Virus record (IMG/VR): IMGVR_UViG_3300047159_000056
Span: 1 to 64,000 of that record
Source of the DNA: a virus
Taxonomy: Duplodnaviria > Caudoviricetes
Length of the DNA stretch: 64,000 bases
Direction: 5' to 3' (one strand)
The notes under the pieces were generated by a model that saw nothing but the letters and a program-made list of their open reading frames with translations, was not told where the DNA came from and ran no database searches. Of this stretch, positions 1 through 64,000 are shown in pieces. A program made the position numbers and the translations under genes. How positions within the stretch are numbered: the stretch's first letter is position 1; each line of letters opens with the position of its first letter.

Positions 1-30
1 TCTTTCGGAGTATAAGTACATGGACTTGTA

Positions 31-579
31 CTATGTATCAAGTCTATACCAATCATGCTCGTTCTCGATTGATCCCAATATATGACCTGGTCCAATTATA
101 TAGGAATAATAAATAGAATTCAACTTAAACAAGACCATATAGTATTTATTTCCCTTGTTAGATTCTCTATAACAATATATTACAATATAATTAGTTGCTG
201 TTTCCATTCCTATATCTATGACACCACTATGAAATTTATCTACTATGTCTTTATATAGTTCATTAATTAATTTTTCTGACTTTCTTATATTATTCAGTCT
301 CTTAACAATAGTTTTGCTTTTCAAATTAATAGGAACTTTTATAACTGATCTATAAATGTTATCAAAATAATTATCGATGTCTATTGCGCAATTATTTTCT
401 ATCCAAATAAAATCTTTCCCCGTTACTCCCGCATTTAGAGAAAGATCCAGATCATTATTTTTAGCATTAAAACTAACACAGATATCACAAACTCCTGATA
501 TAATGCCATTAAAGTAATAAACATTCATATTTGTTTTAATATAATCATTGTTTATTACATGTACTAAGATTCCGCTCAT
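31..579 (-). CDS. hypothetical protein
   Basis: 182-aa ORF, ATGA-coupled to the upstream gene. Confidence 0.7.
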   Translation of the reverse strand: MSGILVHVINNDYIKTNMNVYYFNGIISGVCDICVSFNAKNNDLDLSLNAGVTGKDFIWIENNCAIDIDNYFDNIYRSVIKVPINLKSKTIVKRLNNIRKSEKLINELYKDIVDKFHSGVIDIGMETATNYIVIYCYRESNKGNKYYMVLFKLNSIYYSYIIGPGHILGSIENEHDWYRLDT

Positions 580-1229
580 ACCTTATATCCTCCAAATAGT
601 TTTTGTTTAAGGCCAGATAATTTTTCAAAGGTATCTGAAAATAATTTAATAACATCTTCTACTTTAATTCTTCCGGTTTCTTTGTATTCTGGTGAAGTTC
701 CGTTAATACAATTAAGAAATTCTTCATTAGTAATTATTCTGCTTTCCATTTCGCAAATTTTTTTAGTATCATTTACTACAATGCGTGATAAATAATATTC
801 AGACTTATAATAAAATATACATTTAAAAATCTTTTCATTATTATTATAAACATTTTCTATGCTAGCAAATTCTCCTTTATTGACCCCAGGAAATTTAGTC
901 ACCTTATTATATGAGTCTCTGATTATGTGATAGGCATCTTTAATTTTTCTAAATCTTTTTATATTTATTTTTCTATTTATATTAATATCATAAAATTCTA
1001 TACTATTAGCTTCAGAAAAATTAGAAGGAGGATTGGTGAAATTATATTCTATTTTAAAATAAATATAAATACCATTAAGTAAATCACAATTATATTTTTT
1101 GTCGTTATATGTAGAAATAGAATATTCTACCTTCACGTAATTATCTATATCATTATAATAAGATTCTATCACTAAATAAAGACCAATCTCATTTAATATA
1201 TTTTTAAAATATGTAATTATTTTCTTCAT
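576..1229 (-). CDS. hypothetical protein (YK[LIV]-tail family)
   Basis: 217 aa, ends GGYKV, ATGA overlaps on both sides. Confidence 0.75.
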   Translation of the reverse strand: MKKIITYFKNILNEIGLYLVIESYYNDIDNYVKVEYSISTYNDKKYNCDLLNGIYIYFKIEYNFTNPPSNFSEANSIEFYDININRKINIKRFRKIKDAYHIIRDSYNKVTKFPGVNKGEFASIENVYNNNEKIFKCIFYYKSEYYLSRIVVNDTKKICEMESRIITNEEFLNCINGTSPEYKETGRIKVEDVIKLFSDTFEKLSGLKQKLFGGYKV

Positions 1230-1930
1230 TTCTTATACTTACTTATTATATTTAAGTCTCTAATTTCTTTTACTCTTCCTTCTAGTAAGTCTATAAATTT
1301 TTGATCTCTTTCAAACAAATATACGGAAGATGAATGTGACTTACTTATAACTTCATATATATAAGTTTTATCAGCTGGACAGGATGATACTCTAGATATT
1401 GTTTCATAAACATCTTCATGGAAATCTTTTCCAGAAATTATCCTAATCTCCCTAAACTTATTAGTAATATCAGAATAATAAGAGACCACAAAACCACTTC
1501 TAGACTTGATAATAGTAATAAAATAAGGGATATTCTCCTCAGATAGTGAAATCTTTTCTTCATTACTATCTATATATAAGCCAATTAAGTTATAGGTTTC
1601 ATCAATCTTTTCTATACAGGTCATAATTTTTCTAAGTCTATTGTTTATATGCTTATCCTTTTTATTATCAAAGGCAATATATTTATCTAGACATTTAAAA
1701 TAATCTGAATTCAAGGCTTCTATTGGGCTATCTGCATCTATGACCATATCAAAAATATCTTTCGTATCATTATATATAACTACTTCAGACAATATTTCAT
1801 AAGAGTCTGTAAAATACATATTTCTAATAGTATCATTCTCAACACAGTGTTCAGAGACCATATTTATTTTGCCAGAGGAACGAATTTTTTTTAGCATTCC
1901 TTTTATAACCCGTTCTCTTATTTCTCCCAT
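1226..1930 (-). CDS. hypothetical protein (YK-tail family)
   Basis: 234 aa, ends SKYKK. Confidence 0.75.
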   Translation of the reverse strand: MGEIRERVIKGMLKKIRSSGKINMVSEHCVENDTIRNMYFTDSYEILSEVVIYNDTKDIFDMVIDADSPIEALNSDYFKCLDKYIAFDNKKDKHINNRLRKIMTCIEKIDETYNLIGLYIDSNEEKISLSEENIPYFITIIKSRSGFVVSYYSDITNKFREIRIISGKDFHEDVYETISRVSSCPADKTYIYEVISKSHSSSVYLFERDQKFIDLLEGRVKEIRDLNIISKYKK

Positions 1931-2106
1931 AATTCGAAATGTTTATCCTTGGAATCTTTGAATATTCTACACAATGGATCTATGCCATACTTATTATTAT
2001 AGCACAGTTCATTATTTAGTAAGACACATTCTAAGCATCCATTACTCTTTTTGTTTCTAACCAATTCAATTTTCTTTTCTTTTAAAATAATTGTTCTGTT
2101 TTTCAT
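1918..2106 (-). CDS. small Cys-rich hypothetical protein
   Basis: 62 aa with CxxC; promoter motif upstream at ~2127-2137. Confidence 0.65.
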   Translation of the reverse strand: MKNRTIILKEKKIELVRNKKSNGCLECVLLNNELCYNNKYGIDPLCRIFKDSKDKHFELWEK

Positions 2107-2175
2107 GATTAATTTTATTTTTCTTTCAATTATAAGGAACGGGGTTGAAAAAATAAGCCTAGAGTTTATTTCGCT

Positions 2176-2853
2176 CTAGGTTGTTATCTTATATCTAATT
2201 GGTCTAAAATAGTGATCGTTAAATATACTATCTGTCCACTCTATTGTTCTACCTACAAAACTAGATTCAACAGAATAAATTTCAACATTATCACAATCAG
2301 GAGTACATGCGTATTTTTTATGCAAGTAATCAATTATTTTTTCTTTAGAATCAAATAGATAAATATAATAGATTATTTCTAATTTAGTTGAATATTCTAT
2401 CAAATTATAGCTATCATCCTCTCTTTTTAGAATTAATCCATTATAACTAGAACAATAAAATTTATGAACATAGTTATTATCATCTGGAATAAAATCACGA
2501 AAATTTCTTCTATTTCCCTTAATTGATTCTTTACTCTTCAAATAATCCTCTATACTTTTTATTTTATCTGAAAACATACTAAATATATTAATATATTTAG
2601 TTTCAATTTTATTATATTTTTTACTATCTATTGTAGAATTAATAAAACATCCATCCCTATTCAAACAATCTATATTAAAATTACAATGACCAATCGCAAA
2701 CCTAATTCCTATTTTCTCATGTCCTAACCATACAATATCTAATCTATTATATAAAGCCAGTACATAGAGATCTTTAGAAATTTTATCATATTTTACCAAT
2801 ATATTACTAGTGCTATTATCTGACCAGCAATAAGATAATAATTTATAATTCAT
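2176..2853 (-). CDS. hypothetical protein (YK-tail family)
   Basis: 225 aa, begins MNYKLLS, ends RYKITT. Confidence 0.75.
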   Translation of the reverse strand: MNYKLLSYCWSDNSTSNILVKYDKISKDLYVLALYNRLDIVWLGHEKIGIRFAIGHCNFNIDCLNRDGCFINSTIDSKKYNKIETKYINIFSMFSDKIKSIEDYLKSKESIKGNRRNFRDFIPDDNNYVHKFYCSSYNGLILKREDDSYNLIEYSTKLEIIYYIYLFDSKEKIIDYLHKKYACTPDCDNVEIYSVESSFVGRTIEWTDSIFNDHYFRPIRYKITT

Positions 2854-3533
2854 ATTTTATAAGGAATTATTTTAGGATTTACTTCATCTATAAACCAATT
2901 TACAAAATCCATCATAAATTTATTATTAACAAAATATCTATGAAGATCCTGCATATAGTCATCCCCAGAGAATAGGAGAGATCTTAGCCATTCTTTACAT
3001 AGATCCTTGGTTCCAATTTCTATAAGAGAAGCCTTTACCTCTTCATTATTGTAATTATATTTAATAGCATAGAATTTTTTATCTAGACTATTCATGAAAA
3101 CAGTTACAGTACTCTCATAGTTTAACTGAAATCTAGTAACAGACTCTATATCATCTGGCAAGTTATCTAGAAGTTGTTTATAATATGTTTTTGGATAATA
3201 TAGGTTGTTATCTATGTAGCATAATTTACTGAGAATGCTACTAAACAAAGAAATAAACTTACATTTACTACTTTCAAACCTAGATTTATCTATAGGAGTA
3301 GAGATTGATCCATTATTTGTAGGGAGTCTAGTTTCCCAATTGCTTTTTAATAGACCTATATGTTTTAGACAACTACAGCCAATTATTTCTGGTTTCCCTA
3401 TAGTAGTTGTATATATTTCCTCTATTATGCTTTCTTTATTTTCAATTGGGATTGTTTTTATATATGAATTTTTAATTATTGTTCTATGACATTCTAATCC
3501 TCCTGAAACTAATTTATATTTTGAATTATCCAT
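2850..3533 (-). CDS. hypothetical protein (YK-tail family)
   Basis: 227 aa, begins MDNSKYKLVS, ends PYKI. Confidence 0.75.
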   Translation of the reverse strand: MDNSKYKLVSGGLECHRTIIKNSYIKTIPIENKESIIEEIYTTTIGKPEIIGCSCLKHIGLLKSNWETRLPTNNGSISTPIDKSRFESSKCKFISLFSSILSKLCYIDNNLYYPKTYYKQLLDNLPDDIESVTRFQLNYESTVTVFMNSLDKKFYAIKYNYNNEEVKASLIEIGTKDLCKEWLRSLLFSGDDYMQDLHRYFVNNKFMMDFVNWFIDEVNPKIIPYKI

Positions 3534-3697
3534 AATAAAAATTTCATTACATATCGTATATAAGGAAAAAGAGGCCTAGAGTTTATTTCACTCTAGGTCA
3601 TTTCTTTTCTCATTTCTCTCGAATATTACATTAATTAAGTTATCAATTAAGTATATCGGGCTAATTAAGACTTTTAATATTAGTTTTGCAATGGTTC

Positions 3698-3889
3698 TCA
3701 TATTGCGGTCTTTTTTATCTTAGTAGTAATACGGCTAAGATTTACATCGCTACAGTTGATGCCTAATAGTTTAAGCATCTCATTATTGCACTTAAATTGA
3801 TTTTCTCCAATTTTTTTAGAGAAAATACAATTCTTACACTCACTCTCCCCTTCATTAAATTCAAGGGTAACTTTGATTTTCTTTCCCAT
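3698..3889 (-). CDS. small Cys-rich hypothetical protein
   Basis: 63 aa with CxxC..C..C. Confidence 0.6.
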   Translation of the reverse strand: MGKKIKVTLEFNEGESECKNCIFSKKIGENQFKCNNEMLKLLGINCSDVNLSRITTKIKKTAI

Positions 3890-3893
3890 ATAT

Positions 3894-4328
3894 TTATTTT
3901 TCTACTATGATATTATTAGACTCTATTGCTACATAAGAACCCAAATTTTCTATTAAGTCCTTTCCTAATCCACTCTCATTACTTTCTTCATAACTAACTC
4001 CACTAAAAGTAGAATATCCGATTGTTAATGTTACTTCTTCGCGATCTTTGTCATAATCGCTGAGGCTTTCTATCTGATCTTTTGTCAAATATACTTTACC
4101 TCCATTCATTAATTTAAATAGAGACTCATCCCCATGGTTTATTCTAGCCTTGAGATATTTATTGTCTCCTTTTTGCTGTATGGTTATCTCCCACTTACTG
4201 GGTCCCATATTTTCGGCTTTTTGAATACCGAAACTTCCACTCTTAATATACATAAAAATGAAAGCACTTACAAATAACATTGCTACTATAAAAACAATAG
4301 CAGCTTCTTTTTCACTTTCTTGTTTCAT
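3894..4328 (-). CDS. membrane-anchored hypothetical protein
   Basis: N-terminal hydrophobic helix; promoter motif upstream. Confidence 0.7.
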   Translation of the reverse strand: MKQESEKEAAIVFIVAMLFVSAFIFMYIKSGSFGIQKAENMGPSKWEITIQQKGDNKYLKARINHGDESLFKLMNGGKVYLTKDQIESLSDYDKDREEVTLTIGYSTFSGVSYEESNESGLGKDLIENLGSYVAIESNNIIVEK

Positions 4329-4364
4329 TTTTCTTCTTTTTTTAAATTACTATAGATAAGGGTT

Positions 4365-4643
4365 TTAAGCCAAATAGTAATTGTCAAGAAAAGTGTCAAG
4401 CTCTTTAAATTCTTCAGTGTCTTTTATTAATAACCAATCAGGATCAAGTTCTTTCTTATCTGTTATCCACTCAAAATTTAATCCTCTTGCTGATGGACCA
4501 CTAAGCTTCTTAATAAATTCCTCAGTCTTTAACTTTGGAAATCTAAGAAAGAATTTATCTAAGAGAACTTTTAATTTCTCTAATTGATCCTTTCCTGGTT
4601 CAACATTTTCTTTTCCTCTAATCCCACTAAGAATTTTACTCTC
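4365..4643 (-). pseudogene. 3' part of a phage gene interrupted by IS607 (5' part at 6662-6710)
   Basis: Open frame ESKILSGIRGK... starts at the IS right junction; MKDDEIQVDSIK lies beyond the left junction. Confidence 0.55.
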
Positions 4644-4689
4644 TATAGTTATATAAATTATAGTAAAACATAGAAATGTTGTTACTATT

Positions 4690-5904
4690 TTATTTTGCAA
4701 TTTTAATAATTACCGGATGAACTACAACACCCACTATTCCTTGGCTAAATGCACCGGGAACTGCCTTCTTAAGAATATTAAGTGAACCATTTATATCAGC
4801 GTTAATTAATTTTCCTCCTGCTGTCCTAAATAATCCTCTTCTTACTCTTTTTCCTAAATAAGAATCATGTTTTTCTATTGATTCATTATCTAGGAAACTA
4901 CATTTACTGGTATAAGATTCTTCATTAGTTATAAATCTTATTCCTGCCTCTTCACACTTATATTTTAGAATTTCTTTAAACTTATAAAAAGGAATCTGAA
5001 CAAAATTTTGATTATTTGTTTTTCCAAGATTAGTGTTTTGTTTCCACTCTTTATTATATCCTAATACTAGGGTATCTATATTGTTAGAAACTAAGTAATT
5101 CACTATAAATCTAGTTGTTTTATGAAAATAATCTTTTATTTTATTTTCTCTTTTTATTGTCATTCTTTCTATTCTTTTTGTACTGTATCTATGATTAAGT
5201 GTTTTAGAGATGGATTGATAATAAGATTTCTCCTTATTCCAATATTGATTGATATTTTTTACTGGAGTTCCTTTTATAATAATTGGAACCATCTTAGTAT
5301 TGCTTGTCATAGAAACTAAGTTATCAACTCCTAAGTCTATAGAAGCACAATTCTTAGGGTTATCTAATATACTGATGTTTCTAGTTGGTGCTTCATAGAC
5401 AAGATTAATATAAATATGACTTCCGTGATGAGAAATAGTTACTTCCTTAAGACTATCCCACGTAACTCTTCTTGTATTAATAGGAATATTAAAATTAGTT
5501 CTATATAAGTGCAATATGTTTTCAGAATATCTTTTCTTAGATATAGCCTGCTTGTCATATATTACAATATTTCTTCCCTCTAATCCCCTATCTTTATATT
5601 TTGGTATCTTAGCAATACATCCAGGAGTTTTAAGAAGAGCAAAGAAAGACATCCAATTCTTGTCTAGTTTTCTAAGAATATCTTGACTAACCTTAGCTGG
5701 AAGAGCTCTATAGTCCGGATTATTTGCTTTAACTAAGATTCTATTGAGACTATAATAATTTGTGTAAGACTTATTTAATATATAGTTTTGTCTTATTATA
5801 TAGTTTGCTGCATTATATAGGTTCTTAGATAAAAAACATAAGTTATCTAGAGTTTTCCAGAGGGAGTTAGTTTTCTTAATCAGGATTTTCTCCGTCTTTA
5901 TCAT
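4690..5904 (-). CDS. tnpB: RNA-guided endonuclease TnpB
   Basis: SKNLYNAANY N-terminus, RuvC motifs SIDLGVD, EESYTSKC and NADINGSLNI. Confidence 0.93.
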   Translation of the reverse strand: MIKTEKILIKKTNSLWKTLDNLCFLSKNLYNAANYIIRQNYILNKSYTNYYSLNRILVKANNPDYRALPAKVSQDILRKLDKNWMSFFALLKTPGCIAKIPKYKDRGLEGRNIVIYDKQAISKKRYSENILHLYRTNFNIPINTRRVTWDSLKEVTISHHGSHIYINLVYEAPTRNISILDNPKNCASIDLGVDNLVSMTSNTKMVPIIIKGTPVKNINQYWNKEKSYYQSISKTLNHRYSTKRIERMTIKRENKIKDYFHKTTRFIVNYLVSNNIDTLVLGYNKEWKQNTNLGKTNNQNFVQIPFYKFKEILKYKCEEAGIRFITNEESYTSKCSFLDNESIEKHDSYLGKRVRRGLFRTAGGKLINADINGSLNILKKAVPGAFSQGIVGVVVHPVIIKIAK

Positions 5905-6469
5905 TTTCTAATTCTTTTATTAATTTTTCAGTTCTTCTTTTTGTTCTTCTCTGACCATATAGTCTAGAGCAAAAAGATGTAATAATGGAAACAAAATCTG
6001 TCATTAGATCATTATTGTCTCCAACCATATTATTAACTACTTCAATTGATCTTCCTTGCATTTCTAGTAATTTTTGAATATAGTTTATTCCAAATCTAGC
6101 TAATCTATCTTTATGCTCTACTACTATAATATCGATTCCCTTATCAAGTAGGAGTTTTTCAAGTTTAGGTCTATTATCATTGAGACCAGAACCTATTTCT
6201 TTTACTATATGCTTTACCTTATATCCTTTGGCATTGCAATAAGAAATCAGTCTATCAGCTTGACTATCAAGATTAGTTTTATTTTCAGAACTGGATATTC
6301 TAACATAGATAGCAACATTTGGATCTTTCTTAGTTTTTTCATTATCAATAACCCAAATATGACCCGTTGAATCTTTTTCGTAATCTACTTTTCCAAGTTT
6401 TGTCCAGTTCCATGCAGTTCTCTTTGAGATTCCCTGCATCTTAGCAAATTGTGATAATTTATATTTCAT
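5876..6469 (-). CDS. tnpA: IS607 transposase (serine recombinase with N-terminal HTH)
   Basis: AIYVRISS, EIGSGLNDNRPKL, EHKDRLARFG, SFCSRLYGQR. Confidence 0.95.
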   Translation of the reverse strand: MKYKLSQFAKMQGISKRTAWNWTKLGKVDYEKDSTGHIWVIDNEKTKKDPNVAIYVRISSSENKTNLDSQADRLISYCNAKGYKVKHIVKEIGSGLNDNRPKLEKLLLDKGIDIIVVEHKDRLARFGINYIQKLLEMQGRSIEVVNNMVGDNNDLMTDFVSIITSFCSRLYGQRRTKRRTEKLIKELENDKDGENPD

Positions 6470-6736
6470 GTTTTTAAAGGTTTAATTAAATTTATTTCAC
6501 ATATAAGGATTAGTTAAAAAATGGGGTGAAAAATTGGGTTACTTTGCTACATTATTGCCCATTTTCTAACAATAAATAACAAAATAACCCCACCCTAGAA
6601 TAAATTCTTTAAATCGGCTATATAATTACACTTTTAATAATATAAATTAAAATACTATATCAAGTATTATTTATCTTAATTGAGTCTACCTGAATTTCGT
6701 CATCCTTCATATCTCTATATCCAACTACTTTGAAAA

Positions 6737-7429
6737 TTACATCTTCCATTTTCTTCTATATATTTTGCAAGAAACACTATAAGCTTTTTCAAGTCTACTA
6801 AGTATATCTTTAATTAAATTTTCATCTGGACGGTAAACATATAATTTAGATTCTCTAAAATTTTCTAAGATGAATTCTTTTATGCTATTAATATTATTTT
6901 CTATATTAATCCCAGTAAATTTATCTACCACAACCGATGACATGTTATAATTAACTAATTCCCAATATTTATATAATGTTAATGTTTTATCATCTTCTTT
7001 AATAAATATAAGCTGGACGGCACGAGATAAATTTTTTTGTAATTTTTCTCTAACTATATATACAAAATAATATTTATTAGTTTTGATAAAATCCTGTATT
7101 ATTCTTGCATCTTCAGAATCAAAACCACTACTATACTCTGATGTACTATAGATAGAGAACAAAAAAGAATAATGACTCTTGATAATGAAATTAGTACTAT
7201 TACAAATATTAGATATTATTGTGTAACATCTATCTAATTGTTCATAGTCTTTATTATTATCAGGAGACATTATGTATGTTTGTCTATCGTAATATTTGTC
7301 TAACCAATCCTTAGTGGCTTCCCTAGACTCTTTATATTTTAGTATATCTTTTTTTGATATACATTTTTTTAGTTCTATATATTCTCCAACATCTTCTTCT
7401 GGTAGATCAAAGTTTCCGTCTATTCCCAT
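6737..7429 (-). CDS. hypothetical protein (family member; true start probably ~7578, frameshifted)
   Basis: Ends RRKWKM; promoter and A-rich ATG at 7576-7606. Confidence 0.65.
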   Translation of the reverse strand: MGIDGNFDLPEEDVGEYIELKKCISKKDILKYKESREATKDWLDKYYDRQTYIMSPDNNKDYEQLDRCYTIISNICNSTNFIIKSHYSFLFSIYSTSEYSSGFDSEDARIIQDFIKTNKYYFVYIVREKLQKNLSRAVQLIFIKEDDKTLTLYKYWELVNYNMSSVVVDKFTGINIENNINSIKEFILENFRESKLYVYRPDENLIKDILSRLEKAYSVSCKIYRRKWKM

Positions 7430-7607
7430 ATGATGATTTAGTCCTATGATTATTTTAGACGCATCCTACCTATTAATCCACTCTTTATGAAGTTGTATTT
7501 TATGCTGGCCTTCATGTGTTCCTTTTCACCCCCAGGCATTTCCCAAAATACATTTGCTTTAAAATATTCACTCTTCATTTTTTTTAATTTCATTTCATAA
7601 GTAAGGA

Positions 7608-8327
7608 TCATAGCTTCCAAGGAGATCTTTTAAAACCGGATTTATAGTCATCTCATCTATGTATACTTTAATCAGGTCTTTACTAAATTTATATAAGATC
7701 ACTATTTTTTGTTTACTCCTCTCAAATAAGCATCTCGGAAAATCATTCTCTCCTACTATATTAACATAGGAATTACAAACCTTATATGATTCATAAAATG
7801 TAGAGACTCGTTTTCTTGACATCCTAAGTGTATGAAAAGAAACAGTTCCAAACTTATCATGATGCTCCATATCATAGTAAACACATAAGCTTCTATAAGT
7901 CTCATCCTCTGAATCAACATCAATTACTCAAGACCGCTTTATTATTTTCTAGAAGATCTCTTTTCTTCCCAGCATCTTCTAGTGTTATATTATCCTCCAT
8001 ATTAATTAAGTAATCAAATATGGTGTTTACAGGAGTCTTCATATTTTCAATTATTCTCAATCTTCTACGATATCTAGTTTCAGTAATTGAAATAAGATCA
8101 TTAGATTCCCTACGTTCAATAAATTCTCTCACTTCTGATGGATTAACCTCTCTATTAGTGTTAATAAAGCTATCTATTGTATAACCAAACCACTTATCGC
8201 TTTCTTCATTATAATCAATTAGAAAAGTACTACTAGATGAGAGGATATTTTTTCCTTTATCTATACTATATAAATCTAATCTATTATTATTATTATTTCT
8301 TCTAAAGATTATATAATATTCATTCAT
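7608..8327 (-). pseudogene. frameshifted YK-tail family gene
   Basis: Consecutive fragments 7920-8327 and 7595-7870; an alternative frame ends GFKRSPWKL* at 7608; total length ~240 codons like its neighbours. Confidence 0.55.
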
Positions 8328-8818
8328 AATTTATATTTTGAAAACTTTATACTATTAATAAGGTCTTTAACCTCATTTATAGTTTCTTCTGCATAGTTAT
8401 CTGGAATCTTATTATAACTGTATCCTTTTTCTACTGGATCTTGTAAAAATTCTTGATCACTCATATATTTGTCTAAGGTGATCTTAATAGCATCTATCAT
8501 ATCTGTAAAGAATAGTCTATAAAAAACACCATCTAATTTAAAACTACAGAACCCTTTATACTTACAGAGATAGCTTGTTCTTTCTCCGTAAGCAATATTT
8601 CCATCATTTAAGAATGTTATTAGATTTATATCTCTACCAATTGCTTTAGACTGGGGACTTTTTCCAAACTTCCTTATATCATTAATAAGTTTTTCCATTA
8701 TTGACCTAGTATTAGTAATGCAATTTTCAATTTTATGCTTACCAATATCAAATCTACTTTTATTCACGCTTATATATTTATCCGGTGTATCACGTCTAAT
8801 TTCATTCTTAAAATACAT
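8324..8818 (-). CDS. hypothetical protein (YK-tail family; 5' part to ~8977 probably frameshifted)
   Basis: Ends SKYKL. Confidence 0.65.
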   Translation of the reverse strand: MYFKNEIRRDTPDKYISVNKSRFDIGKHKIENCITNTRSIMEKLINDIRKFGKSPQSKAIGRDINLITFLNDGNIAYGERTSYLCKYKGFCSFKLDGVFYRLFFTDMIDAIKITLDKYMSDQEFLQDPVEKGYSYNKIPDNYAEETINEVKDLINSIKFSKYKL

Positions 8819-8979
8819 TATAGTAAGACCGATAAAAGTTTTACAGGTAGTAGGACCCCAGAGTTCTTCTCAACACAATAGGATAAGTCTACCCAATTAT
8901 CTTCATTTGCTTTAAAATATGTAATAGATACTAGAGATAAGATAACTTGTTTTTGAACTATTTACTTCTACTCCATATA

Positions 8980-9684
8980 TCATATCTTATATCTCCTAAG
9001 CTTTATTTTATTATTTATTATATCATCAATCCAATATAAGATTCTTTTTCTTTCGGGTTCAGATATCTTAATATATGAATCTTCTTTGGCTAATTTCCAC
9101 CTAGATATATAGTTTATCTCAAACTCTATTCCTCTAAAAGTTGTATTTCCCGTTTTATCTGAATATTCATCCTTCTTAATGCTAATCATATATTGAGCAA
9201 AATTATTATCTCTACAATTATTAATTATAAAAGATACATAATCATCGTCTGCTCTAAAAAAGCATATTTCATTATCCCCAATCTTTTTAGAGGAATCAGA
9301 TATAGTTGCTTTTCTATTTCTTATAAGTTTATACATAAAGTGATGAAACCGTTTAATATTATTTCTTTGTTCTCTGATCTTTTCCTTCATTTTTTTATAA
9401 GTCCTAATGCCTATATAGTTACTTATACTAGTATAACATGACGTTTCAGTTTCTCCCTCATAGTCATAATTAAAATTTGTTTTACTATTATCCTCATATT
9501 CAATTATGTCTGAATATGATATAACTTCATTAAAAACATTATTTGTATAACCGGTCATGTAGGATACTGTTTTTTCACCAGGAGTATCACAAAATATCTG
9601 ATTATATACAGTATCCTTGTTTCTTTTTGTTCCTATTAATTCTTTTCTACACAGAACATGAAGTCTATGTATATATATTTTCAT
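8980..9684 (-). CDS. hypothetical protein (YK-tail family)
   Basis: 234 aa, ends RRYKI. Confidence 0.75.
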   Translation of the reverse strand: MKIYIHRLHVLCRKELIGTKRNKDTVYNQIFCDTPGEKTVSYMTGYTNNVFNEVISYSDIIEYEDNSKTNFNYDYEGETETSCYTSISNYIGIRTYKKMKEKIREQRNNIKRFHHFMYKLIRNRKATISDSSKKIGDNEICFFRADDDYVSFIINNCRDNNFAQYMISIKKDEYSDKTGNTTFRGIEFEINYISRWKLAKEDSYIKISEPERKRILYWIDDIINNKIKLRRYKI

Positions 9685-10355
9685 AATTTATAAGATTTTA
9701 ATTTTATAGGAAAATTCTTAACGTAATTATCAGACAATTCCTTAATATTTTCTACTAGACTTTTATCTTTAATAATATCAGTCATCATAATATTATTAGG
9801 AAATATATATTCCATAATAAAGCTGCGACAATCATCTTCACTATTATAATCTGTATAAATAAATCTTAATGTCACCTTATCTTGAATTTCTAATCTTATT
9901 AATCTAAACTTGCCACTATCTAATTTAATAACTATGGTACACCTATTTTCTTTTAGATTTATATAAGTGAGCTCATCTGTATTTTGAGGGAAACTAACTA
10001 GCTCAGCCTTAATTTCTTTTAAATCAAGTCTATCTTTTATTGTTTTTATACTATCTTTCATTTTAGATATATACTCCCGAAAGGCTTTACCGTAGTTTAT
10101 ATAATCTGTTTCTGTAATTTCTTTTTCTATTCCATTCAGATAATCTACATTTGAAACATAATTTATAAGTTCAATAGAATGCACAATAATACCATTATAA
10201 GGAGGATCATGATAAATATCCTCCCTTACAGTTATTTTATAGTATTGATATATATCATAAGAATCTCCCTTAGTAATCTTTGCATATTCATTAGATAAGA
10301 AAAATCCATTATGGTCTTTACTAGTAGTTGCTATTAATTTATATTCTTCTATCAT
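9681..10355 (-). CDS. hypothetical protein (YK-tail family)
   Basis: 224 aa, ends NFPIKLKSYKL; similar to 10352-11068. Confidence 0.78.
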   Translation of the reverse strand: MIEEYKLIATTSKDHNGFFLSNEYAKITKGDSYDIYQYYKITVREDIYHDPPYNGIIVHSIELINYVSNVDYLNGIEKEITETDYINYGKAFREYISKMKDSIKTIKDRLDLKEIKAELVSFPQNTDELTYINLKENRCTIVIKLDSGKFRLIRLEIQDKVTLRFIYTDYNSEDDCRSFIMEYIFPNNIMMTDIIKDKSLVENIKELSDNYVKNFPIKLKSYKL

Positions 10356-11068
10356 AATTTAAATAATATTGGTTTTAAAGGAAAATTATTAATATAATAA
10401 TCAGACCAATCTCTAAAATTGTCTGCAAATTCTTTACTACTTATTATATCATATTCCATAGTTGAAGCAAAATCTGCTTCATCTTGTAAATAAATCTTTG
10501 TCATAAATCCATCTTCAAGATCTATATAGCTAAAAAATTTATCATCCATATCATTATTTAAGTTTACTATTCTAAATTTAAGACTATTCTCCAACCTAAA
10601 GATAATAAAATAACCAGCTCCATTTACTTCGTAATCTAGTTTTAAATATCCAATCTCATTAATATCTTTCGGAAGATTTATATAATCAAGGTTACTAATT
10701 TCTGATAAATTAAATCTATGATCTAATAGTTTTTTCCTGTTCTCAATGCTAGAGGTACATTTATGAAATTCTGTATATCGATCTTCATAGTATTCCTCAG
10801 TTATATTTTTTACTACTAATTTACGTTCCATCGGTTCATCATATCGTCTTCCGCTATAAAAAAGTATTCTAGATATAGTTCCATAAAATTCGAAGTTTTT
10901 AGCTTGGAAAGGTTTATTAAAAAATGTTGTCGATATTATTTCATAGTAATCATAACCCGGAATATCTTTAGATTCATTTCTATATAAGTTTGTTATATAG
11001 TGTACTATTCCAAATGTAACTTCTTGCGTTGAGTAATATGAAACTAAATAACATTCTGCCTTTTCCAT
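10352..11068 (-). CDS. hypothetical protein (YK-tail family)
   Basis: 238 aa, ends NFPLKPILFKL. Confidence 0.78.
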   Translation of the reverse strand: MEKAECYLVSYYSTQEVTFGIVHYITNLYRNESKDIPGYDYYEIISTTFFNKPFQAKNFEFYGTISRILFYSGRRYDEPMERKLVVKNITEEYYEDRYTEFHKCTSSIENRKKLLDHRFNLSEISNLDYINLPKDINEIGYLKLDYEVNGAGYFIIFRLENSLKFRIVNLNNDMDDKFFSYIDLEDGFMTKIYLQDEADFASTMEYDIISSKEFADNFRDWSDYYINNFPLKPILFKL

Positions 11069-11742
11069 TATATTTTATATGCTTTTGTTCTAATATAATA
11101 ATTCTCAAAAAAATAATTAATATCATCCAAAATTTCTATTGATGTTTTCGGATCTACTTTTAATAGGTATGATTGAGAAGTATAATCTAATATTTCATTC
11201 ATTAATAACTCCTCTATACATTTAAATGTGGATACCTCAATATTTTTATAAGTTCCATAATAGCTATCAAAGGATATTATATTTACTCCTCCTGTATTTT
11301 TATCTCCTAGGGCTAATGATAATTGACCATAACTATCTACCATATGTATTATTTTGGTCAAATCCCAACTCTTAGGAAAATTTTCTTTGTTTAATTTTCT
11401 CATCCTATGTCCGCTAATCAATCTATTAAATTTATTTTCTAGAATATCTAAGTGATTACTAGATAAGGTAAATTTAGTTTCTAGATTAGTAAATTCAGTT
11501 TTGCTAATATCTTTTTCAATAACGTGAACTAATTCATCAACACTATTAGAAAAGGGAAGCTTTATACCAAGATCATCCTCTTGTAATCTTAAACCTCTAA
11601 CTATCTTAGAATTATCTCTTATATTTCGATTTTCCACTAAATATTTTTTATTAATCATATAGTCTTTATCTGTGCAACTTACATAGATATTTGTTACTCT
11701 ACAATCATTTATTAATCCTTTTGACAATAATTTAAATTTCAT
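11068..11742 (-). CDS. hypothetical protein (YK-tail family)
   Basis: 224 aa, begins MKFKLLS, ends KAYKI. Confidence 0.78.
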   Translation of the reverse strand: MKFKLLSKGLINDCRVTNIYVSCTDKDYMINKKYLVENRNIRDNSKIVRGLRLQEDDLGIKLPFSNSVDELVHVIEKDISKTEFTNLETKFTLSSNHLDILENKFNRLISGHRMRKLNKENFPKSWDLTKIIHMVDSYGQLSLALGDKNTGGVNIISFDSYYGTYKNIEVSTFKCIEELLMNEILDYTSQSYLLKVDPKTSIEILDDINYFFENYYIRTKAYKI

Positions 11743-11767
11743 TTTTCTTCTTTTTAATATAAGGAAA

Positions 11768-12430
11768 CTAGAATTTATATTTTTTCATATCTGGATTAGA
11801 AACAATATTACATTTTCTCATAATATAATCCAATTCTTTTTTAGTTATCAATAGTTTATTTACCGTATTTGGAGCACTACAGATGGTATTAAGACTATCA
11901 TAATAAGATTGCTCTGAATCAAATGTCTGTATCTTAATACTACAATTTATCTGATATTTCTTGATAGTTGTTTTTTCTTTCTTATATACCACATTTATTG
12001 TTGTTCTAAGACTTTCAAAACAATATATAGTATAGAATTTTGTTATTATTCTATCTACTTTTTCTACTCCTTCTCTCATAGTTCTAAGATTACCTATCCT
12101 AATTCTTAATTTTCTAACATCTTCTGTATATTTTATTATTTTTGATTTCTCCTTAATATACCTAGATCTACTTATTATTTTTTCCAGAGTTTTTGGGCCT
12201 GGTTTTTGTAATCTAGCTGGTACAAATCCTAACTGACTATACGTAAAATAAACTCTCTTAACTGACCCATCTGGATTTGTATAGAAAACATGCTCAATAG
12301 AACAGTACTCAGTATTATTGTGAACTTTATTGTTATCTATATTTAAATACAAATTAGAATTACCTCTACTAATTACAGTTGATGTATCTAGTATGGTAAT
12401 ATTTATTTGTGTCTTATATACATTTTTCAT
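11768..12430 (-). CDS. hypothetical protein (YK-tail family)
   Basis: 220 aa, ends KKYKF. Confidence 0.75.
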   Translation of the reverse strand: MKNVYKTQINITILDTSTVISRGNSNLYLNIDNNKVHNNTEYCSIEHVFYTNPDGSVKRVYFTYSQLGFVPARLQKPGPKTLEKIISRSRYIKEKSKIIKYTEDVRKLRIRIGNLRTMREGVEKVDRIITKFYTIYCFESLRTTINVVYKKEKTTIKKYQINCSIKIQTFDSEQSYYDSLNTICSAPNTVNKLLITKKELDYIMRKCNIVSNPDMKKYKF

Positions 12431-12963
12431 AGCTTAAATCTTAATGGTTGACTCTTAGTTACAGTATCTATCTCTGTAAACAATTTATCACCCATATCTT
12501 TAGAAATCTTAAAATATTTTAAACCACCATTAAGAACATCTATTCCAATATCAATTAAGTATAGAACACAGTTAGTCCAATCAATAAAATCAATCCTACT
12601 AAAAAGTATAGACTCTCCAAGATTGCTTATACTAATTGATGTATATGTAGAAGTATCAAAATCTGATCCCCTAGAAAGAATATAATAAGTAATTTTTTCG
12701 GATTTACCATAATATATAGAATATGGTTCTACATCGATAATGCTATAATATTTATTTACTAGGTTCTCTTCTTCAACCATTCTAAATAATTTCTCTTCTA
12801 TTCCTAAAATTCTAGAACTAATATTAATGACCTTATTATATTCCCTATTGTATCTTTTATCACTAATAGAAGTATTAATAAACTTAGTATAACTATCTAT
12901 AGGATTAGGATTCCATTTCCATTGAGATCTTTTATCAGATAATCTGATCGTTAATTCAAACAT
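12427..12963 (-). CDS. hypothetical protein (YK-tail family; start probably further upstream)
   Basis: Ends LRFKL. Confidence 0.65.
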   Translation of the reverse strand: MFELTIRLSDKRSQWKWNPNPIDSYTKFINTSISDKRYNREYNKVINISSRILGIEEKLFRMVEEENLVNKYYSIIDVEPYSIYYGKSEKITYYILSRGSDFDTSTYTSISISNLGESILFSRIDFIDWTNCVLYLIDIGIDVLNGGLKYFKISKDMGDKLFTEIDTVTKSQPLRFKL

Positions 12964-13113
12964 CCTAGAACCGTATATAATATGTGTATATTTACAAAAA
13001 TAGAAAGAGAATACAGATATTCTATTAACTAATTCTTCTATAAATAATTACTTTGTGATAACTATTTGTAGAAGGATCACTAGGTATGCATTCACTTGTT
13101 GCTATATATTCTA

Positions 13114-13515
13114 TCATAATTTATAATGACTTTTAGTTTGCAGCTCATACAACACTTTCTTCAATCTTTCTACTAAGAGATATATGCGTTCAAAATTTTC
13201 ATCATCTTGCGTAACATAATAGTATCTATTATTTTTTATATCCTCTTCATTTAAATATTCTGGAGCCTTTAATAGATCCTGTAGATTATTTACTGTCATA
13301 TACTTACCTGAAGCATCAACTCTTATATATTCCTTTGATCTAAGAAACTTACTCAATTTAATTTTATCGGATTTAAGTCTAAAATTTTCAATAGAAGTTT
13401 TAGCTTTTTTATTAGAAATAATACTAATATTCTCCACAGTATTTTCTCCTGTCTTGCTGATAATATTTATGTATGATCTACCATTAGTCTTCTTAGAATG
13501 TATAAATGATCTCAT
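13114..13515 (-). CDS. hypothetical protein
   Basis: 133 aa, ends SHYKL. Confidence 0.65.
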   Translation of the reverse strand: MRSFIHSKKTNGRSYINIISKTGENTVENISIISNKKAKTSIENFRLKSDKIKLSKFLRSKEYIRVDASGKYMTVNNLQDLLKAPEYLNEEDIKNNRYYYVTQDDENFERIYLLVERLKKVLYELQTKSHYKL

Positions 13516-13545
13516 AGTGATTAAGAAAAATCTATGTAGCGTGTA

Positions 13546-13968
13546 CTAAATATCAGCATCAGAATTCTTTATTTCTAGCTTATTATAATCAGTATCACTC
13601 TCTACTAGTAATAGATTTTTTACTTCATTTAGTAAATATTCAGGATGTAGTAAGTTTCTATCAGACTCTATTCTATTTTCATTCATATACTTACTTATGA
13701 AATTATTAGGATCTACTACATTATTATTAAAGTCAAAATTAGCTTTATAGTAGTAAGATTCTAAAGAATAGTTTGGATCCTTTGTTATTTTTCCGTAGTA
13801 ACTATTTAACCTACAACGATCTGCAATAAACTTAGTATTGAAAGACCTATATAGAAACATGACAGAATCAGTCATTAATTTTTTTAATAATCCGTCAGGA
13901 CCAATATTTGTATAATTAAATGTTCTAACTATTAATTTTAACATAATTTTTTTATTTTTCATTTTCAA
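13546..13968 (-). CDS. hypothetical protein
   Basis: 140-aa ORF behind a promoter motif. Confidence 0.6.
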   Translation of the reverse strand: MKMKNKKIMLKLIVRTFNYTNIGPDGLLKKLMTDSVMFLYRSFNTKFIADRCRLNSYYGKITKDPNYSLESYYYKANFDFNNNVVDPNNFISKYMNENRIESDRNLLHPEYLLNEVKNLLLVESDTDYNKLEIKNSDADI

Positions 13969-14203
13969 TAATAAGGAATTAGAATTGGAAGAGGTGTGAA
14001 AAAAGAGGGAGAGGTTATCTTACTCTCCCTAGCGACCTACCTTAATATTATTTATATTACTACTCAATCATATCGCTAATTTACTATCGCTCTGTACAGA
14101 CATTATTTATATATTTATATTCTATATATATTCTCCATAAGTCTGCCGTGGATAATATTGCTAATTAATATGATAGGTTGGTGTCCGCTCTTTAGAAATA
14201 ACT

Positions 14204-16480
14204 CTATTCTTTATCAGTCAATCTTGAAAGATAGTAGGATCCGTCATTATCTTTCTTTATTTTCTTCATCTGATCTAGCGTTAAATTATTTCCGTATTTT
14301 TCAACAAACTCCATGAATTTATCTTTTCCCATAGATCCATGTTCTCCTAAGTATAAAGCCATTTTTTTAATTAGCTTCATTTCAACTAAGAGATATTTGT
14401 ATGTTTCTTCCTCTAAGTCTTTCCATTTGGCTTTCATTGCATCCTCAAGTGTATAGCTCTCAGAATTATATTTAACCATAGTAGTTTTAGAATCAAATCC
14501 ATCTTGTATATCTCCAGGGGTTATCTTCTCTGTACTATAATTTGTAACTAAGAGAGGGCAGAAGTAACCACATTTAAGAGCTGCTACAGATAGATCATCC
14601 CATGCTTGACTAATATCTGAAGAAGATCCCATTAAACAAGATTCAGCATTATCAGTTCCAAATATTAACTTCTCTGCTTCATATCCTCCTAGTGAAATTT
14701 TGATATTATTGTCTACATCACGTCTACTATCTATCTCTCTATCTTTTTCACTATTATAAGAACAGCAAAATCCTCCTCCATTAGTAGAAACTGATACAAT
14801 TAATTGTGGTGGTACTCCTGTTGTAGCTGCCATCATAATAGCATGACCAGATTCATGTACAGAATTTATATATCTTGTTGATACTTTTGTTGGATCTCTA
14901 AGTGAACCTAGTTGAAGATTGTAATTATATTCAACCTTTCTAGAATCATCAAACTCCAAAACTATAGTAGTATTAGATATCATAAAATTAAGATTCTCGG
15001 AGTCCTCTATATTCTTTAGTCCAATTGATACTTTCTTATCTTCTGGTTTCTTGTTAATTAAGATTTTGCTAAGATAAGGGGTAAACATTGATCCTATTGT
15101 AGTATAAACTGGTCTAACACCCTGAGTTGGAAATACACCTTCTCTATACAAGAGGTTTAAGATTTCCGGTTTAACTTCTACATCAATACCATCAATCTCT
15201 TTTTTAAAATTTCCAATTACTCTATCAACCTCTCTCTTAATAATCTCTTTAAAATTATTAGAGCTTAAGGTTGGATATTTAACTATATTATTTCCAATTC
15301 TAGCTACTTGTTCTGCTCTAAATCTTCTCTTTAATGCTTTTTTAATATCAGAAATAGTTATATGTTCTGTTATTTCTTTAAAAACATCTGCATCTAGGTC
15401 AGGATTAATCTCAGACTCTACTCTAAAAGCTTCATCCAAGTTTCCTACAATAAATACAAGAGATTTATGACAGTCTAGGTTACTATGAGTATTCATCTTA
15501 ATAGATATTTTTCTAAGAAGATCATATAATTCACCAAAAGTAGAAGCTTCAAATAGTTTATCAAATAGTTCTTTGCTATTTGTATAACCCAATTGATTAG
15601 CTCTTCTTCCAATTACTCTAACAAATTCAAGAGGTATAATTTTAAGCGGGCGATATGGATCATCTTTATCCTTAACTCCTGGTGCTTCTTCCTCTTCAAT
15701 TTTTTCTTCCAAGATATCTGGTGTATACTCTTTGTCTGCATCTTTATCTGCAAATTTATCCATGCTGGGAATTTTTCTCCAGCTATAAACATAATAACCT
15801 ATATTCTCCAAGATAAATTTTACCTCGGACGGATCATTTACAATATTATCTTTTAACTTAATATTTGGATTTTGTTTAGCTATTGGAGATATATCATCAA
15901 TAAAATCTAAGAACTTGTTAAATTCATAGTCATAATTATCTGTTATATCCATTAAGCCATCGTCTATTATCTTCCAAATACATCTTATATTAGCTCTGGA
16001 AGGTAATTCAGATCCTCCTTCATCTAGTGTTTTTGCATACTGAAATTCATCAAAGACAAATACCATAGTTTCAGATCCCATTTCTTTATCCTTATTAGCT
16101 ACAGAAGCGTCATCTCTATCTATACCTAGTAAGTCACAAGTTGATTGTACTATATCATCTTCTCTTGATCTTTCGTCTGCCTCTTTTCCACAATCTATGT
16201 AGAGCGATCTTTTGTCTAGTTCAAGTAATTCTATCAATCTCTTGGTAACACTACTTTTTCCAGTACCAGTCATTCCCCATAGACTAACAATAACAGGTCT
16301 TTTTATTATTTCTGGCGTTACATACCAAGGCTCCACTGAATTGAATATCTCATCTATTATATTATCTAGACCAACAAATTCTTTCTTCAATGTCACCTTA
16401 GCAGCATCCAGTTTTTCTATACGTTCCTGTCTACTGAGTTCTTTTAAATCTACAATATTTTTATTATCCATAAATTGCAT
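14204..16480 (-). CDS. AAA+ ATPase fused to an M41 (FtsH-type) zinc peptidase domain
   Basis: Walker A GMTGTGKS, Walker B VFVFDEF, HESGH, LGGYEAEKLIFG, GSSSDISQA; no N-terminal TM. Confidence 0.85.
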   Translation of the reverse strand: MQFMDNKNIVDLKELSRQERIEKLDAAKVTLKKEFVGLDNIIDEIFNSVEPWYVTPEIIKRPVIVSLWGMTGTGKSSVTKRLIELLELDKRSLYIDCGKEADERSREDDIVQSTCDLLGIDRDDASVANKDKEMGSETMVFVFDEFQYAKTLDEGGSELPSRANIRCIWKIIDDGLMDITDNYDYEFNKFLDFIDDISPIAKQNPNIKLKDNIVNDPSEVKFILENIGYYVYSWRKIPSMDKFADKDADKEYTPDILEEKIEEEEAPGVKDKDDPYRPLKIIPLEFVRVIGRRANQLGYTNSKELFDKLFEASTFGELYDLLRKISIKMNTHSNLDCHKSLVFIVGNLDEAFRVESEINPDLDADVFKEITEHITISDIKKALKRRFRAEQVARIGNNIVKYPTLSSNNFKEIIKREVDRVIGNFKKEIDGIDVEVKPEILNLLYREGVFPTQGVRPVYTTIGSMFTPYLSKILINKKPEDKKVSIGLKNIEDSENLNFMISNTTIVLEFDDSRKVEYNYNLQLGSLRDPTKVSTRYINSVHESGHAIMMAATTGVPPQLIVSVSTNGGGFCCSYNSEKDREIDSRRDVDNNIKISLGGYEAEKLIFGTDNAESCLMGSSSDISQAWDDLSVAALKCGYFCPLLVTNYSTEKITPGDIQDGFDSKTTMVKYNSESYTLEDAMKAKWKDLEEETYKYLLVEMKLIKKMALYLGEHGSMGKDKFMEFVEKYGNNLTLDQMKKIKKDNDGSYYLSRLTDKE

Positions 16481-16544
16481 TTTAAATTTAATGTCACAAT
16501 TAAGGAACCGGGGGGCTTACAAACCTTATTTTTGATATAAACTA

Positions 16545-17252
16545 ATGAAAAAAAAATATATGGTTATAGAAGTTTTAAGCCAAAAGTACAAAGTAGGATG
16601 TGAAAGAGGAGCAGGACAGATAACAAAAAAGTTCCTTCTAGTTCAACTTAATACAATAATAGAGTGGTCTTTCTGTAAATTTCCACCAGATGAAAATGGG
16701 AAAGAGAATAAAGAATTTTTGGGAGATTCACCAGAACTTAAGCCAGGAGATGTATTTCTATTTGAAGGACAAGTAATTGCAGTAGACTCAGAGGAAAGAC
16801 TGGTCTTAGTAATTAGTGAAACTGGAAATAGAGCTCTGGAAAGAATTTGGAATGATACAATTGAGCCAGAAATCAGAATGGTATTTGATGTAGAATCAGC
16901 TGATAAAGTAAAATGGGAATCAGCTAGAAGAGAAGATATCCCAAAAGAATATAATGATACCTCTCTTCCATACAATACTTATAAAATTTGGAAGGATCAT
17001 TTTGTAGCAGGTCGTTTCGAAGATGACGATAACCTATGTATTATGTGTGAGGTTACAATGGAAGACTATTTCATCTTCCCAGTAACAATATTTATGAAGA
17101 GGTGGACAATAGCTTATGATCCAGAAGAATTTTCAGAGGATGATGAACTAAATAAAAAAATTCTAGAACAAGTTGTATCTTGGTTCTATGATAATGAGGA
17201 GAGAAAGGCTTATATAAAACCAAAATCTCCTACCGATGAAAAGAAAAAATAA
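16545..17252 (+). CDS. hypothetical protein
   Basis: 235 aa with its own promoter (16524) and terminator. Confidence 0.8.
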   Translation: MKKKYMVIEVLSQKYKVGCERGAGQITKKFLLVQLNTIIEWSFCKFPPDENGKENKEFLGDSPELKPGDVFLFEGQVIAVDSEERLVLVISETGNRALERIWNDTIEPEIRMVFDVESADKVKWESARREDIPKEYNDTSLPYNTYKIWKDHFVAGRFEDDDNLCIMCEVTMEDYFIFPVTIFMKRWTIAYDPEEFSEDDELNKKILEQVVSWFYDNEERKAYIKPKSPTDEKKK

Positions 17253-17260
17253 AAAAAATT

Positions 17261-17294
17261 AAAGAGTAGATTTTTTACGTCTACTCTTTTTTTT
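17261..17294. terminator. bidirectional intrinsic terminator
   Basis: AAAGAGTAGA/TCTACTCTTT hairpin with A and T tracts, between convergent genes. Confidence 0.8.
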
Positions 17295-17297
17295 CAC

Positions 17298-17906
17298 TTA
17301 CCTACAATTCAATATAATTATACCTATCAAGTACAAAACAGGAATTGCCCAAATAACCGGTGTCAGGTATTCTAAGACTTGATTTAACCAATTGTCTGAA
17401 CCTTCTACTCTTCCTCGTAATGCTGACATATATAAGAATATAGATATAATAGGTAACAGAAATATTAATACCAGTAATAGTGTTGATAGATTAACCGGAT
17501 AACGCTCTGGAGGATAATCTGAATTCTCATTAACCGAACTTAGAGCATTATTACTCATCCAAATATTGACTTTAGCTCCAATATTTTTTGAACTCTGAGC
17601 TAGGTCTAAGAGGTACTGATTATCACCCATATAATAAATCTGATCTCCCAACTTTACTATGGCATAATGATCTATTACATCTGTTGTATGTTTATCTGGA
17701 AGAGTCTTATAACCCAAGATAGTAACTGTTCTCTTAATAGGTTCGTGGTATTTCTTAATCTCATCCGCTTTATTCAAGAACGGCAAGAATAAAATGAAAC
17801 TAGTCACTATTAAGAGAAAACAGAAATTAAGAAGCATTATAGAACCCTTCCTATCACTATCAGTAAAAACAGAATCTCTAACTCTATAAGATGAGGCTAA
17901 TTTCAT
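17298..17906 (-). CDS. membrane protein (3 TM)
   Basis: Three hydrophobic segments. Confidence 0.75.
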   Translation of the reverse strand: MKLASSYRVRDSVFTDSDRKGSIMLLNFCFLLIVTSFILFLPFLNKADEIKKYHEPIKRTVTILGYKTLPDKHTTDVIDHYAIVKLGDQIYYMGDNQYLLDLAQSSKNIGAKVNIWMSNNALSSVNENSDYPPERYPVNLSTLLLVLIFLLPIISIFLYMSALRGRVEGSDNWLNQVLEYLTPVIWAIPVLYLIGIIILNCR

Positions 17907-17910
17907 ATCT

Positions 17911-18339
17911 TTAGAGCTTATTTGTAATAGTTGTTCTAATATCTGAAATCTTCCTAATTAGATCTCTTGTGTCTTTATCCAATTCACTTAAAACCTTTTT
18001 ATTTTCCTCATCTACTCTTTCTGATACAGCTAAGATTTTCTTTGACAGTTCATTATCACTAGTCAAAAGAAATACTCTATCAGCCAGATCGCACAAATCT
18101 AGAGATCTTTCAGTAGAAGTTTTCTTTTTTAAGCCAATGATCTCTTTAATCTTGGCTGCCTTTTGGTCTTCTGTCAAGGTTTTATCATTAACTACGTCTT
18201 CTATCAGGTTAATCTTTTCTTTGTCAGACCTAATGATATTCTTTACATCATTAGAGGTCTCCTGATAAAACTCTTTTCCATTTTTCACTACTGAATCTGC
18301 TACTTTCTTTGCAGCATTAACCATTTCTTTTAGTTTCAT
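17911..18339 (-). CDS. coiled-coil hypothetical protein
   Basis: 142-aa charged helical ORF. Confidence 0.7.
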   Translation of the reverse strand: MKLKEMVNAAKKVADSVVKNGKEFYQETSNDVKNIIRSDKEKINLIEDVVNDKTLTEDQKAAKIKEIIGLKKKTSTERSLDLCDLADRVFLLTSDNELSKKILAVSERVDEENKKVLSELDKDTRDLIRKISDIRTTITNKL

Positions 18340-18345
18340 AATTAT

Positions 18346-18861
18346 TTATTTTTTAAAGTCATTAATATTCATTGCTAAGCCAAGCCCAATTAATCCTCTA
18401 TAGTCTATCATAAACTTATCTAGGAATCTTGAAACTTGGTATGATATTGTTTTACTTGTATCTAATAAGGGAATAGAGAAATATTTATATCTTGTTCCCT
18501 TTTCATCTAAGCAACAATTTATCTGCGCAACTAAACCATCGGGATATTCTTTTACTATGGCATTCTGAAAGTTTGTAAATTTTTCATCAGATACCTCCCG
18601 AGCTATTTCTTCAATTGGCAGAATATTATTGCAGTATCTTCCACTGGCCTGTATTATTTCTACTAGATCTGTAATAGGATGCAACAATGGACGACAGTGT
18701 TCAATATCAAAGCTCTTATCTCCATCACCAAGTTGTCTCCTAACTAGATCAATTTTCATAGGTGTGTACTCTAATCCATCATCTATGTTTAAAATTCTAG
18801 GCCCAAACTCTAATCTCCTAACTAAATCTTCTACTAGTAGGTCTATTAAAATTGTTTCCAT
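18346..18861 (-). CDS. hypothetical protein
   Basis: 171 aa, promoter upstream. Confidence 0.75.
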   Translation of the reverse strand: METILIDLLVEDLVRRLEFGPRILNIDDGLEYTPMKIDLVRRQLGDGDKSFDIEHCRPLLHPITDLVEIIQASGRYCNNILPIEEIAREVSDEKFTNFQNAIVKEYPDGLVAQINCCLDEKGTRYKYFSIPLLDTSKTISYQVSRFLDKFMIDYRGLIGLGLAMNINDFKK

Positions 18862-18891
18862 TTCTTATTTTCCTTTATTCATAAGTAAGGA

Positions 18892-19263
18892 TTAGTCTCC
18901 CTTCCCCATGATAAAAGTAAAGATTGATTGTATAGCTTGATCTATTATTGGTTCTGGATCCTCTATTACTTCAGGATTTATTTGTAAGTAAGATCCTAAG
19001 TCACTTGAGATAAATGAAATAGGTATGTCATCTTGCCCACTTATTTCTTTTAAGATTAAGACATTCTTTTCTGGAACACCTAACCTATCTCTATATTCCA
19101 AGATACTAGAATCCTCCTTCGATCTTAAGAAGTTTATTCCACCTTCACCAAAAATCAAACCAATATCTACTTCTGACCACCTATCCTCTATTTGACAGAG
19201 AACCTTAGATGCTAGAACTGAATCTTCTAGACATGCAACTAAGTAATTAATTTCATTTTTCAT
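18892..19263 (-). CDS. hypothetical protein
   Basis: 123-aa ORF. Confidence 0.7.
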   Translation of the reverse strand: MKNEINYLVACLEDSVLASKVLCQIEDRWSEVDIGLIFGEGGINFLRSKEDSSILEYRDRLGVPEKNVLILKEISGQDDIPISFISSDLGSYLQINPEVIEDPEPIIDQAIQSIFTFIMGKGD

Positions 19264-19304
19264 AACAATAAGAAGAAGAGGCTTTTACACCTCTTCTATT
19301 TTTT

Positions 19305-20378
19305 TTATGTAAGTGATAATATATAGTAACATATTAAATTAATGCAACTCTCTACATCACTCCAATTCGCCTTTTCATTAATACAATGCATATACAGATT
19401 AGGTATAGATACTAGAGCAGTTTTAATATCAGCTCCATCCATTTGTATTCTAGAAGTATTTGTACCACCAGGAGTAGTAGCTTTAGTCTGATACATTATA
19501 TCATTAGATTTTGCAATATCTACAAGATCTTCTACTAGATCTCTGTTTTTGTCTGGCCCAAATGGTATAATAGCACCCTTACCAAGTTCTATATCTCCTT
19601 CCAATGACTTATTTACTCCACCAATATCAACAGGTGTAGCATGATCAACATCTAGGTCAATGGAAATATTTGGCTGTATTCTTCTAGCAGCAACGCCAGC
19701 ACTTCTAGCTCCTACTTCTTCTTGAGTAGTAGCAACACCAATGACTGATATTCCCTTTCTTTCCAATTTCTTAGAATCAAGTCTCCTAAGAATCTCCTCT
19801 ACTATATATACTGCAATTTTATCATCAATTCCACTAGATATAATAAAATCCTTTCCTGGTCCAAACTCTAAGTTCATATGAGAGTTATCAAAAACAACCA
19901 AGTCTCCAATTTTAATACCCATATCTTCTACTTCTTTCTTACTAGTAGCACCAACATCAAGAACTAAGTCTTCCGTTTTAATAATTGACTTATATTCTTC
20001 ATCGCTCTCAAGATGTATAGCCTTCTTACTAATGAATGCTGGTATCTTTTCTCCAGCTGAAGTTATAATCTTAAACCAAGCATCAATAAAGGTTTTTCTA
20101 TCTGAACCCCCTTGTCTAATAAAATGAATATATCCAGCGTCAGTTATCCTTTGAACCATGAGAGCATTATTGTCTATATGACCACTCAACATGATTTTTA
20201 ACTTAGGATTTTCTGAACAACCAATACTCCAAGCCGAATTCCAGAAATTATCCGTAAATTCTTCTTTTGCAAACTTGGACATTTCATCTCTAAATACTTG
20301 AATTCCTTCTTTCTCCCAACCACTAGGGGTAGCAGATTGAAGGAGCTTACCTAAAAATTCCTTGTTCTCTTTTTTCAT
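19305..20378 (-). CDS. M42 family (TET-like) aminopeptidase
   Basis: SGHID, GIDDK, TQEEVGARSA, DLDV, GGTN, IPNLYMH metal-binding motifs. Confidence 0.9.
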   Translation of the reverse strand: MKKENKEFLGKLLQSATPSGWEKEGIQVFRDEMSKFAKEEFTDNFWNSAWSIGCSENPKLKIMLSGHIDNNALMVQRITDAGYIHFIRQGGSDRKTFIDAWFKIITSAGEKIPAFISKKAIHLESDEEYKSIIKTEDLVLDVGATSKKEVEDMGIKIGDLVVFDNSHMNLEFGPGKDFIISSGIDDKIAVYIVEEILRRLDSKKLERKGISVIGVATTQEEVGARSAGVAARRIQPNISIDLDVDHATPVDIGGVNKSLEGDIELGKGAIIPFGPDKNRDLVEDLVDIAKSNDIMYQTKATTPGGTNTSRIQMDGADIKTALVSIPNLYMHCINEKANWSDVESCINLICYYILSLT

Positions 20379-20589
20379 TCTTATTCTTAAAATTATAGTT
20401 CATCAATTATAAGGTTTCAGTCCTAAGTCTATCATATATAAAACTTTTCAGTAATTTCTTTTTTCGATAACTTATTATATCGAACCCACTCTTTTAGCTT
20501 ATCTGATAGACTCTTCTCTGAAAATAATAATTCTTCAGCAAAAGTTTTAGCGTCTTCTTTACTAGAAAAAGCCATTATAGTCTATGAAT

Positions 20590-20850
20590 TTATTTGTTCC
20601 TAATTTTCTTGTAATTTAAAATACTATCTGGTTCTATAGCATAATCTGGCACAACACATCTCCAGTGAGAATATAATCCACGTCCAAATTTTTGATATAG
20701 GATATAAGATTTATTTCCTTCACTGTTAATGAATTCAACCGTTTCAAATTCTCTAGAATATATAAATTTTTTATAATTATCTAAGTAATCGGCCACTAAG
20801 TATGCAATAATAAGCCCAGCTATTATCATTAAAATCTCATAATAATTCAT
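20590..20850 (-). CDS. membrane-anchored paralog 5 (frameshifted; continues towards ~20410)
   Basis: N-terminal TM; the family motif AFSSKEDAKTFA continues in another frame. Confidence 0.6.
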   Translation of the reverse strand: MNYYEILMIIAGLIIAYLVADYLDNYKKFIYSREFETVEFINSEGNKSYILYQKFGRGLYSHWRCVVPDYAIEPDSILNYKKIRNK

Positions 20851-21250
20851 CTTCTTTGCTTACTAAAGTTCGACTATTAATTTCTCTTTTCTCATTCTTT
20901 ATAACTTTATCTACATATCTTATAGCCGCCATCCTATCATTATAACCCATATAGCGGCTATCTGGTGTAGATACAGAAAATTCACCAACAAAGGTAGGAA
21001 CCTCATATGTCCAATCTTCACTAACTACTTTTCCAGATTTTTCTTTATAGTACTCTAGTTTTCTGAACACAACATAAACAATATTTCCATCTTTGTAAGA
21101 ATATTTAACTACTTTAAATTTATCAGTTATTCTAGTACAAATCTTTTTATTGATATTAATAAGCTTAATTATGCTCTCTATAGCAAGTCCTATAAGAACT
21201 CCTACTATAGTAAATACTATAATTAAAATCAATGCATTAGTTGAATTCAT
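20837..21250 (-). CDS. membrane-anchored paralog 4
   Basis: N-terminal TM, FKVVK..YVVFRK..W..EVP. Confidence 0.75.
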   Translation of the reverse strand: MNSTNALILIIVFTIVGVLIGLAIESIIKLININKKICTRITDKFKVVKYSYKDGNIVYVVFRKLEYYKEKSGKVVSEDWTYEVPTFVGEFSVSTPDSRYMGYNDRMAAIRYVDKVIKNEKREINSRTLVSKEDELL

Positions 21251-21795
21251 AATATAATCCTTTCTTTTTTAATTGTTTTAAATGTTTCCTTCTTAGATGT
21301 TTTAACTATTTTTAAAGTTTCTCCAATTCTCTCTTCTGATCTTAGTAGACTTATGACAAATTGTTTAGCATTTTCTCTAGATAAGAATGATGTAACACTA
21401 GCACCTTTGTAGTCTACTAGTTTCCACATCTTTCCTAGATCACATTCTAACTTACAATATATATCATTCTCTCTTACATGTCCAGTAGTTCTAAGTTTTT
21501 TGGTATCCTTATCGTACCGAATATAATGATCACCTTGCCAAAGTTTTATAGGAATCCACTTATAATAGAATATAAAGTATTTCATCCTATATTGTCTACT
21601 AAGAAGAATTATTTCCCTTGACTTATCCCCAATAATTGTTTCTGTTCTAAAATTATTGGTAGGATATAGGAAAGAACTATCCGATCCTTCTGCACTTACA
21701 CTTCCTAATCCCACTATAAAAGTAATAGGGATCATTAGTATAATAAGCCACTTTATAGTAAACATAATCTCACTAATAATATAAGCACTTGTCAT
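21247..21795 (-). CDS. membrane-anchored paralog 3
   Basis: N-terminal TM, SFLSRENAKQF. Confidence 0.75.
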   Translation of the reverse strand: MTSAYIISEIMFTIKWLIILMIPITFIVGLGSVSAEGSDSSFLYPTNNFRTETIIGDKSREIILLSRQYRMKYFIFYYKWIPIKLWQGDHYIRYDKDTKKLRTTGHVRENDIYCKLECDLGKMWKLVDYKGASVTSFLSRENAKQFVISLLRSEERIGETLKIVKTSKKETFKTIKKERIIL

Positions 21796-22247
21796 AGTTT
21801 TATTATTTTTTCATTAGTCTTCTTAAAACTCTTTATGTTTTCTTCATCTATCTTAAGAGATTTTTCTGTTTCAACCATTTTCTTTGCATAGATTTCAGCA
21901 AATTCATAAGTCTTAAATGATATTACACTAGGATAGAATTTATTAACTAGGTCCAGAACACCTTCAGTAATATCTTCTATTCTATATGGACTTAGATCTA
22001 TTTCTCTAGAGTGCGAATTATAATCAACCTCTGAACATGGTCTAACTAATTTCCATTTCCAAGAAAAACTATGTTCTTCTCTTATTTTTCGATATAGGAT
22101 ATAAGTTTTAGTTCCGCTATTAGATGTCATTTCTCTTATAGAAAAAACATCAGAAACTTTCTTTTTCCCAAACTTAGTATATAACCATCCACAAAAATAA
22201 AAACTAATTATAGCTAAGACTAAGCCAATTAATATAGGTAATAACAT
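21792..22247 (-). CDS. membrane-anchored paralog 2
   Basis: N-terminal TM, YILYRK..WKLVRP..SFKTYEFAE. Confidence 0.75.
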   Translation of the reverse strand: MLLPILIGLVLAIISFYFCGWLYTKFGKKKVSDVFSIREMTSNSGTKTYILYRKIREEHSFSWKWKLVRPCSEVDYNSHSREIDLSPYRIEDITEGVLDLVNKFYPSVISFKTYEFAEIYAKKMVETEKSLKIDEENIKSFKKTNEKIIKL

Positions 22248-22248
22248 A

Positions 22249-22689
22249 TTATTTTGATATTAATTCTTCTTCCTGATCCACTACAGTCTTACTATTTTCT
22301 TCTTTTTCCTCTTCTTGTAAGAGACTATTAATATAAGTTTTTGCAGCTTCATCGCTAGTAAATCCCGTTTTATGATCTCCTGCCATTTTTATATCTTTAG
22401 AGAAAACTTTATAATTACCAAGTACAAGGGGTCTGATTAATTCCCAATCTTTAACTAGGGTATTCTCTTTATCATTTACATTATAACTGTAAATTTCTCT
22501 AAAAATGAAATAAAATATACTATCATCTTTGTATACTTTCTTTACAATCTTAAAGTTCCTAGTTGGCTCTTCTTCTTCAAATTGCTTCTGTCTTAGGTAT
22601 TTATTCCTCTCATTTTTTTCGGAACAATCAAGGACAAGCAGCCCCATGAAGAATCCAAATATAAATACTAACAATAATTCAATAATCAT
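22249..22689 (-). CDS. membrane-anchored paralog 1
   Basis: N-terminal TM, YFIFRE..WELIRP..GFTSDEAAK. Confidence 0.75.
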   Translation of the reverse strand: MIIELLLVFIFGFFMGLLVLDCSEKNERNKYLRQKQFEEEEPTRNFKIVKKVYKDDSIFYFIFREIYSYNVNDKENTLVKDWELIRPLVLGNYKVFSKDIKMAGDHKTGFTSDEAAKTYINSLLQEEEKEENSKTVVDQEEELISK

Positions 22690-22881
22690 ATTCTTTTCCT
22701 TTCTTTTATTTTCATTTCATAAGTAAGGATTGAGGAAGATAGATTGGAGCGAAAAAAAAATATATAGGAATTTCTATCCAATATATATCTTTTTGTACTT
22801 TCTGACGAAAGATATTAAGTTATAAAAATAATTCAATATCTTTTACTCTCTAATTTCGGTTACCCATGAGAAACATCATTG

Positions 22882-22954
22882 TTGCGGAAATAGGAATCGA
22901 ACCTATGACCTCCAGGTTATGAGCCTGGCGAGCTACCAACTGCTCCACTCCGCG
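22882..22954 (-). tRNA. tRNA-Met(CAT), initiator type
   Basis: CGCGGAGTGGAGCAGTTGGTAGCTCGCCAGGCTCATAACCTGGAGGTCATAGGTTCGATTCCTATTTCCGCAA; C1:A72 mismatch; CCA not encoded. Confidence 0.95.
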
Positions 22955-22992
22955 ATTTTTTGTTAGTGTCTAGTGTATCCTCTTAGGAGTCT

Positions 22993-23072
22993 TATATTGA
23001 TTAAGGGAGTCTAACCCTCATCTCCTACATATTAATAGTAGACTGTTTTATCATTTAAACTATCTCAATATA
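22993..23072 (-). pseudogene. degenerate tRNA-like sequence
   Basis: Terminal stem TATATTGA/TCAATATA, D-arm TAGTTT..AAAC, CTAC/GTAG arm, T-arm GAGGG-TTAGACT-CCCTT; irregular anticodon loop. Confidence 0.45.
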
Positions 23073-23353
23073 TCCGTGACCTAAAATTAGTACACATGGT
23101 TGTGTTCATTAATTTGGTTTTAAAGTTACACTTTCTAAAATATAGCTCTCCCGGATTTCTATGCAGATTTCCTCGATATATAATTTATTAGATTATATAT
23201 ACTACACCTTAGGTTTGTGTTCATTAAAAATTGATTGATTAGCTTGTCGAGATACACTCCTCTCTATACATCTCTATTGAACAAGTCTTAGTTGTTCAAA
23301 ACTAATCTCTATCATATATAAGAATTTGAGGGGGTTCTCATCCGGAACTTTTT

Positions 23354-24243
23354 TTAATAACTATATAATTGATAGATTCTCTGTATTCCATTCTTCACTG
23401 GTTCGATCTGTTTAAAGTTATTATAAATAATTATTCCAAAAGGACAAGATTGACAAACTAAATCCCCTACTAAGATAAAGTCTTCTTTCTCAGGCTCTAT
23501 CATAACTTCATTAATAAAGCGTGGTGTATAAGAGAGAAATATTCCTTTATCCATTTTAATATCTTTTCCAATTGTTAGTTTAGTTGTATCTATAAATTTA
23601 TCTACAAAAAATAATTAGTATCACTGTTAAAACTAAATGATCTAACTTCAAAATCAAACGGAACATAAATTGTAGGATCTCCAGTAGCTACTATATCTCT
23701 TATTGAATTACTAAGAGATAGTTCTTCTTTAGCTTCCCATAAACTATATCTTACTAAACCATGTTCATTATATGCACAATTACGAACAATAAATTCTGGC
23801 TTATATCCTTTATCTGCAATAATATATAGTCTTTCAAGATTATTTTGTCCTTCATGTGGATCTTTAAGTAAGGTTTCTCTTAACTCATTATATTCTTTAT
23901 AATCCTCCATATATTTATCTATTATACTATCATCTAAGAGGTCCCACTTATATCCATTAGTAAATTTAATATACAATAAACTTCTATATTCAAATCTCTT
24001 AATAGAATCTGATATCTTCTTATATTCAGTATTTTCTATCCTATCCGCCTCTAATAGGTTGATAGAATTAAACCCATAATATTTACAAAGATCCTCAAAC
24101 TCTTCAAAGCTAACTATGCATATCTTTCTATCTAATTGTCTTTCTAAGTCACCTATAAATTTTTTACTTGGTGTTGATTGGCTTATTCTATAGGTTTTAT
24201 CTATCCCTACTACATAATCTTCAATATTCTTTTTCATATCCAA
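23354..24243 (-). CDS. hypothetical protein, paralog of 24244-25140 (frameshift at ~23605)
   Basis: Both fragments align to the neighbour (CIVSFEEFEDLC; CQSCPFGI; RIYQLY). Confidence 0.75.
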
Positions 24244-25140
24244 TTATTTATAGAGCTGATATATTCTTCTAACACCAGTCTCCTCGTGTTCTTTTTCTTT
24301 CCTAAAACTATATATTAGAATGCCAAAAGGACAGGACTGACAAATAAGACATCCTTCTACCCAAATAAAATCTCCTCCATCAAATTTTTTTATTTTATCC
24401 TCAATGTTGGATATATTGTAGGTAATAAACTCTCCTTTTTCAAATTTTTCACCCTGGATCTTGAGCTTAAAAGTGTCTATGAATTTATCTATATAGAAAT
24501 AATTATTTGTCTCTTCAGCAAAAGATCTAAATTCATAATTTAGTGTCTCATAATATGTAATATCACTAGTAATAAGTATATTCTTAATAGATTTTTGCAA
24601 AGGACCTTCCTTATCAACATTAGTCTCATGTCTCCAACCATCCCTATCCCTGCATTTCTTCATTTTAATATTTAGTTTATGTCCACTAAACATAAGTAGT
24701 CTTTCAACCAATACTTCAGAATGTTCCGTTATATAACTAAAATCTCCAATTAATGGAATCCCTGTACTCTTATCCTTATAATTCATAAACTTAATAAATG
24801 CCTTTTCACATAATGAGGTATCTTTATTTCCACTAGTAATCTTAACAAACAGAAGACTGCCATACTTAAAATTAATTAGGGACTCGGATAATTTATAATA
24901 CATATAAGCTTCTTTTCCTAAGAGATCATAAATATTATCCGATTCTATTGGTATAGTAGATTTAAATTTATAATAGTCACAGAGATTTTCAAAGTCTTCA
25001 AAACCAACTATACATACATCTTTATTAATATGTCTTTCTAATTCAGCTAGGAATCTCTTCCCAGCATTAGATAATTTTTCTCTACAATCTTTATCTAATT
25101 GTAAAACATAGCTATCTAAATCAACTTTCTTCTTTTTCAT
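24244..25140 (-). CDS. hypothetical protein
   Basis: Start reassigned to MKKKKVDL, just behind the promoter at ~25143-25153. Confidence 0.75.
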   Translation of the reverse strand: MKKKKVDLDSYVLQLDKDCREKLSNAGKRFLAELERHINKDVCIVGFEDFENLCDYYKFKSTIPIESDNIYDLLGKEAYMYYKLSESLINFKYGSLLFVKITSGNKDTSLCEKAFIKFMNYKDKSTGIPLIGDFSYITEHSEVLVERLLMFSGHKLNIKMKKCRDRDGWRHETNVDKEGPLQKSIKNILITSDITYYETLNYEFRSFAEETNNYFYIDKFIDTFKLKIQGEKFEKGEFITYNISNIEDKIKKFDGGDFIWVEGCLICQSCPFGILIYSFRKEKEHEETGVRRIYQLYK

Positions 25141-25180
25141 ATCAAGAATAAGGAAATGGGATTGAAAAAAGAGAAGAGCT

Positions 25181-25489
25181 TTAATACTCTTCTCCATTCC
25201 ACCAAGCGCTTATCTTACGTCTTAGCTCTCCACCATCCAGAGCTTTATCCATCTGGTGGTTTAAGATTTTTATTTCAGTCCTCAACACATGTTTGGGGCT
25301 GTAAAACTTTCTAAGTCTCTCTTCTTCAAAAGGCTTTTCAACTCTATCTGCTTTGACCTCTTCAGTCTTAGCTTCTTTTTCTTCTCTTTCTTTTTTCCAA
25401 TCTACCTTAATAGACCGAAAAACCCATATTAATATCCCGATTGTAAAAGCCGGAATAAGGGCAATCAATATGCCTACTATTGTCCACAT
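25181..25489 (-). CDS. small membrane protein with AATAGT-loop leader
   Basis: N-terminal TM; promoter and leader hairpin at 25511-25543. Confidence 0.75.
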   Translation of the reverse strand: MWTIVGILIALIPAFTIGILIWVFRSIKVDWKKEREEKEAKTEEVKADRVEKPFEEERLRKFYSPKHVLRTEIKILNHQMDKALDGGELRRKISAWWNGEEY

Positions 25490-25569
25490 AGTTTTATATA
25501 TTTTATGTTAGGAGTAAACACTATTGTTCCTCCATATATAAGGGTCTCATATATATTTTGGACGGAAAG

Positions 25570-26382
25570 TTAAAGCTGCTGTCTAAGAAGTTCACTTTTA
25601 TTTTCTATCTTAATAGTTTCATAGGTTTCATCATCCTTTAACCAAATAAGAACCCTACCTAGGATTGGAATACCTATACTTTCTAACATTCCCTGATAAG
25701 CAGAAAATTGAAGTGTATAGTGTCCGAGTGGTTCTTCATATAAGTCAGAAAATGGAGATTTCATCATTTTTCCATTATTCCTACTATACTCTTTAGTTAA
25801 TTCTTTATTGGTTTTATAGTCACACAAGATAAACCCACTATTACCTGAAGGATTATCATAGTAGACTAGGAGATCAAATGTACCAGCCATCTTAGTAGAT
25901 ACTCCCATATATCCTGAATGCATCATAAACTCTGCACCAACTAGGTAGATATTTCCTTTATCTAATATATTATCCAAGAAATTTTTAACAGCTACTTCTT
26001 TTGGTCTAGTAGGAATTAACCAGCCTTTATCTTTATAGAATTTTGGCTGACAACTTGGAGCTATCTTGGAGGGGAAACCTGCTTTTAACCAACCATAAGA
26101 TTCTGCAAATTCGTGAACTAAGCTTCCAGTAATAGTTGCTCTTAGGTTAGTATATTTCCATTGATCTAGGACATCTTCTTGCTTTAAGTTATTCTTCTCA
26201 GCATATTCAGAAGATCTAAGGTTATCATCAAAAGGTATTTCCCATCTTCCTATAATATAAGAGACTGGTGTATATTCTTCACTCCCTAAGAAATATTGAT
26301 GACTCTGTTCAATAAATCTAATATCCTTAAATTTCTCTAGGATATAATTTCTAGCATCCTCTATAAATTTTGTTTCTATCAT
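25570..26382 (-). CDS. PD-(D/E)XK (RecB/Cas4-like) exonuclease
   Basis: GSLVHEFAE, E..AGTFDLL..LCDYKT, YTLQFSAY. Confidence 0.88.
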   Translation of the reverse strand: MIETKFIEDARNYILEKFKDIRFIEQSHQYFLGSEEYTPVSYIIGRWEIPFDDNLRSSEYAEKNNLKQEDVLDQWKYTNLRATITGSLVHEFAESYGWLKAGFPSKIAPSCQPKFYKDKGWLIPTRPKEVAVKNFLDNILDKGNIYLVGAEFMMHSGYMGVSTKMAGTFDLLVYYDNPSGNSGFILCDYKTNKELTKEYSRNNGKMMKSPFSDLYEEPLGHYTLQFSAYQGMLESIGIPILGRVLIWLKDDETYETIKIENKSELLRQQL

Positions 26383-26417
26383 AACATTAGTAAGGGAGTA
26401 TTAACCTTCTCGGGAGC

Positions 26418-26506
26418 AAAAAAACGAGGAAGCTTAATCATCACGACCTTACTTCCTCTAGAGATTTCAAAATAACATAAACATAAATGCTTCTTCATTA
26501 GTAAGG
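26418..26506 (-). ncRNA. orphan copy of the array-type small RNA
   Basis: Promoter CCTTACTAATG, 34-nt variable part, GAGGAAGTAAGGTC-GTGAT-GATTAAGCTTCCTC-T7. Confidence 0.7.
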
Positions 26507-26569
26507 AAAGGAGGGTCGAAAAAAAAACGAGTGACTTTTATATATATCACTCGTCTTTAATTTCTTTTC

Positions 26570-26932
26570 TCAATCTCCACTACCCGGTACAGGCTTAATG
26601 TTGATAAGAACTTTCACCAAGTTTAGAATTGTATCTTTAACTGACACTAAGAGCCTTTCCTCTTCCATCTTATCACATGCAGCCAGAATATTCTCCAGCT
26701 GATCCATCGACATCTTATCTATTTCTCCTATGTCATCTATGTCTTGTTCAATTCTAAACCGATCCCTATACTTATTAAACTCACTTATAGCCTCGGGTGA
26801 ATTGAGATAATTTCTTATTTTTTTCTTGAGAACTCTTTTTCTACTATAGTCCTCATACTTAATAACAGCTACAATTGCTGCTCCCAAGACGGCGGTTTTT
26901 AATACACCGCCAATAATTGTTTCTTTTTTCAT
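26570..26932 (-). CDS. hypothetical membrane-anchored protein
   Basis: 120 aa with its own promoter and terminator. Confidence 0.7.
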   Translation of the reverse strand: MKKETIIGGVLKTAVLGAAIVAVIKYEDYSRKRVLKKKIRNYLNSPEAISEFNKYRDRFRIEQDIDDIGEIDKMSMDQLENILAACDKMEEERLLVSVKDTILNLVKVLINIKPVPGSGD

Positions 26933-27046
26933 AATAACTATAATTTTTGTTGTTAATCAAAAATAAGGATTTACCGGGATATGACCTAGAATCCTTATTA
27001 GTGGATAAAGGGTAAGTTGGTTTTTAAAGACTTGCTCTTTTATTCT

Positions 27047-27120
27047 CCACTGTAAATCCGAATGCCTCAACGTGGCGCAGTGGTCTAGTGGTAGCACTAA
27101 AGTTGTGAAGCCAAATTCGG
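27047..27120 (+). ncRNA. candidate HDV-like double-pseudoknot RNA
   Basis: P1 CCACTGT/GCAGTGG, P2 CCGAAT/ATTCGG, P3 GCC/GGC, L3 TCAACGT, P4 TAGTG/CACTA, J4/2 GCCAA. Confidence 0.5.
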
Positions 27121-27319
27121 CAAAGATATGTAGACTATCCTATAGCTTACATATTAGAGTACTTAGAGGAAACTTTAATAGACATGAAAGTGTTTGAATA
27201 AAATTATAACAAAATTAAATAAAAATGAAACGAGAATGTATTAATTGTTTAGTTAAATTAGAAAGACAAGAACAGATAATAGATTCAGTCTCATTGTTAT
27301 TAACTAAAAATATATTATT

Positions 27320-27859
27320 ATGAAAGAGGAAAAATCGTTGAAACTTGCTGGGGTATTTATAGGAACATTAATTGTTGTAATACCCCTTGGAATCTTAGCC
27401 TCTCGTATAATGAATAGCTATTTAATTAAATGCAAAGGAGGAAAAGAAAAAGATGAAAGGAAAAAAGAAGAACAAAGCAATTCATTGGTAGGGTTAAGTA
27501 AAACAGGAACTAGTGAAGAAGATAAAAATAGTGAGGAACGGTTGAGAGACCTAGTACTTAGTATTCTTAACGATCGGGAGAATATGCCAGAGAATCACAT
27601 GCAATTTATAAGAAGATTGTATGAAGAGGCTATGAGATATCTTCCACAGGATGATTCTTTGCTTTTGTATTGTCCAAAGAACGTTAGTGAGCTTGAAACA
27701 ATGCTGAAGCGTTTTAGACTCTCAGATTTATTTTATAGAAGGGTTGTGTATAACATAGATGAGAAAATACATCATGTAGTAGTAAATATTGCGGTTAAAA
27801 AAGACCCACGTATTGCTATGAGATTATTTGATTCAGACTATGATTATGAAGAAGAATAA
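27320..27859 (+). CDS. hypothetical membrane-anchored protein
   Basis: 179 aa, N-terminal TM. Confidence 0.75.
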   Translation: MKEEKSLKLAGVFIGTLIVVIPLGILASRIMNSYLIKCKGGKEKDERKKEEQSNSLVGLSKTGTSEEDKNSEERLRDLVLSILNDRENMPENHMQFIRRLYEEAMRYLPQDDSLLLYCPKNVSELETMLKRFRLSDLFYRRVVYNIDEKIHHVVVNIAVKKDPRIAMRLFDSDYDYEEE

Positions 27860-27866
27860 CAGTGAG

Positions 27867-27906
27867 AAAAAAGAGAAGGTTAAATTCCTTCTCTTTATTT
27901 TTTTTT
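27867..27906. terminator. bidirectional intrinsic terminator
   Basis: AAAGAGAAGG/CCTTCTCTTT between convergent genes. Confidence 0.8.
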
Positions 27907-28401
27907 TCAAGTATTATATAAGAAATAATCCTCTAAACACTTGAATACATTTATTAGATCTCCAGCCTTTAAGAAGAATGGAAACTTATGGTCTTCTATA
28001 TTTTTTTCGTCCACTAAGTTATTCACGGCTTCTATACTGCTAACCGAATTGTTATTATTAAAATCTACTAAGGTTATTACATAGCGAGAACATAACCCAT
28101 TCGGAGATACTTTTTGATTAGTTTTTGGACATATACCACAATCTCCATCCCCTATTTTGCAAGCTCCATTACAAGTATGCTCGGAACAACTAAATAGCTT
28201 ACCTATATATTTCTGTAAGTCTGCTTTTGGTTCATTAAAACAACTTACCCAATAGAAATACTTACTAGAACACTTCTCTATCTTATCATTGCTCAAAGCA
28301 TACTCAATATATAAATCTCCACCTGGTATTTTTCTTAACCAGACGTAATTATGATCTATACCAGCTGCTTTGGCAAATGTAAATAATAGTTCTTTATCCA
28401 T
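27907..28401 (-). CDS. Cys-rich hypothetical protein
   Basis: 164 aa with a Cys cluster. Confidence 0.7.
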   Translation of the reverse strand: MDKELLFTFAKAAGIDHNYVWLRKIPGGDLYIEYALSNDKIEKCSSKYFYWVSCFNEPKADLQKYIGKLFSCSEHTCNGACKIGDGDCGICPKTNQKVSPNGLCSRYVITLVDFNNNNSVSSIEAVNNLVDEKNIEDHKFPFFLKAGDLINVFKCLEDYFLYNT

Positions 28402-28756
28402 ATAATAATTCCTTTCCTATTTGTTTAATTGTTTCTAAGATCTTATCAATTGACTCATAACTAACTACATCCTCGTCTCCTATATCTTCCTCTAAAAAAT
28501 CTAATCTTACTTTAGTAGTAAATAGAGATCTAATTGGTCTACTTTCATCCAAACTAATCTCATATAAAATTAGATGTTCATAGTCAAATCTATATATAGG
28601 GAGTTGGTTAAAATTATTTGTTATTATAGTTCCATCTAGATCATATAATCCTTCATCTTTAACTATTCTACCAAAATAACAAAAGGTAAGGGGAGATGAT
28701 GCTGCCCCCTTCATTAATTTTTTGTATATATTAAGATTGTCCATCATCTTCTTCAA
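28394..28756 (-). CDS. hypothetical protein
   Basis: 120 aa, overlapping its neighbours. Confidence 0.65.
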   Translation of the reverse strand: MKKMMDNLNIYKKLMKGAASSPLTFCYFGRIVKDEGLYDLDGTIITNNFNQLPIYRFDYEHLILYEISLDESRPIRSLFTTKVRLDFLEEDIGDEDVVSYESIDKILETIKQIGKELLYG

Positions 28757-29663
28757 TTAATGTTTCTAACTCATCTGAATATAAGCTATCTAGAAATCTT
28801 ACTACACAATTTGGAGTAATCCTAATAGGAGAACCACTAATTGTAAACATATTATCTATGGTAACCTGAGATATTCTAGACACCGGATCATTAAAAGAAG
28901 CAGCTAATATAGTTGGAATAGTTCCTGGTATATATTTAGCTACACATATGGCACCTGAAATTAAGTAGCCTATAAAATTTAGTTTGGCTACATTTTCAAC
29001 ATATTCTTCCAGGGGATAAAGCATATTGAATAGTTTACCCTCTAGTTGTTTCTTAATAATTTCCTTATTCTTTTTCATAACGCCTAAGGATATTTTTGTG
29101 CTGTTCCACTAGTCCATCTACCTTTTCTAATAAATGCTATATCTTTATCACTAGAATTTGTCATAGCCGCATCTCTTTCTATGTCACTATGAAAACCTCC
29201 TTTAGTTCTTACTGACCAGATTTCTTGGCTCACTAAACATATGATAAACAGTTACTATAGATTTATCCTCTAGATTTTTGTTTAACCAGTCTTGAGCTTT
29301 CTTATCTGCTCCCCAATAATCCCCAACCACAAAAGTAGCAGTGAGATCATTCTTTAGTACTTTCTCTAATTCTGGAACGTACCATTTATAAAATTCATCT
29401 TTCTTTATGTCTCTATGACCTGAAATAAAATATATCATTCTATTTTCAACATATTCTCTAAAGTGATTATCTATTACGTAATTAGTAGTTCCTTCAAATT
29501 CCTTTAGTTCTCCAGTATATATTGCCTGAAATAGTCTTGGTTTATCGGGTTCATCTTCATAAAATTGAAAATAAACATAGTAACAATATTCTTCCAGGGG
29601 ATAAAGCATATTGAATAGTTTACCCTCTAGTTGTTTCTTAATAATTTCCTTATTCTTTTTCAT
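28731..29663 (-). pseudogene. hypothetical gene split by a 450-bp duplicated insert
   Basis: MKKNKEII...HFREYVEN joins VAKLNFIG... once the insert is removed. Confidence 0.65.
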
Positions 29664-30039
29664 AACGCCTAAGGATATTTTGTGCTGTTCCACTAGTCCA
29701 TCTACCTTTTCTAATAAATGCTATATCTTTATCACTAGAATTTGTCATAGCCGCATCTCTTTCTATGTCACTATGAAAACCTCCTTTAGTTCTGAAAGAT
29801 TTACTGACCAGATTTCTTGGCTCACTAAACATATGATAAACAGTTACTATAGATTTATCCTCTAGATTTTTGTTTAACCAGTCTTGAGCTTTCTTATCTG
29901 CTCCCCAATAATCCCCAACCACAAAAGTAGCAGTGAGATCATTCTTTAGTACTTTCTCTAATTCTGGAACGTACCATTTATAAAATTCATCTTTCTTTAT
30001 GTCTCTATGACCTGAAATAAAATATATCATTCTATTTTC
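29001..30039. repeat. ~450-bp near-identical duplication (29001-29447 vs 29587-30039)
   Basis: Identical by eye apart from an ~8-nt deletion in the left copy. Confidence 0.92.
29650..30030 (-). CDS. SLOG-superfamily (YspA-like) protein
   Basis: FISGHRD, VVGDYWGAD, ERDAAM, SGTAQNI. Confidence 0.7.
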   Translation of the reverse strand: MIYFISGHRDIKKDEFYKWYVPELEKVLKNDLTATFVVGDYWGADKKAQDWLNKNLEDKSIVTVYHMFSEPRNLVSKSFRTKGGFHSDIERDAAMTNSSDKDIAFIRKGRWTSGTAQNILRRYEKE

Positions 30040-30171
30040 TTTTAGTTAATATCAAATATAAGGTTCCAAAGTCCTTACTAATGAAATAATTAGATAAAAT
30101 ATGAACGAAATTTATCGGATAAAAAATTTAGAGTTAGCCATAAATCAAGCAGAAAGAAGGGAATATTTACA

Positions 30172-30429
30172 ATGGAAGATTCTTATTGGGTAGATAGATT
30201 AAAGAAAGCAATAAAAGAGATCGAGAAATATTTTACCCAGATTATTCTATGTGGTGACTTTAATTATCAGAATTCATCATCTATAGCTATTTTAAAAGGA
30301 GATGGTTCTGGAGTTGTTAATACAATAATAAATCTTGATCAGGATAGTCTAAAAGTAGAGATTAGATTTGCTGAATGGAATGGTCCCTATACTATAGAGA
30401 ATATGATTTCAGAATTTAAGTTATTTTGA
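30172..30429 (+). CDS. hypothetical protein (start probably 30101, frameshifted)
   Basis: Promoter at 30073 and an ATG at 30101 in another frame. Confidence 0.55.
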   Translation: MEDSYWVDRLKKAIKEIEKYFTQIILCGDFNYQNSSSIAILKGDGSGVVNTIINLDQDSLKVEIRFAEWNGPYTIENMISEFKLF

Positions 30430-30481
30430 AAGATCTCCCAAAACCTTATATTTGATAAATAACTAAAAACCAATAGAAAAA

Positions 30482-30631
30482 ATGAAAAAAGAAACAAAAA
30501 CAAAAAGTGATTTCTTCAAGTTGGATACACCGACAGGAGAAACAGCAATGGTAAAAAAGAACGGGCCTTCTCTAAAAACGGAGGAGGACAAAAAAGATGA
30601 TAATGGTAATATAGCAGAGATATATTACTAG
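30482..30631 (+). CDS. 49-aa hypothetical protein
   Basis: Promoter at 30444, A-rich leader, MKKETKTKSDFF... Confidence 0.55.
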   Translation: MKKETKTKSDFFKLDTPTGETAMVKKNGPSLKTEEDKKDDNGNIAEIYY

Positions 30632-30697
30632 GTATATCTATGGAGCTTATACAATAATAAAATATATAGGCTCCTAAATTTTTTAAAATCAAAAAAA

Positions 30698-31258
30698 ATG
30701 GATGTAACAGTTATTAAAGACCAGATTAAGAAATTAACTGGCATTGAAAAGAGTGAAGTAATAAAGGTTCTAAAAGACTTAGGGCCTAGTGAAAAATATG
30801 CTGTGGCGGCTTATCTATTTCCTACAAACCTACTTGATGGTGACTTACCAATAATGATAGGAACTAATAGGATGGAGAATAAGAATGGTTGGTTAAGCCC
30901 AGAGGATAGTGAAATAATAGTCCTACTGAATGCTTATAGAACACCACAATATAGAAGATTTATTAGGCACCTCTTACATTCATTTACAGATCCTAAGATG
31001 GTTTATCCATTAGAGGGTAGATTTATAACCAGTTGCTGTATATGTAAGAAAAATATATTTCATTTTGACATTTGGAAGGAGGAGTGTAAGAAATTTCCAA
31101 GCTTAAGTGAAGAGAATAGGAAAGAACATTTATCATATGGAAGTAAGAATAGTAATATTGAACTTTGTTTAGATTGCATTATTCAGATAAATGGCTTACA
31201 CAAACTGCTACTAGAAATTGAAGGACCAAATTATCTAGATAGTGGTTTTTGCTTATAA
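30698..31258 (+). CDS. hypothetical Zn-binding protein
   Basis: CCIC...CLDC motifs. Confidence 0.7.
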   Translation: MDVTVIKDQIKKLTGIEKSEVIKVLKDLGPSEKYAVAAYLFPTNLLDGDLPIMIGTNRMENKNGWLSPEDSEIIVLLNAYRTPQYRRFIRHLLHSFTDPKMVYPLEGRFITSCCICKKNIFHFDIWKEECKKFPSLSEENRKEHLSYGSKNSNIELCLDCIIQINGLHKLLLEIEGPNYLDSGFCL

Positions 31259-31356
31259 TTTAACTTGAGACCCTTATATGTGGGAATAAAGTTAAACACA
31301 TTGTAGAGAGATATGGATTTTATTCCGTGTCTCTCTATTTTTATTTATTATAATAG

Positions 31357-31932
31357 ATGATAGAAAATTATAGAGAAAAGTTCTGGCTACCTGGAATAGA
31401 GTTTATGAGCTTTAATAAATATGCTATTAGTAAATCTGGGAAACTAGTAAACTTTGAATCAATAGTTTATCCTAATGAAAGATCCTCTAAGAAATTTACT
31501 AGAAAGAAACAGCTAAGTAGAAGAAGTTTGCAGGCTAAGATTTTTGATGCCTTAATTAACATAGGATATTTTTCTGGATTAGGAGAAGTAGTAAGAGAAA
31601 TGCCAGTAATCTTAGAGAACAGTAAAAGAGTGGAGGGATTAGATTCAGGTCTATTCATTCTCTTAGATTACTACTTTCCTTCTTTAAAATTGGCTGTGGA
31701 ACTTGATTCGGATCTACATAGCCCAGAAAAAGATAAGATAAGAGACTTGTACCTAGGGAGTAATTTTGGGATAGACGTTTTTAGAATAAAAGATTTTCAG
31801 CTAGAATCAGTTCAGAAGAAAAGATTTCATGAATTAACTGACTTACTGAAAACTAAGACACCAGAACATAATCCTAAACCTCTTAATTTTAGTACAGACT
31901 TAGAAGATTATTTGCGAAAGAGAGGACTTTAG
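31357..31932 (+). CDS. DUF559/Vsr-like endonuclease
   Basis: LDYYFPSLKLAVELDSDLH...DKIRDLYL...GIDVFRI. Confidence 0.75.
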   Translation: MIENYREKFWLPGIEFMSFNKYAISKSGKLVNFESIVYPNERSSKKFTRKKQLSRRSLQAKIFDALINIGYFSGLGEVVREMPVILENSKRVEGLDSGLFILLDYYFPSLKLAVELDSDLHSPEKDKIRDLYLGSNFGIDVFRIKDFQLESVQKKRFHELTDLLKTKTPEHNPKPLNFSTDLEDYLRKRGL

Positions 31933-31979
31933 AACCTTATACTTGATAATGAAAGTGAATATCAATAAACTTTACAATT

Positions 31980-32558
31980 ATGAATATACAAACAGGTTTT
32001 GATGCAGAAAATAGTAGATTAGTTATTTCCTTCAATACTAACTTATTGCTTAAGTATTATCCAAATTTTTATGGTCTCTTGAATAAAGAAACCCAAGTAC
32101 CTAGTGGTTTATCTATTAGTAAATCTGGAAAAAATACTGCCCTTATTACTTTTCCGGTAGGTAAGGGTCAAATAGGTGATAAGGAAAATGATAGAGTATA
32201 TCTAGCTATTGATAAGAATAAGCTAACTAATATTATGAACGTTATTAATAGATTTATAACGGGAGCAATTAGAAAAGAATTAAATACAACAGAATTCTTA
32301 CCTCTTGAAGGATATCCAGAGGGAGATATAAAAACCGATGTTGTAAAAGCAGTTGAAGGTAAACGTAATTTTTGTATAATAGATACATATGAAAATTATC
32401 TTAAACAATGTAAAGACCGTGAGTATAACTACAATCAATATATGGTAGAATACGGAACGGATGAATACTATGATGTGGCAATAATGATAGAAACAGGAGA
32501 ATTTAAAGATCTAGTTGAAAAATATAAATCTAAACTAGATAAAACATCCTGGCTATAA
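31980..32558 (+). CDS. hypothetical protein
   Basis: 192 aa, promoter upstream. Confidence 0.75.
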   Translation: MNIQTGFDAENSRLVISFNTNLLLKYYPNFYGLLNKETQVPSGLSISKSGKNTALITFPVGKGQIGDKENDRVYLAIDKNKLTNIMNVINRFITGAIRKELNTTEFLPLEGYPEGDIKTDVVKAVEGKRNFCIIDTYENYLKQCKDREYNYNQYMVEYGTDEYYDVAIMIETGEFKDLVEKYKSKLDKTSWL

Positions 32559-32570
32559 AAAATAAAAACT

Positions 32571-33149
32571 ATGATAAATATTTCAGAAAATGTAACTGTA
32601 CTGAGCCCGGGTGATAATTTTATAGATTCACCAGACTCATTAAAAATCTATCTTGCTGGTTGTATGTCAGCAATGGAAGGTGACCCATATGATTGGCAAA
32701 GCAAATTTATAGACGGACTAAATAGACTTAGTAATCCATCTAGTCCACAAGCTCTTCTACAATTTAGAGGAAAAAAATTTATAGTTTGTAATCCAAGATC
32801 AAATAAATCGGTCCCTGATAGAACAATGGATAACCCTGAATTTGTAACCTCGCAGAATTGGAAATATGATGCAATGGAATACTGTGACGGAATATTTTGT
32901 AACTTCCTAAAAAAGAGTCAAGATGTTCTACCACTAGTTGAGTTTGGTTATATTATTAGATCTGGAAAGGCCGTTATTAGATGTCCAGAAGCTTATATGA
33001 ATTCTGGCATAATTAAATATAACTGCCAAAGATTTCAGATACCATATTTGCCAGAGGGAAGAGCAGGTGATGTATTATCTATTCTACAAACAATGTTCTC
33101 CTATGTACCAAGATTTCAGCAAGTACAAGGATTAAGTTTGCCAGAATAA
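32571..33149 (+). CDS. nucleoside 2-deoxyribosyltransferase-like protein
   Basis: KIYLAG...DWQ...NPR...QNWKYDAMEYCD...LVEFG. Confidence 0.75.
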   Translation: MINISENVTVLSPGDNFIDSPDSLKIYLAGCMSAMEGDPYDWQSKFIDGLNRLSNPSSPQALLQFRGKKFIVCNPRSNKSVPDRTMDNPEFVTSQNWKYDAMEYCDGIFCNFLKKSQDVLPLVEFGYIIRSGKAVIRCPEAYMNSGIIKYNCQRFQIPYLPEGRAGDVLSILQTMFSYVPRFQQVQGLSLPE

Positions 33150-33156
33150 AAAAAAT

Positions 33157-33194
33157 AAAAGAGAGAAAACAATTTAAAGTTTCTCTCTTTTTTT
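33157..33194. terminator. bidirectional intrinsic terminator
   Basis: AAAAGAGAGAAAAC/GTTTTCTCTCTTTT. Confidence 0.8.
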
Positions 33195-33202
33195 CGCTCT
33201 CC

Positions 33203-34957
33203 CTACATTATTAGAGCGAATAAGATAACTAGTATTGCTAATCCTCCAATGAATGATTGTAAGATATGCATAGTTAAGAATATTGAAAATCTCCCATACT
33301 TAAGATATAGGGAAAAATTGGTTATAATAAAATTCGCAGTAAATAAGAACATCACTCTACTGCCTGATACTAAGGGTAAACTAGAGTACCATATACCAGC
33401 TATTACAGATAGTATAGCTGATAAGAGTCCCATATCAAAATAATCCCTCTTCTTATCACCTAACTTTTCATCACAATTGAACATAACCATACAACCTAAG
33501 GATGAATATATCATGTTGAATATTCCTAAGATTGAAAAGATAAATATGTAATATGGATTTTCTTCACTATTCATAAATGCTAGGAGAGTAATAGTAGATA
33601 AGACCGAGCATATTAAAGTAATCTTCTCTAACTTATTAAACTCTTTTACCCTCTTTGCACCAGTTACTAACATTACTAACCAATCAAGATTATTAGTATA
33701 TTTTCCTAATAGTATTGGCAGGTTCTTCAAGTATTCAGCAAATTCATAATAGTTAACCCCTTTCTTCGTAGTAATATCACACTCATCTCTAGTTGATCCT
33801 AGACTATAACTTATATAACTTTTGCCAGATAAGAATATAGATCTCCTAGATAATTCAAAATTACAAGTATATCCTAGTCTGTTAGCAATATTACCAGAAT
33901 CAACAATAAGAGAACTATCAAGATTTACATAAAACTTTTCTGTAAATTCTTTTATTACATCATATCCACTATTAGAAACTATCTTATCTGTCACTAATCT
34001 TTTCCCTACATAATCTTTTGAATTAGGTCTAGGACAAAAATAGACATCTACTCCACAACTCTTTAAGGCAGTGATTTCATTATATCTCCTTATACTTATA
34101 TCTTCTGGAATAAATCTAATACTACCCAGATATACATAAGAACCTAAGGACATATTATAGACTACAAATGATATAATAGTTCCTCCCTTCTTGGAATATT
34201 CACTTGCTTCTTTATCTAATTTTTCTATAGTCCTATCTAAGAAATCACATCCTTCCTTTTTCTTATCCAAAAAACAATCACGCAAATCTTCTGGAGATCC
34301 CATTATCATTACATCATATCTTCCTTCTTTGTCAGATGGAAAATCACCAATAAGAAATGAACCTCTCTTTCTATCGTACTGATAAGAATTCCAACTCATC
34401 TTACCTGGAATACTTCTTAAAATATCTAATAAGACATCTCGGTAATTTTCATCTGGATATAATTTTTTTGATGCTAAGTATACATAATGAAGCATCCTAG
34501 TCTCTTCTATTCCACCACAAAGGGAATTATATACAGTATCATTAGTTAGTGTTGCACTACAATTAGCATCTGTATTTATCAAGTAGTAGTATGCAGTTAT
34601 CGCTTCTAAGAAACATCTATTTGCATATATATCAGAATTACTAAACTCTACACTACACTTATCAATATCTCTAAGGTAAGCATCTTCATCTAAGAGAAAA
34701 TATTTAGTATCTCCTACTATGTCATAACTCTTTTCTAGATCTTTAAAAACAGCATTAAATATTCTGCCATCTTTTTTTATCATGATCTTTTTAAATATTT
34801 CCGATCTATATAATAACGAAAATATTAAGCTAACCAAGACCATACTTGTTACTACTATTTCATTACCTAAGCATGTAGTCCAGATAGCTATAATAACAAA
34901 TATTAAGATCTCCGGAAAAATATTTATCTTTCCTAAACTATTATTATTAGTGCTCAT
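33203..34957 (-). CDS. degenerate P-type ATPase-like protein, P/N/C-terminal membrane part
   Basis: TM pattern; MGSPE (~KGAPE), YLGSIRF, ALKSCGVDVY; no DKTGT. Confidence 0.55.
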   Translation of the reverse strand: MSTNNNSLGKINIFPEILIFVIIAIWTTCLGNEIVVTSMVLVSLIFSLLYRSEIFKKIMIKKDGRIFNAVFKDLEKSYDIVGDTKYFLLDEDAYLRDIDKCSVEFSNSDIYANRCFLEAITAYYYLINTDANCSATLTNDTVYNSLCGGIEETRMLHYVYLASKKLYPDENYRDVLLDILRSIPGKMSWNSYQYDRKRGSFLIGDFPSDKEGRYDVMIMGSPEDLRDCFLDKKKEGCDFLDRTIEKLDKEASEYSKKGGTIISFVVYNMSLGSYVYLGSIRFIPEDISIRRYNEITALKSCGVDVYFCPRPNSKDYVGKRLVTDKIVSNSGYDVIKEFTEKFYVNLDSSLIVDSGNIANRLGYTCNFELSRRSIFLSGKSYISYSLGSTRDECDITTKKGVNYYEFAEYLKNLPILLGKYTNNLDWLVMLVTGAKRVKEFNKLEKITLICSVLSTITLLAFMNSEENPYYIFIFSILGIFNMIYSSLGCMVMFNCDEKLGDKKRDYFDMGLLSAILSVIAGIWYSSLPLVSGSRVMFLFTANFIITNFSLYLKYGRFSIFLTMHILQSFIGGLAILVILFALIM

Positions 34958-35663
34958 AATTATCCTCTCCTTCTTTAAAAAATTGAGTATATAAGTAACA
35001 ATACTCTCCTGTTCTAACTACTCTTCCAATTATATAATTTCCTTTATCTGTACTGGTAAATTCAAGATAAGTTCCAGCAAATAACATCTCTCTATATTTT
35101 ATTCTAGATGGATCATTACTAGTAGAATAAGAAATAGTAATTGGATGATTTAAGCATACGGGATTAGCATGTTTTGTTATATTAGCCAAGTTTATAGATC
35201 CTAAGAGTGTTTCATCTATAAAATAATCACACCTATTTCCACTAGTAGGATCTTGTGATATTTCTCCAATTATAATATCTGCTGGAATAGTCCAAACACT
35301 TCTACTGGCATCTAATTTCAATAAGTCACCAGTACGCAGATTTTCCCAAGGTACTTCTATCCATTCTCCATCCTTACTAATTTTATATGTTGTTCCTTCA
35401 TCTGGTCTAGGCCAAAATTCCTTACCTGACTTCATATTAGAATCAGTAACCTTGTAATATAATAACCTAAATACTAAGACAAAGGCTACAAATATACAAA
35501 TGCTTAAGAGAATTATTAAGAGACTATTAACTTTCCAATCAATAAGACTCACTAAAATTGGTCCTAAGATAACTCCAGAACAAGGGGCTGCGGCTATTAA
35601 AACTTTTATTAAAACTCCTTTAAATTTTTCTTTGCTACTTTCCATTTTTATTTTCTTTTTCAT
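34947..35663 (-). CDS. P-type ATPase N-terminal TM + actuator domain
   Basis: VPWENLRTGDLL, IPADII, IDETLLG, MLFAGT, GRVVRTG. Confidence 0.75.
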   Translation of the reverse strand: MKKKIKMESSKEKFKGVLIKVLIAAAPCSGVILGPILVSLIDWKVNSLLIILLSICIFVAFVLVFRLLYYKVTDSNMKSGKEFWPRPDEGTTYKISKDGEWIEVPWENLRTGDLLKLDASRSVWTIPADIIIGEISQDPTSGNRCDYFIDETLLGSINLANITKHANPVCLNHPITISYSTSNDPSRIKYREMLFAGTYLEFTSTDKGNYIIGRVVRTGEYCYLYTQFFKEGEDNYEH

Positions 35664-35717
35664 TTAAAATAAGGAATGGAATGGAATCCTTAATTATGAT
35701 ATAAAAATTTAAAAACT

Positions 35718-37304
35718 ATGGAAGAGAAAATCTTAATAGAAAATTCAAAATTAGTGATTAAAAAAATTATTAGTGGACCAAATACAAGTGGTTCTACAAA
35801 TTCCCCGGATATTATTGTTAAGCTAGATCTTGACAATATACAGGATATTAGTAGACCTTGTGTTGTGGCAACTTTTAAACATGAGAAAGACGGAACAATT
35901 AGAGACATCCTAAATGCTAGTTCTAAGTTTGCAGAGATTGGAAGTACTGGTATAGAATTTCGCTGTGACTTTGTAGGAGATGAGTTTTGGGTTCTTGAAA
36001 AATCTAAGAAACTAGAAAAGAATCCTCAACAATATTCTAATCATGATATAGCCGTAATAGCAGAAATGATTAAGACACTATACAATCCAAAGAACATAAC
36101 TAAGTGTGAAACCTTAGTCAGAGCCCTTGGAATAGATGACTTAACTGATGCTTTCTATAAGACACCAATGTTCTTTATTAATAGAGCAGATAATTCTTTT
36201 GGAGAAATACTGAAGAATATCCTAGTTGATTCTATTAGTAAAGATGATAAAGAGATTAAGAGAAATAAAACCTTCTTAAATAGAGAAACCTATAGTAGAA
36301 GTAGATATTCTGTTTATCACTTAATGAAAGACATTGTAGAGGATGGCGCCAGTATTATGATTAGCAAAGATCTAACTGGTGAATATAATAAAATCAGTAA
36401 GTCAGGAACACAAGGTTGGAAATTTGCTGCTACCTGGATGAAAGTTATAAACCTCCTAGGTAACAGAGAAAGAGCCAATATGAGTTTTAAATGTTCCTAT
36501 TCTGTTACAATAAAAGTACCGGAGAATAAAAAACTTGGTGTTGCAGCAGATGAGAGAGAACTAAACACAATTATCAACCTGAATATTATAAAGGATGGAT
36601 TGGTAAATATTGATAGCATTGGAATAAAAGGATCTAAAGAATTTATACAGAAACTAAAGAGAAAACATATAGTGGAATTCAATATCTTATATGAGAATGA
36701 AGTCCTGGTTGATCTCAAGAAGCTTCCAATTATTAGTAGATCCGATATTAGAAGACCTAGTATACAATTGCTAAGCGAACTGGTAAAAAATATAGAACTG
36801 TCAAGAATAGCCGCTAAGTTTTATGAATTAACTAAGCCGGCACCTAAGAAGACGGCCAAAGAAAAATACCTGGAAAGTCTTGGTATATATGGTAGCTGGT
36901 ATTTTAAGAAACAACAACCAGCAGTTCCAGCAACATATACTTATAATGCAACAACACTATGCTCGAACAACTCCCTCAAGTCTATTTCAACTGCAGATAT
37001 CTCAAAGTATACCAAAGGAATTAGAACTGCACAAATAAAAACAATATCTAATTTCCTGGATAATCTTTGCAGAATAAATCCAGAAAGGGAATATAAACTC
37101 TGGAGTGAAAAACATGAGGACTTAGTTCAAGATTATAGGAAGTATGTATTTGAGTTGATCCTTGGAAAAAATCTGAAACTTAAAGATATTAGAAAAAATA
37201 AAAATATCAAGATAGAGGGTTTATCCACATATGTTAGAGACTATAGAATAACTAACTATGTCAAGGTAAACTGGAATATAAAGGTTAAATCAATTGAAGT
37301 TTAA
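35718..37304 (+). CDS. large hypothetical protein
   Basis: 528 aa with promoter and terminator. Confidence 0.8.
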   Translation: MEEKILIENSKLVIKKIISGPNTSGSTNSPDIIVKLDLDNIQDISRPCVVATFKHEKDGTIRDILNASSKFAEIGSTGIEFRCDFVGDEFWVLEKSKKLEKNPQQYSNHDIAVIAEMIKTLYNPKNITKCETLVRALGIDDLTDAFYKTPMFFINRADNSFGEILKNILVDSISKDDKEIKRNKTFLNRETYSRSRYSVYHLMKDIVEDGASIMISKDLTGEYNKISKSGTQGWKFAATWMKVINLLGNRERANMSFKCSYSVTIKVPENKKLGVAADERELNTIINLNIIKDGLVNIDSIGIKGSKEFIQKLKRKHIVEFNILYENEVLVDLKKLPIISRSDIRRPSIQLLSELVKNIELSRIAAKFYELTKPAPKKTAKEKYLESLGIYGSWYFKKQQPAVPATYTYNATTLCSNNSLKSISTADISKYTKGIRTAQIKTISNFLDNLCRINPEREYKLWSEKHEDLVQDYRKYVFELILGKNLKLKDIRKNKNIKIEGLSTYVRDYRITNYVKVNWNIKVKSIEV

Positions 37305-37359
37305 AAATATAAATAGAAAGTAGGGAGAAAAACTCTACTTTCTTTTCCTTATTCTTGAT

Positions 37360-38259
37360 ATGAAAACATTTAAAGACGTAGAAGTTGGAGATAAAATTTA
37401 TATAGCAATAAAAGGAGTGTTTGGCAGAATTCCTAGTAGATATATAATACAGGATGATCTTATTCTTGAAACAGCAAAAGTGAAAAAAATATTAGATGAC
37501 AAAAGAACACTCATTATCGAACATGGAAAAGAACAGGTAGAAGTAGAAAACCCTATTATCTTAGGACATATTAACTTAAGAAATAGTGTACATTATGCTA
37601 TGCCTTTTGATACTATTATTGATGGCAAGCCTATTTCTTGTAATCTGGTAGCTTGTTCTTGTGCTGAATCATTTATAAAATATGTGATAAATGAAAACAT
37701 AGAATCATTAGCTTCTAGAAGTAGAGATATTATGGACTATACCTTTTCTAAATATAATCCAGTAAAAGAAAATATAGACCAGCTAATAGATACAATGCTA
37801 AAAATACCTAGTTCAAATGATAAGCTAAAAGTAGGAGATACTGTTTATGGATTTCTTACAGTAACAGTATACTCAACAAATGAACCTATACAAAGTCTAA
37901 TTGATGTTGTTCCTGTAAATCTAGAAATAATAGATATCTTGGATGAAAATGGATCAGAATATAAGTTATTGGGAAAAGATAGTAATGGTGCAACTTATGA
38001 AGGAACAGCTTGGAGACCAAATCTAAGTGTATATGGTATGTGTTCTTTTGTTGGATCTGAGCTGGAAAAATTTAATGCTATTTGTATTAATTCGGAAGGG
38101 GCAGTAAAATATCTTAGATGCCTTTTATCAACTAATATACCTGGAGCCTATCAAAGACAATTAGATAGCTTTGATTCTAGGAATGAGATAAGAAAATGCA
38201 TTGAACTAATAGATGGACTAGAAAAATTAAAGGAAAAATATGAGAAGGAAACTATTTAA
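37360..38259 (+). CDS. hypothetical protein with two (L)KVGDTVY modules
   Basis: Paralog of 38240-39145. Confidence 0.78.
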   Translation: MKTFKDVEVGDKIYIAIKGVFGRIPSRYIIQDDLILETAKVKKILDDKRTLIIEHGKEQVEVENPIILGHINLRNSVHYAMPFDTIIDGKPISCNLVACSCAESFIKYVINENIESLASRSRDIMDYTFSKYNPVKENIDQLIDTMLKIPSSNDKLKVGDTVYGFLTVTVYSTNEPIQSLIDVVPVNLEIIDILDENGSEYKLLGKDSNGATYEGTAWRPNLSVYGMCSFVGSELEKFNAICINSEGAVKYLRCLLSTNIPGAYQRQLDSFDSRNEIRKCIELIDGLEKLKEKYEKETI

Positions 38260-39145
38260 GGACATTAAAGCGGGAGATACTATTTATGCCTCAATCGGTT
38301 GTAAAGAATCATCAAAGTTAGTTGCACTATATAACCTGGAAAGACTTCACTGGAAAATGACAGTTAAAGAGACATGCCCAAATAAATATAGCGACATGAA
38401 AATAAATATAGTTCTAGAATATCCTAAGGAACTAAAAAAAGAAGTTACAATTCTAGACTTATATCAGAAGGATTATACAGCAGATAGACAAGTACTAATG
38501 ACGATAAATAGTGGAAGTAACTTGGATTTTAATATTAGATTCTGCACTGATCCTCATGATTTTGCCAATGAACTATTAAAGACTGAACTAGATGAAACCT
38601 GTGAAGCCTATAAAAAATGGTTAGACGATAAACTGGGATGGCCTATACTTCAAAAATCTATAATAGACAGTTCAATAGATAAATTATTAGCTTTTCCTAG
38701 TAGTGATAAGAAATACTATGACCTAAAAGTTGGAGATACTGTTTATGGAGTTAAGAATGAAGTAATAACAGATGGACATCTTTCTTTAACTGGATATGAA
38801 GAGGTTGAGATAAAAGTAAAATTAATTACAGATAAAATCTTTGAACTAGAATATTTTGACTGTAATACTGAAAGATTAATCTCTAGTTATTTCAAAGCGG
38901 ATGATAGTAATAGATTAGAAGAAATTACAGGTCCAGAAAATACATTCCCTAAATTTTATGATATTAGAAAAGTATATATAAACCCAAAAGATATGATAGG
39001 GAATCTTTTAAAGGATATAAGAGAAGAATTTAGTAGATCATATGTAGCTACACATTTTTATGACTTACAAGAAAAACTCTTAGGATATATGAGCTTAGTT
39101 AGGAAAATAGAAAATGAGATAGATAATTATAATCAGGCAATATGA
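38240..39145 (+). CDS. hypothetical protein, paralog of the preceding gene
   Basis: FKDIKAGDTIY...LKVGDTVYG. Confidence 0.78.
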   Translation: MRRKLFKDIKAGDTIYASIGCKESSKLVALYNLERLHWKMTVKETCPNKYSDMKINIVLEYPKELKKEVTILDLYQKDYTADRQVLMTINSGSNLDFNIRFCTDPHDFANELLKTELDETCEAYKKWLDDKLGWPILQKSIIDSSIDKLLAFPSSDKKYYDLKVGDTVYGVKNEVITDGHLSLTGYEEVEIKVKLITDKIFELEYFDCNTERLISSYFKADDSNRLEEITGPENTFPKFYDIRKVYINPKDMIGNLLKDIREEFSRSYVATHFYDLQEKLLGYMSLVRKIENEIDNYNQAI

Positions 39146-39762
39146 TAAACTATATAATTGGAGATATATTTAATTCTGGAATGCAAACTATAGTAAATCC
39201 AGTAAATACACAAGGAGTAATGGGATCTGGTCTAGCATTATATTTCAGAATCTTATTACCAGGAATGTACAAAGATTATAGAGAAATTTGTAAGAAAAAA
39301 CTCCTAAAACCTGGTACACTCTGGTTATATAATTATGCTAAGAGATGGAGAGTACTATGCTTCCCTACTAAAGAAAGTTGGATGTCCTCTAGTAGCTATA
39401 CCATAATTGAACAAGGGCTACAAAAATTTATTAGTACCTATAAAGAAAAAGGAATAACTAGTGTAGCCTTTCCAATCCTAGGTGCTGGTCTGGGAAAACT
39501 AGATAATAAAACAGTCCTGGGAATTATGAGAAGATACCTGGAACCACTAGATATACCAGTAGAAATTTGGTCACATAGGAAAGGAGATGGAGACTTTATC
39601 TTGGAGGAAATAAAAAAGAGAAGCGATCCTAGAAAACCTATATACCAAGACTACTGTAAGTTCACTAGAATAAGAGACTATGTTGAATCAATTCCAGATA
39701 TGACGAAAGATGAAATGTACGAGGATATAGGACATTACTTGGAATTTGATACGAAAAAATAA
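39142..39762 (+). CDS. macrodomain protein (DarG/TARG1-like ADP-ribose glycohydrolase)
   Basis: GDIF..IVNPVNTQGVMGSGLA..FPTK..SVAFPILGAGLGKLD. Confidence 0.9.
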   Translation: MINYIIGDIFNSGMQTIVNPVNTQGVMGSGLALYFRILLPGMYKDYREICKKKLLKPGTLWLYNYAKRWRVLCFPTKESWMSSSSYTIIEQGLQKFISTYKEKGITSVAFPILGAGLGKLDNKTVLGIMRRYLEPLDIPVEIWSHRKGDGDFILEEIKKRSDPRKPIYQDYCKFTRIRDYVESIPDMTKDEMYEDIGHYLEFDTKK

Positions 39763-39808
39763 AATAAAAGAGTAGATTTTAATTTCTACTCTTTCTTTTT
39801 TTTTCATC

Positions 39809-40090
39809 TCATCCTTGGTTATTAATGAGATATTCAAACTTATATTTTCTACAAGCCCTATGTAGGTTTTTTCTAGTGTCCCTTAATTTTCTTAGACGAC
39901 CTATAATAGAACATAATGCATCCGAATCTAAGAACTCTCTATTCAGTTTTAGGTTAGACACAATTAGTTTAACTTCAAGGTCAGTCTTAGAGACCCTACT
40001 TGCTGCATTCATCCATCTTCTCTTGTAATAAGATGCTCTCTTGTTCTTAATTTCTCTCATAAGTTTTTTATTTTTTAAAGGGGAAGACAC
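39809..40090 (-). CDS. basic hypothetical protein
   Basis: 93 aa, K/R-rich. Confidence 0.6.
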   Translation of the reverse strand: MSSPLKNKKLMREIKNKRASYYKRRWMNAASRVSKTDLEVKLIVSNLKLNREFLDSDALCSIIGRLRKLRDTRKNLHRACRKYKFEYLINNQG

Positions 40091-40114
40091 TATTATCCTC
40101 CCCTCCTATTTTTA

Positions 40115-40786
40115 TTACATATCAAAAGACTGCCACTCTAATCTCTTAATAGCACGATTCATATCAGAGTTCTTTGTTCTTCCATTAAACGTAATAGAAC
40201 TACAACTCTCTGGAACCGGCATAGGATTAGATAAGCAAATATCAAGATTATTGTATACTGCATCTGGAACCATCGTAATAGATTCCCCTTCTTTGTCACC
40301 CTCTAACTTATAAACTATAAAGTGATTCAAATCTAAAAGTACATCTATATAACGACCTGGATAAAAATGATAACACTTCCATCTAAGATCATCACGAAGA
40401 TTAACTATAATAGACTTCTGAATGTTATTATCACTACCCATCTCTAAGGCAGGAAATAATTCAGGACCTCTACCATAAATAACCGGATTCTCCTTTCTCA
40501 AGAATCCCTCAAGATACACTTTACTCTTCTCTTCAATATTCTCTCTACTGTGATCAAGAATAGTAGACATAACATCTATACTTCTCATATTCTTCTCAGT
40601 AGCCGAGAAATCTGAACTCTTAGTAATCTCACTTATTTTTTCTAAAGATACTAAGGGAATACATTTTTTACTAAGACCAGGACTAGTAATCTGATATAAA
40701 TAAACAGACGTACCTAGACCTTGATTGTTAAGAAACATTGGATAATAGTTACCAAGTAAACTACACTTCATGCAATATTTTCTCAT
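40115..40786 (-). CDS. hypothetical protein
   Basis: 223 aa, ATGA-coupled to infA. Confidence 0.75.
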
Positions 40787-41070
40787 TTCTTCTTTTTGTT
40801 ATTTTTGTTATTACTATTAGATGAACTTAATACAGGTCTATTCGAAGCAGTAATCCTTTGAAAAATTCTACCCTTCGTAAGATCATAAGGACTCATCTCT
40901 ATCTTAACTCTATCTCCAGCCATAATCTTAATGTAATTCTTCCTGATCTTACCAGAAATTGTACATAAGATTAAACTGTCATTATTTACATTGTCTAAGG
41001 CTACCCTAAACATAGAATTTCCTAGCTCTTGTTTAACAGTTCCCTCAAATTGAAGACTCTCTTGTTTCAT
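40783..41070 (-). CDS. infA: translation initiation factor IF-1
   Basis: [48 protein letters not shown]. Confidence 0.95.
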
Positions 41071-41108
41071 TTTCTCTTTCTTTACATATATAAGAATTTA
41101 GTAAGCTT

Positions 41109-41528
41109 CTAATCGTCAATTTGTACCTTTATTCGCTTCTTTACACTGTTAAATCGAATCTTTGTTCCTCCTAAGAGCTCCCTTACACGATCTAAATCCT
41201 CCTTTAGGTACTTATTGGAATTCTCAAACTTGGTAAGAGATATCAATTCAACCGTAGCTAAACTAAACCTCCTCTTGACACCATCAGCATCTTTCAAAGA
41301 CTTACAAATAAATAGATGACCACCAGTAATCTTCTGTATATCGGAAAATTCTGGCAACTTACTACTCTCCATATTAAACCGAATTTCTACATACTGCTCA
41401 AAAGACTTACAAACCTCTTTCTCAGATTCTGGCGTCCTCTTTAACTCTATGTAGTCATTCTCATAATACCTGAGAGTCTCATTAACTTTTCTAACAATCT
41501 CCTTTATTGTATTCTCTATACCGCTCAT
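41109..41528 (-). CDS. hypothetical protein
   Basis: 139 aa, promoter upstream. Confidence 0.7.
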   Translation of the reverse strand: MSGIENTIKEIVRKVNETLRYYENDYIELKRTPESEKEVCKSFEQYVEIRFNMESSKLPEFSDIQKITGGHLFICKSLKDADGVKRRFSLATVELISLTKFENSNKYLKEDLDRVRELLGGTKIRFNSVKKRIKVQIDD

Positions 41529-41606
41529 ATATTTCTTTAAAATTTCAATTATAAGGAATTCACTCCAAATCCTTATCTAAAAGAAGCAATTCAAAATAAT
41601 AAAAAA

Positions 41607-42047
41607 ATGGAACAAAAAGAAAATTTTAAAACAGTGGTAAAAGACTACTGGGAAAAAAGTAATTTCTGGAGGAGCTTGATAAAAAATATAGCCCTCCTAG
41701 TAGTATTCTTATATAAGATGGTAAGAGTACTAATGTTAAAAATTAAAGCAAAAATAGTTAAATATCCTATACCTTTTTTGATAGGATGTGTAACAATTTT
41801 GATCCTAACAAACATATATACTTTTGTAAAATGGAAAGTCGGAGAGAAAAATGAGGATCAAACTTCCTATATAATTAAAACTAAAATCGATTCCGCAAGG
41901 ATCAATGCCTATAGCGAGGGTTATGAAGACGGTAAAAAAATAAAACCAATAGTAATCCCCAAAGTAGAAGAGGAAAAACCAATTCCTAAGAAAATATTTA
42001 GGAAGAAAGATAAAATAGGAAGCGAAGAAAAGAAAGACTCAGTTTAA
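41607..42047 (+). CDS. membrane protein
   Basis: Two hydrophobic segments. Confidence 0.7.
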   Translation: MEQKENFKTVVKDYWEKSNFWRSLIKNIALLVVFLYKMVRVLMLKIKAKIVKYPIPFLIGCVTILILTNIYTFVKWKVGEKNEDQTSYIIKTKIDSARINAYSEGYEDGKKIKPIVIPKVEEEKPIPKKIFRKKDKIGSEEKKDSV

Positions 42048-42193
42048 CGATGTTTCTTTTTACTATATGTTTTTTAGTTGGAGAAGAGGAATCTAATAAT
42101 GGTTCCCTTCTTTTTCCTTCCAAAAACTATATAAAACCCTTATTAATGAAAAGGAAGATAATAATGTCTTTCCTTAATTTAAAAGATAGAAAA

Positions 42194-42301
42194 ATGATTA
42201 AAAAAATTAAAAGATTCTTTTTTACAGCAAAAAAGAACTGTAGAACTGAAAAAGAATTAAGAGAAAACGGGATTTGGGTTAATGACCTGAATCAATTCTA
42301 A
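42194..42301 (+). CDS. 35-aa protein
   Basis: ATG after the leader hairpin; terminator follows. Confidence 0.55.
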   Translation: MIKKIKRFFFTAKKNCRTEKELRENGIWVNDLNQF

Positions 42302-42400
42302 ATAAGACAGAGGAAATAAAAATCCTCTGTTCTTTTTTTTTCACCTAGAACCCTTATATATGAAAGATAATAGTGTCTTTCGTTAATTTAAAAATAAAAT

Positions 42401-42502
42401 ATGATAGAATTAGTTTTAGCCTACACAGTAGCAGGCGTAGTGTTCTTAATAGTATGGAACACTTTTGTTAATCTATACGACAAAAATATAAAAAATAGAT
42501 AG
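42401..42502 (+). CDS. 33-aa single-TM protein
   Basis: MIELVLAYTVAGVVFLIVWNTF... after the leader hairpin. Confidence 0.55.
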   Translation: MIELVLAYTVAGVVFLIVWNTFVNLYDKNIKNR

Positions 42503-42688
42503 ATGGAAGAAAATAAAATTTATGCCTTATTCGAAAATAAGGTGAGCGAGTTTGAATTTGATCTTAGTAAAGAGGAACAAGATCGAATTCTAAAAGAGTT
42601 AGGGATAGATGAAATCTCCCTAATATTCAATAGATACTTCACACAGGAAGGAGTAGAAAAAGTACTAAAAGTGTGGAGAAATAAATAA
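42503..42688 (+). CDS. hypothetical protein
   Basis: 61 aa. Confidence 0.65.
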   Translation: MEENKIYALFENKVSEFEFDLSKEEQDRILKELGIDEISLIFNRYFTQEGVEKVLKVWRNK

Positions 42689-42808
42689 AAGATTCTAGGA
42701 CAAGAGATAAAAACTTGCCCTATCTTTTTTCCGGCTAAAAAAGTAATAGGAGCCTTATATATGAAAGGAAGACAATAGTGCCTATCCTTAATTAAAAAAT
42801 AAAAGAAA

Positions 42809-43096
42809 ATGAAAAAGAAAGAAATGACCGACGCCGAAAGAAAGGCGCTGGAGATCAGATGCATCTTGAATAATAATTCAAGAAGAATAGAACTCTTCAA
42901 TTCCTTCATCGAAGGACATATTGAAGATAATGAGATCTATGACAAGCTAACAGAGGCAGAATGCGCCATGTTAGATGCGACAAACGAGATAGTAGGTAAG
43001 GCAAAGACTGACGAAGAATTTGCTGATGAAACATTAAAAAAGTTGGAGGAGAGATCTTTGTGGATCAATCCTATGACAAAAAGAGAAGGGAAGTAA
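42809..43096 (+). CDS. hypothetical protein
   Basis: Monocistronic cassette. Confidence 0.75.
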   Translation: MKKKEMTDAERKALEIRCILNNNSRRIELFNSFIEGHIEDNEIYDKLTEAECAMLDATNEIVGKAKTDEEFADETLKKLEERSLWINPMTKREGK

Positions 43097-43195
43097 AAAT
43101 CCCCTTCTTTTTTATTTCCGTCTAGAAAGGTAATGAGTCCCTTATTAATAGAGAGGAGAGCAATAGTGCTATCCTTAATTAAAAATTGAAAAAAA

Positions 43196-43516
43196 ATGAA
43201 AAAAATCGTTAATTTTCAAGTTGACCTTCAACGGTCAAAAGTTGATTCTAGCAGTTTTACTATGTCTGCAAAGAAACAAAAAGCTCCCAATGAGGAGTTT
43301 GTAAAAATTGCAGAGATCAAGGAAAATCCTGATTGTTTGCACGATAGATCATCTTGGCCTTTTACGGCTGAGATTGATGGATTAGGATGCCGATTAATGT
43401 CCGTAAAACCGGCAAAGGACGAAAAGTCTCGGACGTACATTTCTTGGGTTAGAACATATTTGCCCAAGATACTGTGTAAGGTATTTGGGGAATCTATTCA
43501 CATATATAGTGAATAG
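43196..43516 (+). CDS. hypothetical protein
   Basis: Monocistronic cassette. Confidence 0.75.
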   Translation: MKKIVNFQVDLQRSKVDSSSFTMSAKKQKAPNEEFVKIAEIKENPDCLHDRSSWPFTAEIDGLGCRLMSVKPAKDEKSRTYISWVRTYLPKILCKVFGESIHIYSE

Positions 43517-43637
43517 TCCAAAGTAAAGGAAGGTGGGAAGAAAAATCCCGCCATTCTTTTTTTCCGTCTAGCTTATTGTTAAAAACCTTATTAGTAGAGA
43601 GGAAGATAATAGTGTCTATCCTTAATTAAAAATTGAA

Positions 43638-43862
43638 ATGAAAATGGAAGAGATTTCAGAAATCCAGGAAAAACTACCTGGAATCATTGAAAAACTCCCG
43701 GAAGGGAAGTTAAAGGGACAGTTTATAAAGCTCAAAAGGAAAGTTGAGAAGGCCGAAAAGGTTGACAAAAGCGAAGGAGCAACATTCGCAAACTTATTGA
43801 GACTTTTATACATATGTTTTATGTATGAATATCTTAGAATAAGACTAGAAGAGGGAGTTTAA
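43638..43862 (+). CDS. hypothetical protein
   Basis: Monocistronic cassette. Confidence 0.72.
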   Translation: MKMEEISEIQEKLPGIIEKLPEGKLKGQFIKLKRKVEKAEKVDKSEGATFANLLRLLYICFMYEYLRIRLEEGV

Positions 43863-43928
43863 TCTCCTTCTTTTTTTCAACCTCCTGATTCCTTATATAT
43901 GTTAAAATATATATATACAAAAAGAATT

Positions 43929-44048
43929 ATGGATAACAAAGTAGTAATTAAGACGACAATGCAAAGTGAATTAAGTCGCCAAAATGAAATTCTAGAGTCT
44001 ACTGTGAAGGAGGCTGTAGAAATGGTAAAAGCAAAATTTAAATTTTAA
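43929..44048 (+). CDS. 39-aa protein
   Basis: Promoter at 43891, MDNKVVIK..., terminator. Confidence 0.55.
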   Translation: MDNKVVIKTTMQSELSRQNEILESTVKEAVEMVKAKFKF

Positions 44049-44180
44049 TTGTGAAGTGTAAGGAGGTAAGAAATGAAGTCTTGCCTCTTTATTTTTCTTC
44101 CTTCTAGAAATAATATAATATAACCCTTATATATGTAGGGATAGGTAATAGTGCTTTATCCTAATTTAAAAAATAGAAAA

Positions 44181-44401
44181 ATGAAAAAATAAAAACTATT
44201 AGCCTTAAGAAATATAAATATAAGGCTAGAAAAAGAGCTGAAACTCTTAGGAAAAGAAAAAGAATGATGAGATGTGTAAAATCATTGATGGGACTGGGGG
44301 TTAAGGTAGCTATCATGATGATGGGATGCGCCGTTATAGAAAAAATGACGAACGACTTAATAGAGGTGGCAGAAAAATCAAAAACCACTGCTGTTAAATA
44401 A
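44181..44401 (+). pseudogene. small gene frameshifted in the A-run after ATG
   Basis: ATGAAAAAATAA; one extra A gives an open frame to 44401. Confidence 0.6.
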
Positions 44402-44551
44402 ATAAATGATAGGGTAGAATTAAGGACAAAAAATTCTACCCCTTTATTTTCGTCTAGAATCCTTATATCTGGATAAGCAATGAAGCTAATCCTTAAAATT
44501 TAAAAAAATGAAAAAGAAACAGAAGAAGGATTCAGGATTGCAGGTATAATT

Positions 44552-44839
44552 ATGCTAGCAGGAATCCAATTAAAAATTGCCTATGATGTAATTATCGGAT
44601 ATGGCAAAAAAGAGCTCAAAAGAAAAAGGGAGCTAATTGAAGAGATTTGTCGGCTGCAGGAAGCAACCGAGAAAAAATCAAAATTGATAGATGAGATCAT
44701 TTATGAAGATCCTATCCTATCAAGGATGAACTTAAATAACCTTGTAGAAAATGAGGTTATAGATCTGGAAAGACTGGCCAGGTTATTTAGGTCAGTTAAT
44801 AAAAACGACGCTAAAAAAGAAGAGGAGGAAAAGAAATGA
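44552..44839 (+). CDS. hypothetical protein (true start probably 44508, A-run frameshift)
   Basis: Promoter and leader point to the ATG at 44508. Confidence 0.65.
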   Translation: MLAGIQLKIAYDVIIGYGKKELKRKRELIEEICRLQEATEKKSKLIDEIIYEDPILSRMNLNNLVENEVIDLERLARLFRSVNKNDAKKEEEEKK

Positions 44840-45222
44840 AAAAAATTTTTATCAACTTAGCGGAAACAACTATTGATCTCATTAGTGGTGCAACCATTTA
44901 TGAGTCGATAAGACAGCTGAAAAGAGATTTTGATGTCACAAAAGACAGAAGAGATCTCCTAGTAGAAAGAACTGTGGAGATGTACAAGGACAAAGAAGTC
45001 CTAGACACTTCTTTAGATATATTTGATGCTTCTAGAGGACACGAAGAAGCTTACAAGGTAGTGTTTGGTGATGATGGAAACATTGAATCAGTCAAAAAAT
45101 TGTGTAAAGATCTAACTCTGGATAATATAAAACATCCAGAGAATATAGGAAGATATAAATATGAAAAGGCTAACCAAGTCTATATGATTGCCGCAATGGC
45201 AAAGGCCCGGTTAAGTAAGTAG
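44836..45222 (+). CDS. hypothetical protein
   Basis: 128 aa, ATGA-coupled. Confidence 0.72.
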   Translation: MKKIFINLAETTIDLISGATIYESIRQLKRDFDVTKDRRDLLVERTVEMYKDKEVLDTSLDIFDASRGHEEAYKVVFGDDGNIESVKKLCKDLTLDNIKHPENIGRYKYEKANQVYMIAAMAKARLSK

Positions 45223-45343
45223 TATTTGTAAAGAAAGGTAGAGAATATTAAAAAGTCTCTACCTCTTTTTCCGTTTCAAAAATATATAGGACCCTTATAT
45301 ATGAGAGACAATAATGCTTCTCAGAATTTAAAATAAAAGAAAA

Positions 45344-45778
45344 ATGGAAAAGAAAAAAATTTATGGGGACATGTTTATTATCCCCAACGAAGCAATTAAG
45401 TATTCAGAATTTTTACCCTTCGCTAAAGAAAGTGCGAGGGAGAAGTTGAATTATCTGGGAATAAACCCGGATGAAAATGAAAAGATGATTCAAGTATGGT
45501 TTACAGGATCCGGTGAGGATAACTGGAATGACCATGCCGGTGCTCTATGTCGGTTGGCTGGAATTGAAGAACCAAACATGGACGACAAAGACAGATACCT
45601 TAAGGAATATATCACGAGGTATCTTCCCGAAAGCATGCTAAAAAATGTGCATGAAGGAGAAACAATAACTATAGACTGTAATAATTTTAACTGCACGCTG
45701 GTATTAACTGCAAAGCAGCTTGATTACAGGTATAGGGGTTTTGGTAGATTTGAGGACGCATTGAAACACGTTCTCTAA
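45344..45778 (+). CDS. hypothetical protein
   Basis: Monocistronic cassette. Confidence 0.75.
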   Translation: MEKKKIYGDMFIIPNEAIKYSEFLPFAKESAREKLNYLGINPDENEKMIQVWFTGSGEDNWNDHAGALCRLAGIEEPNMDDKDRYLKEYITRYLPESMLKNVHEGETITIDCNNFNCTLVLTAKQLDYRYRGFGRFEDALKHVL

Positions 45779-45879
45779 ATACAAAGGAGAAAGAAAGAAC
45801 TAGACAAAATCTGGTTCTCTTTCTTTTTTTTTCGATACCTATTAAATTTCGCCTAGGCTTACCATACGTATATTTTTTC

Positions 45880-46322
45880 CTTCACTTCGACCACAAAGGG
45901 TCTCGTTCAGGGTATGAATTGACTATAGATATAATATATAGGAAAAATTAATTTAAACTAATTGGAAAAATAAAGGAAATAAAGAAAGAAATAAAGGAAA
46001 AATTTAAAGGAAATTATATTTTAATTAGATTTTTAATTAATAAAAAAAATACCTAAAAAGTTGATGGAGTAATAAATTACATAGAGCCATACCGAAATAT
46101 TTTGGTAGAATTAGGCTTTTTTACTCTTCATAAAGGTAGTATATATCTTAATAATAGAATATTCATGGGGGTCAAAATATATGTTCTCTTTGTACACTGA
46201 GAATAATAAACTCTTTTTCTTTTTTCAGTCTTATAACTTATTTTTCGCGCATAGGTTGTCAGTCTGTGTAATTATCTTCACTTCGACCCTTAAGGGGTCT
46301 CGTTCAGGGAAAATTGACTATA
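45880..46322. repeat. two imperfect ~47-bp direct repeats (45880-45927, 46276-46322)
   Basis: CTTCACTTCGACC-N5/6-GGGTCTCGTTCAGGG...AATTGACTATA. Confidence 0.85.
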
Positions 46323-46593
46323 ACCCTAGAATATTTAATAAACAATTCTTTTTATTATTTAGGCTAATAATATATATTTTTATATTGATATTAAAAATAA
46401 AAGATTTAGCCTAGTTTAAAAAGAAAATAACTTATTAATTAGTATAACTTTTTTAATTTATTATTATAGTATCGATTTAAAATTTTTTAATTGGATAAGT
46501 TATTGCTCTTCTTATAGTATTAAATACCTTATAAATGAACCTGTAAACCTAGGCGATGAAAATAATGTTATTAATAAATTAAATATATAAATT

Positions 46594-48642
46594 ATGATTA
46601 AAAAAATTATTAATGTTCCTCCCGATATTAGATATATCAGTGATTGGACAGACTTTTCTCAGAATATTGATGAAAAGGATAAAAAATGTATTATTGATAA
46701 GAAGATTCCTGGATGTGGATTTACTGAATGGGTATTAACTAATAATCAAGATGTTATCTTATGTAGTCCAAGAAGAATTCTTTTACAGAATAAAACTGAT
46801 CAACATTTGGGAGAGGTATTTCTTGTGATAAATCTATTTGAAGAAGTAGTAGATTATGGGAAAGATTTAAATAGACCAGCTAAAGGGTCTAGTAAAATTA
46901 AGGTTCCATCTGAAAATGATAATAAAAAGAAAAGTGAATATTTTAAATTATTATCTAAACAAATTTTAAATTACATAGATTTAAGACATGCTGGTGGATT
47001 TCCTGCTAAGATCTTGGTTACATATGATAGTTTTCACCTAGTTAAAGATATACTAACCTTTCAGAATTTTGAATTATTACCAAAATTTCAGGTGGTTGTT
47101 GATGAGTTCCAAAGTCTGCTAGTTGATTCTAAATTCAAAGCTACTACTGAATTAAAATTTATTAGTGATCTTCAACATATAAATAGGGTGTATTATATTA
47201 GTGCTACTCCTATGATGGAAAACTACCTAGACCAAATAGATGAATTTAAAGACCTACCTTATTATGAATTAGATTGGAATGCTCTTCAACCAGGTAGAGT
47301 TGTTAAGCCAAATCTAAAGGTAAGATATGCTAGCTCTATAATAACATCGGCTAAAAAGATAATAAGCGATTATAAAACTGGGAATTTTGAAAAAACCTAT
47401 TTATATAACGAAACTGGTAGTCCTGTTGCTATAGAAAGTAAGGAGGCTGTAATCTATGTAAACTCTGTTAATAATATTTGTAATATAATAAAAAAGTGCG
47501 AACTATTACCAGAGGAGTGTAATATTCTTTGTGCTAAGACTCCTTATAATGATAAAAAAATTTCTAATAAATTGGGAAAAGTATTTAAAATAGGAAAGGT
47601 ACCATTAAAGGGAGAGCCACATAAGATGTTTACATTTTGTACTAGAACTGTCTACTTAGGGGCCGACTTTTATAGTACAAATGCTAGAAGTTTTATCTTA
47701 AGTGATGCTAGTATAGAAACATTAGCAGTAGATATTTCTCTAGACTTACCTCAGATTCTTGGTAGGCAGAGGTTATCAGAAAATCCTTGGAAAAATTCAG
47801 CTACTTTCTATTATAAACCCTTAGCCGCTAATAAGAAAATAACTCAGGATGAATTTAATAATATAATTCAAAAAAAGTATAAAGATACCTTAAATTTAAT
47901 TTCTGGTTATGATTCTGCAAAGTCAGATGAAGTAAGATCAACCCTAATGGATAAGTACAAATTAATTATAGAAACATTTAATTACAAGGATGATTATCTA
48001 GGTTTAAAAGTATTAATTGATAAAATAACTGCTGAAAAACTTTATAGTCCTGTAGTCAATAATCTAGTTATGCTGGCTGAACAGAGAGCTTTTGATATGC
48101 AGCAGATTGATTATGCTGATAGATTTACAGTATTCAATGCTATAAATAGAAATAATATAAATACTGACGATGAAATGAAACAAATTAGTGAGTTTTTTAC
48201 AACTTATAATAGTTTGCCTAGTTTCTTTGAAAAATTAAAATTTTTATGTGAATCTAATTTATCTGGAGTAGTATTGGAACAGGTATTATTACAAATAAAA
48301 GAGCCACATTTTAAAGAATATTATGAAGTTCTTGGACCAAAAAGAATGAGAGAACTAGGATACAATATAACTTTATTTAAGAAGGAATTGAATATAGTTA
48401 CCTTTGATAAAAATAAACTCTATATAGAAATCTATCTTAATTTTAAGGTTGGAGAAAAATATACGAAACCTGAGATAAGAGAGAAATTATCTGAGATTTA
48501 TAATAAGGTAGGATATAATGCTTATCCGAAAGCAACAGACTTAGAAAATTATTTTAATATTAAAAGTATATCTATATATATTAAAGAAAATAATGATCTA
48601 AAAAAATACAATGGGTTTGAAATTTTAAGTGTAAAAAAATAA
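46594..48642 (+). CDS. SF2 helicase-like protein with atypical Walker A
   Basis: PGCGFT (I), VVDEFQ (II), ISATP (III), TRTVYLGADF (V), QILGRQR (VI). Confidence 0.75.
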   Translation: MIKKIINVPPDIRYISDWTDFSQNIDEKDKKCIIDKKIPGCGFTEWVLTNNQDVILCSPRRILLQNKTDQHLGEVFLVINLFEEVVDYGKDLNRPAKGSSKIKVPSENDNKKKSEYFKLLSKQILNYIDLRHAGGFPAKILVTYDSFHLVKDILTFQNFELLPKFQVVVDEFQSLLVDSKFKATTELKFISDLQHINRVYYISATPMMENYLDQIDEFKDLPYYELDWNALQPGRVVKPNLKVRYASSIITSAKKIISDYKTGNFEKTYLYNETGSPVAIESKEAVIYVNSVNNICNIIKKCELLPEECNILCAKTPYNDKKISNKLGKVFKIGKVPLKGEPHKMFTFCTRTVYLGADFYSTNARSFILSDASIETLAVDISLDLPQILGRQRLSENPWKNSATFYYKPLAANKKITQDEFNNIIQKKYKDTLNLISGYDSAKSDEVRSTLMDKYKLIIETFNYKDDYLGLKVLIDKITAEKLYSPVVNNLVMLAEQRAFDMQQIDYADRFTVFNAINRNNINTDDEMKQISEFFTTYNSLPSFFEKLKFLCESNLSGVVLEQVLLQIKEPHFKEYYEVLGPKRMRELGYNITLFKKELNIVTFDKNKLYIEIYLNFKVGEKYTKPEIREKLSEIYNKVGYNAYPKATDLENYFNIKSISIYIKENNDLKKYNGFEILSVKK

Positions 48643-48683
48643 TAAAAAATGATGTTTGTAGTTTAATTTAGGGAACTCAGATT

Positions 48684-49520
48684 CCTTATATATGGAAAAT
48701 TAGAAGTTCCTAAATATTATTTGTTGGTAGAGGAGAAGTCGTGAGATTAGTTCCTCTACTTTTTTAATCATCTTAAATCCTTACTAGTGGAATAGGATTT
48801 ACCATTTCAATCAATTTTAATGAGTAAATAAGGGATAGTTGTGAAACTAGTTCCCCTATTTTTTCGCCCTCTCAAAAACACCTATAATCCTTATATGTGA
48901 AATAAAGAACCATCTTTAATTTTTTGCCCGAAAGGGGCGATTATTTATATTATAGGGGATAGTTGTGAAACTAGTTCCCCTATTTTTTTTTCACCCTCTC
49001 AAAAGCACCTATAATCCTTATATGTGAGTAATATGAATATCGTATCACAATTTTATACAGAGTACAGGGGAAAGCGGATCGTGATGATTAGCTTTCCTAT
49101 TTTTTTTCAACCCTCCTAATTCCTTATAAGTGAAATTAAGAAGAGATTCAATTCATGTTTTTTAATTTGTCCCGAAAAGGGAGTTATTATTTTTTAGGGA
49201 GAACAGATCGAGATGATTAGTTCTCCTATTTTTTTTAACCTTCCTAAAACACCTTAAATCCTTATATGTGAAAGTAAAAGAGATTTCATATTGTTTGCCC
49301 ATTAACGGGTGAATTTTAATTAATAATATTAATAATCTCAGTAGGAGATAGTCGTGATGATTAGTTCTCCTATTTTTTTTTTCGTCCCCCTTAGAAATAC
49401 TTTAAATCCTTATATGTGACAGAGATGTCATTCTCCATAATAAATAACTTCCAAGAGAGGAAGTGGAAAATTAAATGTTTTTTAGGGGATAGTTGTGAAA
49501 CTAGTTCCCCTATTTTTTTT
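48684..49520 (+). ncRNA. tandem array of 7 promoter-driven small RNAs with a conserved 3' hairpin
   Basis: Units 48684-48765, 48779-48864, 48889-48991, 49016-49107, 49122-49236, 49260-49382, 49408-49520. Confidence 0.82.
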
Positions 49521-49563
49521 CGTCCTTAGATCCTTACTAGTGTGAGAATAAAAATAAAAGTTT

Positions 49564-49743
49564 ATGAAGAGAGTAGAAATAGTGCTTGAGTCATTTTTAG
49601 CAATTGACATAGTTTTAATAGTTCTTAGATTATTTAGTGTAATTAGTTATCCTCCAGTCTGGGTACTCCTATTACCTATCTTAGTACCACTAGTAATTAT
49701 GGGTTTAATGATGTTTTATATATTTATTAGATTAGTAAAATGA
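49564..49743 (+). CDS. 59-aa membrane protein, similar to 63220-63426
   Basis: IVLRLFSVISYPPVWVLLLPI vs LVLRLTGVIGWSYWWIFSPI; promoter at 49532. Confidence 0.65.
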   Translation: MKRVEIVLESFLAIDIVLIVLRLFSVISYPPVWVLLLPILVPLVIMGLMMFYIFIRLVK

Positions 49744-50924
49744 GTAAGGTAGAAGAATTTTTATTAGGTAAGGATAGTTTAGATTTAGCTCAGCAGAAAG
49801 AGTTAAAAGGTTTCCTGCAGAATGAGTCTAATTATCCTAGGAAATTAGTCTTAGATTTTATTATAAAGTCTGCTATGGCTAGTGTATCTGTAGTACCTGG
49901 GGAAGGTTCTAGTGAATTAATTGTCTTAGATAAGGAGATAACTGAGCTAAATGGTCTTGGTGACTTAGCTAATATGGTTATTTCTGGTTTTCCTGATAAG
50001 GTTGAACTAGATAATTTTCTTATTAAGTTTAGGAATATTACTAGTCATCTGGATAAGATTAGGAGAGGATTTAGTGGAAGGGATGCTACTAAGAGGGTTT
50101 GCACTGTTGATATTGGTGGTAAACGGATTATAACAGAGCAGGTTCTTCTTATGAATTCTAGCATGTTTGGCACTAAGAATCTTCTCTTAATTATAGATAT
50201 GCAACTAGATTTTATTAGTGGTAGTCTAGCTGTTCCTGGTGGTAGAGATGCTGAGTCTAATCTAACAAAGTGGATAGACATTAATAGGAATAGGATTGAC
50301 AGTATCTTATTATCTAGGGATGATCATTACCCTTCTCATATAGGGATGACTTGTTCTTGGTTAGGGAAAGATGGAAATATAGTAGAGCCATTTATTACAA
50401 TTAGTTCTAGTCAGGTAAAGGATGGTACTTATACACCAAGATTTATGAGTAAGGAGGGTGCTATATCTTACTTAGAGGAAATAGAGAAGAGGGGATATAC
50501 ACATACTACTTGGCCTTTACATTGCATCAGGGGATCTAGGGGTCAGCAATTTAGTGAGGACTTATTACGATCTCTTAGGTGGTGGTCAATGTCTCATAAA
50601 GGGGAGCATTACTTAATTCTTGACAAGGGAGAGAAGGATGATTCTGAGATGTACAGTATTTTCTCTTACTTAAATGGTTATGATCCTTCTTATACAAAAA
50701 ATTGTTTAGATAATATAAGTTCTGGCAATTTTGATAAGATATTTATTGCCGGCTTAGCTAAGGATTATTGTGTAGCTAATAGTGTAAAGGATCTCTTAAG
50801 TGATTCTAGATTTGACGGAAAGCTTGTATTCTTAGATTCCTGTATGGCGTCTATTAATACAGAGTCCCCTAGTCTTAGCATTTATCTTGATGCTATAAAG
50901 AATCATTCAGATCAGATGGCATAG
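49740..50924 (+). CDS. pncA: nicotinamidase (isochorismatase family) with ~140-aa N-terminal extension
   Basis: IIDMQLDF, GSLAVPG, DDHYPSH, WPLHC, DKG, AGLAKDYCV. Confidence 0.85.
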   Translation: MSKVEEFLLGKDSLDLAQQKELKGFLQNESNYPRKLVLDFIIKSAMASVSVVPGEGSSELIVLDKEITELNGLGDLANMVISGFPDKVELDNFLIKFRNITSHLDKIRRGFSGRDATKRVCTVDIGGKRIITEQVLLMNSSMFGTKNLLLIIDMQLDFISGSLAVPGGRDAESNLTKWIDINRNRIDSILLSRDDHYPSHIGMTCSWLGKDGNIVEPFITISSSQVKDGTYTPRFMSKEGAISYLEEIEKRGYTHTTWPLHCIRGSRGQQFSEDLLRSLRWWSMSHKGEHYLILDKGEKDDSEMYSIFSYLNGYDPSYTKNCLDNISSGNFDKIFIAGLAKDYCVANSVKDLLSDSRFDGKLVFLDSCMASINTESPSLSIYLDAIKNHSDQMA

Positions 50925-50981
50925 AATCCTTACTAGTGGAAGCTAATAGTGGTTTCCATAATATCCAAAAAATTAGTAAAG

Positions 50982-51134
50982 ATGCATATTTTTGGAAAAG
51001 CTTTGAACAAGGCATTAAATGTGTCTTGGTGTGCTGTAGTTATATTTGCAGGAGCTACAGTTGTTGAATGGGGTATAAATGGGTTGATCGAAAACATTTG
51101 CTCCAAAGAAAAAAGAAGTAGAAGAAGTTCCTGA
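50982..51134 (+). CDS. small membrane protein (C-terminus probably frameshifted)
   Basis: Promoter at 50928 and AATAGT-loop leader at 50938-50957. Confidence 0.55.
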   Translation: MHIFGKALNKALNVSWCAVVIFAGATVVEWGINGLIENICSKEKRSRRSS

Positions 51135-51225
51135 AGAGAAGAAGGACGAGGAGTTCGAGGAGCTTTAGAAAAACTTTGAGAGAAAGGTAATTAGTTTTGC
51201 CTTTCTTTTTTTGCTCCCCTTGATC

Positions 51226-51304
51226 CCTTATATATGTTAAATATGTTAATGTTTTTTTTTGAAAACGGGAGGAGAGCAGGTCGTGAGATTAGCTCTTCTT
51301 TTTT
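51226..51304 (+). ncRNA. orphan copy of the array-type small RNA
   Basis: CCTTATATATG, U-rich segment, GGAGAGCAGGTC-GTGA-GATTAGCTCTTC-T6. Confidence 0.7.
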
Positions 51305-51362
51305 GCTCCTTGTTTCTCTCTTAATCCTTATAATTGAATAAAAAAAACAAAAAAATTTAATT

Positions 51363-52055
51363 ATGACAGAATTAGAAAAATTTAAAGAGCGTTATGGTTT
51401 TAACACAGGTTCAGTAAAATGGTTACCTCAGGGTGGTGAATTATTGAAGTATATTGGTCAGGAGGTTATCTTGATTGAATATACAAAGAATGAGGACAGT
51501 AGTTGGTCTAGTTCTTACAGTCCAGTTCAGGTAAATTCTATTGATTCTTATGATCCAAAGACTAATACATATAAGATAGTTTATTCTTATAAGGACAAAC
51601 CTGAAGTAGATGAAGAGGAGAGAATTATTCCAGAGGGTTATAGATTTTTTCCTGGTGAGATGGTAGAGAATACGAATTATACTAATCAATTTATTCCAGA
51701 ATCTACTCACTTAAGATGTATTGAAGAAAGTGGGTTTTATTCTAGCCTAAGTTCTATGTGGTCGAGTAAGCCATCGGAGAACTTAGATAATATTAATAGT
51801 ATGATAAAGTCGAGTGATACGCAGAAGGGTGAGACTTTGATTAGAAGAATTCACTTAGCTGCAGTAATAAAGACATCTTCCAATGATATCTTATACTTTA
51901 GAATTATTAAGTTTAGGTATCGTACTAGGAAGGGAGGATTAGTTGAATTAGAGCTAAGGGATTCAGAGAATAACTTAGTAACTGCTACGGGTCAGAAGAA
52001 CAGTGTATCTTATAGATTATCTGGCATTGGAGAACTAAAAATTATATTATTATGA
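51363..52055 (+). CDS. hypothetical protein
   Basis: 230 aa. Confidence 0.75.
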   Translation: MTELEKFKERYGFNTGSVKWLPQGGELLKYIGQEVILIEYTKNEDSSWSSSYSPVQVNSIDSYDPKTNTYKIVYSYKDKPEVDEEERIIPEGYRFFPGEMVENTNYTNQFIPESTHLRCIEESGFYSSLSSMWSSKPSENLDNINSMIKSSDTQKGETLIRRIHLAAVIKTSSNDILYFRIIKFRYRTRKGGLVELELRDSENNLVTATGQKNSVSYRLSGIGELKIILL

Positions 52056-52202
52056 GAAAATTCACATCTAGTGACATTAAAGAAGACGACCAAGTATTAG
52101 AGGTTTTAAGAAAGAGTTTAAGAAGCATATAGCAAGAATAGGAGGACTTAGTCATTGGGATAAGATAGCACCTCCTGATATGTCTGTACTGCTATTAAAG
52201 AA

Positions 52203-52721
52203 ATGATAGTAGCTATAGATTCATACTATTACAGTGACACCGATTGTTATACAGTTGGTGTCCTGTTTTCCAAGTGGGAGCAATCTAAGCCAAGTAGGAT
52301 TATATCTTGTCATACTTCTGAATTTGCTCCATATTGTCCTGGTAAGTTTTATACAAGGGAGTTACCTGGTATACTTAACCTAATGAAGAGGAAAGAGGTA
52401 GAGGGAATTGATACTATTGTCTTAGATTCTTTCTTAAGTCTGAAGGATAATGATGGTAGTATTAAGGAGGGTCTTGGTTGTCATTTAAGGGAGTATTTTC
52501 CTAGTATATCTTTAATTGGTGTAGCTAAGTCTGAGTATTGTTTATCCAGGGACATTAGTATTCCTGTTATTAGAGGTTTAGCTAGAAATCCTTTATGGGT
52601 TCAGGGTATGGGAGAGTACAATAATAGTTTAGCGGCTAGTTGTATTAAGAGTATGTTTGGGGATTATAGAATACCGGATCTCTTAAAAATTCTAGATAAG
52701 GAGACTAAGAAATATAGATAG
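52203..52721 (+). CDS. nfi: endonuclease V
   Basis: AIDSYY, YCPGKFYTRELP, IVLDS, GLG.HL, IGVAKS, YRIPDLL..D. Confidence 0.88.
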   Translation: MIVAIDSYYYSDTDCYTVGVLFSKWEQSKPSRIISCHTSEFAPYCPGKFYTRELPGILNLMKRKEVEGIDTIVLDSFLSLKDNDGSIKEGLGCHLREYFPSISLIGVAKSEYCLSRDISIPVIRGLARNPLWVQGMGEYNNSLAASCIKSMFGDYRIPDLLKILDKETKKYR

Positions 52722-52795
52722 TAAGAGGGGAGAAGACATTTTATAGTTTTCTCCTTTCTTTTCCTTATTTATGTAATGAAAAATAAATTTAAGAA

Positions 52796-53845
52796 ATGGA
52801 TAAATTATTAGAGTTAAGTGACATTACATTGTGTCCTTCCCCAACAAATGAGGGAAGATTTGGAAGTGCAGCAAATAATTATACTGTACTAGATATGACA
52901 GATAATAGTGGAATTGTTGGTACTCTTCCCATATTTACCAGTCCTATAGAATCAGTTGTTGGAATAAATAGCTGTGAATTATGGATTAAGAATGGGATTA
53001 GACCGATTATACCAAGGACCGAATCAGTTGAAAATAGATTGAAGTGGTGTGTTTGGATATTTTCTGCTTTTAGTTTGTCAGAATTAAAGAGGTTATTTTT
53101 GGATCAGGATAGGAGAAATCTAGGTCCAAAGATTCATATAATGGTTGACGGATCTAATGGTCATAGTATAGAGATAATTGGTATGTGTAAATGTTTAAGA
53201 GACAAATATGGGGATCAATTAATTATTATGGCAGGGAATGTAGAAAATCCTGATGCTTATGGTGTATATAGTGAAGCTGGTATTGATTATATGAGAGTAG
53301 GAAGAACTACGGGTGCTGTCCTAGATAGATCAAAGTATGGATTTCATTATCCCCTAGCTTCATTACTTCTTAAGTTACAGGAGTTTAGAAATCCCGACTT
53401 GCATGGTAAATTCTCAAAATGTAGGCCAGTAAAGATTATAGCTGATGGAGGTATAGGTAGTATGTCTGATGTTATGAAAGCTATGGCCTTAGGAGCAGAT
53501 TATGTTATGATAGGAAGGGAATTTGCTAGAATAATAGAGGCAGAGGGTTTAATATATGCCAGGTCAAAGAATCCGACTAGTGGAGAATTTGAATTAAATG
53601 AAGTAGATAAGCAGGATAGATATTATGAGTCTTCTGGTTATGAGGCCGCATGTAATGGTTTTTGCAGGTCTTATAGAGGAGGAAGAAAAGATAAAACTGC
53701 TGCTTCCTGGAATTGGGTAGACATTAATATATCCATGAAAGAGTGGGTAGATGAATTTAAGAACTGTGTTAATTATGGTTTTATGATGTCTAATACAAAG
53801 AACTGGGAGGATTTTAAGAAGAATACAATTTATGTTAGATCCTAA
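52796..53845 (+). CDS. IMPDH/GMP reductase-fold protein
   Basis: VDGSNGHS, IMAGNV, IIADGGI, KAMALGADYVMIG. Confidence 0.82.
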   Translation: MDKLLELSDITLCPSPTNEGRFGSAANNYTVLDMTDNSGIVGTLPIFTSPIESVVGINSCELWIKNGIRPIIPRTESVENRLKWCVWIFSAFSLSELKRLFLDQDRRNLGPKIHIMVDGSNGHSIEIIGMCKCLRDKYGDQLIIMAGNVENPDAYGVYSEAGIDYMRVGRTTGAVLDRSKYGFHYPLASLLLKLQEFRNPDLHGKFSKCRPVKIIADGGIGSMSDVMKAMALGADYVMIGREFARIIEAEGLIYARSKNPTSGEFELNEVDKQDRYYESSGYEAACNGFCRSYRGGRKDKTAASWNWVDINISMKEWVDEFKNCVNYGFMMSNTKNWEDFKKNTIYVRS

Positions 53846-53891
53846 GAAAACCGGTAATGATATAATTTATAGTCTCGGGGGAGGATATTTA

Positions 53892-54753
53892 AGTCTCCCC
53901 CGAAATTTTTTATGATGCTAAGATAATAGAAACCCCATCCAATATATCTGCTGTCTATAGGTTCTCAACTATATATAGGATTGAAGTAACCGGGACAGAT
54001 AAGATAATTATATTTATTGGTAAGCGTAATTATAGTGAACAGGATATTTTAAAAATTGTAAGGTCTTATATTAATCAAGACTTAAGAATTATAGTTCGTT
54101 TAACTGGTAGATATAAGAAGATGGTGCCTAAGAATTTTGGTAAGTCTTATTTAATTAAGAGAGAAGAATATGAAACCTATAAAGAGGGATATAATGAAGG
54201 ATTTCTCACCAACAGTTTTATTAAGTGTTGGCCTATTGTAGAAAAAGAAGAATACTTAGTTGTGTTTGGACTTGGTGATTCTATTTTTGATTTTATATGA
54301 AGAAGAACGTTATTTGTGAATCTGATGGCAGTTACTTAGATCTTTCTAGAATTTTTTATAGTGCTGAGATAACAAGTTCGCTTTAAAGATTTTGATTCAG
54401 TTCATTTATTTCCAACTATATTTAGATTTGAAATATCGGAAACAGATAAAATTGTTATTTTTATTAGTAAGAATAACTATAAAGAAGAAGATATTTTAAA
54501 GAAGATAATGTCTTATGTTAATCAAGACCTATCTATTTTGAATATCCTAGTTTATAATAGATATAAGAAAATGGTTCATAAGGATATTTGTAATTCTTAT
54601 CGTGTCAAAGAAAAAGAATATTATTTTTATGAAGAAAAGCATAACACTGCATTTATCGATAATAATCTTATTTATTGTTGGACTATTGTAGAAAAAGAGG
54701 AATACTTAGTTATGTTTAGATCAGGTGATACATATTTTTGGGAGTTATTATGA
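53892..54753 (+). pseudogene. two tandem paralogous genes, fragmented by frameshifts
   Basis: Repeated SY(I/V)NQDL...CW.IVEKEEYLV.F motifs at ~54060-54270 and 54508-54720. Confidence 0.55.
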
Positions 54754-55316
54754 AGAAGATAATTTTTTACGAGATATTTTATTTTTCTAGTAATTATTAT
54801 GCTAGAAGTGTTCATTTTCTTTATGCTCAATTTAGATTAGACAGAAGATTATGGGTAGCTATAAGTTTCTCTTCTGATTTTAAAGATAAACCTAAGATGT
54901 TTAGTAAGAATATCATCCATAATTCTTTAACATATAGGAAGGATAAAATTTCCAAAAATAGAATGTGGCCTTTATATTATTACATATGTGAATATAAATA
55001 TGAGCTCTTAATTTCCCCGGCGATTAGGTCAGTAATAGAACATCCCGACTCATATCGTACTAGGTGGACTAATAAGATATGGATTAGTAAGACATATACT
55101 GTACCAATTAAGACTGTAGAAAAATATCTCTTAAGAGAAATAAGATCTTTACATCTTATTGAGTTTGCTACATCTAATACTACCGATAGAGCATATGATT
55201 TTTTAAAACATATCTTAGAAGATAAATATAAGAGTAGATATCAGGGAGTCTATATTTTATCAAAGACTGAGAAGAAAGTAACACAAGGGAGGAGAAGAAT
55301 ATATAAACCCCCTTAA
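54750..55316 (+). CDS. hypothetical protein
   Basis: ~188 aa from the ATGA-coupled MKKIIF start. Confidence 0.65.
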   Translation: MKKIIFYEIFYFSSNYYARSVHFLYAQFRLDRRLWVAISFSSDFKDKPKMFSKNIIHNSLTYRKDKISKNRMWPLYYYICEYKYELLISPAIRSVIEHPDSYRTRWTNKIWISKTYTVPIKTVEKYLLREIRSLHLIEFATSNTTDRAYDFLKHILEDKYKSRYQGVYILSKTEKKVTQGRRRIYKPP

Positions 55317-55363
55317 GCTTAGAATTAATTAAAGTTCTAAGCTTTCTTTTCCTTATTCTTGAT

Positions 55364-55792
55364 ATGAAAAAATTATATAAGTTATTTTTGAAAATGAAAA
55401 TAAAAAAGAAAGAAGAACCGCCAAAGGAAGTTTCAGGGAGTATCCTAGTAAAGTATCCTTGTAGTATGATTGGCAGAAAGGTATCATTCTATATAGATGG
55501 GAATAAAGCTCCTACTGGAATTATTATATCTGATCACTTAACGGAAGATTATAAGGGAAGGTGTTTTGATATAGAGTCACTAGGAAAGATATATAAGTCT
55601 ATTTCTGAGGAAAATATAGTCCTAGCTAGTAAAGAAGATTTTGATATCTTAACTAGTGGGAATAATAATTACTTAGACTTATTAGATAATGTAAGAGGCT
55701 ATTGCAATAATCAATGTTTGATGGATTGTAGTAAGTCTTGTAACCTATATAAATTTAAAAAGCACAATGATTTACAAGTGGAACGAAACTAA
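55364..55792 (+). CDS. hypothetical protein with C-terminal Cys4 cluster
   Basis: CNNQCLMDCSKSC. Confidence 0.72.
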   Translation: MKKLYKLFLKMKIKKKEEPPKEVSGSILVKYPCSMIGRKVSFYIDGNKAPTGIIISDHLTEDYKGRCFDIESLGKIYKSISEENIVLASKEDFDILTSGNNNYLDLLDNVRGYCNNQCLMDCSKSCNLYKFKKHNDLQVERN

Positions 55793-56528
55793 TCTTGAGA
55801 ATTTTTTAGAAGTCTTGAGAGGTTACTTAAGGGGAGATAGTTTTTCTAAGAATAAAATCTTGGAAGTACAGGATCTAAAGTATATCAGGGCTAGGCATGA
55901 TTTGTCTATGATGCCTGAGTTAATTAGTAAGGAACATTCATTTCCACTTGATTATTGTAGATTTTTTATAAGTAGTGGTATAGATCTTGACCCTTATATA
56001 GATCCGAATGATTCTTTTAAGAAAACAGCGGATTATATAGCAAATTTTTTTATGGAACAGGTAGGAGATAAAGTGGATTCGACTGATAAAGCTTGTGTTT
56101 GTAGATTTTCGGTAGATAATAGATTTCTTAGTATTAAACCTCTATATTATGATGCAATAGTCAGAATGGATGAAAGTTTAATAGATGTATATGTAGATAT
56201 TATTAGTTCATTAGATTTTGGAGAGAAGCCAACAACTGATACGATAAAAAGTATTGTCAAAATTATTGGTAAGTTACCTAAGAATATAAATACTTATTGG
56301 TTTACAAAAGATAAAGATGGTAATCGAATTATTCCTGAGTTATCTGTTCGTACGGAAGAAGATATCAAGAATAAAATGGTTAGATACAGAACTATAGATT
56401 TTGAACCAACCTGGAGAAGAATAGTAGAGGATAGGATTAATGAAGTACCTGATGCTATGGAAGAATTAGCGAAAGATGATCTAAAACCAGAACAAATAAA
56501 AATAGTTTATGAAGGAGGATTAATATGA
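55767..56528 (+). CDS. hypothetical protein
   Basis: 253 aa, coupled to the TelA-like gene. Confidence 0.75.
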   Translation: MIYKWNETNLENFLEVLRGYLRGDSFSKNKILEVQDLKYIRARHDLSMMPELISKEHSFPLDYCRFFISSGIDLDPYIDPNDSFKKTADYIANFFMEQVGDKVDSTDKACVCRFSVDNRFLSIKPLYYDAIVRMDESLIDVYVDIISSLDFGEKPTTDTIKSIVKIIGKLPKNINTYWFTKDKDGNRIIPELSVRTEEDIKNKMVRYRTIDFEPTWRRIVEDRINEVPDAMEELAKDDLKPEQIKIVYEGGLI

Positions 56529-57622
56529 AAAATACTGATCTAGTTAATACAAAAAATAGTTGGACTAAAGATGAGATAGATTCTTTTGAAGAAATAACAA
56601 AGGACTTATGTGTAGAGGATCCGAATTCTATATTAAATTATGGATCAGATCTTAGAAATGCTGCAGAACAAGCGGCAGATTCACTCTTAAAGACAACTAA
56701 TTCTGGGGATTCTGGAGATATTGGTGTAAGTCTTAATAATCTTCTCTCTAGACTAGGTTCTATTAAATTTGATGATCCAGGTCAGACAAGTAAGTGGAAG
56801 AGAAGTTTATGTAAGAGGGTCCCATTTCTAAAGTCCATTATAGTCAATTATAAGAAGCTAGTTTCCCAGTATGAATCTGTAGGAACTATCTTTGACAATA
56901 TAAAGGAGGATGTAAGATCTATTAAGCTAGAGACTATGGAAGCTAATAACTCTTTGAAGGTTATGTATGATTCTAGTGAGGCTTATAAGAATGAGATAGA
57001 TAAATTAGTAGAGGCTGGAGAATATAAGCTATCTAAGTTTAGGGAAGAATTAAAAAATTATAGTCCTGAGTCTAGAGAGTATCAGAGTATCTTAATGTTT
57101 TGTAATTCTCTTGAGAGGGATCTGCAAACAAAGAAGTCTCAGTCTTTCTCTCTAACAAATACTATGAAGCTTATTATAATTATGTCTGGGGATAATCAGA
57201 TGGTATGTCAGAAAGCAGATAGAATAATGTCTGTTACTATACCTGATATGAAGAACCAGGCTAATGTTGCTATTCGGGCTATTAAGTTAACCTATTGTAG
57301 TGATGTAATAGAGGGGATTGATGGAACAGCTGAAAAGTTATTAAAAGAAACTACTCAGAATGTTCATGATGTATCTGTTAAATTAGCTAAACAAAATATG
57401 AGTGAAGATATTAATACTTCTACTCTCTTGGAAGCTATGAAGACAACCTCATCAACTGTAGAAGAGATGTTGAAGATATTTAGAGAAGATAATAAAAAGT
57501 CTGCTGAGAATCTTAAGCTCTTAGAAGTTGAACAGCGAAGAATGAATAACAATATAATTAGCACAAAAGAACAGGCTAAATTGTTAGAAGATAGAAAACC
57601 AAAACATGGATTCATCGATTAG
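56525..57622 (+). CDS. toxic anion resistance protein TelA-like
   Basis: NSILNYGSD, DIGVSLNNLL, long coiled coil, MSVTIPDMKNQ. Confidence 0.72.
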   Translation: MKNTDLVNTKNSWTKDEIDSFEEITKDLCVEDPNSILNYGSDLRNAAEQAADSLLKTTNSGDSGDIGVSLNNLLSRLGSIKFDDPGQTSKWKRSLCKRVPFLKSIIVNYKKLVSQYESVGTIFDNIKEDVRSIKLETMEANNSLKVMYDSSEAYKNEIDKLVEAGEYKLSKFREELKNYSPESREYQSILMFCNSLERDLQTKKSQSFSLTNTMKLIIIMSGDNQMVCQKADRIMSVTIPDMKNQANVAIRAIKLTYCSDVIEGIDGTAEKLLKETTQNVHDVSVKLAKQNMSEDINTSTLLEAMKTTSSTVEEMLKIFREDNKKSAENLKLLEVEQRRMNNNIISTKEQAKLLEDRKPKHGFID

Positions 57623-58559
57623 TTACAGTCTTAATAGATTTGGGAACCTAATAACTGTATATGATATTGGGGGAGAGAGTTATAAGCTAGAATTATACTC
57701 TCCCCATTTCCCCACTAAGTCATCAGATATTATACCAGTTTATGAGTCAAAGGCAGATTTCTTTGTCCCAGGTAGAATATATAGTGTTGGTCTTAGTAGA
57801 TATGAGTTTACCAAGAGAATATATATAAAAGAAAATTATAGTTCCTTAGTATTTTTAGATATAGATCAAATAGATACAGACAAAAAGATTTACCTTGGGG
57901 AAGAAGATTGTAAGAAATATGGTATACCCAGTAATGGAAAGTACTTAGTATTATCACAAAACTTAGGTTGGGTAGATTCGGGTCTTAGTTTTGATCCTAC
58001 TACAGCAAACCTAGTAGATTATCCTGGGTCTAGTAGTGAAATAAAAGAAATGACACTCTTATTACAGGGCTTTACTAGATATGAAAAGGATCCTAGTATA
58101 ATTAGAACTCCAAGTGGTTCATTAATACCACAAGAGATTTTAATGTTTACTATGTCCCTGAGTCTAGGACATTCTATTCCGAGTATCTTAGGTTATCATG
58201 GTTTTAAGAAGGAAGAAAGATTAACTTATTCTTTCTGTAATTCTGATAACGAATCTATAGTAGAACTAGGTGGAGGAATAAAGATCCTAGTTAGTTTTAA
58301 AGATAAAGAAGAACAAGGAATTTCTAGAATATCGCTGAATGGATTAACAGCTAGTGAATTATTTGAGATTACCTGGGATGATTACTTGGGAAAAGCAGAT
58401 ATAGTTCATACAATATCTAGGACAAAGCCTCTTAGAATATTAGGGGCTTTTATAAATAAAGAGGGTCGTTATTGGGTTAATCCTGAGATATCTAGAACAA
58501 TCTTAGACTCACCAAATACTCTAGAACTGTGTGATTCTACTAAGTGGGTAGGAATATGA
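57606..58559 (+). CDS. hypothetical protein
   Basis: 317 aa. Confidence 0.75.
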   Translation: MDSSISYSLNRFGNLITVYDIGGESYKLELYSPHFPTKSSDIIPVYESKADFFVPGRIYSVGLSRYEFTKRIYIKENYSSLVFLDIDQIDTDKKIYLGEEDCKKYGIPSNGKYLVLSQNLGWVDSGLSFDPTTANLVDYPGSSSEIKEMTLLLQGFTRYEKDPSIIRTPSGSLIPQEILMFTMSLSLGHSIPSILGYHGFKKEERLTYSFCNSDNESIVELGGGIKILVSFKDKEEQGISRISLNGLTASELFEITWDDYLGKADIVHTISRTKPLRILGAFINKEGRYWVNPEISRTILDSPNTLELCDSTKWVGI

Positions 58560-58602
58560 TAAAACCCTTATATATAGAAGAGAAAATAAAAAAGATTCTT
58601 AT

Positions 58603-58959
58603 ATGAAAGTAGGATATAAAGAGTATGAAAAGGTCCTTATGGAATTGGGAAATTACATGGACCAAGTCATCATGAGTGGTGGTGACAGTAGAAGATACTC
58701 CGTGAAATTGGCGTTGAGTCATGTATTAGGCGGAGTAAAAAAAGTAGGTTCTCCCAAAGATGCTTACGGTGCTTCAATGATAAGTTACCTAGTTAAGAAT
58801 TGGGAGACAGATTGGAAGAAATGCGCTACTCTTGTAATAGTGTGGCGTGTTACAAATTTTAAAAAGGAGGATCTCTTAATTGAGGTATCTCCTACAGTTA
58901 AAATATTCTTTAGCAAAAATATGAGAGCTAGAGATATTTTAAAGCTACTAGGGTTATAG
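58603..58959 (+). CDS. hypothetical protein
   Basis: 118 aa with promoter and terminator. Confidence 0.72.
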   Translation: MKVGYKEYEKVLMELGNYMDQVIMSGGDSRRYSVKLALSHVLGGVKKVGSPKDAYGASMISYLVKNWETDWKKCATLVIVWRVTNFKKEDLLIEVSPTVKIFFSKNMRARDILKLLGL

Positions 58960-58985
58960 TTAAAAAGCTATATCCTAGTTTTTTC

Positions 58986-59026
58986 TGCCATTTTGTCAGT
59001 ACCCCAGTTATGGTATATTAATTGCT
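58986..59026 (+). promoter_or_regulatory. sigma54-type -24/-12 promoter with an upstream imperfect palindrome
   Basis: TGGTAT-ATTAA-TTGCT (GG-N10-GC) at 59011-59026; TGCCA-TTT-TGTCA at 58986-58998. Confidence 0.55.
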
Positions 59027-59086
59027 TATATCCTAGTAGAAAGAAGTAATGGACTGCTTCTAGAACTAATAAAATATATAAACACT

Positions 59087-59356
59087 ATGATACAGGAGAA
59101 TGATAAAGATTATAAGATTACGTTTGATGCACTTGGACTTGGAAAAGAAGACATTAACGTTGAGGTAGATGGAGATAAGATTATTGTTACATCTGAGAAG
59201 AAGGATTATTTTAATAGTCTAAATTACAGGAGAGTTGTTTGGTTGAGTGATGATACTGATAAAGAGAATATTAGTGCAACATGTGATAAAGGGCTTCTAA
59301 CAATTACAGTTCCAAAGAAAAAAGATAAACAGAGGAGAAGGATTGAAGTTGAGTAG
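59087..59356 (+). CDS. Hsp20/alpha-crystallin small heat shock protein
   Basis: GLGKEDINVEVDGD...ISATCDKGLLTITVPK...RRIEVE. Confidence 0.9.
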   Translation: MIQENDKDYKITFDALGLGKEDINVEVDGDKIIVTSEKKDYFNSLNYRRVVWLSDDTDKENISATCDKGLLTITVPKKKDKQRRRIEVE

Positions 59357-59406
59357 AAAAAAAATAAAGGGAGAGATCTAAAGCGGTCTCTCCTTTTTTT
59401 ATGTCC

Positions 59407-59985
59407 TTATATTCTAAAGTATTTTAAGAAAAATGTTGTGTCTATTATAGTTATCTCATTTTTCTTAGCTGCATTAATTTTTGCTTCCCCAGGTGAATCT
59501 CCCATTAGTAGAAGGTTAGTATCTTTTCTTATATTCACAGTGTATCTTATTCCATGACTTTCGAATATCTTAATGTATTTTTCTCTAGTTGTACTTAGAG
59601 TTCCAGTTATGCAAATTACAGCTTCTCCTGGTTCTTTTGGGTCAGGTAAATATTCCATCATAAGTGTTTCTGACTTATCAAATTCTCTATAATAGCCACT
59701 AGAGATTATATCACCTCTATCTGTTTTAAATATCCAACTTCTTATATAATATTCTTCTTCAAATCCACAGTCTAATAATTCAAGATATGTTATAGTAATA
59801 ATAAATTTATTTCCATTACCTAATTCTACTATGGTATTATCCGGTGAATCTGGATCATCACTAAGTATTACAGTTGGACTAGTTCTAATTACATTAACTG
59901 GCAGTTCTTTATCCAGTTTACATACAACTTGATGAAACTTTAAGAATGTCTCATCTTTATTTTTTGCATTATTAATCAGATTCAT
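59407..59985 (-). CDS. protein with C-terminal BRCT domain
   Basis: ICITGTLSTTRE...KDTNLLLMGDSPGEAKINAAKKNEITII. Confidence 0.8.
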   Translation of the reverse strand: MNLINNAKNKDETFLKFHQVVCKLDKELPVNVIRTSPTVILSDDPDSPDNTIVELGNGNKFIITITYLELLDCGFEEEYYIRSWIFKTDRGDIISSGYYREFDKSETLMMEYLPDPKEPGEAVICITGTLSTTREKYIKIFESHGIRYTVNIRKDTNLLLMGDSPGEAKINAAKKNEITIIDTTFFLKYFRI

Positions 59986-60250
59986 AATTTTCTATTAACC
60001 ATTTTTCAAGTCCGTCCACATCTAGTCCTGCCTCTAGTTCATAGTAACAGTCCTTATCGTGTCTATCTGTGTAACCTATTATGTTTATCTTTCCGTTATA
60101 GTTTATAATAACCTCTAAATTTCGTCCGCCTACTACTATGCAAAAGTAAGTTAGGCCAATTTCATTTAGACCATAATTATCAACTAGGATTTTTTCAGTT
60201 AGTCCTATATCTTTCTCCATATAATCAAATAGTTCTTTCCGTGTCATCAT
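59972..60250 (-). CDS. hypothetical protein
   Basis: 92 aa in a coupled operon. Confidence 0.7.
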   Translation of the reverse strand: MMTRKELFDYMEKDIGLTEKILVDNYGLNEIGLTYFCIVVGGRNLEVIINYNGKINIIGYTDRHDKDCYYELEAGLDVDGLEKWLIENYESD

Positions 60251-60615
60251 ACTTCTAGAGAAAATATAGCATCTTCTATGGTTGTATAGTTCCCAATTAC
60301 TTTACTAGTATTTATAAGTGTTTCTAATTTTGTAAGATCTGGAATATAGCCATCAAACATAACTAATTTTATTTCTCCCTTTACTAGACAATATACACTC
60401 TTGTAACAGCTTTTTTCAGTTACTAAGATTATTGGACTATCTGTTTTCCCATCATTTAATTCTAGGACTACAGGGAATAATAGTTTTGGAATAGTTAATG
60501 TTTTATCCACTATAAAATCTCCATAACTATCTTCTACTACTCTTCCACCTCTTTTAGATAAGAAGGCAAAAGATTGTTTTAGATAATAACCTTCTAAACG
60601 ATCAATTGTATTCAT
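60247..60615 (-). CDS. hypothetical protein
   Basis: 122 aa in a coupled operon. Confidence 0.7.
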   Translation of the reverse strand: MNTIDRLEGYYLKQSFAFLSKRGGRVVEDSYGDFIVDKTLTIPKLLFPVVLELNDGKTDSPIILVTEKSCYKSVYCLVKGEIKLVMFDGYIPDLTKLETLINTSKVIGNYTTIEDAIFSLEV

Positions 60616-60914
60616 TCTGGTTTATATATTAGACTAAATTGTTTTGGTGTTAGACTAAATATTTTTCCTCCACCAATACATATAATTGAATCTCTACTAG
60701 AAGCTTTTACCAATGATCCTACTCCTCCTGAATCTTTTATATCATATCCTCCATTGCTAAATTCAGACATCTCAAGATATTTATTTCCTTCTCCGTCTAT
60801 AAATTTAACTTTAGCTAGATCAGATAACCATTCAGGAACCACATTGCCTCTTATCCAGATATTTACTTGTTCTGGAAATAGGTCGTTTTTTCCTCTCTGT
60901 TTATAGTTTTCCAT
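60612..60914 (-). CDS. hypothetical protein
   Basis: 100 aa in a coupled operon. Confidence 0.7.
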   Translation of the reverse strand: MENYKQRGKNDLFPEQVNIWIRGNVVPEWLSDLAKVKFIDGEGNKYLEMSEFSNGGYDIKDSGGVGSLVKASSRDSIICIGGGKIFSLTPKQFSLIYKPE

Positions 60915-61602
60915 TATTATTAAGTTTTACTTTCTCTAAATAATTAATTCCCATATCCATTATTAAGGAAGCCACTACATCTTTTATACTGGATCCCTTG
61001 AATGTATTTAGATATTTAGAGATATTAGGATTTTCTAGCCACTTAGTAACAATTATATCTTTAAAGAATAGAACATCACTCTTAGAAGAATGAGTTGCAT
61101 ATTGATTATTACTATCTTCAATTTCTTTATATCCTCCCCACCAAGTTTTCTTATATTTTATTTTATACATTGAATATAGATCTTCTGGTGACTTTCTATA
61201 AATATTCATAATAGGACTAGCTATAGTATTTGCAGTCCATATTATAGATTCTGAATTAACTCTAGATATTTCACTTAAGGAGCTTATATTCCAATCTTCT
61301 AAGACTAAGTAAGATATATAGGTTTTCCATATTTCTCTACTATATTCTAAGACATCAAACATAGCTTCTCCAGAATTTTTAGAGCTAACTATATAACCCA
61401 TACCATTATAGAGAGATGTAAATTTATCTTGATTTATTCCTGTTTGTCTTGAATCAAATATAAAGAAGACATCTGTATCTTTTGCAAGTAGGTCTATAGA
61501 ATCATGTACTACTTTGGATTTAGGATATTCTTTTCCAACATATATCATTGTTAAGATAATATGTTTTGGTTGTCTTAATAAATAAATTGCATTCTTATTC
61601 AT
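60901..61602 (-). CDS. hypothetical protein
   Basis: 233 aa; promoter at ~61628-61638. Confidence 0.75.
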   Translation of the reverse strand: MNKNAIYLLRQPKHIILTMIYVGKEYPKSKVVHDSIDLLAKDTDVFFIFDSRQTGINQDKFTSLYNGMGYIVSSKNSGEAMFDVLEYSREIWKTYISYLVLEDWNISSLSEISRVNSESIIWTANTIASPIMNIYRKSPEDLYSMYKIKYKKTWWGGYKEIEDSNNQYATHSSKSDVLFFKDIIVTKWLENPNISKYLNTFKGSSIKDVVASLIMDMGINYLEKVKLNNNGKL

Positions 61603-61725
61603 ACTGTTTCTTTTTATTATTATTTACCACATATAAGGAACCCAAAACTACTTAAGTGTAAAAAGTCAAATTTGTAGTAACTTGATTCCTTAATTTTGAA
61701 TGAATAAAATAATAAATAAAAACTT

Positions 61726-62265
61726 ATGGAAAGAATAAAATATGTTGTAGAAGCATTACAATCCAATGGGGAATGGGTTCCTAGAATGGAATATTATAAT
61801 AGTTATGAGGCTAATCTTGAGTTAGAGAATGAGAAAAATCTAACCAAGTCTGATATCTTAATGGAAGAAGAAACAGAAGATCGTCCAGTAGATTTTAGGG
61901 TAACTGAAAAGCCGGAGCACTATATAGTTATGGGAACTAATGATAGAGAAAGTTTATTATTTAATGACTTACTAAACCTAGAAAATTTTATTGAGTCTAA
62001 CGATAAGGTAGTCCTAAGAAGGTTATCAATATGGTTTGGCCCAGAAACAGATCAAGATTTTATAGAAGAAATGGGAGACAGAACTAACCTAATGATAGTA
62101 GAATTTAGAAGAAAAAAGAAACATTGGTGGTCTCCTCTTCCAAAATATAAGCATATGTTTTTATGTTTCTATAGTGAGTCTGATTATCTTGAAAATATAG
62201 ACTACTTAGTAAACAAAAAATATTATAAAGAAGTCAAATCAGAATCTATAAAACTTGTCTTATGA
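61726..62265 (+). CDS. hypothetical protein
   Basis: 179 aa. Confidence 0.75.
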   Translation: MERIKYVVEALQSNGEWVPRMEYYNSYEANLELENEKNLTKSDILMEEETEDRPVDFRVTEKPEHYIVMGTNDRESLLFNDLLNLENFIESNDKVVLRRLSIWFGPETDQDFIEEMGDRTNLMIVEFRRKKKHWWSPLPKYKHMFLCFYSESDYLENIDYLVNKKYYKEVKSESIKLVL

Positions 62266-62579
62266 ACAACAAATATATAGAAACTGGAGAGGATGATTTT
62301 AGTTACAATAAACGTTTAGATCACCTAGATATTGTAGGAAAGCCTATATCTCTCGGTGATATTGTGGTTTATGTTATTGATCGTGGAGAATCTAGAAATC
62401 TTTCAATTGGCAAAGTCTATATGATGTCAAAGACGGGAGATAGAATTTATATAATAGATAAATCTAGTCCAGACTATGATAAAGATATTGAAACCTTAAG
62501 AGAAGCAAGCATCAATAATAGCTATAATATTTGCCATACCTGCTTTAGAAATTCTCTTAATACATATGCAATAAAATGA
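62262..62579 (+). CDS. hypothetical protein
   Basis: 105 aa, DIVGKPISLGDIVVY. Confidence 0.7.
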   Translation: MNNKYIETGEDDFSYNKRLDHLDIVGKPISLGDIVVYVIDRGESRNLSIGKVYMMSKTGDRIYIIDKSSPDYDKDIETLREASINNSYNICHTCFRNSLNTYAIK

Positions 62580-63223
62580 AAAACAAGATTAAAGACTTTG
62601 TAATTAATAAGAATTACAAAAATTGTGTAGTAGACTTAGTGGATCCTTCTGATGAAAAATTTATTGATAACTTAGTGGATAGTGGACTTAGAGGCCTATA
62701 TCTAGATCTTAGTGATGAATTAAAAGATCAGTGGAGTGTAGATTTTTGGGAGAACATACCACTTGTTCCTCAGCCAGAAAAAGATAAGATGTTCTGTGAT
62801 ATTCTATTTACAGAGGACTTAAAAATTTGTAAGAAGGCAAGAGAGAATACTAGTGATTTTATTCTAGATAGATCCAAGTGTGCCTTTACTAATAGAGTAG
62901 GTCCTAAGAAGAATATAATAGAATATGTTTCCACCTTTGATTATGGTCCAAATATCGTGGAGTATATTTATTGGTGTGGTTCTTATTTTACTATTTTTAT
63001 ACCATACAGAGGAAATTGGTTAAATCTAGATACTAAGAAGATGCTTTATCAGGATATGGATAAAGATATTGACTATATAAAAAGCCAGGGAGTTAAGATA
63101 GATGAAGAGGAAGATTCTATCCTGGAAGCTCTAGGGCGTGTATGGAAAAGTTTAGGCGTTGGGATTGATTCATATGGTTATCCCCTGCCAAATTATAAAG
63201 AATGTAGAAAGGAGATTATATGA
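62576..63223 (+). CDS. hypothetical protein
   Basis: 215 aa, coupled. Confidence 0.72.
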   Translation: MKNKIKDFVINKNYKNCVVDLVDPSDEKFIDNLVDSGLRGLYLDLSDELKDQWSVDFWENIPLVPQPEKDKMFCDILFTEDLKICKKARENTSDFILDRSKCAFTNRVGPKKNIIEYVSTFDYGPNIVEYIYWCGSYFTIFIPYRGNWLNLDTKKMLYQDMDKDIDYIKSQGVKIDEEEDSILEALGRVWKSLGVGIDSYGYPLPNYKECRKEII

Positions 63224-63426
63224 AAATTAAGAATGAATCAGGAAAAATTACTATTACATTTAGTTTTAAGCCTCTTCTCTTATCACTGATCTTACTTGTC
63301 TTAAGATTGACAGGTGTAATAGGTTGGTCTTATTGGTGGATATTTTCTCCAATAATTGCTCAGTCTGCTTATATATTTCTTGTTTACTTAATAGTAGTAA
63401 TAGTGTGGACGATAAAGAAGAGTTAA
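63220..63426 (+). CDS. small membrane protein
   Basis: Two TM segments, GVIGWSYWWIFSPI. Confidence 0.7.
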   Translation: MKIKNESGKITITFSFKPLLLSLILLVLRLTGVIGWSYWWIFSPIIAQSAYIFLVYLIVVIVWTIKKS

Positions 63427-63577
63427 AGAATATATTAGAATTTTTAAAACTAGATGGAGGAAATAAGACTGAATTTATAGGAGAGCCAAGTCCTAGGGTA
63501 AAAGAAAAATTAGAAGAGCTAGGACTTGAAGTTTTAACTATAGGAGGTTTTATAGAATCACCAGTAACAATAATAAG

Positions 63578-63868
63578 ATGGAAAAAGAGGAGTATATAGA
63601 TTGGTTAGAAAAGTCCTATATGAATAACTTAGGACCAATTAGAAAAGAAATAAAAGACTTAGTTAGACAATCTTTTGATCTTGGCGCAAAGAATGTCAAC
63701 CTAGATAATATAAATCTTGGAGAACTTGAGAAAGAGTTTCCAGAATTATATGAAACCTTAGCTAGAGGATTTGTTTCTGGTATTAGGCTTGGTACTTCAT
63801 TTAAGAATAGTAATATGGAGGACTTAGAACAAATAGTAAAAAACAATCCCGGAGGTTTAGTAAAATAA
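63578..63868 (+). CDS. hypothetical protein
   Basis: 96 aa followed by a terminator. Confidence 0.7.
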   Translation: MEKEEYIDWLEKSYMNNLGPIRKEIKDLVRQSFDLGAKNVNLDNINLGELEKEFPELYETLARGFVSGIRLGTSFKNSNMEDLEQIVKNNPGGLVK

Positions 63869-64000
63869 AGAATAAAAGAGAGACTGAAATATGTCTCTCT
63901 GCTTTTTTCTTACACTAGTTTCCTTATATATGAAAAATAATTAATTTTAAAAATAGAAAGAAAAATGGAAAAATTAAAAGCAAAGTGTTTATCACAAAGA

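Follow-up and report, generated by a model that had tools for sequence, protein, structure and literature searches.

The window considered here is the first 64 kb of a phage record (G000) of 207,396 nt, with a GC content of 32% and an estimated completeness of 56%. At positions 48684-49520 it harbors seven consecutive units on the plus strand, all of which had been listed in an earlier note on this DNA and each spanning about 82-123 nt from the start of its promoter to the end of its T-tract. The promoter motif (CCTTAywwrTG) starts at positions 48684, 48779, 48889, 49016, 49122, 49260, and 49408; it is the same used by the protein genes, as had been proposed, since of its 60 occurrences in the 207-kb record most lie before protein genes. 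The units embed no substantial ORF, the longest one starting in the block being of 35 codons on the plus strand and of 46 codons on the minus strand. Upstream of the array, a gene (46594-48642, +) codes for a 682-aa protein of a multi-copy family of this phage clade, with several paralogues per genome across the clade and thousands of homologues; no Pfam or PHROG match was retrieved for it, and a weak phage match makes it helicase-like. The same gene lies 5' of the array in a sister species, and nothing was seen tying it to the RNA system. The downstream neighbour (49740-50924, +), coding for a nicotinamidase-like protein, served as a synteny marker; no PADLOC model matched the neighbours of the array.

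The proteins of the window record are also carried by a 340-kb contig, and the relatives are phages of 340-430 kb; the array phage is a jumbo phage of the 340-kb class. Its DNA was detected in runs from bioreactor sludge and wastewater belonging to many studies. The phage gene starts are A-rich and without Shine-Dalgarno sites, the promoter is similar to the Bacteroidota -7 box, and an IS605 element in a record overlapping G000 shares 86% identity with an IS605 element of a Parabacteroides phage. These sequence features, taken together, suggest that the host probably belongs to the Bacteroidales; a search for the host through the IS605 DNA did not retrieve any match from sets of 185 and 261 genomes. 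Elements of this type were also observed within and beside units: an IS605-type end junction in G000 substitutes the 5' part of one unit, which is intact in a second record, G002 (L008 8950-9080 versus L009 4717-4820), and a complete IS605 with a frameshifted tnpB lies directly behind another unit (L071 2990-4700).

Unit 1 (48684-48765, promoter at 48684-48694) has a 5' part that is anti-AUG only via G-U wobble, and its 3' hairpin (48727-48759; model score of 38 bits) has a GUGA loop and an unpaired AG and is followed by a T-tract. A promoter at one end and a 3' hairpin with a T-tract at the other are found in the remaining six as well. In unit 2 (48779-48864), an anti-AUG CAT (48803-48805) is followed by a U-rich run, and the reverse complement of the 5' part reads M-V-N-P-I. 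The CAT of unit 3 (48889-48990) is located at 48911-48913 (M-V-L-Y); unit 4 (49016-49106; GUGAU loop) has either an anti-GUG (CAC, 49046-49048) or a wobble anti-AUG (CGT, 49041-49043). Unit 5 (49122-49236; GAGAU loop) has a CAT at 49154-49156 followed by U6, unit 6 (49260-49382) has it at 49287-49289 (M-K-S-L-L-L), and unit 7 (49408-49520) at 49436-49438 (M-E-N-D-I-S). The apical elements of the seven hairpins are those previously quoted, and two more copies occur in the window, at 51279 (+) and 26448 (-). They belong to two solitary units with array-type promoter and hairpin, i.e., unit 8 (51226-51307, +; 41 bits), with a weak anti-start signal, and unit 9 (26419-26506, -; 44 bits), with a CAT close to the 5' end (M-L-L).

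Units 1, 2, and 4 have a single hairpin, which is the terminator. The second small hairpin ascribed to units 3, 5, 6, and 7 is present (48924-48940, 49170-49182, 49293-49314, and 49447-49464, respectively, all +), but the loop of unit 3 is of five nucleotides (GAAAG) rather than the GAAA first read. The loop is GAAAA in unit 5 and AAGAGA in unit 7; the latter belongs to another middle loop that recurs (AAGMGW; seven units in all, unit 7 among them) and that had been overlooked. The middle hairpins fall into two loop classes, i.e., an AAGMGW hexaloop (seven units, those of the sister species included) and a GAAAR pentaloop, which we take to be boxB-like. In addition to units 3, 5, and 7, they were observed in the L071 array and at L010 2280-2300, and they are possible candidates for a second handle. 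Most whole units fold better than shuffled sequences (z from -1.6 to -3.7), whereas the predicted accessibility of the first 35 nt is only 0.35-0.63, a point against a freely available seed.

Other RNA features were observed in this phage. Many small-gene cassettes have a leader that opens with a hairpin, its loop being either AATAGTG or AATAATG (window 42138, 42352, 42753, 44125, and 45293 on the plus strand, 25543 on the minus strand; L008 1291-2709 and 8626). This hairpin is a candidate translational operator; its stems include the last TG of the promoter, which suggests that the transcript starts there. Further promoter-led stretches without ORFs lie at L008 1812-2060, window 26993-27200, and L007 1400-1650 (-), the first being a structured candidate RNA of 250 nt whose richness in GC sets it apart from the remaining genome.

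The 3' hairpin is built of an outer purine/pyrimidine stem and an inner stem of 4 bp (R-U followed by three pairs that covary), capped by a GNGA loop that may include a fifth base; the AG left unpaired on the 3' side shows a conservation of at least 90%. The compensatory changes reported for the stems hold in the analysis of 27 hairpins, with both-side changes at nine of the ten pairs and 89% of the cells pairing. None of 500 shuffles reached the observed level, a test inflated by the relatedness of the 27 hairpins, which are paralogues, and slid controls dropped to 35-61%. Furthermore, two mutually compensating substitutions were observed in the outer stem of unit 7 in one strain. The motif does not serve as the ordinary terminator in this species, in agreement with what had been noticed in the window: it was found in none of the 32 gene-ending terminators versus 12 of the 15 promoter-led ones (Fisher p 9e-9, joined phage sequence), and the units score 29-53 bits with the covariance model, other terminators at most 26. 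In some distant relatives and in hosts, a hairpin of this kind merely ends protein genes. Rfam did not retrieve any match for the units or for the host-genome hairpin matches (see below) at gathering and E-value thresholds; BLAST of the units against phage records gave no match, and hairpin-pattern searches of viral and metagenome collections gave only G002 or nothing.

The end of G000 is also covered, at 99.7% identity, by G002, which extends the genome and adds arrays of five and three units, so that 21 distinct units are harbored in the 274 kb of the two records combined. The window array is nearly unchanged in three strains. The sister species, whose flanking proteins are 58% and 73% identical to those of the window species, carries three units at the syntenic site and three elsewhere in 21 kb, and its 5' parts show no recognisable sharing with those of the window species. 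The syntenic site holds units of this kind in the strains and in the sister species, in the latter with no genes, which speaks against eroded gene cassettes, a possibility raised by the earlier note. The unpublished genome G096 underlies none of the statements made here. More distant relatives (47-53% identity) harbor one to five promoter-led units each, with a hairpin of the same type, and three simpler units are conserved in about 35 gut-type phage records. L264 (G1034) and about 35 gut-type records have a longer unit in which several internal hairpins precede the common 3' hairpin; it adjoins tRNA genes, is almost invariant among strains, and has no clear anti-start.

Most of the 5' parts, when read backwards, show an A-rich leader, a start codon, and three to seven codons, as in a Bacteroidota gene start. 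The idea was formed on the seven window units and then tested on units found later, using a matrix derived from 218 Bacteroides starts, with dinucleotide shuffles as the control. The window units score 4.55 versus 1.64 for the shuffles (0/300), the 20 held-out units of the same and the sister species 1.63 versus 0.10 (4/300), and all 32 held-out units 1.78 versus 0.41 (0/300); the 12 units of distant relatives alone are not significant (26/300 shuffles). The score in the sense orientation is about 0, distant relatives excepted, and the results are alike with a matrix built on phage genes. Moreover, a CAT followed by at least five T is found in three of the seven window units, in six of the 20 held-out ones, and in none of 71 other promoter leaders. 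The anti-start lies mostly 10-26 nt past the promoter motif, and about a third of the units are without a clear one. In some units the mirrored frames have stop codons three to seven codons in; therefore, pairing must be imperfect. Unit 7 has a C>T strain variant in the seed, and the four strain polymorphisms found in seeds are all compatible with one fixed target via G-U pairs, one of them implying a GUG start; few in number and all transitions, which are common anyway, they lend weak support to such pairing. What stands of the guide and scaffold reading previously proposed is a variable, guide-like 5' part, ORF-less units running from promoter to terminator, and a covarying hairpin.

The hairpin model R1 found matches in at least 25 of 61 Bacteroidaceae genomes, with up to 41 bits, about 107 candidates being scored per genome. 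Behind host genes that we take, by recognition of their sequences, to be amtB-like and glnA-like, the 3' UTRs show the same loop and the unpaired AG. The long 3' UTRs of these and other host genes (L250 1499-1600 on the minus strand, L255 735-832, L256, and L251) end in a GNGA hairpin, and U-rich segments with a CAT are present in several of them; they are candidate 3'-UTR-derived sRNAs of Bacteroidaceae, absent from Rfam. Many other host matches lack the AG and are plain terminators of protein genes with a GNRA cap. Such caps are rare in ordinary Bacteroides terminators (three of 68), and no match above 21 bits came from 400 kb of one Bacteroides genome. The best host match, a FopS-like locus scoring 41 bits with the phage hairpin model (L248), is located after a sigma-ABfr-type box, and 27 of its 35 positions equal the FopS seed consensus (taken from PMC11697453).

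GibS and FopS have an unstructured 5' seed over start codons and a terminator (PMC7366714, PMC11697453). The phage units resemble the FopS family and GibS of Bacteroides thetaiotaomicron in having their own promoter, an AU-rich single-stranded 5' seed that would lie across start codons (a statistical signal in the units, for which no actual target was found), a Rho-independent terminator, a length of 65-115 nt, and many paralogues (PMC11697453, PMC7366714); the FopS-10 primer suggests that a GNRA cap is present there too. The AU-rich single-stranded 5' part followed by the terminator hairpin is present in the units, with only moderate accessibility, and the phage motif is similar to the sigma-ABfr promoter (TAnnTTTG), with a few exact copies and most deviating. 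However, FopS and GibS are host-encoded and dispersed and share one seed (R1) with overlapping targets, whereas the units are phage-encoded and arranged in tandem arrays, each with a different seed, with turnover between species and extra middle hairpins. The R1 seed is absent from all units, the 5' parts of which all differ; thus, they are not members of FopS/GibS. The claim that the system is undescribed holds for the arrays, of which no published description was found in a search largely of open-access literature, but not for the architecture, which is that of a known host sRNA class; the scaffold is therefore not unprecedented.

On the whole, it appears fairly probable that the units represent a battery of GibS/FopS-style trans-acting antisense sRNAs blocking the translation of Bacteroidales host mRNAs. 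According to the anatomy, each unit would be transcribed from the common phage promoter and would stop at its own intrinsic terminator, giving RNAs of 70-115 nt. Their AU-rich first 25-35 nt would pair imperfectly, with G-U pairs, across the A-rich leader, the start codon, and the first codons of the target; from the statistical signal computed for the 5' parts we infer such pairing and the ensuing repression. Pairing at the start region would block initiation, as for GibS and FopS, because Bacteroidota have A-rich leaders in place of Shine-Dalgarno sites. The GNRA-capped 3' hairpin with its unpaired AG would copy the hairpin type of host sRNAs and 3' UTRs, to which its similarity was computed; it would stabilise the RNA and might recruit a host RNA-binding factor, or it may give only termination and 3' stability, with no protein binding. 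New units would arise from a duplicated hairpin-terminator-promoter block while the 5' part turns over; owing to this turnover, which was seen between two species, each phage species would have its own target list. The targets would most likely be host genes hindering infection, which is a guess. PreS of lambda and VpdS of VP882 are likewise phage RNAs acting on host mRNAs via the host RNA machinery, but they are single Hfq-dependent RNAs from temperate phages of Proteobacteria, with neither arrays nor a common scaffold with variable seeds (PMC12197685).

About 1,000 genome searches found no host target, because the host genome is lacking. Matches of the array to 401 Bacteroidales genomes by BLAST were mid-gene, intergenic, or on the wrong strand. 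The pattern of a gut-phage guide matched 18 of 201 Bacteroidaceae genomes, similar to the reversed control and with no true start, and that of unit 7 gave 90 matches in JGI metagenomes, none with extended pairing at a plausible start. The exact 20-mer of unit 2 retrieved five chance matches only from GTDB, a loose pattern search for targets gave only noise, and the guides against 1,839 start windows equaled the shuffles. PNPase, considered as a target of unit 2 on the basis of Bacteroidales N-termini, gained no support: no pnp starting with M-V-N-P was found in 401 Bacteroidia genomes (few Bacteroidales among them), and a Bacteroides PNPase starts with M-I-N-P-I, versus the mirrored M-V-N-P-I of unit 2. 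The RNA runs gave a few contigs, at a depth of 2-3, over units 1-3 and equally over the neighbouring genes; two of these runs are probably DNA.

The units might instead be decoys or generic dampers, host-sRNA mimics that titrate a host RNA-binding protein (e.g., RbpB) or pair loosely with many A-rich starts, a reading consistent with the host-like hairpin, with the failure to find a specific target, and with RRM proteins being present in hosts and no RRM gene being found in the phage sequence examined. VpdS does compete for Hfq (PMC12197685), a protein absent from Bacteroides (PMC13750123). However, a decoy does not need 21 different 5' parts, nearly unchanged among strains, with mirrored coding parts that differ between units, and the RbpB CLIP peaks on FopS lie in the 5' part and not in the terminator (PMC11697453); we consider this explanation unlikely.

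It is quite unlikely, moreover, that the guides silence phage mRNAs, whether those of the phage itself, encoded in the part not sequenced (about 65 kb out of 340 kb lie outside the sequence analysed), or those of rival phages and mobile elements. The phage antisense RNAs known to date, c4 included, mostly regulate phage genes. Among them, sar and OOP do so (PMC12197685), and, like the units, the c4/CI, sar, and OOP RNAs of temperate phages are short antisense RNAs blocking translation starts; their targets, however, adjoin them in the phage, whereas in 274 kb of phage sequence none of the 21 guides had a convincing partner and no self-target exceeded the shuffles. In G1031, a 93%-complete relative, the sole match to the one guide tested was the sRNA gene itself, with no second site, and no Rfam C4 match was retrieved.

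As for guides of an RNA-guided protein, i.e., crRNA/sgRNA mimics (a Cas13b-type spacer plus 3' repeat, or vsgRNAs) or guides of a putative phage effector, the order of guide then hairpin fits, and phages do encode vsgRNAs and crRNA-like RNAs, which copy a host RNA scaffold, add a guide, and silence host genes (10.64898/2026.06.01.729453; 10.1101/2024.10.29.618823). These, however, direct Cas proteins to DNA at promoters (that of cas9 in the case of vsgRNAs) and originate from CRISPR repeats or tracrRNA (10.64898/2026.06.01.729453; 10.1101/2024.10.29.618823), whereas the units have no CRISPR-derived part and their guides mirror start codons, not promoters. Neither a fixed repeat nor uniform spacers, as in a CRISPR array or Racr, are present, no Rfam CRISPR (at gathering score) or tracr match was found, and the repeat:anti-repeat stem followed by a tracrRNA tail of vsgRNAs is absent, the first hairpin having no such tail; the hairpin sequence varies, and the guide-to-hairpin distance varies by about 40 nt. 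Cas1, Nop, and RRM genes were not found in the phage records: the Cas1 search of G000, G002, and G1031, which are incomplete records, agrees with the earlier exclusion of CRISPR, and PF01798, the Nop domain of Tas (TIGR-Tas), was not found in three records, a search that a divergent Tas could escape. We regard this reading as very unlikely. Most improbable are empty promoter-terminator cassettes or eroded small genes acting as recombination modules with a functionless AU-rich fill, since, although one-gene cassettes with the common promoter abound in the phage and the near-identical hairpin of units 2, 3, and 7 is a sign of duplication, gene cassettes have other terminators, the fill is similar to the antisense and not the sense of gene starts, the stems covary, and the syntenic site of the sister species has three such units in place of genes.

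Returning to antisense sRNAs against host mRNAs, it is possible, though doubtful, that they represent a renewable programmable silencing, in which host gene starts are captured in reverse before a constant handle, with a putative Bacteroidota RNA chaperone recognising the GNGA hairpin and its unpaired AG; if this were true, the guides would amount to a list of the host genes important for infection, and the missing chaperone could be traced through the hairpin. The phage sRNAs known so far come as single genes; a set of about twenty, sharing one scaffold but each with its own address, would amount to a knock-down library built by a phage. Given a host genome, one could read from the guides which of its genes (defence, RNA decay, or metabolism) the phage must silence; cultured hosts may exist for the roughly 35 gut-type phage records with simpler units. 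The scaffold would be a natural template for programmable knock-down in Bacteroidota, which to our knowledge have neither Hfq nor ProQ, and the hairpin, being common to host loci, would represent a bait for the protein assisting sRNAs in this phylum.

What the first reader, a model, noticed from the sequence alone, without database searches (positions are those of the whole stretch)
48790..49450. Variable segments of the array read as antisense to translation-initiation regions
Seen: most variable segments contain CAT 12-22 nt after the promoter, followed by a T-rich run. Their reverse complements look like the A-rich, SD-less starts used throughout this genome. Unit 2: cattaaaattgattgaaATGGTAAATCCTATT (MVNPI). 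Unit 3: caaaaaattaaagATGGTTCTTTAT (MVLY). Unit 5: caaattaaaaaacATGAATTGA (stop follows, so pairing would be short or imperfect). Unit 6: caaacaatATGAAATCTCTTTTACTT (MKSLLL). Unit 7: gttatttattATGGAGAATGACATC (MENDI). Unit 4: gtataaaattGTGATACGA (possible GTG). Unit 1 has no start codon. I found no gene with these starts in the window. Inference: trans-acting sRNAs that block ribosome loading on specific host mRNAs (for example defence genes) or on other phage mRNAs.
Basis: partly seen in the sequence, partly recalled or inferred. Interest (0 to 1): 0.88.

Follow-up and report, generated by a model that had tools for sequence, protein, structure and literature searches.

The report
Phage array of anti-start-codon small RNAs
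A wastewater-associated jumbo phage, probably of Bacteroidales, carries a row of seven tiny RNA genes built on one promoter-and-terminator frame, and most have a front end that mirrors a translation start site, so they probably switch off chosen messenger RNAs; no target could be pinned down.

Summary
Observation confirmed; targets not found. Window 48684-49520 holds seven ORF-less units: promoter, variable 31-69 nt body, conserved terminator hairpin. Five of seven bodies have CAT 12-22 nt after the promoter (2.5 expected). The signal replicates in 26 units outside the array, from this phage and relatives (13 vs 8.9, p=0.04). With a start-site profile trained on a Bacteroidales genome, reverse complements beat shuffles (array p=0.03, other phages p=0.018, all p=0.004), while gene leaders, intergenic DNA and the sense strand do not. 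The implied second codons follow host usage (p=0.002). Only about half of all units are of this type. No convincing target was found in the 207 kb held (of about 340 kb), in phage relatives, or in several hundred sampled Bacteroidales genomes. A PNPase start pairs with unit 2, but no better than shuffled controls do. Transcription is unshown. Best reading: a repertoire of trans-acting sRNAs that block ribosome loading on host mRNAs (about 50%), built like Bacteroides FopS/GibS but with a different seed per copy. The scan flagged this same stretch before. Elsewhere it reported single anti-start phage RNAs; my look-ups returned no such array.

The parts
48684..48766 (+). Unit 1: promoter 48684-48694, body 48695-48725 (no anti-AUG), terminator hairpin and U-tract
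48779..48864 (+). Unit 2: promoter 48779-48789, body 48790-48826 with anti-AUG at 48803 (implied start MVNPI), hairpin
   Evidence: PNPase candidate
48889..48990 (+). Unit 3: promoter, body 48900-48951 with anti-AUG at 48911 in a predicted 5' loop (MVLY), internal GC hairpin, terminator hairpin
49016..49107 (+). Unit 4: promoter, body 49027-49067 with possible anti-GUG at 49046 (does not score above shuffles, p=0.5), hairpin
49122..49236 (+). Unit 5: promoter, body 49133-49196 with anti-AUG at 49154 (implied frame stops after 2 codons), internal hairpin, terminator hairpin
49260..49380 (+). Unit 6: promoter, body 49271-49339 with anti-AUG at 49287 (MKSLLL), internal hairpin, terminator hairpin
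49408..49520 (+). Unit 7: promoter, body 49419-49482 with anti-AUG at 49436 (MENDI) and 49429; strain SNP at 49433; strain compensatory pair 49487/49508 in the hairpin
49532..49542 (+). Eighth promoter copy, which drives the ordinary gene at 49564 and ends the array
51226..51307 (+). Dispersed unit with the same frame, no anti-AUG
26418..26506 (-). Dispersed unit with the same frame; CAT close to the promoter (implied MLL), weak score; the orthologous place in L001 holds a cluster of units
46594..48642 (+). Helicase-like gene upstream: a neighbour, not shown to be a partner

Best explanation
Each unit is a stand-alone small RNA gene of about 70-110 nt. SHOWN in sequence: own promoter copy, variable 5' body, covarying terminator hairpin, no conserved ORF, and, in about half of all units, a statistically real mirror image of a Bacteroidales start region (U-rich stretch, CAU, then the complement of 2-6 codons). 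INFERRED: the units are transcribed early from promoters that also drive ordinary phage genes. Each seed pairs imperfectly (roughly 11-20 bp) across the AUG and the A-rich upstream region of one or several host mRNAs and blocks 30S loading, as FopS-10 does in Bacteroides thetaiotaomicron. The array is a modular repertoire: the frame is duplicated and kept while the seeds turn over between phage species. Which mRNAs are hit is unknown.
For: Anatomy. All nine hairpins of this family picked up by a census of 52 terminator-like sites lie away from ORF ends, whereas 30 of the 52 follow an ORF. The upper stem is 100% paired in 17 copies with two-sided changes at 3 of 4 pairs (copies are related, so this is not a probability), and strains show a G-C to A-U swap. 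Anti-start enrichment replicates outside the array. With the ATG fixed, upstream (p=0.0003) and downstream (p=0.001) context both fit host starts (shuffles there include GC-rich internal hairpins, which inflates the upstream value). Codon 2 follows host usage, p=0.002. No self-target in the 207 kb held or in 5,113 candidate starts from relatives. The named thymidylate synthase homologues among the top hits are Bacteroidales. Precedent: PMC11697453; SD-less, A-dependent initiation: PMC6847099.
Against: No host target beats chance. The unit 2-pnp duplex (-20.2 kcal/mol, rank 1 of 1,147 starts in a genome picked for that match) equals the median best hit of shuffled unit 2 (-20.4), and the RNase Y candidate ranks 116 of 1,148. 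Perfect 18-20 nt matches turn up by chance inside genes, and even an inter-unit spacer matches a RimM start. About half of the units lack the signal. The anti-AUG of unit 2 is predicted to be paired. The host species is unknown and about 40% of the phage genome was not searched.
Confidence: 0.5

Rival explanations
1. The same antisense mechanism, but aimed at phage mRNAs: the phage's own genes in the unsequenced ~133 kb (a timing switch), or genes of competing phages.
For: The record is 56% complete and the same proteins lie on a 340,045 bp contig. Phage starts are as A-rich as host starts. Self-targeting phage antisense RNAs are common (sar, OOP, aQ; PMC12197685).
Against: No good match in the 207 kb held, in G001 (which carries putative replication and transcription genes not seen here) or in 80 loci of gut jumbo relatives. 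Self-regulators usually share one seed with many own leaders, whereas these seeds all differ.
Confidence: 0.17
2. The RNAs are decoys or broad-spectrum competitors rather than gene-specific guides. They would titrate a host RNA-binding protein (an RbpB-like RRM protein, an RNase) or pair loosely with many common starts (AUGAAA, AUGGAA) to damp host translation generally.
For: About half of the units have no anti-AUG but keep the frame. Seven of 19 implied starts are ATGAAA or ATGGAA, 33% of host starts together. The FopS seed, which RbpB binds, also contains a U-run followed by CAU. The 3' arm UAG is invariant in 17 hairpins.
Against: Twelve of 19 implied starts are other hexamers, and ATGACA occurs four times against 2.4% in the host (post hoc). 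Decoys would not need seven different bodies that are almost invariant across strains. Similar terminators follow ordinary Bacteroides genes, so the hairpin need not be a protein handle.
Confidence: 0.17
3. Empty gene cassettes: promoter-terminator modules like the PeSL elements of T4-type phages, left after gene loss and serving as recombination sites, with functionless bodies.
For: The same promoter drives ordinary genes. Unit number and content differ at the orthologous site (7 here, 3 in L001). A unit plus its downstream gene is 99.7% identical between this phage and G001. PeSL precedent: PMC2839356.
Against: It does not predict reverse-complement start signals, which gene leaders and intergenic DNA lack. 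Bodies show no sense-strand start remnants (p=0.87). The hairpin family is not used behind genes in this record.
Confidence: 0.12
4. The CATs are real start codons of micro-ORFs on the minus strand, or the bodies encode plus-strand peptides.
For: Start-like context by construction.
Against: Minus-strand frames from the five start-like CATs are only 2-15 codons and run into the promoter. There is no minus-strand promoter motif in the array. Strain indels, including a 10 nt duplication in unit 7, shift the plus-strand frames. Several implied frames stop after 2-6 codons.
Confidence: 0.04

Closest known systems
FopS/GibS sRNAs of Bacteroides thetaiotaomicron (PMC11697453)
   Same: Multicopy sRNAs with a single-stranded 5' seed plus intrinsic terminator, each mostly with its own promoter. 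The seed has a U-run and CAU, and FopS-10 blocks initiation by pairing beside the start codon.
   Different: FopS copies are chromosomal, share one seed and have shared targets. Here the copies are phage-borne, several stand in tandem, and each has a different seed. No Rfam match.
Phage trans-acting sRNAs on host mRNA: DicF (Qin prophage, ftsZ), PreS (lambda, dnaN), VpdS (VP882) (PMC12197685)
   Same: Phage-encoded RNA that pairs with host mRNA; DicF blocks translation.
   Different: Single, Hfq-associated RNAs of temperate phages of Proteobacteria. Here there are at least ten units on one frame in a jumbo phage of a phylum that, from my own knowledge, lacks Hfq.
Phage antisense RNAs on own genes: P22 sar, lambda OOP and aQ (PMC12197685); P1/P7 c4 (own knowledge)
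   Same: Repression of phage mRNA by pairing; sar occludes a translation start.
   Different: Their targets lie in the same genome with long complementarity; none was found in the 207 kb held.
PeSL cassettes of RB49/phi1 (PMC2839356)
   Same: Repeated promoter plus terminator stem-loop modules in plastic regions, with signs of modular exchange.
   Different: PeSLs bracket protein-coding genes. These bracket ORF-less bodies with an antisense start signature.
CRISPR and other guide arrays (own knowledge)
   Same: Constant frame with variable inserts.
   Different: Each unit has its own promoter and terminator, so no processing is needed; inserts vary from 31 to 69 nt; no perfect protospacer-like match and no effector were identified.

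Membership tests
Trans-encoded base-pairing sRNA | Own promoter and intrinsic terminator, no ORF | tested here: met
   Sequence only:
Trans-encoded base-pairing sRNA | Expressed as a discrete small RNA | tested here: inconclusive
   Only low-depth contigs; DNA carry-over not excluded
Trans-encoded base-pairing sRNA | Seed complementary to translation-initiation regions as a class | tested here: met
   about half of the units
Trans-encoded base-pairing sRNA | A specific target pairing above chance | tested here: inconclusive
   None found, but the true host genome is unknown
Trans-encoded base-pairing sRNA | Seed-dependent repression rescued by compensatory change | not testable with these tools
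   needs a reporter assay
FopS/GibS family | R1/R1' seed shared by all copies, or a match to the family model | tested here: not met
   No Rfam family reached its gathering score (whether FopS is in that release was not checked). Bodies differ from each other and share only a U-run plus CAU with the published R1' consensus
Cis or self-targeting phage antisense RNA (sar, OOP, c4 type) | Extended complementarity to an mRNA of the same genome | tested here: inconclusive
   None in 207 kb; about 133 kb not held
PeSL-type cassette | Promoter plus terminator repeats flanking protein-coding ORFs | tested here: not met
   Repeats present, but no ORF between them
CRISPR-like guide array | Constant-length spacers with near-perfect matches to foreign DNA and a linked effector | tested here: not met
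   Body length 31-69 nt; no match in phage or plasmid collections; the neighbouring helicase-like gene is not consistently linked

The most novel reading that the evidence does not exclude
The units form a swappable, programmable knock-down arsenal. One constant RNA frame, possibly loaded on a host or phage RNA-binding protein, carries seeds against individual host start codons, perhaps including RNA-decay genes such as pnp and rny, and is exchanged between co-infecting jumbo phages as an RNA-only counter-defence and takeover system.
Probability: 0.2. Interest if true: 0.88.

Novelty: new variant of a known kind. Interest (0 to 1): 0.63.

Why it matters
The phage sRNAs that I found described as acting on host mRNA are few, single and from temperate phages of Proteobacteria. 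A jumbo phage with ten or more sRNA genes on one frame, each with its own seed, would be a multiplexed RNA route to host takeover in Bacteroidales. The seeds would also point, by pairing alone, to the host genes that the phage must silence, and the frame could serve as a natural scaffold for gene knock-down in laboratory Bacteroides.

Tried and rejected
Rfam: nothing at gathering score. Array or unit 2 against phage and plasmid records: chance hits only. Self-targets in 207 kb and in relatives: none. Array against 301 Bacteroidales genomes (only two candidates scored per genome), a 16-species family, a 4-species genus and 31 Bacteroides: chance-level hits, including a 20/20 match inside a TPR-like gene. 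RNA-decay theme recalled from memory: pnp starting MVNPI exists (3 of 16 genomes in the G014 family, 3 of 401 in the family that holds Bacteroides) and G014 rny starts MIVI, as one G001 unit implies. But duplex energies are not above shuffles, every sampled pnp MVNPI start has T before ATG where the seed implies A, and G014 rpsA and one DEAD-box gene do not fit the other predictions. Kept only as leads. RNA runs: small shares, depth 2-5 on true matches, uninformative for expression or habitat. Helicase-like gene as partner: arrays in G001 lie far from it, and 80 homologous loci mostly lack units. Further unit scans added nothing.

Full report
Setting. The window is the first 64 kb of a 207,396 bp virus record, 32% GC, rated 56% complete; the same proteins occur on a 340,045 bp contig. 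The named thymidylate synthase homologues among the top hits are from Bacteroidales, Muribaculaceae and Prevotella at 70-72% identity. Gene starts are A-rich and lack an SD, and the promoter core resembles the Bacteroidetes -7 element TAnnTTTG (own knowledge). I infer a Bacteroidales host; the species is unknown. A close relative comes from a wastewater assembly (L002).

Anatomy. Between a helicase-like gene (ends 48642) and a 59-aa gene (49564) lie seven units: promoter CCTTAYWWRTG, a 31-69 nt body, and a hairpin with a GWGA-type loop, a UAG in the 3' arm and a U-tract. An eighth promoter drives the next gene. Three more units are dispersed (51226 +, 26506 -, genome 206,123) and one appears broken by an IS605-like end. 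The nine family hairpins recovered in a census of 52 terminator-like sites are all away from ORF ends, while 30 of the 52 follow an ORF. The 4-bp upper stem is fully paired in 17 copies with two-sided changes at 3 of 4 pairs, and strains carry a G-C to A-U swap in unit 7. Weaker look-alikes end ordinary Bacteroides genes (26-33 bits), so the hairpin may simply be a host-style terminator.

Relatives. L001 (about 75% nucleotide identity) has three units at the same site with different bodies, plus a second cluster. G001 has clusters of five, three and three units, none beside the helicase-like gene. More distant relatives have scattered single units. In all, 33 distinct bodies were collected, 26 of them outside the array.

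The observation. All quoted segments are correct. CAT lies in the tested window in 5/7 array bodies (2.5 expected, p=0.038), 13/26 outside bodies (8.9, p=0.041) and 18/33 overall (11.3, p=0.006), and it is the top trinucleotide of 64. Only 6 of 36 gene leaders behind the same promoter have it. A start-site profile trained on 1,147 starts from 1.6 Mb of a Bacteroidales genome scores the reverse complements above dinucleotide shuffles: p<=0.0025 for 42-nt bodies, and p=0.03 (array), 0.018 (other phages) and 0.004 (all) for the first 28 nt, which mostly excludes the GC-rich internal hairpins. Gene leaders (p=0.88), intergenic windows (0.22), 3' parts of bodies (0.34) and the sense strand (0.87) are null. 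The implied second codon follows host usage (p=0.002). The only substitution in the first 40 nt of any body among the strains, C to T at 49433, is silent in the implied Glu codon and keeps pairing to G; this is one event. The signal is real but moderate: units 1 and 4 and about half of the outside units do not show it.

Targets. None in the 207 kb or among 5,113 candidate starts of relatives. Searches of sampled Bacteroidales gave chance-level hits, often inside genes. A lead from memory was that MVNPI is the N-terminus of PNPase. It is, in a few genomes, and in G014 pnp ranks first of 1,147 for unit 2 at -20.2 kcal/mol. However, that genome was chosen for the match, and shuffled bodies reach a median best of -20.4. 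G014 RNase Y starts MIVI, as a G001 unit implies, but ranks 116 of 1,148, and two further predictions failed in G014. These are leads, not results. RNA runs did not show expression.

Mechanism. Bacteroidota initiate without SD pairing and rely on upstream adenines and low structure (PMC6847099). An RNA pairing across the AUG and the A-rich stretch would block initiation, as shown for FopS-10 (PMC11697453). I give 0.50 to gene-directed repression of host mRNAs, 0.17 to phage targets, 0.17 to decoy or broad-spectrum action, 0.12 to empty cassettes and 0.04 to micro-ORFs. Shown: anatomy, non-coding nature, conserved fold, class-level anti-start signature. Inferred: transcription, timing, targets, any protein partner.

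Comparison and novelty. It works like FopS/GibS and like DicF (PMC12197685) but is not a member of the FopS family. It resembles PeSL cassettes (PMC2839356) in layout only. Literature searches found no report of a tandem array of separately promoted phage sRNAs with different anti-start seeds; the library is incomplete. Verdict: new variant of a known kind, interest 0.63, held back by the missing targets and missing expression data.

Noticed in passing
G000:C1:206069-207396 and G001:C1:4785-6113: A 1.3 kb block (one full sRNA unit, the hairpin of another, and a 347-aa gene) is 99.7% identical between two otherwise about 70% identical phages: recent exchange, or an assembly chimera at the contig end.
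   Followed up: partly
G000:C1:205998-206045; G001:C1:21000-22720: IS605-type DNA sits right beside or inside sRNA units in both phages; here an IS end replaces the body of one unit. TnpA of this cluster was seen mostly among small phage-like genes.
   Followed up: partly
window 48695-48725; L001:9371-9660; G001:C1:22961-23066: Several units without anti-AUG share a short AGAAUA-like motif near the 5' end, possibly a second functional class.
   Followed up: no
window 48930-48940, 49170-49184, 49296-49311, 49449-49464: Long bodies carry a small GC-rich hairpin between seed and terminator; relatives have equivalents.
   Followed up: no
window 4690-6469 (-): IS607-like pair (404-aa TnpB-like ORF and 197-aa resolvase-like ORF, by my reading); nearest genome hits only 39-47%.
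   Followed up: partly
window 49740-53845: Nicotinamidase-like gene with an extra N-terminal region, an endonuclease V-like gene and an IMPDH/GMP reductase-like gene downstream of the array.
   Followed up: no
G000:C1:76450-77697: 415-aa ORF whose N-terminus looks, from memory, like a diversity-generating retroelement reverse transcriptase.
   Followed up: no
L508, L509, L511, L514: Unrelated viral contigs share an element with a long U-rich stretch ending in CAU just before a GUGA-loop terminator, like a FopS-type anti-start sRNA; no promoter of this family.
   Followed up: no
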